In this document: positions 1 through 64,000 of the stretch, one piece after another
Numbering within the stretch: the stretch's first letter is position 1
Layout of the letters: each line of letters begins with the position of its first letter
Origin: Sporopachydermia quercuum
Taxonomy: Eukaryota
Assembly (NCBI GenBank): GCA_001599295.1
Contig: BCGN01000005.1
Span: 124,001 to 188,000 of the forward strand
Length of the DNA: 64,000 bases
Direction: 5' to 3'
The notes under the pieces: model-generated
The model's database searches: none
Told to the model about the DNA's origin: nothing
Seen by the model: only the letters and a program-made list of their open reading frames with translations
Translations under genes and position numbers: made by a program

Positions 1-3000
1 TCCTAAGACATATTTCAAACAAAGCTCGAAATAATCTGCCTGCTGATTGAGTGATATAAATCATATCTGCCATCAACGCAAATCCTTCCAGTTTAAGATT
101 AGAGATGTAAGCTTGTAATAAAACGTTGATCTTTGCTTCAGGGTCATTCACACTCTCTTTAACAGGAATTGGGGCATTTTCAATTAGTTTAGCTACTTCC
201 GCTTTCTCCTCATTTCTCACAGGGATAAACCTGAACTCTTTAGATAAGGTGAAAATCCGTAAAAGCTCTATCGATGATAACGATGGCTTCAAATGTTGAT
301 TATAAATAGCAATAGAATCATGGGAAATATAATAGTAAGAAGCAATTCTCCCTAGTTCTGTTGATTGTATTCTGCCTGTGGACTCATCAAATCGGATCAA
401 CCGGTCTTTTTCTAAGAGTTTCAAAGCAGAAAATGCCAAGTCTAGGCGTCTCAGCAAGAGCTGCTTATCGTTTGAATAATCTTGACCCACGTGATAAATA
501 TCTGGTGATCTGAGCATCCGAATGTATAAGTAAGTGTATGATAGCCATTTTACAGCATCGTCAAGAGAATCAACAGTATCAAGAACAATCTCTGCATTGA
601 GATTATCAGCCAAAGATGCCATGAATTGAGATTCTATTGGTAATTGTTGGTTAAATAGTGATAAATAGTACTGGATTTCGTTGTGAGAAGTAATAATGAT
701 TCCCTGACCGCTAACATCATAACGAGGTCTTCCTGCTCTACCAAGCATCTGTAGAACGTCCTGTGGCGACAGTTCTGTCCATTGACCTTTCTCTGGAGAA
801 TAAATTTGTGTGCCTTTGATAATAACCGTATGAGCAGGCAAGTTGACGCCCCATGCCAATGTAGCTGTAGATACTAACACCTGGATGAACCCAGCAGCAA
901 ATAGATCTTCTGCCGTTTGACGATCTCTTCTAGACAATCCAGCATGGTGAACTCCAAATCCTGTTGGAAGCAGATCCTTTAAATCTTTGTTGCTTGTTTC
1001 TTCGGACTCTTCGCGTAGAACTTCTAATGAAGCAGAGTCAGATTTAAGGAATTGGTTTAACTTCTGTTCTTCTAACGCACGATCGCGAATATATTTTGCT
1101 GTTTTGACTGTTTCTTTACGAGAATGCACGAAAACGATCACCTGGTGTTTCCCTGCACATTCCAATACTTTTTCATAGCAGGCGTCGTTCATGGCCTGTA
1201 AACGTTTGATAGCCTTCTTTTCAGTAATACCAATAAACTCTTGAGCCAAAGGACAAGGTCTGAACGATGAATCAAAGAAGAATAAACCCGAACTCAGGTC
1301 GACTTTCAGAAAATTGGCAACATCAACATAATTTGGAAGAGTTGCTGACAACCCTACTAATCTCACATCTTCACCCGTTGTTTCTATTTGTCTTAATGTC
1401 CTAGCAACTATACTTTCCAAGACAGGACCTCTGATATCATGAAGCAAATGGATTTCATCAATAATCATTAACTTGACGAGATTTATATATGCAATGTTAG
1501 AGCTTTTCCTTGTGATGATGTCCCATTTTTCTGGTGTCGTGACAATCATTTGAGTGTCAGAAATCTGTTGTTTTGTCAGCTGTGAGTCTCCCGTGAGTTC
1601 TGCTACCTTTATACCAAAGACACCTAATCGTGTACTGAATTCTCGTACTTGTTCTTGAACCAAAGCTTTCAATGGTGCTACGTAAACGATTTTGAACCCA
1701 TCAACATCCAATTTGCCATTGGTAGGATTTAAATACTGAGAGATAGTTCTTAGAATAGTCAACATAGCCACGTTAGTTTTACCAGCACCAGTTGGAGCAC
1801 AGAGCAGTAAATTGCCGTCGCCGTTGAAAGCTTCAGGGAAAAGCTTACTTTGAACTCTGTTTAGAGTCTCTGTTTTAGGGAACGCTTGTTGGGCCCATGA
1901 AGGTAACTGAGCAATGGGTACTAGAGGCTCTGTTTCAGGGTTAGGGATATGAGGTTTTGGAGCCGGGACATTGATTTCTTCGTACGACTTGCGGGAGATT
2001 TTTGTTGAGCCCTTCGGAAGTTTGATGTTGGTGTTTGTTAGGAGGTGAGACCCTTGATCGAATACTAGAGAGTCCAAATCAATGATCTGCGGGGGACGAG
2101 GGTATTTAGATGCAATAGTATCAATGGTGGTAATAGAGGATTCTTTGGTAGAACTTGGGTTACCAATGGTGGTTGCAGCGGTTGAATTTGGCTCCTTTTT
2201 TGTGATAATTCTTCTGCTGGTACCAGCTTTACCATTAGCGTAATCATTAGCATTATCTAGCTGTAGTTCACTCAGCAGAGATATCATACCAGTAGTTTTC
2301 ATCTCATTTTCNATTAACACTCTTTGACTGTCATTAGTAGCCTTTGCAAGCTTTAAACACCATACAATTTTAGCCCTGTTCTTTGTTANTTTACCCGTAA
2401 TTTCTGAATGTTGATACTCAAATATATCTAGCAGTTGGTTCTGCAAATGACGTTCATCTACTGAGTCATCATCTAATAGAGCAGAGACTTTATTTGATAT
2501 CTCCTGTACCTGGTGAGCATCTGAATAATACTTAGCGATCTCTCTTTGAAGCCAGAAAGCGTCAATATCGTTGGCATTGATGAAATACTTCTGTTGGGCT
2601 TCTTTGTCTTTTCTTAATCTCTTGCGAGATGCATTATTTGATAGCGACAGATCTGAATCAGCAGGTGTACTAGTTTGAACAATCGGCTCTTCGTCAGAAG
2701 ATACTTCAGAGTCTTCAATTGACTCATCAGAACCTCCATTCTCATTTTCACTGTCCTCTTCATCATCATCGGAATCATCGTCATTGTCAGAATCCTCTTC
2801 ATCAGATGAATTGAATACAACAGCAACACCAGCATCATCAATTTCGCCTGAATTATCGCCATCAATATCCATATCATCATTTTCTCCTTTGAAAGTATAA
2901 TCGGTAATCTTTTTAACCAAATTTACTAGCTTATTGTATTCTTCATCNGGTATTTTACCTAATACATCTTCACACAGCACTTTCCTCTCATTATCAGTCA

Positions 3001-3463
3001 AAATAGTTTCATCCCTCAGAATCTCCAGCACGGCATCAGCTGCCGATAATAAGACGTCATTAGTGACATCTGAGTCAAGCTGTGATTGCACCCACGTTAA
3101 TATTAATTCATAGACTCTCTGAGTCTCGGTTGATTTAGGATAATACGTCAAACCTTCAATTAGGCCAGCGTTTTCAAGGATCGAAGTTCCAGACGATCTT
3201 GAAATTCCACCAGTAACCAAACCTGATTTGCCTTTGATTGTCGATTTCTTCGTTTTGTTGTCAATTGTCGTTTTTTCCGCTTTTGAGGGCCTTGAATGAA
3301 TAACTCTTGACCCCATATCTCTTATGGATACTTTCCCTTTCAATGATTCGGGATCACCAGCTCTTTCCCTTCTTGCCTTTGGGTCATCCAGCAGTTTTCT
3401 ATCCTGTCGGATGACCTTATTGGACATTTCCTCATATTTATATTTCCTTATATCGTCAGCCAT
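1..3463 (-). CDS. BRR2: U5 snRNP Ski2-like RNA helicase Brr2 (5' part; runs off the left edge of the window)
   Basis: ATG at 3463 gives [21 protein letters not shown], matching the Brr2 N-terminus. Downstream motifs include [16 protein letters not shown] (motif I), [10 protein letters not shown] (motif II), [30 protein letters not shown] and QMLGRAGRP. Absent from the ORF track because no stop codon falls inside the window. Confidence 0.96.
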
Positions 3464-5898
3464 GATGGTTGTAGGCTTATATGGGTGATCTGTACTGTTT
3501 CTATGTGTTTANATATTGCTGAAATCTGGGTATCACTCCGAAGATCTCTAGGTAGGGCTCGGTGTATTAAACAAAGACTGAATAGAAGATTATTGGTTCT
3601 GAAACCGAGTTTTCTTCAGAAAAATTCTCTTCGAGTTAGCACCTTTTCATCTACCAATTGATGGAGTGTCTGATGATCAGCTTGGTAAGCAATCCTCAGT
3701 ATATTAACTTGGTTTGATGGCGTATATAAAGCGGTCTCACAAGCACTTGGTGTAGATAGTAAATAAAAATTTATAGCTGGTGGATTTTTCAGTAATGAGA
3801 CGGGAGGATTTGTTAAGGATGGGTATTACGCTGAATAGGTGCATAGTACGTGTATAATGCGTAAAACAGAGAATCGAAAAGGGGGTAGAGGAGAGATATT
3901 GAAATCAATTAATGATTAAATAAGCAGAAAATATGTATGTGGATAGCCTTTCGGAAGAAGAAACTATTGAATTTACTGGACTTGTAGATAGCAGGTGTTA
4001 CGTTACGCCCTATCAGAATTGAGTACATTTAGAATAAAAGAAATGATGGATGAACTCGATCTATGGAAAATCGAGCAGGCGAGAAAAACAGTTCAGAGGA
4101 TCAGAGCGGAGAATGGAGCAGATGAGCATGGAGATGAAGGGCAATGTGCGGTAGAAAGACGATAAGCTCAGCCAGCTTCAGTTGAGCTTTCAAGTGTATT
4201 TGAGGTTGATCAAAAGACTAATTAACAAATCAGGGACAAATCGCGATATTTCTTACATACGACTACATTCTTCTTCTGCTTCCTTAAAGTTTGGGATGTT
4301 GCTATACTGAAATGCTTATCAACCCGGTAGAATCAATGTTGTCCATATAGGCCATCCATATAGCATATTTTGGAAAGTGAAAAGATTACATAAAAGCAAA
4401 ATTAGATNTTATCGAAAGTACTCTGGATTCTATTAAATTTAGTCATCAAAAAATCAAACACATTCATTATAATATGGAACAGTAGAAAACAGTGTATTCT
4501 CTAACATTTATTTACTTTCAATGACCTTCTGCTGCTAATAATGTCTGTTGTACTTGGCTACCATGATATAAGCAATGCTCCGTAAACAGGTGATTAATTG
4601 AGTTTGNGTATGCACAATGGTTAATCCTAAACCCTGATGCATTCTTCTTACATGAACCTTGCATATTGAGTTGCTACTTTACTATGGGATTTATTATCAT
4701 TGGTAGCCTTTTGAGGCAAAAATGTGTACAGGCGTATGTAGGAATAATGCATAAAATAACCATCCGTATACAATCTTATACACGGCTAACGAAGCAAGGC
4801 GAAAGCAAATGCGATGGATAAAAGCCAAGGAAGGTATCAAGGATAAATGAAAGAAAGGATTGATGGAAATGGAGGTTAAATCACGTTCTTGGTTAAGATA
4901 TAGGAGAGAAATAGCGGTAGGTACTTGAGGAGTGACTGATGTTGAGAAAATAGTGTTATCAGATAGATTTCTTCAAAGAATGAATGAATACTGGGGTAAA
5001 CACTATCGGATCTCCAGTGAACCTTGATACATCATTAGATCGATGTTTAGCTGTTATGAACTTTCTATGTAGAGTCTAGGCAATCAATAGTACATCATCT
5101 CTCATACCAGAATTCTTTATAATATTCAAAATTCAAGTCTTTATAAACGAATTTCTCTTAACATGTTTATTTTCTCTCCGAGTCAGGTCCGATTCCGATT
5201 TCTAACCATCAATCAAAATGTTTCCTCCGCCCGTATCTAACAATCCGCACTGTCAAACCTATAATCGTACCACCAATTCCTATGAAGCTTCCCAACCTAC
5301 AACCTCACTCGAAACATAAAACCTTTCATTTTATTCCCCTAAACACACGTCTTCCCCTTATATATTGATTCCCATTCTCTTACGATAGCTTTANGCACTC
5401 ATTTATGTCTGTGAGCCTTTCCCTTCAGTGTTATTTATCCGTACAACTAAGTTTCGATCTCGGGAAATCCCCCGTTTTCAATNTATACGTAACAACAAAT
5501 AATCTGTCTGCCATCGTTCGGGTGAATCCTCCTTTCTTTCCTTTCGATGCATTCATACATACAGACAATCAACAACGAGANTAAATGTATGAAGAGAAAT
5601 AATAGAGCCAGAAGAGCGAACCTTGACAATTCAATTGTTTTTAGTGTGTAACTCACAATTGTTAAAAGAAACTTGGAAGTTACTGGTCTCTGTGGAATAA
5701 TTGATTGGTTGACTAATTGACTGACTGATTGTTTATCCTCATTGTTGATATAGTACAATAGAATTTCTAGACGACCTGCGTGTAGAATCTGATTTATATC
5801 AATTGTGTTACAACAAAGGATAAAAGTACTATTGTTATTTGATAATAGAGATTTCTAAACTGTCGACTAAATAATTGCAACGAGCTATTTGATACACA

Positions 5899-7258
5899 AT
5901 GTTGAGAAATTTATTCAGACCCATTGCTGTGCAAAGAGGTATTCCTCAAGCTGCTGTCAGAGGCATGGCCACTGGAAAGTCTGATGTAAGTTAAGATTAG
6001 ATGAACTTTTGCTGTTTGAGATGAAGTACTTTGAAATTAAGTAATTGGTAATTTTTACGATAGATTGATTGTTATTGGGAATTTTAGTTTAATTCTAAAC
6101 AATAATTATTAGGTCCTTTACAATATTATCAATATTATGCTGTCAACTCTCTAACTAACATTATAGATTGTATCAATTTCATTGAATCCTAACTCCTTTG
6201 AAGGATATGAATTGGAAGATACCCCAGAGCTGGATTTTGAAATGGAGAGGTCTGAATTGTTGGAAATGTACAAGCAAATGAATATTGTTCGCAGAATGGA
6301 GATGGCAGCAGATGCGTTATATAAAGCTAAGCTTATTAGAGGTTTCTGCCATTTATCAGTTGGCCAAGAAGCTGTTGCTGTTGGGATGGAACACGCTATT
6401 TCCTCTTCTGATACTATTATTACTTCGTACAGATGTCACGGTTTTGCATACTTGAGAGGAGCTACTGTTGCTGAAGTTTTGGGAGAATTGTTAGGTCGAA
6501 GAAAAGGTGTTTCATACGGTAAAGGTGGCTCTATGCATATGTTTGCTCCTGGTTTCTACGGAGGAAATGGTATTGTTGGTGCCCAAGTTCCTCTAGGAAC
6601 TGGATTGTCCTTTGCTCATAAGTATAAGAATGAAGAGGCTTGTACTTTTACCTTATATGGTGATGGTGCTTCCAATCAAGGTCAAGTGTTTGAAAGTTAC
6701 AACATGGCCAAATTATGGAATTTACCATGTATTTTTGCTTGTGAAAACAATAAGTATGGTATGGGTACTGCAGCATCTAGATCATCTGCTTTAACTGAAT
6801 ACTATAAGAGAGGTCAATACATCCCAGGTCTCAAGATCAATGGTATGGATATTTTGGCTTGTTACCAAGGTTCCAAGTTTGCGAAGGACTGGTGTGCATC
6901 AGGTAAGGGACCATTAGTTATTGAATACGAGACATACAGATATGGTGGACATTCCATGTCTGATCCTGGTACCACTTACAGAACCAGAGCCGAAATTCAA
7001 CACATGAGATCTAGAAATGATCCTATTGCAGGTTTAAAGCATTATTTACTTGATCTTAATGTTGCTACTGAAGAAGAATTGACCAAAACTGAAAAGGAAG
7101 CTCGTGCCTTTGTTGATAAGGAAAGCAAGGAAGCCCAAAGTATGCCTCCACCAGAAGCCAAGATGGATATCTTGTTCGAAGACGTTTATGTTCCTGGTTC
7201 TGAAATCCCTGTTCTTAGAGGAAGAATCTCTGATGATTCATGGTACTTCAACAAATAG
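5899..7258 (+). CDS. PDA1: Pyruvate dehydrogenase E1 alpha subunit; exons 5899-5985 and 6167-7258
   Basis: Exon 1 encodes a mitochondrial-presequence-like MLRNLFRPIAVQRGIPQAAVRGMATGKSD. The intron 5986-6166 (GTAAGT...AACTAAC...TAG) is phase 0 and in frame with the 6182 ORF. Motifs IRGFCHL, GKGGSMH, YGDGASNQGQ and TYRYGGHSMSDPG are present. Confidence 0.97.
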
Positions 7259-9675
7259 ACAGTTGCTTATTGATTGATTTACAATATGACTTCTTACAAT
7301 AAAGTCCATGTAAACGACTACCAAATCTTTTGTAGTTAAAATATATCTAATAGCTAGTCTTGATATATCCTTAGTACGATTCCTAGTTATTTAATGTAGG
7401 CTCTGATGGATTTATTGTTGGCGCTCTGTTTCCTTGTTAAACTTAGTGTATTGTAAAGAGTTCCGTTTAATACCATTATTATTTCCGTACTATTCTCCTG
7501 GGCAAGCTTAATAAACATCAAACCTTATCAAGAGATTCTACACTTGTTTATTTCATCTTATCATATAAACGAAACTCCTAACACATTCACTGGTGTTTTC
7601 TGATAAACGAACAACATCACCTAAAGTAATTCCGGCCTGTTTTCTTGTTAAAAACTCTTTGTTTATTCGATCTGATTTTACACCATTTATCTCATATCCC
7701 AGCACAATCTGTCATATCATCCTATTCCCACATCTTCCGTTTTGCAACTTAGCATGCTGGCTTTTAGTCAAACCTTAAACCTTATTCAAATAGCCTAAAA
7801 TGCCAGCTCCTCACTTAATGTTATCCCGATTTCTAACATAGGAAGAATAGAGTGACTAGTGTATGCAGTAGGTATATAGAGTAAATTCTTGGGAAATGAA
7901 TCGGCAGATGAGTATAATGGAAAAGAATTGTTGTTTCTTGAGGTCAGAAGCTTAAATTTATTCGGTTTCAGTAGTATTAGTATTAGTATTAGTCTATTTA
8001 GTTTGCCGAAAAGTACTGAGAGGTTCAGTAAGAGGAGTGAAAGAGTATAAAGGGTAATTTAGGACCGTACCTAATGGCATGAATTTCCAGACTGACTCTG
8101 AGCTATAGGAAGAAGATATCCCTCCTGTCTGTTTACAAGACTTCTCATTGGAGTCAATTCCTGTATATCTTCTTCAAATGGCNGTCAANTGCTTGTCTTT
8201 ACATCCAGTTAAATCGTCTAATCTTTCAAGCACTGTTTTTCATTGAAGCCTATTACTGTTGGATTGCCTTTTTTGATAACAAGCTCTTAACTATGCATGA
8301 GCATGCATACGGAAGATCACATAGTTTTTCCGCTGAGGTTCATTTNACTTGACGTCCTGTCCTTGTGGTGATTTTTGGGTTTATTATGAGCGACAGTAGA
8401 TGAACGAATAGTGATTTGAAACAACTTTTTTTTTTTGAATGAACTATTGTTAAATGGAGTATCTTGATCTTATGTTTTACAAGAGGTTTCTTGAGATTCC
8501 ACTGTATAATGTCTGTTCTCAGGAATAATCCAATTGTAGGTGAGTGAAGGAAATTAAGGTTTGGGCTCGGTTGCTTGTATAAGGAACAATTATGAGGTCT
8601 TTTATAGTAATGAAATATTGTTTGCAGAAAACATGTAGTGCAATAGCTGAACCTCTTAGATCAGAAACGGGCACTCATAGTGAATATTTTAGTGCAAGTA
8701 AGGAAGACCAATCACCGTAATTAAGCTGTAAAGACTATTTATATTAGTATTGGAGCCATCACACAAAGGCATTTCNAGTAGAGATGATACTTAGCTGTGT
8801 GCTATGCATGAGATATGCACTGTTACCTTGTTTAGCTCTTGACAGTAGATTTGAGTAGATTTTGAGCCATCGTTCCTTAAATTTATTGCCCTGAGGGAAT
8901 CAATAATAAATTCTTATGGTAGATTCAGTATATGTAAATATATACTCTTCATAAACGTAGATAGTTCAACCTTTGCTTATGATATTAAAAAGAAAAATGA
9001 TGACAATTAATTCTAGAATAATCTGTTCAAGCGAAGACGCTCTTCAATATGTTGCATGATTTTATATCATTGTTTCAGTCCATGGCACATGGAATAAGAA
9101 ACTCCCTAAGCTTCAAGCCGTTGATAATGAATTCCGAGAATACTTTCTCGTATACTGATATATTATCTCGTTATCTCCATTAGGATTTATTTGAACCAGG
9201 AAACAATGCAAGGCCTATATAAAATAATATACAAGATCTGTTCTATCTCAGGTGTGTAGTCATTGGCTGAGCAATGGCTTGTCTGGCTAAACCCAAAATC
9301 CAACAGAATGTCTACCAAATCAAACTGCATTTTTTCTTTCCTCATTATACATTGATTGCTTGAACAACTGGCCTTCGTAATAATCTGTAGTTCTGTAGTC
9401 CTCCTATCTCTTGTATTTTCGATCATGGTGAAAAATAGTGACAATTGGGAAGATAGAAGATTGGGTGACGATGGTGGTGCATGTATGGTTAAAGCAGGGA
9501 CTGGATTATAAGAATCTGCTCTATTGAAGTGCAAACTAGTATAATAAAACATTAAACATTAAGAGAAAGGAATAAAAAGGAAGAGATTATAAGTTATACA
9601 GCTATATAGCAAATCTGAAGTTGATTGGACTGCTTGAATGAACGGAGGAAACGGAAATAAGAAAAGGAGTAAGAA

Positions 9676-11889
9676 TTATGATGATTTCTTGGAAATGTTC
9701 AGTTTGACGTAATTTGGTTCATGTTCATGATAATGCTCAAATTCGTCCAACTCAGGACCAAGTACTAGCTTCCCATGGTCTTGGTAGTATTTGAATTTAT
9801 TTCTGTAGAGCTCGATTTCACGTTTCAAGAGTTTGATGTATTCGATTGCTTTCTCCACCGTACTAGCTTTACTGGGTATCCCATTGCCAGCACCAGCAAC
9901 AGCTTGTTCTGGTAACAATTTATTCAAGTCATTTAACGCCGTATTCATCCTGTTTCTTCGTCCTTGTTCTGCGAGTTTATGACTTGTTCGTTTAGACGAT
10001 ATATCTGAAGATGACGTGACAGTGTAATTACCAGGATTCATTGATTGGCCATGCATGTGCATATATTGCTGAGACATCATCATTTTATAATCTTCCATAT
10101 GAGGTATTGTCATCATAGGCGGAGGTCTCATTACGCCTGGATGAGCCAAAGGTATTGGAATTCCCTGTGGTGGGAGATCTCTTGTTTGATATAACGGTAT
10201 TTGAGAGACTTGTGGTACATTTTCTGGCTTGGGATTTGGCGCTGATTGTGAGTGAACAGGATGCTGGTTAACTTGCAGAGAGTTGCTTTCAGGAGAAAGC
10301 GAACTATTTTCACTTCTCTGTCCGAAATTCATCAAAGTTGATGGCGTAGCAAACGCTACAGGCGTTTGAGAAGAATCTCGACCTGCTTTATCATTTTCGA
10401 CAGATACCAAAGATGGTCCCATAGCTGAATCTGATAGAGAAAATGAAGAATCCGTTTTGTTCTCATCATCTTTTGAAATCTTTTGATTAATTCTCTGTTG
10501 GTCGTCGTTACTTGGATTTAATGATGGTGAGTATTTGTTTTTAGGAGTCTGTCTTGCCCTTATTACAGGACTTTGTTTAGTAATTCTTGATGATACAGTT
10601 CTTTTTTTAACTGGCTTTTTGGCCGTAGCTTGAGTTTTCATTCCTTGGTTTGTTCTCGAGACTTCACTCTGAGAAGGTGAACTTTCATCATTGGAACTGC
10701 CAATGGATTTTCCTGCACCAGAAACTATAGAAGTAGTTAGGTCAGATGGTGGTGAAACTTGATAGACTGTAGTGACACCTTGAAGTGCTGGTGATGTCAA
10801 AGGTGAGAAGTAAGAATTATTTTGTTGAGCATTTCGTTTCTGCTGATAATTATTTGAACTACCGTCTGTCTTTTCAACAACTGGCATAGCATCTAAAGGT
10901 GTAACAGATGGAGAGACTAATGGAGTGAAAACCAAATCGGTCCTTATGGAAGAAGGCGCGTTCATATTAGTCATTGTTTCATTTGGTGGGTTAATCATTT
11001 CCAGCATTGGTGATTTGAAAGTCATTCCAGGGTTTCTTGATCTCAATTCCAGACTTTGGGGTGTTGGTGGAACAGATTTTGAGAATTGCCTGTATATCTG
11101 TTCACTCTCATTTGGACTAATCAGATTAATAGTAGATCTATGAAGTGGATGCTTTGCTTTGAGATTTGAATTTCTGCTGTGATTCGACTCAAAATAGTTT
11201 CTATCTGAAGGACTAGTATTTGCAACAGCAGAGGAAGTGTCTTCATGTTCATTAGCAGTAAGTTCATTAATTGGATTATCACCTAAGCTGGTATCGACGG
11301 ACTCTGGTAGATGTTCTTCATCAAATGGGGCATTTTGATCGCTTTGCTCCTGGCTAGATAAGCCCAATGATACATAGAATTCATCATTTTCCTGATGAAC
11401 TTTTTGATTCTCCATTGGCATATACGAAGAAATAGGCCCTAAATAATCAGAATTTCCGTAACAATTGGCATCTTCATTTCCGTTATTTGGATTGAAAGAT
11501 TCCATAGTGATATCGAACGATTGATTGATATTATGAATATTCTCTTTGAACATATTCATGGAGGCATCAAATCTATGAGGACCTTGCGGTTCATTGTTCT
11601 CATGGAATTGCTCTTCGAAATCTGACACATTGTTCATTGATTTTTCATTGATTGCATCTTGAGGGGATGTACGTGTTTGTGCATCTTCATGAAATGTAGC
11701 TATTGGTTGATCAAAGTTTCCTTCATTATTAGTATTGGAATTTATATGAGGAGTTGCAAAATTGTTACTAGTCAATTGACTTCCATCTTCAGGTGTGTTG
11801 ACTTGAAAAAAACAGGAATAGTCTACTTCATCAGAAGTGTGATTTGAAGAATGCTGAATATGTGATATTTGTTCCCAATCTTGACTCAT
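9676..11889 (-). CDS. PHO4: bHLH transcription factor of the Pho4/NUC-1 phosphate-response family
   Basis: C-terminal bHLH SKRTSHKLAEQGRRNRMNTAL...SKASTVEKAIEYIKLL, with Pho4/NUC-1-type SP/TP phosphosite boxes (FTPLVSPSVTP, YFSPLTSPAL, ATPSTLM). Confidence 0.88.
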   Translation of the reverse strand: MSQDWEQISHIQHSSNHTSDEVDYSCFFQVNTPEDGSQLTSNNFATPHINSNTNNEGNFDQPIATFHEDAQTRTSPQDAINEKSMNNVSDFEEQFHENNEPQGPHRFDASMNMFKENIHNINQSFDITMESFNPNNGNEDANCYGNSDYLGPISSYMPMENQKVHQENDEFYVSLGLSSQEQSDQNAPFDEEHLPESVDTSLGDNPINELTANEHEDTSSAVANTSPSDRNYFESNHSRNSNLKAKHPLHRSTINLISPNESEQIYRQFSKSVPPTPQSLELRSRNPGMTFKSPMLEMINPPNETMTNMNAPSSIRTDLVFTPLVSPSVTPLDAMPVVEKTDGSSNNYQQKRNAQQNNSYFSPLTSPALQGVTTVYQVSPPSDLTTSIVSGAGKSIGSSNDESSPSQSEVSRTNQGMKTQATAKKPVKKRTVSSRITKQSPVIRARQTPKNKYSPSLNPSNDDQQRINQKISKDDENKTDSSFSLSDSAMGPSLVSVENDKAGRDSSQTPVAFATPSTLMNFGQRSENSSLSPESNSLQVNQHPVHSQSAPNPKPENVPQVSQIPLYQTRDLPPQGIPIPLAHPGVMRPPPMMTIPHMEDYKMMMSQQYMHMHGQSMNPGNYTVTSSSDISSKRTSHKLAEQGRRNRMNTALNDLNKLLPEQAVAGAGNGIPSKASTVEKAIEYIKLLKREIELYRNKFKYYQDHGKLVLGPELDEFEHYHEHEPNYVKLNISKKSS

Positions 11890-14800
11890 TGCTGGACAGA
11901 TGTTCTCCTTGCGTGTAGATATAACTATTCTTCTCAGAAAGAGTTATCTTCACTTGAAAAAGTTTTATCTTCAATTCTGTTATTTCAGATATAATAGACT
12001 TTTATATATGTATAGTAATGAAGCAATAGCGAGTTCCTAGGATTCTTTACTCTTGTGTTCTATCTAAAAGTGTTCAACAAAACTATTAACAATCGTTAGA
12101 AACCTCAGTCTTGTACTTGTTGTTTTCTTGTTATATGAAGAGAGTGCGCTTTTCAATGGTTAGAATATATTGACGCTTTCCTAGGTCAAAAGTCCTTTAG
12201 TTGTTCTGTCTGCCGTGTAGCACAGTTGATGGTAGTTGCCTGACAAATAGGAATTAAATGGGCGAAAAAATCTGGTCTGCTGTGTATGTGCGGTTGTAAT
12301 GGTTTTATTACAACACGGCTAGTATTTGATTTAAATAGTGCTTTAAAGTTTAAAACAATGAATGTTGAATCAGCCCGAATCCTTTATTTTTTGCTTCTCT
12401 CTCTGTGTTCGGTAAGGAAGAAATTTAACTTCTAAGAGGGATAGAGTGGAAAGAACCAAAAGTNACATTAAGGCATGAGACAAGAAAAGTATTTACCTGC
12501 CGATTACTCAATTATATCAGCTACTGATAGATTTGGAGCGACGGACCTTCAACATTTCAATAGAAATTTAAGAATTAAGTTAGAATTAAGGTTTAAGCAG
12601 AATAAATAAACCATTATTATGGTTTAGGCAATTGGTTTGAATCTGCAATGCAATGCTTACCAAACTGTAACCTTATTAATCAGCACTTGAACTGTATTTA
12701 ACAATAAATGTCAGGCTCGAGGCTACAATTTTTAGATGGAGAGAATGGGAAGTAGAATCGAAAGACCAACAAAGATATTGAAATCAGTTTTGCCTTATGA
12801 TTCAACACTCACTGAGGAGTTGGATTGATATCAGATAGCCTAGCGACAGAAAAGTGGGTTAGGATTGCGTGCTATTAAGCATGACAGGAAGTGATTTGAT
12901 AATACCTACTAAATCCTTAAGTATTATCGGAGGCCCACTTGAGATTATCGTGCAGTTTGATTATTATTTCCTTTTAGTATCTAGAAGAGGGTTTCTTATA
13001 TGTTAATTGGTTTAAAGTCTTGAAAGGATTTAGGAGACTAGTATGTGTGAAACAGTATGTTCCATAAAATCCTTCTCAACCAGAACTTGAACATTGATTT
13101 CCTCTTCTTCTCTGCTGAGCCAAATCAGTAAACACAATGATCTGAGACTGAAAAAATTAGTGAATTACTACTACCAATAACAATGAATATACATTTTGAC
13201 TAGTTATTCTTGAGCTGTAGGCATGAAATTTCCTGCTATTGTTATACTAAAACCGTTTTTCAGGGTCTTTGGGTCTGCCGATCAAGACCTTACATTGAAA
13301 ACTTTAATGTACTATAAGGTATCAAGGAAATTTTAAAAATTTCTGTTAGAACCTTGCAGCTTTGGCTAAGTGGGCCATACCAAAGGTAAGAGATCTAGAA
13401 GAGGCATAAAAGTTGGCACCAAAGATGCTGTTCTGCAGTACTAGCAAGCAATAACAATAAACAAGAGTTGAACAATCAAAACAATTCAGATATTTACAGC
13501 ATTTTGTGGGTGTTTTTATGAGGCCTAATAAACTGATTTATGTACAATCTTCCGCACCTTCAACAGTAAATAATCCAACGTTTGTACATTACCAATTACA
13601 CATAAATGAAAAATATTCTTAAAAACTAAAATAAAAGTCAAGGGCACTGGATTATAGTGCCATATTATCTTAGAAAAATAAGTCCTTTAATGATAAATTC
13701 TATTCCATCTACGTTTTAAGAGTTGGTGTATGAATAATTGGGTTGAGGTCTTTCATGAATAGCCTGTGCTCTGCTTCAGATTGTACAGGTGTCTTAAAAG
13801 AACTGATCTCAAGCCACAACTTTGCCGCTCTGTCTTTTTGCTTTCACCCAAGCTTTTTTAAATGGGAACCACAGCTTATAAGTATGTTTTAATGCTATAT
13901 TTTAGATTATTCTATGGCAACAACAACCAACCACTCGTTCTCATATAGTTGGACACATTTTAATACTGTTTTCTTCTTGTCTATTGAACTAAACGTAATT
14001 CTAGTGATTTGGTTGTTGAAGCCAGTATCATTTCGGTCTGCCTCCTTAGAACTAATCCAGTTATTTGTTTTCTTCATGTGAATAAAGATGAAGAAACATA
14101 ATTACATTAGATAGAATTCTATAGATTTTATCTACGTACCTTTACCGTGACAATTCTCGTGTATACCTTGAACCTATTTAATATCTTGCTGATTCTCCCT
14201 CTAACCAGATTTCCTGTAGATTAAAGCTTGGAAGCCATGAAATATTCTTCTCTGAAATCTCTATCTATTCCTCTTACGAAAGCGAACTACAAGTTAGAAT
14301 ATGACAACAATAAATGAATGAATGCCTTAGTTTAATCTAAATCAAGTACTGGTACTGCATGCGTGCCTTGACAAAAGCTTATTGGCTTTAAGTTGAAAGT
14401 TAATCCACAAATAGTTTAAAAATTGTCAACCTTATTCTCATGAAAAATGGTATCGTAGCATAAATCCAAATTTGGTACCAACCCACGTCTTCTTAACTTG
14501 CAGCTCTCTCATATAACTCAAACACATTTTTTGCTGAATTTGGAAACGGTGCATGCATATGCAATCTTTTGAAACTTAGTTTAAACTTAAATTTAAATCA
14601 TTAACTTAATTTATTATCAACTATTTGCCTTCCTAAGTAGTTCCTCTTTCTAAACTTTACTGAAGCCACGAAGTTTAATTGTAACCTTGAGATTGATTTT
14701 GCCAATAGGAGTATTGAGAGAGCTTTTGACAGTTGTTTATGAACCATTGTAGAGAGGTTATAGAACTAATAGCCTAAAATGATTCTGTTTGAGAGAATAA

Positions 14801-15889
14801 GCGCTAATTAGTACAATCTGCATTTTACCTAATTTGAGAATACATTAAAGAGTCAGTAGACCTTAGTTAATTGTAATACCAACGGAGGAAAGATTAGCTT
14901 GATGGCTGATAATCAAATAGTTTACTTAACAGTAGAAACCCTACAATCCTGTAAACAGATTCTATAAAAATATTCTTGTGAGAATCTCAGTAAGGAGTTA
15001 AATTGAACATAAATTGAACATAACTAACATCCATTAAGTTAACGAAGAATTAGGGGTCGGCTTTGCGGTATTACACTTCAAGCACTACCTTCAATGGATG
15101 AGCAAGTATATTCTTTAAATTGTGATATGATGAAATATTATCAACTGACCATATGATATTATTTTCTGAAAAGAAGTTCATGATATACGAGGAAATCACT
15201 TTTATCATTGACAACGTTAGCAGTATGTCTTTCGTTTAATTAATAGGATCATTACTAAGTAGGAGAATGATCATAATCTAATAATAATCTCCAGCAGAAG
15301 GACTATCTTACCTTATTTACTTCACAGATAAGAATCAAGAGTCATAAACTAGTGTGTAGCTAGTAGCTAGCTACCCACAATTGTTACTTGAAACTAGAGC
15401 AATTCAATTATCATTCCTGTGTCAACTACGCCTTTTAAGACATCCTTTGAATGAGGTTTCTAACATCATCAATTTTCACCGGACTCTAATCACCACTAAT
15501 GAAGCAAAGTCCTTTGTCGCATCATTTCCCATATTCCTAAACCTCAATACCGTCCTTTTCCCCTTCTGTTACATAATCAAAAAATATGTTCTTCCGACAA
15601 TTAGCACGTGAAAATTCATTTCAACCCCTTCAATTGTTCATTATGTAATCGTTAATTCATTCAATAGTAAATAATCAACACGAATTTTCATTACTAGAAT
15701 CAAAAGATAATGAGGAGCGCTATAGCTTTTGCTTCGTTACGCGACGTGAGATGATTCATCTACAAGCTATTAAACCCGTAAAACCATAGATTTCAATTAT
15801 TCAAGATCATCAATTGTTGTCTTGGATGATAAGAAGTTGCTTAGGTTCATAGCATAGAGAGCCGTTGATGTCAAGCAGCTGAATGAACA

Positions 15890-17083
15890 ATGTCAACAAA
15901 GGCACAAGTCAGAAAGAGCCCAGCTATAGTAGGACAACATGGTACTAGTGGAAAACCAGCTGGTGCGGGAAACGGAGCCAATAATAATACTGCTCACAGA
16001 CCATTGATTTTCCAGTGTTCCAGGTGTCTTCAAATTTTTGGCGATTCTCTTGCATGGATTTCATCATCTACCAAGCTTCGTGCTTTCACTCTTTCAGCAA
16101 CTGTTAAAGGTGCGGTTAATATCAGTGAGGAATTATTAACGTCAACACAAGGAGAAGATTTGGGTTCAGCATATTTCAATATTCAATGTTCAAAATGTAG
16201 TACCATATTAGGGAGATACTATAAAACTACTCCCAGGAACTTAGATGCTATTAGAGATCTCAATACCTTTTTCACTGAACATATTGTATCATTCCGTCTT
16301 GGTTCAGGTCAGCCATCATCTGCTGCAACCTCTAAAGCAGACTTCTTTATTTTGAACCCAACTCCCGATGAAGTTTCTACCAGATTTGCCATGCTAGAGA
16401 CCATGATGATTGGGTTCCACGAAGAATTAGAACATGTTGTTAAAGCTTTGAATAATTTGTATACAGAAATTCCTAAGACATTTAGTGAACAGTTAGAACA
16501 ATTGGTCCAAAAATTAGTTTCTGAAGGTAGATTACTAAATAATATCAAGGAATCCCAATTAGAAAAACTATTAAAGCAACCACAATTCAAAGCCATTGAA
16601 GCAACTGCAGATAGGCCTTCAGAAACTAAATCGTCTGTTCAAAAAGTTGAGATCGAAGCTACTGAAATGTCGAGTAATGCTTCTTCAAGCAAAGATACTA
16701 CCTCTCAATCTGAATCGGTCGCCAGCTCAAATCCAGATGTGATTAACCCAAGTAGATCTGTGGAATCTACAGGTCATGCTACGTCTGCTCTTGTTGATAG
16801 TACTCCTTCTAGTACTATTGAAAGTCAAGACGGTGAAGATCAGCATCGCGAACCGGGCACAGGCCGTCAAACGGAACCTGGATTTGTTCCTAGAACTGCT
16901 CCGGTATTTGCCCCAAATACGTTCTTTGGAGCTGCCTCCAAGCCAAATTTGGAGCCAAATGATCTCTTTGTTGATGCCATCAATGCGGTGGCTGGTGATG
17001 AGAATACGCAAGAACCTGACTCAAAGAAACGGAAAATAGAAGTTTTCGAAGAAAAGAAAATTGCAGAAAAAGCTTCTTCGTAA
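15890..17083 (+). CDS. MIS18: Mis18 (Yippee-like Zn-binding domain, helical region, disordered tail); CENP-A loading factor
   Basis: PLIFQCSRCLQIFGDSLAW...FTLS...CSKCSTILGRYYKTTPRNLDAIRDLNTF...SFRLG carries two CxxC motifs and closely follows S. pombe Mis18 as I recall it. Confidence 0.88.
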   Translation: MSTKAQVRKSPAIVGQHGTSGKPAGAGNGANNNTAHRPLIFQCSRCLQIFGDSLAWISSSTKLRAFTLSATVKGAVNISEELLTSTQGEDLGSAYFNIQCSKCSTILGRYYKTTPRNLDAIRDLNTFFTEHIVSFRLGSGQPSSAATSKADFFILNPTPDEVSTRFAMLETMMIGFHEELEHVVKALNNLYTEIPKTFSEQLEQLVQKLVSEGRLLNNIKESQLEKLLKQPQFKAIEATADRPSETKSSVQKVEIEATEMSSNASSSKDTTSQSESVASSNPDVINPSRSVESTGHATSALVDSTPSSTIESQDGEDQHREPGTGRQTEPGFVPRTAPVFAPNTFFGAASKPNLEPNDLFVDAINAVAGDENTQEPDSKKRKIEVFEEKKIAEKASS

Positions 17084-17587
17084 TCAAATGGTTTTTGGAT
17101 TGCGAGGGAATGCTCAACAATAATGCATTAATAAGCGCTGATATGTAGCTACTAAATTGATAGAATACTGGTGGTGTGGGTGGTATGAATACCTTTTTTT
17201 TTTCTTTATATTATTTTAGATTTTATTTTTAATTTTATGTATTTATGTGTCTTTTTTACCTTTTTACTTTCTTACTTTGTTCCTTTCGGTTTGCTTTCCT
17301 TTTGATCAACTATAGTGTACGTATACTATGGTTTTATCACTGTACTTATATGATTTTCAGAGTTAGGCTGCAATAATCGTAGTTATTAAAGAAGAAGAAA
17401 GAAAATGCTTTGATTTTTGAAAATGCGCGTGTCTGTTTGTCTTGACTAAGTAGATGTTCTATCATATTTACAAGTTGAGACAAAAAGATGAAGTATTAAA
17501 GTTGAATATGCTATTAAAATGGGACGTAATGGAAAGATTTGAAATGAAATAGGTAGTTTTCTAGGCTGTATATATATAAGTTAAAAG

Positions 17588-18829
17588 CTATCGTTTCTTT
17601 CTCCCTTTACCTTTACCTTTACCTTTACCTTTACCTTTTCCCTTTCCGTTTCCTTTTCCAGTCTTCATAACTTTCATCGCTTCTATCTCATGCTTACTGA
17701 TTTGAATTCCACCCTTAACACTCTTACCAACCCCTTTGGCAAGAATCTGTAAACCAACCTCTCTACCCCGAAACTTCATTGAGCCTTTCTTCTCCTCATC
17801 ACGAAGCTTCCTTCTCATCAGCTCTTTAGCGCTAACACCAACACTTCCATCTTCACGAATTCCAGATAACCAAGGAACCTCACGAATCTCCCCTCGAGAT
17901 TTCTTTGCTAAGACAATTCCTTCTTCTTGTGCATTCTTTTCGTACACTTGCCCCGCCTGTATTCTCTTCTTCAACATACCTTTTCTAACATGGATGGACA
18001 TGTTCTGCTGTGATACGTCAACACCCAAAGCTGCTAATCTTGCATTAAGTGCCTTTAGACGATGTTTCCCCATAGCAACTGTACTCAATTCTTGTTGAAC
18101 AGATAGGATATGCGACTCTGCTAATAATCTTTGTAGCTCCTTATCATTCTTAATATCGTCTTCAGTCTCAGAATCATTACCACCACTTTGCTTACCTTTC
18201 TTTGATTTCTGTTCAGGTTTTTTAGAAGCCATTTTTGGAGCTTTACTGCTCAAATAAAGCATTTTATCTTTTTTGTTAAATTCTACTGATGGCTTCGTTT
18301 CAACAAAAGACACCACAGTTGGTTTCCCGTCATCATCAGTATTTGAATCAAATCCTCCAAATTCGTCTTCTTCCATATTCTTAGTATCAAACATAAGATT
18401 CTCATCGTCATCAAATGAAGAATTGTTACCTTCAAAGTCAGAACCAGAATCAGATGATACGTCAGATAATTCCATTTTATCGTACTCATCCTCCTTTCGA
18501 ACACTATCTTTATGAAAACTCGGACTTGATGAAGCTGTTCTGCCATTTGGCATTATCTCATTGGCATTACTGAATTGTTCTTCAAAATTCCTTTTCAGTA
18601 TCTCTGTAACCTCATTATACTCATTTTCAGCTGAATCCTGCTGAATCTGAATATCACTCTTAGTCTTTGTTGAGATATTGGAAGATTTAGCATTCCGGAG
18701 TTTCAAACCTTTCTCCTTCAGCATCTTCGATCGCTTGCTAGGACCATTCTGAGCAACAGGTTTCTTTTTCAATCTCTCCACTAGCTCTGACATTGAAAGA
18801 CTTTTATTCTTAGATTTCATAATGGTCAT
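17588..18829 (-). CDS. FAF1: 40S biogenesis factor Faf1
   Basis: Motifs NDKELQRLLAESHILS, GKHRLKAL, MSIHVRKGM, EEGIVLAK and REVGL...VGKSVKGGIQISK. Divergent from HIS6, as in S. cerevisiae. Confidence 0.82.
   Translation of the reverse strand: MTIMKSKNKSLSMSELVERLKKKPVAQNGPSKRSKMLKEKGLKLRNAKSSNISTKTKSDIQIQQDSAENEYNEVTEILKRNFEEQFSNANEIMPNGRTASSSPSFHKDSVRKEDEYDKMELSDVSSDSGSDFEGNNSSFDDDENLMFDTKNMEEDEFGGFDSNTDDDGKPTVVSFVETKPSVEFNKKDKMLYLSSKAPKMASKKPEQKSKKGKQSGGNDSETEDDIKNDKELQRLLAESHILSVQQELSTVAMGKHRLKALNARLAALGVDVSQQNMSIHVRKGMLKKRIQAGQVYEKNAQEEGIVLAKKSRGEIREVPWLSGIREDGSVGVSAKELMRRKLRDEEKKGSMKFRGREVGLQILAKGVGKSVKGGIQISKHEIEAMKVMKTGKGNGKGKGKGKGKGKGKGRKKR
17603..17637. repeat. Coding hexanucleotide microsatellite (CCTTTA)n encoding the poly-(Gly-Lys) tail of Faf1
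   Basis: About 5-6 tandem CCTTTA units; the minus strand reads GKGKGKGKGKG. Confidence 0.85.
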
Positions 18830-19598
18830 TTTATGCTGATTGCATTATTTTAACTAATCCTTCTAGAAACTGCTTGACGACAAATCAAGTGTTCAACCAA
18901 CTCTAACTGGAAGCTGTATCTCTGTGTATTAATTGTACTAGTACAACTAAAATCAAGAATTTTGCCACCTATGCAACATCAAATCAAATAAATCATATGA
19001 ACAGTTCTATTTCGATTGGTCAGATATAAAAATAATGTATATACATAAAGACTAGGGAGAAAATACCAATATATGCTGTGCATAATTTCTCCATACAAAA
19101 CAAATTTTTGTGAAATGTTTTGAAGAGAAGCATGTGAACAGCAAAGATATAAAGATGACGTGAACAAAGAAGGGGATTATTTCGGAGGTAATTATTAATG
19201 ATGAAGGAAGAAAAAAGATGACTTAATACGCTAGTAAACCGTGAAAGGTTGAATTTGATATTGAAATTTCAGCAACTAGTAAATGTATGGTTTTGGTAAG
19301 CTCAAAACGTCTTTGCAGCGTATTCGATGTCATAATAACTTCAGAGATCACGATTGTAGACAGACAGTAATTACCTTACCAAGCAAATTTCGGAAATAAT
19401 GCCTTCAAATATATTCTCCGATATTTTAGAGATCTTCCTGGTACAACTTTCCAGCATTGGCAACATGAAGGAGCTCTTTCTTCAATTGTTCAATGATTAT
19501 TGATCGAAACAGTATATTCGTATATAGCGAATTTTATCGCATGACAGGAATACCCAGAGACAACTGACTCTATTTCAAGTACGGCTTCAACAATTGTC

Positions 19599-20378
19599 AT
19601 GACAAAGTTCAGAGGTTGTATTGATCTACATGGTGGGTCTGTCAAACAGATCGTAGGCGGTACTCTCGACTCTTTAAGCGACGTATTAAAAACAAATTTT
19701 GTATCAGAAAAGCCACCCACTTACTTTGGTGAGCTTTATAGACAAAATGAAGTGAAAGGAACTCACGTGATCAAACTAGGGCCGAACAATGACGAAGCTG
19801 CTTTGCAAGCGCTACATGCTTATCCTGATGAGTTACAAGTCGGAGGAGGTATTAATGCATCCAATGCCAAGTATTGGATTGAAGAAGGAAAAGCTAGTAA
19901 GGTAATTGTCACCAGCTGGTTATTTCCTGAAGGAAAATTAGCTGCTGACCGTTTACAAGATCTGAAAGATAAAGTGGGCGTTGATAGGATTGTGATCGAT
20001 CTTAGTTGCAGAAAGAAGATCAATAACGATGAAGTTNAATGGATTGTTGCTATGAACAAATGGCAGACTCTTACCGATACTATTTTGAGCAAAGAAGTGT
20101 TTGATTTTCTTAAGGACTACTGCAGTGAATTCCTAATTCATGCTGCTGATGTCGAAGGCCTTTGTAAAGGGATTGATGAAGAACTAGTTTCCAACCTAGC
20201 GGAATGGACAGATTTGCCCGTTACTTATGCTGGTGGTGCTAAGCACATTGATGATTTACGAACAGTTGAGAAATTAAGTAATGGTAAAGTCGATTTGACT
20301 TACGGAAGCTCGTTAGATATATTTGGAGGAACTTTGGTTAAATTTGAAGATTGCGTAAATTGGAACAAGACTCATTAG
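19599..20378 (+). CDS. HIS6: Phosphoribosylformimino-5-aminoimidazole carboxamide ribotide isomerase
   Basis: [48 protein letters not shown] and [13 protein letters not shown]. Confidence 0.97.
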
Positions 20379-20655
20379 ATCCATGTCAGTAATTGCTGTA
20401 GTACTATTTACATATAGATGAATGAATAGTGCACTATTAAGAACAATCTACGGCTAAAAGTAAATGTCGCTAAGGTTACGATTATTATCATTAATATTTT
20501 CTGATTTTATACACAATTTTATCTCTCTTCTGTCTTTTTTATCTTACTTATTATATCACCGTCCAGATAGATACCTGTCTACTCATTAAAGCTAACAATA
20601 TGAAACAATTAAAACATATTCCACGTTATGAATCTATAAGGTCTCTCATTCTGTT

Positions 20656-21627
20656 TTAAAATTGGTTTGGACCACCATATGCACTATATCTACCATCATT
20701 ACCACCATATGTCGAATTACCACCATAAGCAGAAGTACCACCATAAGTACCTGGCTCGTAAACAGAAGAACCTCCATACGAAGTGGCTTGTGCTGTAGCA
20801 CCACCGGCACGTTGCCCTTCAATGGTCTCGTCGATTGCATTGACAAGCGAAGCAAATTTCAATTGTAATTCACCAATCGCGCGGGTCACAACTTCATTAG
20901 GTGGCATAGTACCAATAGTTTCAACATTCATATAAAACTTGGTGGGCTCAGCGTTATAATCATAACTGTCATTCTCATCTGGAGGTTCTTCCCAATCGGC
21001 ATTTCGTGATTTGGGCCATTCAGCTTCAATGCTCTCTTCGAACCAGTATTTTGTATGTCTCAACTTATTCCAAGGGTCGTATTCAAATGCTATAGCTGAT
21101 ACTGGACTCCATTTCGCGTGTTCTTTAGCAATACCTTTCTTTGCAATACATCGTAAACGTAACTCTTGATTCTTCCGTAGTCTGCATATCAGAACACCTT
21201 TTGTTTCAGAATCTCGGAAAATGGGTTGACCTAGAGTAGGATCTCTACCGGCTCCACCTTGCATTTGTAAATCTCTTGCGTATACTGATAGTGTTGAATC
21301 TGTGGTACATTTAGCGTCTAATGTTAATGTAACAGAACATTTGTCACAATATTGCTCACATGTACAGTCACGGCTATATTCTAAATCTCCAATCGCTCTT
21401 GAATCCAAAGGAATAAGACCCAATCTATGAGAGAGAAACTCATCAGGTAGAACCGACGTATTCATTTCAATCTCGACTAAATCAATAGCAATCGTTGGAA
21501 TTTCACTCAACATCGTTCGACGAAGTGAATTTGCTAAAGCCAAATCAATATCACTTAACACTAAATCAACTTCATCTTGGCCAACTTTTCTGATAAGAAC
21601 CTTGGGTCCTTCTTGATCATCTTCCAT
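20656..21627 (-). CDS. RPB3: RNA polymerase II subunit 3
   Basis: ANSLRRTMLSEIPTIAID, NTSVLPDEFLSHRLGLIPL, Zn site CTCEQYCDKC and KKGIAKEHAKWSP. Confidence 0.97.
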   Translation of the reverse strand: MEDDQEGPKVLIRKVGQDEVDLVLSDIDLALANSLRRTMLSEIPTIAIDLVEIEMNTSVLPDEFLSHRLGLIPLDSRAIGDLEYSRDCTCEQYCDKCSVTLTLDAKCTTDSTLSVYARDLQMQGGAGRDPTLGQPIFRDSETKGVLICRLRKNQELRLRCIAKKGIAKEHAKWSPVSAIAFEYDPWNKLRHTKYWFEESIEAEWPKSRNADWEEPPDENDSYDYNAEPTKFYMNVETIGTMPPNEVVTRAIGELQLKFASLVNAIDETIEGQRAGGATAQATSYGGSSVYEPGTYGGTSAYGGNSTYGGNDGRYSAYGGPNQF

Positions 21628-22780
21628 ACTGAAAAGCCTTTTCTAGTATTATGTTATTCTGAGTATTTGTTTGAAAGGCTCAAACGTCTTTCTCTTCTCG
21701 CGTAAGTAAACTAGGCTGCAAAATACTTACTGCTCCTTAGTCCTAACTTATACTTCTTCCTACTATACAAATTAAAACAGCTTTGTTATGCTTACAGTAC
21801 CCTCAAAAACTAATTATCTGATTTCCAACCCGTGAGAGTTATGTCCATTAACAACACCAGGCTCCCAATAATTCCCAGAACGATATGTGATTTTCTGATT
21901 CAACTTCTATTCCTATGAAATCAATCTTGTCATTTATCCAATTCCTTAATTTCCGTTCGAATTGAGCTATGTACTTTTTTTGTCAACAATCTTTTCTCTT
22001 CCCTCTTCTCAAAATCTACAAGTTGCAATTCTATGTAAATTCGACCAATGATGATAATAATCTAAGCGATCACCAATGTGAATTGACATGAACAAACTAC
22101 TCACTTTCAAATCTTCTAATATAATACAATAAGATCATCCAACACCTTAGACCTATAAAAAAAACTCCTGTAATCAACGTGAATGCATACCTTCTTTTCA
22201 CCGTTGTTTAGAACAATCATGAATCCTTGTAATTATAGATATGATTACTTCTTATCATTATCAAAAGGCACTGTAAGCCTGAGATATGTTGTTTCCTTTT
22301 CGAAATTGCTTATTTTCATTTTGTGTTGGCAAGAGTGAAAGATTACCCGGAGATANATCTATTTTATGATTACCTAATATGAGAGAAAACTTTAGTGTCT
22401 AATAACAGGCAATACAGATTCTTTGTACTTTACTTAAAAATGCGCAATAACAAGAGAACAGCTTCTTCCCAAATATATGATAATAGATAATGATGTTCTT
22501 CATTGGTTGATCAGTGGACGAATCAACGGCAGTCTCTTAGAAGAAATTGAGAAATCTGGAGTTTAGCGTTAAATGAAAGTAATGGCGGTTCATTTGTATT
22601 CGTCTTATAAAGTGGAATCATAGCGATTCTGAGTATAATTGAAGCAACTTCAACTTCAATTCAACGGTCTGATAAATCAATCTCAAGCGCGATTGGTTCA
22701 ACACACAAAATTTGGAATTTCTCACAATCCAGGTTGACNCTTTATGCAATAACTGATAATCTTCCTATTCCCTGATTGTA

Positions 22781-23200
22781 ATGACTGTTCATATGGAGGA
22801 AGATGCCTTATATTTGGCACATGTCGATGTCAAGGTGACAGATTCCTTGGTCATTCCTGTACCAGATCAAAGAGTTGAGTATGCTTTTAGAAATGAGCTG
22901 AAGGCTTTTGTTGATCAAAAAGCTAATGTATCAAAAGCTAGGAAAGTAGAGATTAAAGGAATAAGTGATGAAGTTATTGCCGAAGATGAAACCTCTGAGG
23001 TGAAAGCTGAGCCTGTTGTTCTTACACCACTAATGATTCTCACAGTTGTATTCAAGGGACATGTGATATTCCCATTTATGCAGACATTTGGATATACTTT
23101 GGCTAAAATATTTGCTAGAACATTTCACATATTGATGAAACGGGTTGTTTATCGGATAGGTTACCGCATGGGTATGGTTTTTATGAGAATAGTGGGATAA
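22781..23200 (+). CDS. Small membrane protein, probable DUF1770 family (S. pombe Atg43-like mitochondrial outer-membrane protein)
   Basis: IPVPDQRVEYAF resembles the family motif P(I/L)PDLRFEQSF. LTPLMILTVVFKGHVIFPFMQTFGYTLA resembles the ITP..(KD)Q(I/V)IMPL.QGFLW membrane segment. Starts with a real ATG; basic C-terminus. Confidence 0.55.
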   Translation: MTVHMEEDALYLAHVDVKVTDSLVIPVPDQRVEYAFRNELKAFVDQKANVSKARKVEIKGISDEVIAEDETSEVKAEPVVLTPLMILTVVFKGHVIFPFMQTFGYTLAKIFARTFHILMKRVVYRIGYRMGMVFMRIVG

Positions 23201-23411
23201 ATAGATCATCATGATGAGGACGATTGGATGAGTAATGACAGTAGTGGGGTAGAACAGAATGGTTCAGTTTGAATTTTTCAGCAGGATATAAGAACACTGT
23301 TGATGTGATATCTCGTTGGAACAATGTATATATGTAGCAAGTTTTAATATTATGATACCTAATACACCGTAGTAAACCTAACCATTATACGCTCTCCAAT
23401 TTTATTCTTAG

Positions 23412-24102
23412 CTACATAAACACTGTTTGCTGAGGTAAAATGTTGAAAGATTCACCATTTTCCCGAACCGTCTCTTCATTCACATCTCTCTTCAGACTTT
23501 TTCTCATATCAAAGGCATCAATTTCATCATCTGTTACATTCACATCAAGCTCCTCTTCTCCAGTACCATAGTACCCTATCACTCGTCTGAACACCGAATA
23601 ACCTAGATTCCTGTACATCTTCAAAGCCACATGGTTTGTTGCCCTTACAAAAAGATCAATAAAGTATGTATTCTGTGCTTCTAATTCAGACTGTGTCTCG
23701 AGAAACTGACAGAGGTGTGAAGCGAGACCTAATCGACGATACATTGGTCCTACAGTAACAGCTGTAATATGAGTGTGCCATTCCTTTCTACTACCTTCAG
23801 TTTTTGCAATCACTAGATAAGCATTAGCAATCGGCAGAAATAGTCAAAACAAAAAAAAAAAATTTCAATTAATTAACAACAATCCTGTAATTTTCCTTCT
23901 ACTACTATAAACATTCAGTCTCATATAACTTACTGTATCCTGTTGGCTCATTAGCCATATTGACGGTTTTGAAACAGATTTCAGGCCATTGAGTCAAATA
24001 TTGTAGGTAAAACCCAATATGGAAGTTTTCTGTCAAAATATCCAGATTAATGGCATTCATTTCAAACAGATCGGTAGCTCTAAAAGGCCTAAGGGAAGTC
24101 AT
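23412..24102 (-). CDS. NAT3: NatB N-terminal acetyltransferase catalytic subunit; exons 24102-23934 and 23812-23412
   Basis: Intron 23933-23813 (GTAAGT...TGCTAAT...TAG) joins PTGY-M-IAKTEG. Motifs NLDILTENF, WHTHITAVTV, FIDLFVR, GYSVFRRV.GYY and DAFDMRK. Confidence 0.95.
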
Positions 24103-24328
24103 CGTTTACAATGTTTCTACTGAGTACTTGTAAATGCATCTCTTGTGTTCGGAATAACTGCAGCTCCAACAGCATTATCATTTTCTGCCAAATTGAACAA
24201 CTCTATTGACAAAAACTATATAGGTTCAATAAAGCCTCTTCCTATTATATCTTATCTTGTTGTGATCCTTCTTTTCTCCCTTTTCAAGATGTTCCTTTAT
24301 TTCGCATCAATTTACTCCATTTTAATAT

Positions 24329-24357
24329 AATTTCCGAGATACTAGAAGTTCGGAAAT
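24329..24357. promoter_or_regulatory. Imperfect inverted CCG-N14-CGG element in the NAT3/SCD6 divergent promoter
   Basis: AATTTCCGAGATACTAGAAGTTCGGAAAT is 25/29 identical to 52264-52292. Confidence 0.45.
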
Positions 24358-24888
24358 GATCTGCAATTTAGACCTACTGCATATAACTATTGCACCTACC
24401 ACATCACATATGCATTTTTTCCCACCAACTTTGTGCAAGTAATTCGTTTATTCAACTTAAACTACTGGAGAATTTTTCTCAGTACCTCCTCCCTTCTTTT
24501 CTTCTACCTTTTCATCATTCATCAATGACAATACTTCGAATTAGATTCCTTGTTTCAGAAGAATCAATAATTTTGTAATATACATTTGATTGTTCAATAT
24601 TTAAAAGCTCTATTTTTNGATATTATTTTAAGGGGTTAACAGCAGTTCCTCATGATAGTAATTGATTAATTGCATGATTCACAATCAACAATAGTTCCCA
24701 AAGAACAAGATTGCTGATGATTATTTTTGAACGCTGTTGATCAGTCATAAAGAATTAGTCAAAGAAAATTTACTCCATTGTTGGTTGCATTTGACTTTTT
24801 ACTCAAAAATAGCAAGTTAATACTTTAACTGAGGAGCATTGCATTTACGATTTACTGGGAGTTGTAAAACAGAAATAATAAAATAGAA

Positions 24889-26075
24889 ATGGCTAGTTAC
24901 ATAGGGAAAACAATCTCATTGATCTCTACCAAAGGCATCCGCTATGTTGGTACTTTGGATGATATCAATGGAGAAAGTGCCACAGTATCGCTTAGAAATG
25001 TGCGATCTATGGGTTCTGAGGGCAGAATTGGAGACCCTACAAAGGAAATCCCTGCTGGTAACCAGGTTTTCGAATATGTCGTGTTCAGAGGNTCAGATGT
25101 TCAAGATTTAGATGTTTTAGATGAGGCTCCTACTGTACCAGCACAAATTGCTGACGATCCAGCTATCATTCAGGTATGTTAATTTTGTCTTGTTGCGGTA
25201 TAATTCTTTTGAATATTCACTGAATGATGAAAAATTTTCGGATGTAAATTTGTTTCACCTGAAAGCGCAAAAACCATGTGGATATCTTCCGTTGCCTTCC
25301 TTCTGATCCTTTGAATCTATTCATTAGTCTGATATTGATATCACTAGCAACTTGCTGTATTGTATTGTTACTAACTGTTTGATAGACTACCGCAAATGTG
25401 CCTGCTCCCANTCAAACTCCTGTTTCCGTTCCCGCACCCGTACCAGCCGCCGCCGGGCCTGTTCCAGCTCAACCACAACAATATACCCAACAAACTACCA
25501 TTTTCAACCCACCAATTGCTCCACAACCGATTCCTGATCAAGCTCAATTTACGAAACCTTCTTCAGAACCGAGATCTGTCTATACAGTTGAAAAGAAACA
25601 CCCNCATCCTCCCAAACCTCCAAAGGTCGTGGTACCTGATACTGAATTTGATTTTGATGCAAGTAACGCCAAATTCCATAAAGAAGAAGTCAAGTTAGAA
25701 GTCACTGGAGAAGCTCAAGATACTGGGGAAGAGAAGCAGGAGGTTGAAATTCCTCCCCCTGAAGAGTTTTACAACAAAAAGTCATCTTTCTTCGACAACA
25801 TTTCGAGTACTATCAAGGATAGAGCTGAAGGTGTTGAAACTGGAGGTAACATGAGATGGGGCGAAGAAAAGAAATTGAATATTGAAACTTTTGGTCAAGA
25901 AAGTACCAGAAACAATTTCAACAACAGAGGCAGGCATTCGAGAGGTAGAAGGGGTGGTTATAGAGGCAATCGTGGAAATGGTAATAGAGGTGGCTATCGT
26001 CGTTACAACAACTATAATAACAATAATAATAACNGCTTCACAAATAGTAACAATCAAAATAATGAAGCTATATAG
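24889..26075 (+). CDS. SCD6: Lsm14/Scd6 translational repressor (Lsm domain, FDF, FFD, TFG, RGG tail); exons 24889-25173 and 25386-26075
   Basis: YIGKTISLIS..GIRYVGTL, SMGSEGR, FDFDASNAKF, SSFFDNIS and NIETFG. The intron is GTATGT...TACTAAC...TAG, phase 0. Confidence 0.95.
25220..25308 (+). ncRNA. SNR52: Intronic box C/D snoRNA, snR52-like, predicted to guide 18S rRNA Am420 (S. cerevisiae numbering)
   Basis: C box ATGATGA at 25224-25230, D' CTGA at 25259-25262, C'-like ATGTGGA at 25276-25282 and D box CTGA at 25303-25306. The guide GTTGCCTTCCTT pairs with 18S AAGGAAGGCAGC, placing A420 at D+5. A flanking stem GAATATTCA/TGAATCTATTC is present. Confidence 0.82.
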
Positions 26076-27620
26076 TTGAAGTCTCTGAACTATATAGTTA
26101 CGAATAATGTATCCATAGCAAATTTATGAAAGATTAGAAACTATTTTCTATATCAATTAAACCAATGTCCTAATGAGTATTGTAGATTCTAAAGTAACCC
26201 TGAAAGCCTATTGATTGGGAAGAGGTAAGTTCTCACAATGAACAACTCAAATGCTATTGTTCGTTTCACTTTCACAGGTTCTGTTGTTTCTATCTACAGT
26301 ATAACCTTATTCAGTCAAACCTTCACGGCCAACACGAACATAGTGTCTCCTCCTATATCAATTAATGCTGTTAGTCCCATAACACATGAAATTTTCAAGT
26401 CATGTGATCTTACTCGTTTTCTCCCCACCTATTTTAAAGCCGCTCGGAACAAAGCTAGGACCGAAAAGTTACATGTTGTTTAAACACTAAACAATCAGCC
26501 TCGGTAAAAGACTTGAGGTGAGATCATGAAAGCGTTCAATAAGGAAGATGAACAGATAGATAGATCAAGATGAGGTCAACGGTTAGCAGCAACTGATTCG
26601 ATGATTCTTGAATACAATTTCTTCGCTTCGAATTTTTTATATATCTTGAATATATACGTTTATTGATTTATTTGTTCAATTTATAATCAAAAACTGACAG
26701 CAATTCATCCTTGTATCTCAGTACATGACATAATTGCATCCTTCGTTATGGTAACTGCTGATGAAATCAAAAGCCAGTCAGTACCTACTATGGAACTATG
26801 CCTGTATTTTCAATATAATCTTCACACTACAAGTATCAGGAATTGAACGTACACTCGTAATTTAAATCAATACAACATACTCATTCACATCATATAAAGT
26901 AATCCCTATACACTAACTTCATATCAGCTTCCATCTTCTAAACTAAACCTTGCCCCATCGCCGACTACATAATTTTTAAGCTCTAGCTTATCAATATCTA
27001 ACTGCTATTATTCTTTCGATATAATGTCAAAAAGCTACNAAACCCCATCTTTTAGCCCCATTTAAAAGCTTGGTTACCCTGGCCCTCTCGGAGGTTAAAC
27101 GGCTATCAGTCATAAATAAACTTTCAAAGTACTCACTATAGTGACAAAGTTTAATTTATGTGGAGTACTTTAAACAGAGGACTAATTGTCGAGATCCAGT
27201 TTATTTTATTTATATACTTATGATTCAGTTTTTACAAATATAATGTTATTTACTTTCTTTCTTGTCTTTCTATTGAATATAGCTAGACTTCTGTTGTAGG
27301 TTTTATTACAACAACAGGATCCAACCAGAAGTGCCAGCATTACTGTTTCCTTGTGAAAAGTGAATGTTAACATAAGTACAGTGAGGCCTTAAGTTCAGTT
27401 AGTTCCTTTGCNGTTGGATTATATTAGAATTGTTCTTTATAACAAGTGTATTGTTTCATAACTGGTGAAAGCAAATTACGGTGTAATTGGGATTCAAATC
27501 CAGTTGAGCGATCGGATATTTAGTTGGCATTAGCCTGTTGTTTTTGCTCAGTATTGTGGCTGTCAATTGAGAGTGAAGACCCAGTAGTAGTCCAATAATA
27601 CAAGAATATACAAAGGTACA

Positions 27621-28613
27621 ATGGGAGCTATTTCAAAACAAGAATTAGAGCCTTTATCACCATGGGGCAAAGCAGTAGCAGGAGCCCTTGGAGCTATATG
27701 TGCGAATGCATCTGTTTATCCCTTAGATCTGATTAAAACAAAGTTGCAGGTTCAAATAAAGAAGCCTTCTGATTTAGAGAAAGGAGACGCAAATGCAGAA
27801 GTGGACAATGATGAGTATTTCACATCAACATGGGATGCTCTAAAGAAGATATATCGTAAGAAAGGATTAAGAGGGTTGTATGCAGGAATGCTTGGATGCT
27901 TATTAGGGATTGCATCTATGAATTTTGCTTACTTTTATTGGTATTCATTAATTCGAAATTACTATGTCAAAAGGGGTGGTAGTAATAAAGCATTAACCAC
28001 TGGTTTATCTACAGCGGCCGAGTTATCAATTGGAGCACTTGCAGGTACGGTTGCTCAGTTGCTTACTATTCCAGTTTCTGTTGTTACAACAAGACAACAA
28101 ACTGATACGTCTGCTAAACCACCCACTTTATTGCANGCTGGTCAGGAGATCATTTCTGAAGATGGAATAAGTGGTTTATGGAGAGGTATGAAAGCCTCGT
28201 TAATTTTGGTTATTAATCCAAGTATAACTTACGGCTCTTTTGAAAGATTGAGGGCTTTATTGTTCAACAACAAACAAAACTTATCTGCAAAAGAATCCTT
28301 TGTTCTAGGTGCTATGGCTAAAAGTCTTGCAACAATTGCAACACAGCCATTGATTGTTTCTAAAGTAATGACTCAAACTAAGGCATCAAAGAATGCTAAA
28401 CAGTTCAATTCTTTTGTTGATGCTTTGGTCTACTTAGCCAAATATGAGGGACTGACTGGTTTGTTTAAAGGGATTGGTCCTCAATTGAGTAAAGGCATAG
28501 TCGTTCAAGGCTTACTATTTATGTTCAAAGATAAGATTGAACTTCTCCTCAAATTAATTATTCGTTTCATCAAAGTTAAGTATACAGGAATTAAATCTCT
28601 TAGAAGACATTAA
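27621..28613 (+). CDS. ANT1: Peroxisomal adenine nucleotide transporter (mitochondrial carrier family)
   Basis: Carrier signature YPLDLIKTKLQVQ, plus NFAYFYWYS, TIPVSVVTTRQQT, LVINPSITYG and LFKGIGPQLSKG. Linked to SCD6/NAT3 as in S. cerevisiae. Confidence 0.9.
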   Translation: MGAISKQELEPLSPWGKAVAGALGAICANASVYPLDLIKTKLQVQIKKPSDLEKGDANAEVDNDEYFTSTWDALKKIYRKKGLRGLYAGMLGCLLGIASMNFAYFYWYSLIRNYYVKRGGSNKALTTGLSTAAELSIGALAGTVAQLLTIPVSVVTTRQQTDTSAKPPTLLXAGQEIISEDGISGLWRGMKASLILVINPSITYGSFERLRALLFNNKQNLSAKESFVLGAMAKSLATIATQPLIVSKVMTQTKASKNAKQFNSFVDALVYLAKYEGLTGLFKGIGPQLSKGIVVQGLLFMFKDKIELLLKLIIRFIKVKYTGIKSLRRH

Positions 28614-28708
28614 TCAATTAATGAGATGAATAATTTATATTGTATACTGTATTTCATGTCCTCCTTCTACACTTTGAAGAGATAAATTATTCCACAGTAG
28701 ATTAACTC

Positions 28709-30190
28709 TTACATCCATAGCAACAGCTTTTTATCAACTCCACCTGAGACCAATACCTCCTTCCCATTTATGTATCCAGTTGCAAGGGTTCTGATACGAT
28801 CGGTATGACTGTTGAGCACTATTTCAACTTCCCCAGACAGTAAATCCAAGCCTCTAATTTTTCCATCATCACCTGCTACCCAAATACCTGATCCATCAGG
28901 TCTCCAGCATATTTTAGCAATTGAGTACTTATCTTGAGGTGAATGTGTAATATAATTACTAATAATCAAGCCATCAATTGCACTCTGCGGAACCTCATAA
29001 CGAACATTATTCTCACTTTCAAAGACGTTTGGTTCAGGATCTTTACTCAAATCTGGCATCCTAACGCTTAGAAGTCTCATAAATGGAACATGAGACGTAG
29101 CAATTGCAGCAGTCACATTTGATAAATCAGAAAACCCTGCAGAACTGTGAGGTTTTAACGCAATATCCATCGGTGTGAACTCGTGTACCATATATCTAGC
29201 AGCGTTTAGATTGACTTTGCATACTTCTGACAGTTCAATACCAACATTTAATTCTTCATTTGCTGTAGGCGTGTCTGAATCTCTGATCTCTTTGTATTTA
29301 TAGTAAGTCAACAATTTTGAGTCTTGTCGGATTACTAGAACAAACAGTTCATTCAATTCTTTGATATAAATCATTTCCAGCCCTGTTGGAACACTATTGC
29401 ATTTTTTCCACCCAAATTTAACCAGCTCATAGTTTTTAGTAATTGTGAATAACCCGATCATCGAATCATACCCAGCAGTAGCAATGAAGTCATCCTTTAC
29501 AACCATTGAGCATAACATTCTTTTATGAGCTACTATCTCACTTTGAATTATGATGTTCTTTCCTAAGTCATTCTTATTGATATCAATCAATATCAATTTC
29601 CCATCTAAGCCTCCAGATAGGAGATATAGCTGATCAACAACATGCAAAGCTCTCACAGCAGAATTGTGGACCTTTTCAAACACCTTTACTAATTCAAATG
29701 TGATACCTGAATAAATACGAATATTTTTGTCTGAGGTAGAAGCAATGATGCAGGGAATCAGCTCGTCACCTATCAGCAGATCATCTATTATAACACATAT
29801 GATTGCTGATGGGGGAGGAAAAGAATTAGATTGGAATAAATCGTTAGAGGTTTTAGGAATCTTTTCTCCCCATCCTTTCACTATTGCTTTTACTTCTGCT
29901 GTAGTATTACGATCGCTATCTGAGAAAGAAACAAGCTGCTTCCTTCTTTCATCTAAGAGATTTTCCAAATCCACTGTTGAGTCACATTCNTTGAGATACT
30001 GGTTGAAAAATTTACCTTCTAACCCGAGTTCACTTTCAAATGCCGATAGAGTCTAAATAATATTTTTTTAATAACATTATACCAGCAATTTGCATTGAAG
30101 TAAACCATTTGTTAAAGAACATACCTTTAGTAAACCATTCTTCTGAAGATAATGTGCAACCACCACATGGGCACTGTCATCTGTATTCAT
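28709..30190 (-). CDS. LisH + WD40-repeat protein (YGR117C-like); exons 30190-30125 and 30052-28709
   Basis: Joining exon 1 (MNTDDSAHVVVAHYLQKNGLLK) across a 72-nt GTATGT...TAG intron to TLSAFESELG rebuilds a LisH motif. WD repeats include ASTSDKNIRIY, LLSGGLDGKL, ATAGYDS, VAGDDGKIRG and LVSGGVDKKLLLW. Divergent from RPS23, like YGR117C/RPS23A. Confidence 0.8.
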
Positions 30191-30488
30191 ATTGTATTCT
30201 CAAAAGATTGAATTGCAACATGTGACAAAATCTGTAGGGCAAGAATTTACCTTTGTACAAGATTTCAGTTGGAAATCAATTCAGATCATTAAAGAATCTG
30301 CCATCTTGAGAGATTCCTGTAGTAAATATACATCTACAATGCTCCTGGTTAACATTCTGATTAATAGAAAGATAATGGATCCAGTTACTCGATCAATGAT
30401 ATCATTATTCATGTACAGCTATGCACGTTTTGAAATGTTGCATAGACATATCTCAAAACAATTGAGCCCTATATATATCATATGCGTA

Positions 30489-30495
30489 TCACGTG
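30489..30495. promoter_or_regulatory. TCACGTG E-box (Cbf1-type) in the LisH-WD40/RPS23 divergent promoter
   Basis: Exact TCACGTG about 310 bp upstream of RPS23. Cbf1 sites occur in ribosomal-protein promoters of some yeasts; a short motif is only suggestive. Confidence 0.3.
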
Positions 30496-30801
30496 CTTTG
30501 TGTTCCTAAAGGTCACGCTATAAATACCCAAAATGGAAATTATATTTGACTGTTTGTTGAGTACTTTGCACTTTTGTTTTTAAGATTGCTCCTTCGACAG
30601 ACTCAAACTCCATGCCACACAGTATGATGCCTCGTTCTATACGATACCAACACTCACGTTGCACACTACAATCTTTCTCATATTCAACAGAAATTATATG
30701 CTCTCATTTCCTTACAACTACTTGTAATAATTGTAGGAATAGGTTTAGGATCGTTTCAGATATCAACGACTAATCTTATAAACAACAAATAGATATTCAA
30801 A

Positions 30802-31528
30802 ATGGGTAAGGGAAAGCCAAGAGGACTAAACTCCGCTAGAAAGCTCAGAGTTCACCGTCGTAACAAGTAAGTTGAAATCCTGAATATAATATGTCGAAAC
30901 AGTTGCATNAGTTGATCCCCCGAAATATACAAAGTGAACTTATATCCACACAATTATCATCGATTATTCAAATACATCAAGCTATTGAAATTCAGATGAA
31001 CTACAAAGATTTTCAGCAAGTAAGAGGTAAAAAGAGGTTTATCTCTTCAGAATTAGAGTGCCCAATTTATATGATTATTCGCCAATTGGAAATCTAGTCA
31101 ATGCAAATGTTTTTTTTTAAATGATAGAAATTTCAATATACTAACTACTTTATAGCCGATGGGCTGATCAACAATACAAGAAGAGACTCTTGGGAACTGC
31201 CTTCAAGTCCTCTCCTTTCGGTGGTTCTTCCCACGCTAAGGGAATTGTCTTGGAAAAGATCGGTGTTGAAGCTAAGCAACCCAACTCCGCTATCAGAAAG
31301 TGCGTTCGTGTCCAACTTATCAAGAACGGTAAGAGGGTTACCGCTTTCGTTCCCAATGATGGTTGTTTGAATTATGTTGACGAAAACGACGAGGTTTTGA
31401 TTGCTGGTTTCGGTAGAAAGGGTAAGGCTAAGGGTGATATCCCTGGTGTCAGATTCAAGGTCGTTAAGGTCTCTGGTGTCTCTCTTTTGGCCTTGTGGAA
31501 GGAAAAGAAGGAAAAGCCCAGATCATAA
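30802..31528 (+). CDS. RPS23: 40S ribosomal protein S23 (uS12); exons 30802-30866 and 31156-31528
   Basis: [39 protein letters not shown] and [15 protein letters not shown]. The intron is GTAAGT...TACTAAC...TAG, after nt 65. Confidence 0.98.
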
Positions 31529-32077
31529 ATGGGTTGCAATACTTTGTCACATTTCTTGAACATATTTACATTGGTAAATATCAATTACATGTATGGTCTT
31601 GACCTTTCATAATGTTAAAATAATTATAAACTCTTTTACTTTTGTTGTAGGATACAATCACACTAAAAAATAATGACTCGTTGAATGTTTTATTATCACT
31701 TGATTAATTGAAGCGATGGTTTTATGGGAAAGGTTTCTGGTTGTACTGATTATCGTTGTCATGGACAAGGTTGGAAACAAAGGTTATTTGAAATCTAGTA
31801 CCTCCTAAACTGAAAGGTAAACGGAAATTATCAAACAACATAGTATATTTTATAGGCTTCATGATTGAACTAGAGACAGTGTATAAAATACTCTATTCGA
31901 TGGTACCTCCTAAATCATACAAAAGCACAGCAATGTCACAAAGGAAAAGAAATCATATGAAAAAAACGTTCACTACAATCGATTTGACCTTTAAATTTAT
32001 TTTTAGAGGATTACAATAATCATTATTCTATTCTTCGTCCTTGACTGTTATCATCCCCATCTAGTTTACACAATTAT

Positions 32078-33322
32078 CTATTTCAACCCCAATCCTCTAC
32101 CTTCAATACTGACAGAAGCTTTTTTGACTGAATTACTCTTCTTCCTGTTCGCCATCTTCATTTTAATTCTCTTGTATTGTTCATCATTATTGATCTTGGA
32201 TCCAGAACCACCTTTAGCAATTGATACCCTTGGTGCATATTTATAAGCTGAAGCAGTAGCTGTTGGAATTGCAGCTCTATTTCTTCTAATAGCACTCTCT
32301 TCTGCAAGTGTCTTTGGTCGGGAACGATGTTCGTCATCTTGTAGTTTATGTAATGATGCACTAGCTGGCTCCNCACGATAGTCCTTGGTTTCAATGTGTC
32401 TTGTACGGTAATTATCAGATCGTCCCATGATTGGTCTTGTCCAATCGCTTACCAATTTATCAGCCATTCTTTTGATTGATGGTTCAATTCTATTAGACCG
32501 TTGATAGAAAATCATTACTTTACCTAAACCAGACTCTCTTAAATGCTCTTTCTTGATAGGCAATCGAACAATAGCATCGAACAATTCTTTCTGAATAGTA
32601 TATGATGGTAATGAAGCGTCAGACAAAGGTTCTAACCAGATTCTAATTGATTCCAATAAATTGTTATCAAGAATTGAATCAGCCAAATTTGATTTCTTCA
32701 AAATAGCAGTAACCTCAGGCAATAATCTCAATTTAGATGTAGCGACTTTCTTTTCTCTTACTGCCTCAGAATCAATATAAGCTGCTTCACGCATCTTATC
32801 ACGAAGTTTAGCAATCTTTTCATCTTGCATCATTTCTATATCATCTTCATTTAATTTCTTCGTACGTTTTGTTCCAGTCTTCAAAGCTGCATCTAATTTA
32901 TCTTCCAACTCCTTTCTCTTCCTCTCTTGCGGTGTTAAACTGCTGTATGTGCCACCAATACCATCTCCGCCATTATCACGTTCAACATCAGATCTATCAA
33001 CATGTGTGTCTCTTCTCTTCTCCTTCACAGTTGAATCATTTCCAGAAGTTGAGCTCGACTTCTTGTGTCTACCAAGTTTATGCACTTCTTCATCCAAGTC
33101 AGCTGTTCTTGGTTGATCATCTTCAAGGTCGTTCACCTCTTTTTCTATTTCTTCGCCATCTGAATCAATATTGGAGTCGGAGTCATTTTCGTCTTCACTA
33201 ATATTTTTTTGTTGTTGATTGTTGTTTGATGTTTCTCCGGCCATTTCAACTTCACTTTCACGTTCTCCTTCCAAATGATGACGCGCATCAATAACAACAG
33301 AGTTATCTTCTGTCTCTGACAT
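32078..33322 (-). CDS. SPN1: Transcription elongation factor Spn1/Iws1
   Basis: ILDNNLLESIRIWLEPLSDASLPSYTIQK, LRESGLGKVMIFY, WTRPIMGRSDNY and C-terminal SIEGRGL. Confidence 0.95.
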   Translation of the reverse strand: MSETEDNSVVIDARHHLEGERESEVEMAGETSNNNQQQKNISEDENDSDSNIDSDGEEIEKEVNDLEDDQPRTADLDEEVHKLGRHKKSSSTSGNDSTVKEKRRDTHVDRSDVERDNGGDGIGGTYSSLTPQERKRKELEDKLDAALKTGTKRTKKLNEDDIEMMQDEKIAKLRDKMREAAYIDSEAVREKKVATSKLRLLPEVTAILKKSNLADSILDNNLLESIRIWLEPLSDASLPSYTIQKELFDAIVRLPIKKEHLRESGLGKVMIFYQRSNRIEPSIKRMADKLVSDWTRPIMGRSDNYRTRHIETKDYRXEPASASLHKLQDDEHRSRPKTLAEESAIRRNRAAIPTATASAYKYAPRVSIAKGGSGSKINNDEQYKRIKMKMANRKKSNSVKKASVSIEGRGLGLK

Positions 33323-34005
33323 TTTGGATTTTTCTTGTCAGTTCAGAATGACACTATCAACGATACTTTTGCTATCCTTTTATGTAGATAAGCCAATTAA
33401 AATTAGTTTGATGCAACCAATTCTTATTCCAGATTACCCGCTTCCTTTGCAATTCTACGATACTGAAGTGGTTTACTTAGAATCTTCTCTTTCTTTTTCT
33501 CTCATTCAAAACTATCAACCAATTAATAACCAATCTTTACCAACAAGTATTACAATTTGATTTTTATATTCCCTGAATTAATTTAGCCTTCTATCACTTC
33601 TTTACCTGAGCCCATCATCCAATCTCACTCTTCACTTCTCTCGCCTCACGTACTTTTACATAGATTTGTGCCCAAAAAGACCATACCATTTAAATGAAAT
33701 AAAAGTGTAAGAGACTGATTACGTGAACAATGCACAACAAAATGCAAATTTACCCGGCGTAACACAAAAAATATGCTAAAATTTGAAGTCTCGTGATGCT
33801 CCCCTTCGTCGAGATGATTTGCCTTTTGTATGTGAAATTTGAAAATTATACATACATTTTTGATACCAACAATAAACGATNAAAATGTTATATCCTATGA
33901 ATTATGTTAGAAAAGAATCTTTATTCACCGAAATATTATTGAAAGTAGAGAAGAGTTGATATTATTTCAGAATTACAGTATCAATAGCACAAGCGCAAAT
34001 TCAAG

Positions 34006-34270
34006 ATGTTTAACGGACAAGCCCCTGACCCAGCTGAAGCTGAGAAGGAAAAGCAACAAATGAATGCTATTGCCAATAAGACTATTCAGAATGCTATTTA
34101 CCTGGCTATTGTTTTATGGACTGGTAAGTATCTGATAATCCGATTATATGATGAAGACAAACGAAGCAGTTTTAGTTCAATTGCTCTGAGTGCTATTTAT
34201 CGCGTATCGTACTAACATATTAATCAATGTAGTGCCTCTTGCTTATGGTGTATTCAAGGGAAAATTCTAA
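34006..34270 (+). CDS. TOM5: Mitochondrial outer-membrane translocase subunit Tom5 (51 aa); exons 34006-34123 and 34233-34270
   Basis: Spliced product is MFNGQAPDPAEAEKEKQQMNAIANKTIQNAIYLAIVLWTVPLAYGVFKGKF. The intron is GTAAGT...TACTAAC...TAG. Divergent from SPN1, as in S. cerevisiae. Confidence 0.88.
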
Positions 34271-35072
34271 ATGTCAAGAAATGATATCTCCATGAGAATA
34301 ATAGATAGTTGAATTTAATCCTAGGTTATTCTAGAATATTGTATTATTATTGGTTATGTATATATGTGATGTGAATTTAATAATAATAACAATATTTAAC
34401 ATTCAAATAATTATATAATTTATGCAGTGAAAGTAGTTTGTTATATAAGTACCAGAAGTGTATATTANTATACGAAGAGATGTGGTTAGAAGCAATGTAA
34501 TGAATGTCATCAGTTGTATATTAATTCTCCAGAATTATGTAATCTTTCATATTCAATTTTATGTTGTTGAGTTTATTACGATAACTTGTTCATTGTAACA
34601 TACCATTTGCTTATAGACGAATACGAACTGATAGGCACTGAAAAGTAAACCTGAATCTGAATTTTCATGTTCGTATGAATAATGTATTACACTGATTCAA
34701 TTCATTATGATGCCTTATCAGATTGAATACTAATAAATTCAGAATTACTTCTTCTATGAGATAATCAGACTTTTGAAATTCGATCTGAATTATTGACTTT
34801 TAGTACAAAATTTATTCATATTCATTGGCTGTTAATTCATGAACTTATCCTATGATAGGAAAGAAAGGAAACAGGATAACTGCAACATCCACAAAATTAA
34901 CCAGTCTGAAGGTCAGTTGTTGCCCTCAATTGAACTATAAACCTAGTAAATCATATACTATCGTTCTTAATTCATACGATTAACTTACCTTACGAATATT
35001 CGGATGTTCTGTAATAAGTGTTTTCGTAAAAAACTAACGATTTTATAACACTTTGCGCTNNTCGTACTCACA

Positions 35073-36336
35073 ATGATGTCTAAACGTGGATTAGACAGAT
35101 TGGTGAAGGCTTCTATGAAGATCCATCCACCGCCAGTTTCTTTTCAAGAATCACAGTATGTCCGTTCAACTATCAAAAGTGTATTTCAAGCTCCTGTTGT
35201 TATCAAAATAGATAACGGCGATTCGCTGAAACTACCTAAAGGATTAGGTAACTTAGTGGAGTACCATAACAGCAAGGTAAGTTATTTTTGGACAGATTGA
35301 ACATTCCAGTTCTGTGCATGTGTTTCTTTCTATTATTCCTCTATTTTACTAACATTTATATTATTTGGGCTTATAGATGCTCAAACCGTACTTTTTGAGA
35401 GGATCTGGTATCTCGTTGCTAATCGAATCAACAGACGTCATAAAGAATCAAAGCTCGAAGCTCACCTTTCATGAATCAACTTATATTATCAAAGATGTCA
35501 TTTCAATGTTACTACTCAACTCTAGGGGATTAATAAGATTTAACTGGTTTGATAAGTACTCAGAAATAGCACAGAAGATTGTACAAATAAATTCTGATGG
35601 AGCTGGAGCTTCTGACGCTGTTAAGAGTTCATTATTCAACGAGTTATGGGATGATGCATTGAATNAACATGGAATAGATAGAAAGACGGCACCAGCTGTT
35701 TCATTGACAGACAACGGACTCATAGTGCCTCTAAATGCAAAAATCAGAGATAAAAATCGGTCGACTTTTAAATCTTCAGTAGTACTTGGCGGGAAAAACA
35801 GTGAAAACGATGCAGATTACATCCAATTGAAGTACAATCGATCAAATCCATTTGCACCATTGGGTGATGCTTCAACTCTGGCAGGATTTCCAATGTTCAT
35901 TTCAAGTACCGATTTAAACATACAGAAGCCATTTGATTCTTCAAATGCTTCAAATGCAATATATAAAGATGAAAGTAGAAAGCAAAAGTCAGACTTGAGG
36001 TTTCAATTCCAATTTATCCCTTCAACTATCATCAGTGCTCCATTGTTTTTGGAATTTGTATCAGCAGTTAAAACGTTGCAAAGCTACAAAATAAGGATGT
36101 CGCCTGAAGTTAACGAAATGGCGAGAATCATTGAAGGAGCTATCCCAGTTCTTGTAACTGACTATACAGTGCAAGAAAAACTCAAAGCTACTATTAAAAT
36201 CCAACTAAACGTTATCTATGAACAGTTGAATAAGCTGAGCGACGATCAAACATATGGGTTCTATGNCCATTTTGTCAATAAGGCAAAGAGCGAACATCCT
36301 GAATTGAGAATTTCGAGTGAATTTCAATCTTCATGA
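35073..36336 (+). CDS. Hypothetical protein (387 aa); exons 35073-35276 and 35377-36336
   Basis: A canonical phase-0 intron 35277-35376 (GTAAGT...TACTAAC...TAG) joins two ORFs in frame. The N-terminus is basic and could be a mitochondrial targeting sequence. No family recognised. Confidence 0.75.
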
Positions 36337-37112
36337 ATAGGATGTTCTCTTCGTTATGGATTTTGCTTCTTCTTTTCTTAATTCTAACCTAAGCTAATAC
36401 CATCATATTATAATTACATCAAATCATGGTATTCACCACCATATTGATTACATCATTTCATTAGCATTGCATTCCTTTCCTTCGTCTACAATACAACCAA
36501 GCATGAAATAAAATTACTTTATCCTTAGCTCAACCACCATCATGTATATAATCATTATATTTTAAATACATGGATATTTAATAATACAATTATAACTAAA
36601 ACTACATAGAAATGAATGATTCGCGGTAGCTAATAATAATAATAATAGTAATAACAATTGAGTCTCACAGGGNATATATTCCATTTCCCCATACTAATCA
36701 TAATCAGTGGAGGCCCTTTCGAGATCCATACTGTGGATGAATACATGGGTCTAGACTCCTCATCAGTNTCACAGACGGTCTTTAAATAAAGACCGTTCTA
36801 TCTTCCTTTCAAGTAAACATCAATTGATTTATTAGCACTTACCGAGCATGGTTTATGTATAAAGGGAATAAATATTATTGAATATTAATCACGTACCATA
36901 TTATGTATGAACATACAGCTCTAGTAATGAATTTAGCTATTCATGAATTCTACATATACTATCAGTAGTGTTGTGTTAGTATGCTGTATGTCAAGAAGGA
37001 AAGGAATAGAATGTTATGAAGAAATGGTAATTTATAGCATAATATATTTCAATAAAACTAAGAGAACAATAGCTGCAAGTTAAGGAAACTGATAATGAGA
37101 TGATCATCAATT

Positions 37113-40100
37113 ATGTCCTCATCAAATCAACCAGAGGCTCTGGGATCTGAAGTGCTCGTTATTGATAACGATGTTGATAGTGATGATTGTGTTTCACCAC
37201 CTTATCAATGGCATCTGGGTCTATACATTTGTAAAAAAATAATCACCGATAAGAAGAGGAATCTCGATAAGAATGGAAATAGAGGTAGTAATAAGTGTTT
37301 GTTTGAAGATTCAGTAAAACTTGATAAAATTATCTGTTATTCCAAAGGAATTTACTGTGCGTTTAATGATGGCTCACTATTCAAGATTCCGTGGTCAGCA
37401 TCATCAGTTGATGAAAATCATACTAGTTCTCATTATACTACTAGTAACGACTATCTAAAAAGCTTGATATTACCAAGCCAAGTATTATGGCAAATAGACT
37501 CAACTGCAGATGATAGTATGTTTTTCTCCAGTACTAGCCAAAGAATAGTTGATATGCTTGTTTATGTTAGACCTGGACAATCCAAAGAATCACTATTAGT
37601 ATTGCTAGAAACCGGATTAGTCTCAGAGATCTGTATTGATAGTAACAACATTATTCATCAAACAGTGGAAAGCATCTGTGAGAATCCTACTAGATTATTC
37701 GTTTTCTATGATATACTTATCATTTCAGGGAAGTCTTGCAAGTTGGCCTTCATTGATTTAGCCAGCTTCCAGGAACTGCGTCAACTGAATTTCACATTGA
37801 ATCTATGTGATTGGTGTATTCCTTGTGGTATACACGATGATGATTTGCTATTGATATCTCGTCAAGGTTTGATTCATAGATATAGATTTATCTCACGCCA
37901 TGAAATAGAAATGATCAGTGATATTGAAAGTGCTAATACTTTATATTTATCACTTAAAGGAAAAGTTCAGTATATTCTATTGAACCTTTCAGACCCTTTG
38001 GTGATACAGGGCTTATTTGGTATAAAGGACAGTTGGAGTAAACAGTCTATTGATATCTTGACATTTGGAACAGTTCAGGATGTATTTAATATAGCAAAGG
38101 ATAAAATAGCTGTGGTACAAGAGAAAAGCTGGACCACATTTACGTTCGATTCCACCAAATTAAACGATTTTTCTTCCATCTGCTCATTGCAATTTCCAGG
38201 TCCTTTCCTTGAGAGCATAATTACCAGTTCAGCAAGAATATTTCCTACAAACAACATACAACAGTTTGGATTCAATATAGCGTGGAATAATCTTCTATGG
38301 GTTGTCAATGACAATATCCAACTATGCCAAAAAGATGGTAATACTTGGGGCTTTGATGAACACAACAGTAGAATTATTCGTTGTTTAAAGGAAAAGAAAG
38401 AGAAAGAGGCCGAGAGTATCACGCTGGAATTCATCAGCTCAATCAATGTGTCAGGAACTCAATGGAAGCAACAAAATGTTTCAATAGGTCATTTGAGTAA
38501 AACAATACATAGTGATATATTAGTTGAGCCATTCTCAACAGGAATTGTTATTGGCTATGGTAGGACTATTCACATACTAGAGATATATGAATATTTGCTG
38601 GGAGATTTGACTGAGCTTTTTGAGAAGTCTTGTATTGGAAAACATAGTAGGGAGAATTCCAGTTTATCAATTCGCAAGAACAGATTGTTATCATGTATTC
38701 AAGTATATGACATGTCAGACTCTCAATATATATTATGTGGAACTGTTGATGGATCTTTACTGATATTCGACCTAGAGTCAAAAGAACTGCTAATAGATGT
38801 AAAGGTCACCAACTGCCCTATTCAGGAGTTCATTAAAATCACCTACAATAACGAAATTCTATCAATTGCAGGGACAAATGCTTTTTCCTTCAGTTTTGAT
38901 GACCTAACAGCAATAAAATATTATCCTGGCCCTGGTTGTGAAATAGTAAGAGTAAATGAATCTATTGCTAAGCAGGAACTGCAGTTTGAATATAAAGATG
39001 GAATAATTCTAGTTAGGAGTTTGGTATCTGAAAGGGCTGTTGTTAATTTTTTCATTGGTTATGAAACAATTCATTTAGTATACCGAAGGGGTTCAGTTGA
39101 CAACGAAAAAAGCAGTAAATGGATAAGCAGTTTACCCTTTTTGCAGAACACAGTTCAACACTTTGGTGATGTTGGTATTTATATCAACTATAATACATCT
39201 GTTTTAAAGCGAGCTTCTCATTGGATTATAAATCATAGTCATAGAGCTGGGAAAATTGTTTTTACTGTGCTTTCATTGGTTATGGTATTAGTAAAAACCA
39301 TAAGAAGATTCCAAGGGTTCTACAGTAATGTGTTCACGAAGCAGGTGCTCCAATTCAATAAATTATGTAAAAACCTTTCAATGGAGCCTTTCATGGGGGG
39401 TAACAATAATCACGCTGGTGCTGCTAACAATGATGTAAGAAACTATGAAGTATTTCTTACACATTTCAAGCCTATGAGAGAAAACTACCAGCTAACAAGA
39501 TCAGACATTTCTAGTAGTGAAATTCCTACTGGGTTGAAGAACAGATTCTCTACTATCAGTATTGCATATATCTGGTGTATGCTTCAATCGATCAAGGATC
39601 TATTCATATCTAATGATTATGAGATCACCAGGCATTCAAGTGGAATAGTAGAAGATGAAAATGACTATCATATTGCTACACCAGCTCTTGAATTATGTAT
39701 TAGCTTAATTCAGGCAGATTTAGATATTTGTGAAACAATGATGAATAACCATACATTTTGTTTGAATGCTATTACAGATTTGACGTTATTTGAGAAGAAC
39801 GTTGAGATTCAGACGAGACTAGCGAAATTCCTAGCATGCTGCTTAGACAATCTGGCTACTGACAGCCAATTGCAGTTGGTTGATAAGTGGATAGTAGATT
39901 TACCACAGCAAGGATTTTCTGAGATGTCATCGTTGTTGAGAAATGAATTTTCATTGAAAGCAAAATGCTCAATTATGTTACTAACCCAGTTGGCATACAG
40001 CAAGCTTGATAGCCAATCTTATTCATTGCAGCTATGTGCTAGTTTTGTAGCTATATTGAGAGAACGATCGTTGCAGTTATGGGTATTAGAACTTCAAAAA

Positions 40101-41504
40101 TACGTAATGGAGCTTATACCAGTAATATGGCTTAAATGGGAGCTACTCAGTAGAAGAGATGTTATTTTTGATTTGTTTGTTCTCCTAGGCTCCAATCTAC
40201 ATAATATGAGCAGCAATTACGAGCCAAGGATTAGAAGATCAAGCGTCAGTTCCATTGAAGGAAGAAGGAAATCAATGACAGAGACATTTATGATAAGAGA
40301 AACAACAGAAGTTCATTTGGCAGGACAGAAATTGCTAGACGAGCTAACAAAACTGGATTTACCATTTATGATTGAATTCATTTGCTTAGAGCTTGAATCA
40401 AATTATAGTAAGTTATCGACGGTGAAAGAAATACTTCAATATGCAGTGCGGTTCATTCTTACCCAAGGACGTGGCAAGATACTGAGTAGATATTTACCAG
40501 TAGTATTCAGTTCAATAATGATATGTAAACAGAGGCTGAGAAAAGAGCCAGGAAGAACTGATGAATCTGAAGCTTTAATTGATGAGATAATCAACAGCTC
40601 TACTGATTATTTCCCTGATATTCTTATTTGGGAGAAAACAAGTCATACAGTGTTTTGTAAGTGTAAGATCGAAAGTAATGATTGTATGAAGGATAAGTAC
40701 AAGAAAACAAATAGGAATAAGAATAGTGACCGTGTCATTGATGGCGTTGATATTAAGTCGATATTTGGTGCGGTATATCAAATAGAAACAGGTGAAGTTA
40801 CTCATTTGCTTGAGATTAGTAGGCCGATGATTAATGGTATTATTCAAGACCATCATGGTAATAAAGTGCCAAGTTCTAGCGAATTTGGAAACGTTGATGA
40901 TTTACAAGATATCCAAATCTCGCCGTCAGGAAGATTTATTTCAGCTATTGACTACAAAGCAAGGATAGTGATAATATGGGATGTCAAACGGCAACAGAGT
41001 AAAGGCTTGTTAACAGGAATGTTCTTACGGAATGCTGAAAACGCCCATTATTTGGAGCAATATGGACTGTTTGAACCTATTATTAAAGGAACAGCAAGAG
41101 AGAACGTACCAGCATCAGATATTTTCCATACCAAGCAGATGAGAATAATACTAGGTGAAAACCAATCATTATATCGGTTGTTTAGCTATAGTGGGAACTA
41201 TATGGAATATAAGAATAGAGATAATGATAAGACAGTAGAAAGAATACATGAAATTCTGCCTCGATATAAAAATGAAAATTTCATAGTTTGTCCTTGCCAT
41301 ATTATATCGTTCGAACAGTTAATGGAGGAAAACGAATTAGAGGCTTTGATGATACCAGGGAAGTTCAGAGTAGAACTAAAATACGGGACAAGTAAATTNC
41401 ATATGGGTAGTTTAGGGGTTGAACACAATATTGCATTGAATTTAATAGATTCTGAAGATGGGTATATTTTAGCAAGTCGTGGGATCTATTTTCATAGTTC
41501 ATAG
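37113..41504 (+). CDS. Large WD40/helical protein, possibly a divergent WDR7/WDR72 (Rabconnectin-3beta) family member
   Basis: Uninterrupted 1463-codon ORF with a beta-rich N-half (ILCGTVDGSLLIFDL), a helical middle and C-terminal WD blades (AVYQIETG...ISPSGRFISAIDYKARIVIIWDV). The CDS itself is very likely; the family call is tentative. Confidence 0.6.
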   Translation: MSSSNQPEALGSEVLVIDNDVDSDDCVSPPYQWHLGLYICKKIITDKKRNLDKNGNRGSNKCLFEDSVKLDKIICYSKGIYCAFNDGSLFKIPWSASSVDENHTSSHYTTSNDYLKSLILPSQVLWQIDSTADDSMFFSSTSQRIVDMLVYVRPGQSKESLLVLLETGLVSEICIDSNNIIHQTVESICENPTRLFVFYDILIISGKSCKLAFIDLASFQELRQLNFTLNLCDWCIPCGIHDDDLLLISRQGLIHRYRFISRHEIEMISDIESANTLYLSLKGKVQYILLNLSDPLVIQGLFGIKDSWSKQSIDILTFGTVQDVFNIAKDKIAVVQEKSWTTFTFDSTKLNDFSSICSLQFPGPFLESIITSSARIFPTNNIQQFGFNIAWNNLLWVVNDNIQLCQKDGNTWGFDEHNSRIIRCLKEKKEKEAESITLEFISSINVSGTQWKQQNVSIGHLSKTIHSDILVEPFSTGIVIGYGRTIHILEIYEYLLGDLTELFEKSCIGKHSRENSSLSIRKNRLLSCIQVYDMSDSQYILCGTVDGSLLIFDLESKELLIDVKVTNCPIQEFIKITYNNEILSIAGTNAFSFSFDDLTAIKYYPGPGCEIVRVNESIAKQELQFEYKDGIILVRSLVSERAVVNFFIGYETIHLVYRRGSVDNEKSSKWISSLPFLQNTVQHFGDVGIYINYNTSVLKRASHWIINHSHRAGKIVFTVLSLVMVLVKTIRRFQGFYSNVFTKQVLQFNKLCKNLSMEPFMGGNNNHAGAANNDVRNYEVFLTHFKPMRENYQLTRSDISSSEIPTGLKNRFSTISIAYIWCMLQSIKDLFISNDYEITRHSSGIVEDENDYHIATPALELCISLIQADLDICETMMNNHTFCLNAITDLTLFEKNVEIQTRLAKFLACCLDNLATDSQLQLVDKWIVDLPQQGFSEMSSLLRNEFSLKAKCSIMLLTQLAYSKLDSQSYSLQLCASFVAILRERSLQLWVLELQKYVMELIPVIWLKWELLSRRDVIFDLFVLLGSNLHNMSSNYEPRIRRSSVSSIEGRRKSMTETFMIRETTEVHLAGQKLLDELTKLDLPFMIEFICLELESNYSKLSTVKEILQYAVRFILTQGRGKILSRYLPVVFSSIMICKQRLRKEPGRTDESEALIDEIINSSTDYFPDILIWEKTSHTVFCKCKIESNDCMKDKYKKTNRNKNSDRVIDGVDIKSIFGAVYQIETGEVTHLLEISRPMINGIIQDHHGNKVPSSSEFGNVDDLQDIQISPSGRFISAIDYKARIVIIWDVKRQQSKGLLTGMFLRNAENAHYLEQYGLFEPIIKGTARENVPASDIFHTKQMRIILGENQSLYRLFSYSGNYMEYKNRDNDKTVERIHEILPRYKNENFIVCPCHIISFEQLMEENELEALMIPGKFRVELKYGTSKXHMGSLGVEHNIALNLIDSEDGYILASRGIYFHSS

Positions 41505-42738
41505 GCCAGATCAAAACTGAAGGCTGATTAATTGCTTGATTATTCATAGATGAAGGAATAATTATGAATAATTATTCCAATCACGATAATACTGTTATAT
41601 TTAATTGTGTCCTATGTCTTATTACGAAGATAGTAAGAATATTGCAAATTCACGAAGCCCATGAGTGGTTTGTCCATCAAGACATTCTACTATGTGAATG
41701 ATATAATCTGATCAATAGTAGTAGTAGAAAGGTAAGAAAAGGTTTACCTGGTAATTAGTAATCGGTACTTAGATGAATCATATCATGTTCATCCTATCCT
41801 CATCACAGATTTACATTTGAGATACTTCCGTACCTTTTATGATCACATAATCACAAACCACTATCATGTGCAATTCACTCACTACTTGCTTTGTCTTTGT
41901 CCAACTTCTAGACATCTCAATGTTTTGTCACATACTCGTTAAACCCTAATGCTTGCGCCCCCCAGTTCATTACCCGGAAGCCTCTATCACTCAAACTACC
42001 TACTGTGGACTTTCATATCTCTTCTCTCCCCCGTCAGTTTCATTATCTGACTTAGTATCTACTCTCCTAATAACCAAAATAAGAACCAATCCAAGCGTAA
42101 AAGGACAGGATCGTATCATAATCATTAGGACCACACTGCCAAAATTAGAGATGGCTTTAGTATGATTCTTTGAATTTGATTTACCAAGAAGAACGCTTGT
42201 TATGTATGTTCTACTTATGAAAGCAAATAAAATAGTATCATTGCTAATTGTATNATTACAAAAGCGAAGCCTGTATCTAGCTACAGATTTATGTATTGTA
42301 AGGATCCATCTTATTACGAAAAGTTGACAGAATTAACTGTTACAAGCAAAGTTATGACAGGTAGCCGCAAAAAGAGTAAAGCACAATAAAGAACAATTAG
42401 TAAAAAAGGTCAAACTCTTCACTCCTACGATCAACAGTTAATAGTTAACAGTAAACAGACCAAGAGCAGATAAGTCAGTATTTATGTAAAGTAGACACTG
42501 AACGCCAAGAAGCTACAGAACATTAGAAAACCTGAAATCGAAAATTAAAAGACAACTTTAAGACAAAGGAGATTCACGTTTCTGAAATAACTGAGTGTAC
42601 AAAACAATTATTGAGAGTAATTGAGCAAAGACAAGCGTCAAGGAATTTTATATTGCTGTATTATATTATACATGAACATTACTTTATGAGTGAACAAGTT
42701 GGGGATAATAGAGAAGAAGGCTTCAATATTTGTTCATT

Positions 42739-44994
42739 ATGGAAGATATAACGAATCATAGTGACGACAATCGCCCGCAAGAACTACAGCTGCAACAGCA
42801 GCAGCACCATCAAAGATTGCTGAGAAAATCATCTACTTTGACCTCAGAAGAAAAAGACNCTTCGTTCTCTTCTTTCGTGGATATCGGCAGTCCAGCTGAT
42901 TCATTCAAACAAGATGTAAGGATAACAGGAGCTGACGGATACTCTACACTGGATAATCCCAGTTTGTATATTCAGGAATCAGTAAATGCTCAAGAACCTC
43001 CTCAATTGAATGTTTATATCAGTGATGTAGACATTCCTGTTGCCTCTGAAGCATATAGAGATAATTTGAGTGTCACAGTAAACGGTGATTTAAACTCCAG
43101 TAATGGTTCTAATCAAAGTCCGACAATGTTTACACAGACTCGCACGACAGAGTTAATGAATCCTGGATATACGAATTATATTGGTTCGATTCATTGTACG
43201 CAACCTGTTCACTCCGGTCAACCAGCACATTCAGGGCATACGATCCCAGTTATTCATTCTCAAAATCTGTTCATTCAATCCCAGCCTCCAAATCAAAACC
43301 TAAATCAAAATCAAGATTGTGAATATCTAGGAACAGGAACTGATTATCTTATGCCTAACTCGTTAAAGGGAGAATCATTTAAACGGGTGCGATCCAATTC
43401 ACATTCCGCTTATTCGACTGCGTCATCAAATCCCAATTCACCCTATTTTTCTGCCGCCCCATCCCCAGAACCAGAGTCTTTTCCTGAGACAGATTTGAGA
43501 TTTGTTGCTGATGTTGATAATCTAGGTTCTCAGATGAGCAGTGCTTTTTCCCTCGACAATAATAACAATGTCGGAAACTTAATAAATGGAGACTTTCCTT
43601 TGTTTGGCTCCTCATATCCTGTTAATGTACANCAGCAACAACAAAACCAGTCTCAGCATTCAAATTCACATGCTCAGATACAGCAACATCCTATTCAGCA
43701 ATTAAATCAAGGTCTAGCAAATAACAGTTCCCCAGCCCAAACGCCTTCTCCTTATAATGGGCAGGAACATCTCTCTCAAACAACTGCGTATTATTCCCCT
43801 TCTAGTAGGGAAAATAATTCTCTATCGACACCAAGCAGCATAACAGGACTATATGATGAAAAGTCTCCAATCACAATTTCTATTGAAGCCCCTGTAACAA
43901 ATCAAGAGTATCCTGTTAGTTACGCCGTGCCTAGTACCGAAATGTCCTATTCCTCACCAATGATGAATCCAGCTACTTTGGCTATTCCAATCATGACACC
44001 TTCTATTTCAGAGTCTGCAACTGATGACGGCAGTAATAACTCCTTGCTCCTGAATCCTAGCGATCATTATTCGTCATACCACAGCTCTACACAGGCATCA
44101 CCAAGCGGATCCTTATCAGCCCTCAATGGATTCTCCCCTGAACCGTACAGTCACGAACAAGATCTGTTACATCCCAGCTCAAGCATACCTATAAAGTCAG
44201 AGATTGACTCTGGAGTATCATCTCCAGGAGAACAGAGATCACGTTCTTTATCTCGATCTAGATCAGGGTCAGGGTCAGGGCCTAGGAATAATTCAAGGTC
44301 AAAGTCACGTTCAAGATCAAGGTCTAACTCAAGGGAACCCGGTTCGCGAGAATACTATTTGGATCTAGCGACTGTTGGTGGACCTAATAAGAGAATGCAA
44401 AAGCATCCATCTACACATCACTGTCATTTATGCGAGAAGAGTTTCACTAGAGCTTATAACTTGAGGTCTCATTTGAGAACTCATACAGATGAAAGGCCGT
44501 TTCAGTGCTCCTTCTGTGAGAAGGCGTTTGCTCGTCAACATGACCGAAAAAGACACGAAGATTTACATCGGGGGGAGCGGAAATATCAATGTCGTGGTGT
44601 TCTGAAAGATGGAAGTCGATGGGGATGTGGGAAAAGATTTGCTAGAACAGATGCGTTGGCGAGGCACTTTCGTACTGAGGCTGGTGCTCGTTGTATCAAA
44701 CCTTTACGCGATGAAGTAGAAGCAGAGAAAAGAGAACTTGAGGCCCAACAGAATATAAACGATCCAACAGGAATGGGAAACATTGGTGGAGGGGCTCTTG
44801 CACCCGTTCCTATTGGATTCACTAGTGTGAGTCCTAATAACAACAGTGCCATTAATAACGTAAACAATAATGCTACTGGAAATGGTCCGAGGCCCACGTT
44901 GAATCATAGATCTACAACTGATTTTTTCAACTCGTTGATGAANGATGGAACTATACCGGAAGAGTTTTATAAACAGTTTACAGTCAATGAATAG
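42739..44994 (+). CDS. CRZ1: Calcineurin-responsive C2H2 zinc-finger transcription factor
   Basis: [35 protein letters not shown]...[14 protein letters not shown]...[22 protein letters not shown], plus a PxIxIT-like segment SPITISIE. The first ATG is at 42739; the ORF track starts at a TTG. Confidence 0.93.
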
Positions 44995-45676
44995 AGCTCG
45001 TAAAACACAGCAGAGTCACAGAAGAGATATACAAATTCAAGCATGTGAATATCAAATAATGAATTAATTATGGAGTCATAGTTTGTATAGTACTTGATGA
45101 TCTCCTATACTGTATTTATATGCTGATGTGTTAATTAGTTCATACCACATAGCCATTGGAGTAAGTAGATAACCCATTCCTTTGGTCTGTAATCCTCAGT
45201 AGTGGTGTATAATAATCAATATTAATTTTAACTGGTGGTTCCTTACAGTATCAAAACTGTATACATATTATTACATATTTTGAAGAACATTTGATTCATT
45301 TAATGAGTTATTATTCATCCGAATCAAAACAGAAATATAGAACAAGTCAAAATCATAGGATATGAACAATAATTGAGAATTTCCTTAAGTTCCTCATTCA
45401 TTTTCAAGGTTTTCAACAACCTATCAACCTATATATTACTGATCGCATGTGACTCTTCATGTGACCTCATAATATTCAACTATTATCTATTTACTATTCC
45501 TATTTGTATCTTTCATATATCCCTATTGATATTGTTGATTATTTACTTTTACCCTTATCTTTTAGGGAGAGGAAGAAAGAAAAAGGATAATGAAGAAAAG
45601 AAAATAATTAATATTTTTTTAGTTTCATTTTTACTGCAGAATGATAAGCAATTATCGAGTTAAATGTTCAACAATT

Positions 45677-45791
45677 GGTTGTTTGGCCGAGTGGTCTAAG
45701 GCGTCCGACTCAAGATGAAAATCTTAGGTGCTGTTAAGTGCCGAGCATTCGGATCTCGTAAGAGGCGAGAGTTCGAATCTCTCAGCAATCA
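45677..45791 (+). tRNA. tRNA-Leu(CAA) with a 33-nt intron (45715-45747)
   Basis: Acceptor stem GGTTGTT/AGCAATC, A-box TGGCCGAGTGG, anticodon stem TCCGA/TCGGA with CAA at 45711-45713, long variable arm, T-loop GTTCGAATC and a downstream T-run. Confidence 0.96.
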
Positions 45792-46082
45792 GTATTATTT
45801 TTATTTTATTATTGTAGACTATCTATTGATTTTAATTACCTTAATTAAAGTCCGATATTCGTTTTGTTTTTGAGATGTTGAATTTTCAACGTTGAATCTG
45901 AAAACTAAGAAAAACGACCATTTATGATGCTCGCAGTTGATAGCTAAGAAAGATCCATATGAGAGAGTGAATAATATGGTTCAATATCAATATGACCGGA
46001 CTATCAAGATAGTAAATTCAAAACGATAGGAAGCTAGATTATATACCTCTACAACGCGGGAAGAACCATCAAATCAGTCTGC

Positions 46083-47483
46083 ATGATGAGCACTGTCCTG
46101 GTGATTAATGAAGCTCAAGCAGTAAAACAATGTAAACTAATACTAGAGAAATGGAACTTATATGAGAAACGAAGGAAAATAACCAAACAGACGATTCAGA
46201 ATGAAGAAGGGAATAATCAAACAAGTTTTTTTGTTCCTGTGACAACTGATGATACAGATTTAGATCATTGGAATGTACCTGATGAAGATAAGGTAGTGCT
46301 CAAGCAACATGCAAACGCTATTGTCAGCAAAGATGAATCATATTCTAATTGGGAAACGAGGAAACGAGATAATAAGGAGAATCTAAAAGATATAACCAAG
46401 AATTTTCTGGAGATCAACAATATAACGCTGATTGGTGATGCTGATGTTTTTGAGTTTCTGAATGTTGTTCCAACTAGGTACTCCATATATCTACCAATGG
46501 TACTTTTCACATCTGGTTCTTTTTCTCAGAAGCTATGGAATGAATTGGAAATCGTGCTGACTCAACAGAATTCCAGCATAGAAGAATATTTTGAGTATCT
46601 TGTGAAAGTTTTATTTTCCAAATTTCATTGTAATAGAATTGCCGTTAATCAACCCATAGAAGAAAAAGATTTTATGAGGAGACCATTTTCTCTGAAACCA
46701 CTTTTTGGAGATTTTGGGCCCACTCCCAGTGATCAAACTTTTTCTAGTCCTAGAGAAAATGATTATAAAGAAGCCTTCTGGTGTCATGTAACTCAGAATG
46801 GTATTCAACAGACATGGGCTCCTAGATTCACTATGTTTTCAAGAGGTAATATAAAGGAGAAAGCCAGGGTACTAACGTTCCCAGAAATACAGGATAATGT
46901 AATTGTTGATTTGTATGGTGGGATTGGATATTTTACTTTTAGTTATTTGAATCAAGGAGCAGCGAAGGTGTATTCGTGGGAGTTGAATCCATGGAGTGTG
47001 GAAGGCATGAGTAAAGGGAGCACGCTGAATAAATGGAAATCGGTGGTCATTAGAGAAAATGAGATACGAAAAAATGATGCTAACGAAGATGCTTCTCTGG
47101 TGATTTTTAATGAAACTAATAAAAAAGCACCTGAAAGATTAGCTGATGCTGACCTACAGAAGCTGAGACATATTAATTTGGGCCTATTACCTGACAGTAA
47201 AGATGGATGGCCAGTGGGCTTAAGTTTGATAAAAAGAGCTGCTCAATGCTGTGATAGAAAACATACAAGGGTTTCAATGCATATTCACGAGAATGTTGGG
47301 AAGAACAGTCTAGACTTCTGGATGAAGGAAACTAAGGATGGGTTACTTGTTCTTGCTCGTGATATTTTAGGTGAAAACTCTGTTACGATAGAGGACATGC
47401 ACTTGGAGCTGATCAAAACTTTTGCCCCTGATGTTTGGCATGTATGTGGAGATTTTGATGTTTGCGTAGAAGAAGTTGGTTGA
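46083..47483 (+). CDS. TRM12: tRNA wybutosine-synthesizing protein 2 (aminocarboxypropyltransferase)
   Basis: QNGIQQTWAPRFTMFSRGNIKEKARV, VDLYGGIGYFTFSY, WELNPWSVEG, RHINLGLLP, HIHENV and IKTFAPDVWHVCGDF. Confidence 0.92.
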   Translation: MMSTVLVINEAQAVKQCKLILEKWNLYEKRRKITKQTIQNEEGNNQTSFFVPVTTDDTDLDHWNVPDEDKVVLKQHANAIVSKDESYSNWETRKRDNKENLKDITKNFLEINNITLIGDADVFEFLNVVPTRYSIYLPMVLFTSGSFSQKLWNELEIVLTQQNSSIEEYFEYLVKVLFSKFHCNRIAVNQPIEEKDFMRRPFSLKPLFGDFGPTPSDQTFSSPRENDYKEAFWCHVTQNGIQQTWAPRFTMFSRGNIKEKARVLTFPEIQDNVIVDLYGGIGYFTFSYLNQGAAKVYSWELNPWSVEGMSKGSTLNKWKSVVIRENEIRKNDANEDASLVIFNETNKKAPERLADADLQKLRHINLGLLPDSKDGWPVGLSLIKRAAQCCDRKHTRVSMHIHENVGKNSLDFWMKETKDGLLVLARDILGENSVTIEDMHLELIKTFAPDVWHVCGDFDVCVEEVG

Positions 47484-48704
47484 TTTCGGTGACCATTCTC
47501 TCACTTGGTCTGCGATTCAGGCTTGATTCTTTGTGTCAGCAGGGCTCTACATGTAATATATGTGATTGTATGCATTATGGGCTAGTATTGCAGAAATGTA
47601 CATATAACGCTTTACGTCTCGGGATATCCCGCCAGATTTTATTATCGATGCCTTCCAATATATGATAGTATCCAGGTAATACGGGTTCTACCTTGCTACT
47701 GATTGAATTTCAGCGATTTGGAACGAAGTCAAAAATTTCCAGCTGACTGACTTATAGGCCAACAAGACTGTAGAATCTGGGTTCATACTCTGTTGATTGT
47801 TGGAGCTTCCTGCGTAGTTGATGTAGTGGCAAATTCAGCTTTGACTCGATTACACTGGTACAACGGTTTGATTTCAACGTATATCAAGAGGGTTTTAATA
47901 GTATAAAAGCAATAACGAACTATCAAACTGCTGCAGTACTGATAATTACTCGAACGCAATAGATTTGTGGTCCTTTTTATTTTTTGTCTTGAAACAGAAG
48001 AATTAACGTCTCCCCGCAATTTCCCTATTCTATTTGGGAGTCATCTCGAAAGTAAATATGACTTAAATTATAAACTGGTGAAACTCGCATGTGTATGCAT
48101 TTAGCTTTAAACTCTAATTCTTACTTTTCATCCCATTGGAGACGTCTTAATCAAATTAATCTGATTTTCAAGCCTACTTATGTATGGCGACACACTTATT
48201 TGCTACTTTTCTATCCTATTGTAGTTGATAGTTGTTGAATAACTCTTATCTACCAGTTAAATCGGTTCTATTTGTTCTGGTATTAACTTTATATTATTTT
48301 TGTTATGAAAACTGGGGTCATTCTTAGTACTCTTGCATGAATATGCATATTTTATCAACTTAATTCAATCACCAAGGCATTAATTTACTCCAACTTCGTT
48401 CAACTCTTCTCATCTATTAAACGATTGGTTCAGAAAGGCAAGTAAACACTTAGATGCTTTGAGACACTTGGACTATTATACAGTTTATATTAGTTTGCAC
48501 TGATTTGTAAACGTAATCGCATATGATACTTGATTATTTTCGTTGTCGGATGAATCTGTTAACAACCATCTGATAGGTAACAAAGCGTGCGTACACATAT
48601 CCAATAACCAGGTTGTCTCTACGAGATTTTTGTTGAATTTGATAGATAGAATACAAAACAACTTTATCTGATAGACTAGATTGCAATCATATAAATCAGC
48701 TANA

Positions 48705-49881
48705 ATGAGCTCACCTTCGGAAATAACAGACGAGTTCTCTGAACCAAGCAAAGCAGTGCTTTCTAGAGTTCATACTTCGAATCCTGATNCATCAACAGCT
48801 ATTGATAGGAGTATTCCAGAGTTCCCTGCTGCTCAGGAATCAGAAGAAGAAGACTATTTCAAAACCAACAAGCCTCCAAATTATCTTGACACAATAGGTG
48901 AAGAATGCAAACAGTTTATAAACCTTCATAAAAACAAGAGAAAAATTGCATTGATTACAGTAAGTATTGGATTAAGTATGCTATAGACATACTCTAGCTC
49001 TCACATGCAGTGTTCTGGTTATATTTTACTAACAATAATTCATATAAAAAAAGTCTGGTGGTACTACTGTCCCTCTAGAAAACAATACGGTTAGATTCAT
49101 TGATAATTTCTCTGCTGGAACAAGAGGTGCAACAAGTGCTGAATACTTTCTTGAGAATGGCTATGCGGTTATATTCCTTCATCGTGAATTCTCTCTTCTA
49201 CCATACTCAAGACATTATTCACATAATACTAACTGCTTCCTGGATTACATGCATGAAGATACCAAAACTGGATCTATAGTAGTCGAGGAAAAATATCAAA
49301 AGGAAATGAAACAGGTTTTAAGAAAGTATTCATCAGCGAAAGCAAACAAGCTCTTGTTATTAGTCCCTTTTACAACTGTTAACCAATACTTATATACATT
49401 GAAACTTATTAGCGAAGAGCTTTCAGTGGTTTCTGCTAATGCTATATTATTTTTAGCTGCGGCAGTTTCTGATTTCTTTCTACCTAGAAGCAAAATGCCT
49501 GAACATAAGATTCAGTCTCAAGCAGGTGGTGGTAAATTGGTTATAGATTTAGAGCCTGTACCTAAATTCTTGAGAAGATTAGTTGAATCTTGGGCTCNAG
49601 GGACAATGATTGTTTCGTTCAAATTAGAAACTGACAAGAAAATACTTCGCAGTAAAGCTAGACAAGCTTTACAACGGTATTCGCATCAACTAGTTATCGG
49701 TAACCTCCTACAAACAAGAAAGAGAGAAGTTATATTCGTGACAAGTAATGAAGAAACCGAGTTTAGGTTAACCGACGAGCAAGTCGCAAACGAAATTGAT
49801 ATCGAGCAAGTGATTATTCCTGAAGTTATTAAAATGCATGAAGAATGGATTGCCAAGTGGAATAATGAGCATTCAGACTGA
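48705..49881 (+). CDS. CAB2: Phosphopantothenate--cysteine ligase; exons 48705-48959 and 49054-49881
   Basis: Splicing GTAAGT(48960)...TACTAAC...AAG(49053) restores [30 protein letters not shown]. Motifs [22 protein letters not shown] and VIGNLLQTR. Confidence 0.93.
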
Positions 49882-50297
49882 ATAGTGTTGCTGGTTGTTC
49901 AAAGTTAAGTATCGTTGGATTATATGTGTTATGATTTATCTGCTATATGCTTTAATAGTTCATCTGCTGCTGAATATATTTTGAATGGTTAACAAACCAC
50001 ACCTAAATATTTCAAGAAGAGCTACTGTCATAGATGCAATCGTTACTGTTCAAGTCAATTTTATGAAATTTGTATATAGTATATAATGCCGTTCTTATTA
50101 TTTAGATTTATTTCATTTTATTTCATTTATGAGTTAGTTAGTCACATTGTTACATATATATGCCATTTTCGCTAGAACGGTGTTTCTGATCATTNTTAAA
50201 TAGATATATTAGAAGTAGAATACTATCTAGATCTATACTATACCTATCTACCACATTCATTAGTATTTATACCATTATTATTATTATTTTTTTTTAT

Positions 50298-52030
50298 TTA
50301 CAAAAATGAAAACCCAACTCCAAATTGCAATCCTTTTCTGCATAAATCGCTATCACGAGTAATCAGCGGTAATGTGAAATTCAGTTCAAATCTTGCAATC
50401 GGATGAGCAAAAACAATACCGAAACCTCCAGCAACTGAAGGTCTTAGCATAACTCGATTGAACACACTTGATATACTATCGCCGCTATTAATTGAATAAA
50501 GACTTCCAGCATTCAAAAACGTGTGAAATCTCAAATTACTATCTGGTGCTAATCTAGGGATCCTTGAGAATAAACTGACACCAGAGGCAAAGAAAACGTT
50601 ACCACCTAATGAATCAACACCTTGACGAGGTCCCAAACCATTCAAAACAAATCCTCTGACAGTATTGGGTCCCCCTAAGAAAAATTTATCCATAATATTG
50701 GCTTTCTGATTGTTCAAAGGCCATAGAAAACCTGTGTTAAAGCCTAAGCTACAAATCAACTGATCATTTGTTCCTAAACTTGTAGACAAATTTCCTTCAG
50801 CTTGAGTCTTTGCAAATTGAGCTGAGTTTCTTCCAATGTAACCATTATGGGATAGTAGTCCTAATCCTGCTATTTCGTTTGTTGCTTTAAAGAAAAGACC
50901 TTTTGATGGTAGTAGGGGATTATTTCGCGAATCATATAGAAAGGTATGAACTAGTGAGGTTTTAAAAGAATCTCCTGCTTGTGTGAAGATACTATCACCA
51001 GGTTTAAATGTATGAGTGTTGATACTTCTCCAAACTGCTTCTAAACCAAATTGGTGACTAATACTATTAACTGGAGCACTTATCAGTTTAGCTGATACAC
51101 CCCTTACTATTTGATCATGAGAAGCATAGTCTATCTTTCTCGAAGCAACAAATGCTGTTATCTCGTTCTTCCATTTAGCTGAATACTGTACAGGAGAAGA
51201 GAAATTTAGCAAGTATGAATTCCTAGTCTTCGTTCCTAATGTTGCGTCAATCGATAACTTCTCAGCACCCCCAAATAAATCTTGTACTTGAACATTAAGA
51301 TATCCGTTTCCTTCTCCATTGCCTACATTGGTACCCGTTCGTGCAACAAATCTATTTACATGATGAAGGTCTATCAGTATGTTGAGGTCGATAGGCTGTT
51401 GGGCTGTAGCATAGAATGCACTATTGGTGATCGGTTGGATACCATTAGGAGATGGTGTGTCCAAGTAGAATTGAACATCGTCATAAACGCCAAATGCTGA
51501 AAGATTATTAGCGACATTTTGTAGATTTCTTAGTAGAGTTTCGACGTTCAATTGCTGTTTCTCATCTATCAAAGGTTTTAGTTGTTCCTGTAAGAAGTTT
51601 TGTTTGCTATTGCCAGAGCCTTCCACTTTAACAAAGCTGATAGCAACTGGGCGAACTGTTGGTTGTTGTAGCTTTGATTATGTTACTATGTAAGTGCGTA
51701 GAATGAATGAAATATATGCCGTATAGTAAAATAGTGAACAAATATCAAATAAAAGAGCCCAAGAAATAGAAAAAGTAACACATTAGTAAAAAGGAATCAA
51801 GCATATACATACCAGTTGTTGTAGAATTACTGATGATCTTTCGTGCCTAATTCTTTGCCGTACTTCCTGTTGATCTTTTAAAGCTTCTTGCTCCCTTTTT
51901 AACGGGTGATCATCGGTTATCTAGGTATGAAAATCATATAGTTAGCATTAATACATAAAACATGTTGAATTACTAACTGTTCATACATCACATAACATAC
52001 ATTTGAGTCTCGACTAAAGAGATCAGTCAT
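50298..52030 (-). CDS. SAM50: Sam50/Tob55 Omp85-family beta-barrel insertase; exons 52030-52001, 51920-51813 and 51671-50298
   Basis: RTGTNVGNGEG, DKFFLGGPNTVRGF, ARFELNFTLPL and KGLQFGVGFSFL*. Two phase-0 GTATGT introns keep the frame from ATG 52030. Confidence 0.92.
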
Positions 52031-52263
52031 TTTTCAAGCTTATGAACAATCAATCGATCCTATTTCTCTCAAAATGTAGCAATCTTTGTAAGAATGATCT
52101 AATCACTCAGCACTTTTGTATTCCTGGAGATCAATCCCTGTATAGTTCTTAGAATAGATATTTACGAATAATATGCTATTGGTTATAAAGTGCGAAGTAT
52201 AACAAAAGCCATTATTCTTTTGTTACATTCATTCTATTTGCTTGTGAAAGTAGAAAAGCGTAC

Positions 52264-52292
52264 AATTTCCGATATACTAAAATTTCGGATAT
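52264..52292. promoter_or_regulatory. Imperfect inverted CCG-N14-CGG element upstream of SAM50
   Basis: AATTTCCGATATACTAAAATTTCGGATAT is 25/29 identical to 24329-24357. Confidence 0.45.
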
Positions 52293-52710
52293 TATGTCTA
52301 ACAATTTCTAGCAAAGGATCACCTGTTATGAGACAAATTCTAATTGTTAAAATTCATGTTATGTAATCAGTAATTTTGTCATTCTCATTGTATCTATCGC
52401 AAATGACATCTACAGACCTGTAACTAACTAATTTGGTTATTGTGTTGTACCAATAGGTATCAGTGGTGAAGCTATTTAAGCCACTACGTGGTTTGAGCTT
52501 AAAGGAACCCAAATTCTTACTGGTGATTTAATTTACTTCCCTCAGTAAAACCCATTTGTTCATCCTCTAGTTGGCAAGGAATACCCCGTANCTCCTGGCA
52601 ATGGTTGATGTAGGTGAGTGGAACTGGATAGGGAACGGATTTACGGAATAGTATGAGATTTCAAATTGATTCATATAAATCATAAGAATGAATGATCATT
52701 GACCAATTTG

Positions 52711-54327
52711 TCAAGCTGCAGCTTTAGCGAAGTCTATGGAATAACTAGACTCTGTTGATGATTCCTTGTCAACTGATTTTGACAGTTTTGCCCAGGATTT
52801 GGAATTCCATGCTTTGACTCCAGACCCAAACATCTCATCAATTTCCTCCAAAGAAAGACTCTTTGTTTCCAAAACAAAGAAGTAGCTGAAAAAGAAAGCA
52901 ACAGCACAGAATCCTGCGAAGACAAACCCGAAATAGAAATGAATCTTCTCAGAGATAAAAGGTGTGCAGAAAGATATTAGGAATGCAAATAACCAGTTAG
53001 ATCCTTGAGCAATTGACATACCTTTGGAACGAACTCTGAGAGGAAACACTTCAGCGAGAAGAACATAACTTATTGGTGCGTACATGGTTGCAAACGATAC
53101 GATGAATAAACAGGCAAATACAAGCATTATGATACCCATTGTCTTATTAGGCGTAGAATTGGTTCCATCTGGATATAAACCAATACCCCCAACAGCTGAG
53201 AATATGAACAGGCAAATAAACATTGAAGCAGTGCCATAGAACAATGGTTTCCTTCTTCCGAACTTCTCTATGAAGTACGATGTGGGGATAGTACTTAGGA
53301 AGTTGATAGCAGATAAGATAATTGATGTGATGTATGAATCCTCTATGCCCACTGACTGGAAAACTGNATTTCCATAATAGAAGAAGTAGTTGATACCGAC
53401 TAACTGCTGAAGGGATTGAATTCCCACACCGATGAATAATCTAAAGAGGATTCTTGGTTTNCCTGTTACTAATTCAAGCCACGAGGTATTTCCCTCGGCC
53501 TGTTCGTTCAGTAGTTGCATTTCCAACTCTTTTATCTCTTCTTCCGCTTGTTCAGATTCTACAGACATGTTATTTGACTTGGCAATTGATTTCATAGCTT
53601 CTTCTTTTCTATTCTTCGATAGCAGATACCGAGGTGATTCCGGAACTAGAGATATAGCCAGTATTAGGATTCCTGCCCACAGAAAACATAAGCCCAATGG
53701 AACTCTCCATTGAGCTGAACTCTCATTGATTTGTTTGGAGCCAAAGTTCACACAATTACCAAAAAGGATAGCCATTGTGATATTGAGATTATAACCTGAT
53801 ACGAGAGCACCTCTCAAATGTTTTGGTGCTGTCTCTGATATGAACATTGGTGCCATAATAGATATACCACCAACGCCCAAGCCGGAAATGACTCTTCCTA
53901 TGAAATATTGGTACCATCTATGAAATGAAGATATTTGAATGGTTATTCCTGTGATATAGATCGTAATGACAATGAACAGGCCGATCTTTCGTCCGTAGAT
54001 ATCGCAATATTTACCAAAAAGTATACCTCCAAGAAGAGCACCAATATTGAAGATTGAGACTATTAATCCAACTCGTATCGTTGATAATGAGTAAGCATTT
54101 GTTTGAATATCAAACGTTCCAAATCTTTGCTTGAAATCATTCATATTAATGAAACCAGAGATAGTACCAGTATCCCAACCATATATAAATCCACCGAATG
54201 CTATCAGCAGACATAGTATAATAACCCTAGTGTGTTTTCTTAGAGATGCCGTTGAGTGAAAAGCATGTTGTTGTATGATGATCTCTGACTGCTTGGGGTT
54301 TTCATTACTTTCAAGTTGTTTAGTCAT
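52711..54327 (-). CDS. MFS sugar porter, HXT/GAL2-like hexose transporter
   Basis: AFGGFIYGWDTGTISGF, WYQYFIGRVISGLGVG, PMFISETAPKHLRG, WRVPLGLCF, PESPRYL, QQLVGINYFFYYG, FGRRK and ETKSLSLEEIDEM. Confidence 0.93.
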   Translation of the reverse strand: MTKQLESNENPKQSEIIIQQHAFHSTASLRKHTRVIILCLLIAFGGFIYGWDTGTISGFINMNDFKQRFGTFDIQTNAYSLSTIRVGLIVSIFNIGALLGGILFGKYCDIYGRKIGLFIVITIYITGITIQISSFHRWYQYFIGRVISGLGVGGISIMAPMFISETAPKHLRGALVSGYNLNITMAILFGNCVNFGSKQINESSAQWRVPLGLCFLWAGILILAISLVPESPRYLLSKNRKEEAMKSIAKSNNMSVESEQAEEEIKELEMQLLNEQAEGNTSWLELVTXKPRILFRLFIGVGIQSLQQLVGINYFFYYGNXVFQSVGIEDSYITSIILSAINFLSTIPTSYFIEKFGRRKPLFYGTASMFICLFIFSAVGGIGLYPDGTNSTPNKTMGIIMLVFACLFIVSFATMYAPISYVLLAEVFPLRVRSKGMSIAQGSNWLFAFLISFCTPFISEKIHFYFGFVFAGFCAVAFFFSYFFVLETKSLSLEEIDEMFGSGVKAWNSKSWAKLSKSVDKESSTESSYSIDFAKAAA

Positions 54328-56400
54328 TATGAGAAAAAATTGATAATCGACGAGTATTCAAGCTTTAACAAGTACCAATTGCTGTGTATTCATCCTACTG
54401 AATGCACGAATAACATTTTCATTATCTCTCTCAGTACTAATAGAAAGACTACGATATCAATTTCATAAATGTAATTTATTTATTCTTTATTTATTTATAT
54501 ATTCAAAAAGTTCAGAGCTATATATATAAATTAAGAGAAGTTCAGAGCTTTTCTCTTATTTATATTCATAATTATATATTCACACTAATATTACAACCTA
54601 TTGAACATTCCTACAGATAATAAGAAACAGAAATCGGTTTCATTCCCGTTTAGGGATCTTTTCCTCTTTTGAACTGTTCAGGTGAATGAATTTATCACCA
54701 ATCTAAGAACATGCAATTTTAGCTTATAAATTAACTATGGTTCGGCAAAAAAGGCTACCTCGATTTGATTACAATAACGATTTAATTCTATTTTTGTATT
54801 GCATCTTATCAGCAAGCATATCGTAGCTAGCAAGTAGTTGGCATTCATTCAACATTGTATGCCCATAATCTGTTTCTGGGAAGGTCTTCTGTTTCTACGA
54901 TGCAATGNAGTTTGTTGTAATAAGACAAATTCAATTTGGAAACAAAGGTTTAGAAAATTTCAGCTGTTGAGCATTTGTAATAATTACAACACCCCAAAAA
55001 TAATGAAATAATAGTTGAATATCTTCTAATCAATATATGTCACCCTTCAACCATCAATCATTTTTTGACTCACCCCATTGCACTATTGTAATTGACATCA
55101 TATTGACCGTTGAATTTCTGTGTTAGGAAATTGACCCAGGAAGATTGGCTCATCGGCGCAAACTTTAATGCCCGATCCAGTAGTTGGAAAAGTCACTAGT
55201 CATGCACTTCTTCGCTAAAGATGCATGTAGATATATTTAGCGTGGGGGTACTATTGGAAGGTAGAAATGAAACATGTAATGGTTGATGATTAGAGGGTTC
55301 ATCTGATAGCAGAATATCGAGGAGAGTATTAAGATGTGGAAAATAGATGAAAAAGAATGAAGTTCGTGTAATATTTTTGGGTTTGGGAATCTGCATTATT
55401 AAGCATGCGAAACTAAAAAGGTTACAGGTTATAGGCGTTCAAGTTGAAATATAGTTACGGAATATGAGTCAATCTTCGATTAACTATTAACTAGATACCA
55501 ATTGCCGAGAAGGATCAAGTGATAATAATATATTATATTGGTGGGAAAAGTAAAATAAAAAGTTAAGTTTGTTGAAAGAAGAATATGATGTACTGTTATG
55601 TGGAATTTCACCTTTATGTTGTAGGCTTCAGTTCGGATGGTAAAAAGGTTGCAGGGAAACATGTGTGCCTAATTTATGACTACCAGGTTTATATGAATTT
55701 ACGAATTAACGAAATAATCTGTGTATATTGTTTTTATATGCATTAGAGGTATCTCAGGATTGTCTCAAACTAGCTGTAGAAGGTAACCGAGCTTTTTTAT
55801 CCTAACAAGAAAGANAAAAAAATAGTAGCATCAGCATGAGTTATTCGCGACAAAATTGTAGGCATGCTAGCCAAATTTCTAACTTGTTATCCAGGCAGCC
55901 AACTCAACCGGCAGCCAATTGAGCTGGATGATAATTGGATAGTTGATTTAACACAGTAAGAACTCTCTAAGAAAACCAGTGCTCAAAAATAAAATGAACG
56001 ATGAGTTGGGCAAGCAGAGTAAATGAAGTATAGGAAGGAAATGGTACAGGAAAAGGGGTAGAACTNGGATTTTCTTGCTGCTAGGAGACCATGAGAATGA
56101 GACCTGCTTTAGTATTTACTNATAGAACCCAATTCCTGCGTTTCTTCATGCGGACGTACAACCCAAGGGCAAGTGAGATAAAAAAGAAAAGAATTACAGT
56201 ATATAGGACACCGGTCTTTGTTTCATTATTGCAGAGGCTCTAAGGGGTATAATAATTGAATATATATATATAATCTAAGGATATAGGTGACAGGATAAAT
56301 CAGCATTTTTAATACTTCCAGAGTTTTGATTCACTGATTATCGCTTATGCAAACTTTGCTGAGAACTGAATTAGATGAAAAATAAATTTTTTGTTTCAGT

Positions 56401-56934
56401 TTAGATGACAATTCTCTCCGCCATGATATCTCTCTTGACATAAGTAGTGTTGGAGATACATTGAGAATACCAGTCATTGGAATAAACACAGAAAGAGCCA
56501 GCTTCACAACAGGTAGGGCCTCCGAAGTTGATACCACCACATTGTCCGTAAAGAGGAGAGCAGACCTCTGGGACTGGCTCACCTGGTGCAGGGGGTGCAG
56601 GTCCTTCAGTTCCAGCAACAGGTAAACATTGGGAGAACCAGTCGTTAGACTTAACGCAGCTGGTACCAGCGTGGCAGCAAGTAGGGCCACTGTAACCAAT
56701 ACCACCACATTGGCCGTAGATAGGGGCACATTTCTTGTCTTCTTCGCTGTCGAAAATAAGACACTGAGAGTAGAAAGCATTGCTGTAAACACATTTACTT
56801 CCATATTTACAACACGTTGTACCCTGGAAATCTTGACCACCGCATTGTCCGTACCAATCACTACAAGAAGCAGCAAGGGAAACCTCAACTGCAACTAAAA
56901 AAGTTGAAATTAAAACAAGAGGATTGACAAACAT
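56401..56934 (-). CDS. Secreted non-catalytic protein with three tandem fungal cellulose-binding modules (CBM1)
   Basis: Hydrophobic signal peptide (about aa 1-22) followed by three repeats of C..(W/I/L)YGQCGG..(F/Y).G.TCC..G..C..SN.(F/W)(Y/F)SQC, with a Pro-rich linker. Start context ACAATG; intronless. Confidence 0.93.
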
Positions 56935-59900
56935 TGTGATTGTTGTTATTTACTACGTGATAGTAGATGATCGATTGTGTAGTACGCCTGAAACTGCTAC
57001 ATAAAGAAGTGAAAACGAAGAAAGAAAAACAAACCAGAATTAAAGGAAACAAATTCCAGAATATCAACAAACTAACAAAAACAATGAAAACTGAGGAAAG
57101 TCGTCAATAAATAGTGAGTGAGAAATAATCATGAATGTCTACAACCAAGAGATAGCTACCTATTCAAACTTAAATTCTGTTCTCATACAGATCCCCAGTT
57201 AACTTTAAGTAAGTTAAGGTTAAGTTAAGGTTTCAAAAAGACTAACTCAGGCTAATTGTTGTAAAGTTGAATTTAAGGTTTTATGTTTTTTCCTATGGAG
57301 GATATTCAAATTCTACTCTAGACAGAGAATAGTTGTAGAGAGACATAAGAACAGAAAGTATTTATTTATGAAATAATTATTTAGAACCGGAAGCTATAAC
57401 TTTTGAAACTCATTGTAAAGATGGGGGAGAGATGAACTGCTTTCTGCCAGTATAAGACATTATTTTTTTATTCACGGCCGGTATGTGTAATTATTCCGAT
57501 TATCGTGAGTAAAGTTATGATTCTTGGGTATAAGAGTAACAGAGTGGACTTTGAAGAAGCATATTGTTATATATAGTGAAAAGATAAATAAAAGTTCGAA
57601 AAATAAAGTTAGACATTGGCACCACCAGATAGATATATTCTCAGTTTCAATTGTATGAACAGTCCGATGATTCTAATTAACGAGTTCTTTATGTGTATCA
57701 AAGATTTACTACAAATCTCACAGGTATCCTATTCAGTTGCACTTAATTATGAACATCTATGATTATACGGAGCAATTTACATATTTCTGCTTCAACTAGG
57801 AATTTAATACCTGGTTCTATGGTTTACCTCTTCTTTGATCGTTTCACGCTATTTTCTTCACTGCATGGGGGAATAAATATGTATACATACGCTCATACTC
57901 AGTGCCCAGTGCCCATATGGAAACTAAAAGAGATTGAACCTACTGTGCCCGAACAACAATGAATGGCCAATATACATAACATGAAAATAGGGACTCGATG
58001 CATAAAAACGAGAACTTATCTTTACTACTATCATCAGTAATAACATTCTTACCATAATAAGTAATTTCTCCTGCCGCATGCGCCAGACACGACTTGAATA
58101 CAGGAGGTATGGCTGAGGATGAATTACATCATGATTTAGAAATAGAAATCAATATACACACATATATATGAGTTGGTAAATCAGTACCAAATCAGTGATA
58201 TCATCAATAGAAAGCATTTGTAAACCCTGTAATATTTCCGATATCTTGAAAATTGATGCTACATTCAAACAGTTTATTTAAGGTTTACTTGCATGGTGGA
58301 GCACAACCCCATAAGCGAGCGTTTTACACCAAATTAACCGTCCTGCGCTGAAATCCCACTAAAGCAGAAGTTATAATAGGTGTAAACCTAGTTAAACAAG
58401 AAAGGAGACTGATCCTGTCAAAGGTAAAAGCATGGTTTATTTTATCTTCCTTTTTTATTTCCATTTTCATTTTCAAGTATGTGCTATTGATTTCGTAATT
58501 GGAGTAAGAATAATTGGCGCAAGGAAAATGACTCGGCAATTGTAGTCTCTTGTCAATTGATTGATCTGATAGTTTTTATTGATAGGTTCTGAAGGAGATA
58601 ACTTCTTAAAGGATCTTCGAATGCTTGAAATTCCAGTCTTGCAGGATACTGCTAACAGATCCTGTGCTGTTTCCTTTAGATACATACCCATAGATAGCTT
58701 CATAGAATTCGGGACTATTTAGAATTGTTTCCCCTGTTGAGCCATTTATTATTTTAGTTTCAAGTCAGCCATTATATTGAACAGGAAATTAAGAGATTAG
58801 TTAATTNTAAAAAATAAATCTGTGAATAATAAAGCATCGCGCTAAGTTATTTTAAAGAACTCAGTTCTGTAAATGTTTCTAAAAAGTATTGAATGCTCGG
58901 TCCAACCTGCCTTGGATATATAATTTCTAGAATAAAGTTTGACACCTGGCGCTAAATACTAAATATATAAACTCAATTGAAAACGTTAATCAAACGCAGA
59001 AACTCTATAACGAAAAACACCAGGACGTCCGATTTTTTGAAGTTAAAACTATCAGATGCCTAAGTCGCGTTTTGTTCTTGAAACTCCTTTACACGTTATC
59101 TTTTATTTCTTTGGTGCAATGAGTAATGGTGTGTCTCTACTATTTAAGATACAGGATTTGGTAGGCCTTTCGTTAGTTCATGTGAGTTGAAGATTGCCGA
59201 CAGCCTTGATTGGGGATGAGGGCTTTACCTTTATTTCTTCTTAGATAGGGAATAAACTAATTGAATACTGGAACATGATAATACCCCTGCGGGGTTTTTT
59301 ATCAAGTGATATTGATGGTTATTTTAGTTTATCTCCTTAGCTAATTTTTCTGATGTAAATAAGTGAAGCCAACTTGGCTTAACTAACTCCGTATAGAAGT
59401 TTGAGGAGACTCTCATGCCTTCCAGTCAACTACTCAGGGTTAGTTTCTTATTTGCTATGAATAATCCTCAAGTTGATCTCTTCGTCTATAGATGCACTTT
59501 ATGACACATAAACGTTACATAAATTTTATTTTGCTACCATTCTTACTATAGTAATTTCAAAAGCACACGCATCTATCAATGTTATCTCTCGTTTGAGACG
59601 TAGCATTTCTTCTCTATCATCTACAGATAAACCACAAAGTGATTATAGATCTTCCATTTTAAGCTATTTTTATTTGTAGTAAACTTGTCTGCTCTGCCGG
59701 CTAAGTATCAGAATTAACAAAGTACTATAACCCACAACTTTATAATGTAAGCCTATCAAAGCAAAGAGTAGCATGAGATGAGTGATCCATAACCTTCATT
59801 AACTATCAGAAAAGTATAAACTTTATCATACTATCCAAAAACTACCTCCTATAAACCAACTGATTATACAGTGATCATGTAACATAATCATGATGAACCA

Positions 59901-62856
59901 TAAGACTGTAGAAAAGTATGGTCTGGCCAGGACTTCTTCTATAAACTCCTTGCAATCCTCCTGTCTGTTCCCAATAAAACTTCGCGTAGTTAACTGTCAC
60001 CAAAACAAATAAACGTTTTTAGTTTTCAATTGAGTTCTGACTGGAAAATTTATCAATTAAACAAAAACTTTACCTTGAGTTAAACCCGAAAAGTGATCCA
60101 GATCAGGAAATTTTAATTATTATTTAAACAAAACGGTTACTTAATCTGTACTGTAAATTCTAAACCTCTATAACCTTTCATTAAGTTCGTATCATCATCT
60201 TGTGTGATTCAATCTATTACGTACTCAACTGTTAGTATACTCGTACTATAAAATTACTATAAGTGTCAAGATGAATAAGTTCTATTAGTAACGGATTGCA
60301 ATTTTCGTAATTGATCAATCAGTCGAAAGCTAAAGAGAGCCGATGACATACAGATGGATCAGTAATGATAATCTAATAAAGTGAAGTACATTTCGACAGC
60401 TCCTAGGAATCATGAAAGATTAAAATTCTGTTATGTCTGTTAGTAAGCGAACATACCGATGATGAAACATCGAACTCTTTGACTTAGTTCTTACAAAATC
60501 CAGCTTGAGCTGTTTGCTTTTTGACAACGCGTCACTGCATGAACAATGGTCTTGGATTTACAGTCAGTTCAAGTAAACTTCAATGATGAAACAAGTGTAA
60601 TATGCAGTGAAACGTTCTACCGTGTTTCACAAGTTCCTGCTGCACTTTCTAGGAGTTCGGACTAGCTTTGGCTCTTTCTCTGCAATAGGAGAATTTTAAA
60701 GTTAGCCTTTCTACTTTCCTAATTTTCACTGCTTNTTGATACGTGAATATTAAGCCTTTGTATTTAAGTTTCGAAAGATTGATTGATTTACTTGAGACTT
60801 ATATTTTNTTTTCCTATAGGTAAAAACACTTTGACTATCAGCCCCCTGAAGGAAACAATTTTGGTCCACTAGTGAATACATCAACACTCGACCCTCTGCA
60901 AACTTGTGAAATATTCTTTGAACTCTCCTCCCTCTATTATTCTGAGCAGCTCCCCGATTAAAATGTTAATGAAGAAAATTCTAGTATTTCTTTTACCCTC
61001 TTTTTTATTTTTAGTTTTTAGGAGAAGCACAGTGGAACGACGAATCTGACATGTTCAACGGAATGTTTGACATTCTTACATCTGTACGATTACTGGTAAT
61101 ATGCAATATATGGAAAAGAAAAAGCTCTTCCATAAAGTAGGTATTGAATCTATGTTATCTTGTTATGTATTGGATCATACCAACTGTACCCCATTGGCTT
61201 CAGTAGTAGATTACCACAGAAAAACAAGGAAACCATTTGATTGGAACACACAGCTAGTGCTACTTAATAGGAATTATTCTCATTCTATTTGTTATATGCA
61301 AGCTCCTTATTTCAAAGCAATCAATGTGCCATACTTACATTAAAAGGTACCTAAAGAAATGATGGCAACTTTTCCAACCAGTTTCTTTGCCCCATAGCTC
61401 TCGAGTTACTGAAGTGAATATAAATAAAATCAAGTAACTATTGGGTTTTCGTAGTTTTATTGATCAGATTATTGTGTATGTTTTGGTTTTAATAGAGCTG
61501 GTAAACAAGTCAATTAATTTATCTTTACTTCATATTTTTGGAAATAACTTGAAGCCAAACGTTTTTAACTTGGAGTGACCTGGAATGTTTTCCGCTGAAT
61601 GCAACAACAGAAGAACAATGCTGTATCTGTTTACATCTTCTTAAATCTAACTAACTTTCTTTCACTCTTAGCGAAATAAACTGAAAGAATGTAAATGGAG
61701 ACAGTGAATTCACAAGTCCCAAGATTAATATATATGAACCTAACTCTGCTCATCAAGCAAGGATGAATACTCGAATGTCGCCAAGGTTTATACTAAGCGA
61801 CCAAAAATCATATCTTTCCTTGTGAAGAAATCTCGATCAACAAATTCCGAAATGGATCAAAAGTTTTATAAGGTACATTTAGAATGAAATTTAAAAACAT
61901 TCTATAAATGGTCAGTAATTGAATAGCGACAACTGATCTCTAGTGTGAATAGCAGTTAGATAAGTGATAATTAATCTTCACATAACTAAAAAAAAAAGTC
62001 AGTGTACCAATCAAAAAATGATTCCTTCTTTCTCATAATAATTATGAATCAATGTCTAGCTCATCGAAGATGCACCGTATCCAGGAAGGAATCTAGTAAT
62101 CATTGCACCATCAATCTCAGCAAAATTGTCATGAACCACTATGATTCACAGGAATCTTAAAAAGATGTAGGATAAAGTTAAAGTTAAAGTGAAGTTTGTT
62201 GTCACAATTAGCCTAACAATTTGATAAACCTTATTCATAATACTTACGTTAAACACGAATTAAAGTTGGAGAAGTGTAATAAGGGTCTTCACTAATTTGA
62301 TCCTGCTCGTAAGTCTTACAAAACAACTTGTTATGTAACGAGGTTTTCGATGTCTCGGTCCATCGATAAATAAATAAATAGAGGATTCAGGTAAAAAAGG
62401 AGGACATACGATTCAGGAGCCGTTTTTTAATACTCTACTAAAAGTAAATGATTAGGAACCGAAAGTGAAATCGATGAAAAATATAGCTAACNCAGTTGAA
62501 TCTATCAGTAGGATAAACCAACCATCACAGCGAACACTTTATAGTCCACAAGCTTACTAATGAATTTCGAATAGAAATATTCTCACAACCTCAACAACAA
62601 GTCAGAACTGATATAGGGCATGTGGCAAATCCATCTATACTCAAGCAATGCCAATCATTTACGATAAACATCAACATGTAGAATTACCACTTATCTCTAT
62701 TACGTTACAAAAGTTTCCGCTATATAACATAAAGCACTTGCTTGTATTCTTAAAAACAAGAGATTCCAAATAACAAAACTATGAGTCGAGGTGCTGTAAA
62801 CAACGAGCTTATACCCAATCGGAACAATTACATATGTATTGAATTTATCACCATTT

Positions 62857-63843
62857 TCAGTAGACGAATGGGATATAAATATATCTATCCTTAGGATAAG
62901 CATCGCCAAACTGTCTGATGTAATTAGAATGTTTCTTTTCGGCCCAGAAAAACATTTGGGTGGTTGAAACAGCAAAAAATAAGAAAGCTGACCAATTTCC
63001 AACAAACAAACTGAACGCTAACCAAGAAAGAGATTCGAATACATAGTTAGGACAAGAGAACAATGAAAATCCATAACCATAAGGAATCTTTCTTTCCTTA
63101 GAGCCATCCTTTCTCAATCCTGCAAGATTCAAATGAGTTATTAAGTTAGATACTTCTGCAAAAAAGAAAAGGTAAAGCAAAACGCGAGCATTAAACACTG
63201 TTTTGTAGTCAAAAGTAAAGAAAATAAGGCTTCCGTAACCACCAAAAGAATTCTTTAAAGAATCAGGTAACTCACTAGGTGCAGGTGCGTAAATGAAAAA
63301 CGATAACAAGACACCAGACAAAATCCAGTAATGGAATGAGTTTTTGAATACATTGAACAAAGGCATCGTACTTAAAGAGAACTTATGAACAAATAGAGTC
63401 TCAAATTCTCTTTTGAGGAAATGCAAGAGCACTAATACTAAAGCAGCTATTTGAGTATGAGTTTTTCTATAAGGATCAATTCCAAGAATCTTATACTCAT
63501 AGAAGAATAATAATGGATGAATAAACAAAGGTCCAAAGTATTCAATCAAAAACACAGTTCTCCAGCCAATTTGAGGACCCAAATCCTTAACGAGAATCTC
63601 GACCGATGATACTTTTTTACCTCCTAAATAACTTCCAATTGTCCTATCATCATTTTGCAAAACAATGGTTCCATCAGCAATTGCCTTATCCTTANCTGTC
63701 AATCTTATTCTGTTGATGTCAAGTTTAGCTTGCTTAGCGATCAATGAACGAAGGGCACCAACAGAGTCTTCTAATCCTAGATCCACAGTGGTTTTAGCCA
63801 AGTTCACTGACTTTGACCGTGACTTTAGTATAATTTCTGGCAT
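62857..63843 (-). CDS. TSC13: Very-long-chain enoyl-CoA reductase
   Basis: Ubiquitin-like N-terminus, VKDLGPQIGWRTVFLIEYFGPL, HFLKREFETLFVHKFS.STMPLFNVFKNSFHYW and SCPNYVFE. Confidence 0.95.
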   Translation of the reverse strand: MPEIILKSRSKSVNLAKTTVDLGLEDSVGALRSLIAKQAKLDINRIRLTXKDKAIADGTIVLQNDDRTIGSYLGGKKVSSVEILVKDLGPQIGWRTVFLIEYFGPLFIHPLLFFYEYKILGIDPYRKTHTQIAALVLVLLHFLKREFETLFVHKFSLSTMPLFNVFKNSFHYWILSGVLLSFFIYAPAPSELPDSLKNSFGGYGSLIFFTFDYKTVFNARVLLYLFFFAEVSNLITHLNLAGLRKDGSKERKIPYGYGFSLFSCPNYVFESLSWLAFSLFVGNWSAFLFFAVSTTQMFFWAEKKHSNYIRQFGDAYPKDRYIYIPFVY

Positions 63844-64000
63844 CGTAGTTATTTATCACTACTTCTTACACTTTAACCCCGTTGTGCTTCGTTAGTTATC
63901 GTGCCTGTATGATAATTCAGAGGTAAGAAGTAGTCACAAGAAGTGAAAAAAATAATGACCCAACATACCTTCTAATCCTTTTGTGTTTAGACGTAAAAAC

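Follow-up and report, generated by a model that had tools for sequence, protein, structure and literature searches.

A stand-alone, probably secreted triple-CBM1 protein in the budding yeast Sporopachydermia quercuum

Gene layout and genomic setting

The DNA analyzed here (hereafter the window) is a stretch of 64,000 nucleotides from the budding yeast Sporopachydermia quercuum. On its minus strand, the ORF listing and translation revealed an ATG-to-stop ORF of 177 codons plus TAA at positions 56401-56934, which, together with its Pfam matches, corresponds to a complete coding sequence for a predicted secreted protein with three CBM1 modules. Reading of the sequence around the start showed an in-frame TAA five codons 5' of the ATG and an A at position -3.

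All parts of the protein are encoded on the minus strand. Residues 1-23 (56866-56934) form a predicted signal peptide, which is hydrophobic, contains a predicted helix at residues 6-14, and has small residues at -3/-1 (S-L-A/A or A-A-S/C, the stroke marking the cut), so that cleavage would be expected after A21 or S23. They are followed by module 1 (residues 24-59; 56758-56865), an acidic linker of 9 residues (linker 1, residues 60-68; 56731-56757), module 2 (residues 69-104; 56623-56730), a Pro-rich linker of 20 residues (linker 2, residues 105-124; 56563-56622), module 3 (residues 125-160; 56455-56562), and a C-terminal tail of 17 residues (residues 161-177; 56404-56454). The module boundaries come from Pfam and a regular-expression dissection (for module 2 also from an alignment to the PDB entry 1cbh), and the linkers and tail were read from the translation. 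The tail is short and charged, contains an N162-T-T sequon and a K167-R168 dibasic site ahead of the 9 last residues, and is disordered in the predicted structure. Neither a Ser/Thr stalk nor a hydrophobic C-terminal GPI signal was seen when the 177-aa protein was read directly; it therefore lacks both hallmarks of a GPI-anchored yeast adhesin. A previous interpretation of this DNA from its letters and ORFs (the sequence-only reading) had described the signal peptide, both linkers, the NTT sequon, the KR site before the last 9 residues, and the absence of a GPI signal and a Ser/Thr stalk, and our examination of the translation agrees with it in each of these points, the signal peptide remaining a prediction. 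At the DNA level, the three modules appear as three 99-nt direct repeats with 64-72% identity.

Other genes in the window encode BRR2, a PDA1-type E1 alpha subunit, a HIS6-type protein, RPB3, a mitochondrial carrier, and a TRM5/TYW2-type methyltransferase. The nearest ones are a steroid-5-alpha-reductase-type gene upstream and, directly downstream and on the same strand as the CBM1 gene, a gene for an MFS sugar transporter of 538 aa (52711-54327, minus strand; Sugar_tr, E 9.3e-146). The CBM1 gene stands alone in about 8.5 kb (54328-56400 and 56935-62856), with no other recognizable gene. The upstream part of this region (56935-62856, no strand assigned), in which the Pfam scan of flanking ORFs gave no recognizable gene, measures 5.9 kb, which is unusually long for a yeast promoter; it may represent a long promoter.

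The CBM1 gene is native to this yeast. The PDA1 fragment of the window is 74-82% identical to the 120 matches listed, and most of the named ones belong to Saccharomycotina. GC content is uniform along the window (0.33-0.40) and reaches 0.45 in the CBM1 gene, whose GC3 is 0.37 versus 0.26-0.36 in 17 neighboring ORFs and whose codon use is host-like. In addition, contigs of three public sequencing runs from two studies, which were compared with the window over 56122-60734, carry the gene with no differing letter. The depth of the contig bearing it (33.6, 101.1, and 24.7 in the three runs) is equal to that of the adjoining contig (34.5, 100.3, and 23.7), and one run contig of 14,417 nt spans the gene and continues beyond the lower end of the compared region. 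Since the runs may include the source of the window itself, at most one of the two studies counts as independent confirmation. A contaminant or chimeric join, for which the sequence-only reading had proposed a check of contig coverage, is very unlikely, as the depth of the gene matches that of its neighbor in every run.

In the upstream stretch, 36 nt at 60149-60184 are covered far more deeply than their surroundings, by a factor of roughly 22-38 in each of the three runs (1283 versus 33.6 in run X1). They match the end of a high-depth contig of 569-575 nt, the rest of which does not fit the window, and are probably the edge of a dispersed repeat (a solo LTR or similar) located 3.2 kb upstream of the CBM1 gene. 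The window also contains 57 N positions, nearly all of them isolated single letters, which are spread across genes and spacers. In one run the contig bearing the CBM1 gene begins beside the N at 55815, which suggests that the Ns are polymorphic or ambiguous sites and not gaps.

The CBM1 gene has no CTG codon, so its translation is independent of yeast CUG reassignment, and an alteration of the protein by such a reassignment is ruled out. The host itself appears to read CTG as Leu: in the helicase region of the BRR2 fragment, where 6 of the 17 CTG codons were examined, five align to Leu and one to Phe of Chaetomium Brr2. In a PDA1 tree of 38 rows built with the fragment at 6242-7258 (plus strand), the window has a long branch (0.73), which attaches inside relative to Dipodascales but outside all the other groups sampled (Pichiales, Serinales, Phaffomycetales, Saccharomycetales, Ascoidea, and Babjeviella). 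From this single gene, the host may represent a sparsely sampled lineage.

CBM1 modules, binding face, and cysteine pattern

Pfam assigned the protein to CBM_1 (PF00734) in three stretches, with an E value of 5.7e-35 and a score of 119.3 bits against the curated cut-off of 20.6, in accordance with the three intact modules proposed earlier. With E values up to 1 admitted for the ORF, CBM_1 was the sole family, and PAN/Apple domains and PF02015 were absent. The regular-expression dissection found six Cys in every module, all 18 being kept. Four of the six are the canonical CBM1 cysteines (Cel7A C8, C19, C25, and C35), which are present in each 36-residue module. The other two, an N-terminal Cys and a Cys adjoining C19 that creates the CC pair, occur in three of three modules, just as the sequence-only reading had noticed, and are predicted to form a third disulfide.

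In a phmmer search against the PDB, module 2 aligned without gaps to the CBM of Trichoderma reesei Cel7A (1cbh) with an E value of 8e-10. The first conserved Cys occupies position 8 in every module, which allows direct transfer of the Cel7A numbering. The positions of Cel7A Y5, Y31, and Y32 are occupied by Y28/F54/Y55 in module 1, Y73/W99/F100 in module 2, and Y129/W155/Y156 in module 3, which bears out the aromatic binding face (Y/F/Y, Y/W/F, and Y/W/Y) that had been suggested for each module; equivalents of Q7, N29, and Q34 are likewise kept in all three. The planar aromatics Y5, Y31, and Y32, together with the polar residues Q7 and N29, constitute the cellulose-binding face of CBM1 (PMC3532174).

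An AlphaFold2 model, built on an alignment of 12 rows, reached a mean pLDDT of 75.5, with block means of 77-92 for the modules and values below 50 in the linkers and tail (in the Pro-rich linker over residues 110-117 and 119-121). Three strands were predicted per module. The closest PDB fold to the predicted model was again 1cbh (TM score normalized to the target 0.92, rmsd 0.6 Å over 35 columns, Foldseek E 1.1e-3), the modest E value being due to the shortness of the domain. The model thus matches the wedge-shaped irregular three-stranded antiparallel sheet of CBM1.

Further examination of the ORF and its surroundings was directed at catalytic domains. Continuation of the reading frame past the stop codon gave a string of stops and no catalytic sequence. 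We also compared the whole window by tblastn with 244 CBM1-bearing proteins, among them enzymes of the GH5, GH6, GH7, GH10, GH18, GH45, and AA9 families; apart from the gene itself, the lowest E value was 0.008, which carries no significance with that many queries, and the GH45 queries from Mucor, Hyaloraphidium, Umbelopsis, and Rotaria revealed no GH45 relic in the window. Pfam gave no match at E values up to 0.01 in 13 flanking stop-to-stop ORFs of at least 55 aa, and the 2.1 kb downstream and the 5.9 kb upstream of the gene contain no relic of a catalytic domain. As frame reading, tblastn, and Pfam were all negative, the protein consists of CBM1 modules alone, and the missing catalytic domain stated in the sequence-only reading is borne out. 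As CBM1 is its only domain and occurs more than once, the protein has the composition of the class described as "multi-CBM1" (PMC3532174). Domain content, gene setting, and binding faces therefore all agree with the earlier view of a stand-alone, probably secreted triple-CBM1 protein in a budding yeast.

The six-Cys pattern had also been labeled as Mucorales-like, and this label was not supported. Among the matching proteins, 94 of the 358 modules found have six Cys, and such modules are spread over 58 of 239 proteins. Their carriers among fungal enzymes include GH6 proteins of Sordariomycetes, GH5 proteins of Chaetothyriales and of chytrids (Nowakowskiella, Blyttiomyces, and Irineochytrium), and GH45 proteins of Hyaloraphidium, Mucor, and Umbelopsis; further carriers are a GH45 of the rotifer Rotaria and proteins of Aphanomyces (oomycete), Symbiodinium (dinoflagellate), Serendipita, and Sporobolomyces. 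CBM1 modules are known with two or three disulfide bonds (PMC3370244), and the variant with three is the T. reesei Cel6A type (PMC7176825, PMC3370244). Considering the many lineages that contain it and the published three-disulfide variant, the six-Cys pattern is a long-known form of the module and not a signature of Mucorales.

Relatives and age of the modules

A phmmer search of 1.84 billion cluster representatives yielded 1834 matches with E values up to 1e-3, 384 up to 1e-10, and 28 up to 1e-30. In a separate word-indexed search, 210 of 400 candidates of similar length and 720 of 1251 longer ones matched at E values up to 1e-3. The best alignments over the full array are about 40-46% identical, and no closer relative was found. 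An exact look-up in a collection of 15 billion proteins gave no entry for the CBM1 protein, and three neighboring proteins are likewise absent from it. The ESM Atlas returned a generic CBM1 cluster (score 0.75) with no taxa.

Identity to the window protein across the whole array is 38-46% for P0375/P0496, P0003, and P0004/P0122, which may form one family with it, judging from these alignments; P0375, P0004, and P0003 lie at 40-44%. P0375 has four six-Cys modules, whereas P0004 and P0122 have three six-Cys modules and a Ser/Thr-rich tail. Another set (P0005-P0007 and P0124) clusters with or resembles the N-termini of the GH5 enzymes P0123 and P0256 of Exophiala and Capronia. Only one named protein of Saccharomycotina is present among the 240 rows listed, namely WICPIJ_009443 of Wickerhamomyces pijperi (P0008), which is 221 aa long, lacks a catalytic domain, and has three CBM1 modules of the four-Cys type along with Ser/Thr-rich spacers; this is consistent with the rarity of CBM1 in Saccharomycotina that the sequence-only reading had assumed. 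Among the best 150 representatives, 46 start with Met and are at most 260 aa long, and 17 of these 46 carry at least three modules and leave no space for a catalytic domain, which indicates that a stand-alone multi-CBM1 architecture is recurrent in sequence space.

The K167-R168 site was considered, together with the short tail behind it, as a possible conserved processing site and was rejected: VKR is present in P0375, and KR is missing from P0496, its mate in the 90% cluster, as well as from P0003 and P0004. Given this variation among the closest relatives, no weight was placed on the site.

Within the protein, the modules share 55-69% nucleotide identity. Inter-module dS values are 1.8 and 3.7, the third pair being not computable, which means saturation, and dN ranges from 0.22 to 0.49; the resulting dN/dS values of 0.06 and 0.22 are rough, as each module provides 36 codons. 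On this sequence evidence, the modules are old duplicates kept under purifying selection, which argues against a decaying remnant as well as against a recent arrival.

Proposed role and comparison with known systems

We propose, with a probability of about 0.6, that the gene encodes a small secreted non-catalytic protein that would serve as a multivalent cellulose lectin or cross-linker, holding or coating plant fibre. After cleavage of the signal peptide, the protein would be released from the cell, as it has no visible wall anchor. In every module the three aromatic residues, arranged in a planar strip, would then lie flat against the hydrophobic face of crystalline cellulose, as they do in the CBM1 modules of Cel7A and Cel6A. 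A single CBM1 binds cellulose weakly, with a KD of 1-10 uM (PMC7176825), and three in tandem would for this reason be expected to give avidity; on linkers of 9 and 20 residues, such a trivalent protein could bridge separate fibrils or surfaces. It would act in the manner of the oomycete multi-CBM1 proteins that are free of catalytic domains, and not as part of a cellulase. Since cellulose does not support the growth of most yeasts (PMC8254220), a non-degradative role such as attachment, coating, or cross-linking would be the most economical one. Given the absence of a visible wall anchor, a direct adhesin role would need a second contact with the cell.

From its sequence, the protein could have another ligand: CBM1 modules may also bind chitin, which is the main alternative to the cellulose role. 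The protein would then be a lectin directed at chitin or the fungal wall, either that of the producer or that of competitors, and would organize or mask that wall or provide the docking part for an antifungal activity. CBM families can bind chitin (PMC3532174), the oomycete protein CBEL alters deposition of its producer's own wall (PMC8518581), and crystalline cellulose is not a substrate for most yeasts (PMC8254220); moreover, the protein is small, Cys-rich, and predicted to be secreted, with a dibasic site. However, the residues of the cellulose-binding face are all canonical, neither a toxin-like nor a chitinase partner adjoins the gene, and conservation of the KR site does not extend to the nearest relatives, which leaves this alternative unlikely.

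A different possibility is that the protein is what is left of a former cellulase (CBM1x3-GH5 or CBM1xn-GH45), namely its N-terminal CBM1 array with little or no function. Over about 160 residues it is 42-43% identical to the N-termini of the GH5 enzymes P0123 and P0256, each with three six-Cys modules, which is in line with such a descent, but the window retains no catalytic relic downstream of the gene or elsewhere, the key residues are intact and the modules are under purifying selection, and similar short multi-CBM1 proteins are common (the 17 of 46 short proteins mentioned above); we therefore judge a cellulase remnant quite improbable. Horizontal acquisition from Mucoromycota or another non-yeast donor, ancient enough for the gene to have taken on host composition, could account for the patchy presence in budding yeasts, from which a single named protein stands among the 240 rows listed, and for the similarity of single modules to those of other proteins: modules 2 and 3 are up to 75% identical to a chytrid module and a module of a further protein, versus 69% to each other. 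By score, however, the best match of every module is another module of the window protein, tied with a foreign module in the case of module 1, and the composition of the gene is host-like. A tree of 105 modules over 36 columns, with 6 of 101 branches supported, contains no supported branch that holds a window module and places the modules of the Mucor and Umbelopsis GH45 enzymes elsewhere; with so few supported branches, no donor was drawn. CBM1 is also found in both Dikarya phyla and in early-diverging fungi, which makes vertical descent with losses equally possible. Nothing in the sequence indicates a recent transfer (host-like codons, saturated inter-module dS, and no donor above about 46% identity), and even an ancient one appears improbable. 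Finally, a contaminant contig, a chimeric join, or a spurious ORF might be suspected from the 57 single N positions and from the absence of the exact protein from the 15-billion-protein collection. The neighboring proteins are equally missing from that collection, though, and the equal depth in three runs of two studies with no difference, the 14,417-nt contig passing the gene, the uniform window GC, and the Pfam E value make this explanation extremely improbable.

For the cellulose-lectin reading, the closest functional models are found in oomycetes. CBM1 proteins of fungi mostly have one module attached to a catalytic domain, whereas multi-CBM1 proteins with no catalytic domain are reported from oomycetes, such as PcCBP3 of Phytophthora capsici (two tandem CBM1) and CBEL of P. 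parasitica, the latter of which mediates adhesion to cellulosic substrates (PMC8518581, PMC3532174). The window protein resembles them in its signal peptide (predicted here), several CBM1 modules, short low-complexity linkers, and the lack of a catalytic domain. It differs from CBEL in the absence of PAN/Apple domains (Pfam at E values up to 1) and from the oomycete proteins in general by its three six-Cys modules, theirs being of the four-Cys type. The oomycete proteins belong to another kingdom, the likeness is one of architecture, and the hosts are a yeast on one side and plant pathogens on the other.

With the CBM1 of T. reesei Cel6A (CBHII), the window protein shares the extra Cys pair and, in modules 2 and 3, a Trp-containing aromatic triad (PMC7176825); Cel6A, in contrast, carries a single module tethered to a GH6 catalytic domain instead of three stand-alone ones. 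The GH5 endoglucanases of Chaetothyriales (Exophiala mesophila P0123 and Capronia coronata P0256) also have three consecutive six-Cys modules after a signal peptide but continue into a GH5 domain (PF00150) at the C-terminus, for which the window protein has no counterpart. GH45 enzymes of the Mucor/Rhizopus type (such as Mucor lusitanicus P0264, 50% identical over half of the query) have N-terminal tandem six-Cys modules; they differ by the GH45 domain, by an insertion before the last aromatic pair, and by modules that group apart in the tree with 6 of 101 branches supported. Similar layouts are those of WICPIJ_009443, P0375, P0496, P0003, P0004, and P0122, all short secreted proteins with 3-4 CBM1 modules and no catalytic domain. 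Among them, P0375 is distinguished from the window protein by a fourth module, P0004 and P0122 by the Ser/Thr-rich tail, and WICPIJ_009443 by modules of the four-Cys type with long spacers rich in Ser/Thr.

Plant-cell-wall machinery is generally considered sparse in budding yeasts. Our literature search found no paper on budding-yeast CBM1 proteins, and the term CBM1 is absent from the main text of a yeast CAZyme survey (PMC8254220). Some apparent hits were discarded: "CBM1" in PMC11542307 is a strain code and not the module, and PMC12122572 and a zymocin preprint matched through CBM18 and CBM19 instead of CBM1. CBM1 itself, the variant with three disulfides, and stand-alone arrays of several modules are already known, the last being a layout familiar from water moulds and some fungi but seldom seen in yeasts; what is new is this member and its host group. 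Neither a new kind of module nor a new mechanism is revealed. The sequence suggests that some yeast lineages physically contact cellulose or chitin surfaces and do not degrade them, which is relevant to how yeasts live in wood, in insect guts, and on plant surfaces. For biotechnology, the protein would offer a naturally yeast-expressed multivalent cellulose tag, its binding being predicted.

A more specific scenario, which we put forward tentatively and consider unlikely in its full form, is that this lineage kept or anciently acquired a soluble trivalent cellulose lectin, a cellulase-free and unanchored glue that would join cells or matrix to plant fibre or to the chitin of foreign fungi, as a functional convergence with oomycete CBEL. 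If true, it would be the first functional non-catalytic CBM1 protein in Saccharomycotina, and the gene-free region of 5.9 kb upstream would be a complex promoter like those of yeast surface-protein genes.

Non-coding RNA genes were also searched for in the window. ARAGORN detected no tRNA in the whole window nor in the segment 45500-46000, and Rfam assigned a tRNA of 115 nt, probably containing an intron, to 45677-45791 (plus strand) and a C/D snoRNA of the snR52/Z13 family to 25215-25315 (plus strand).
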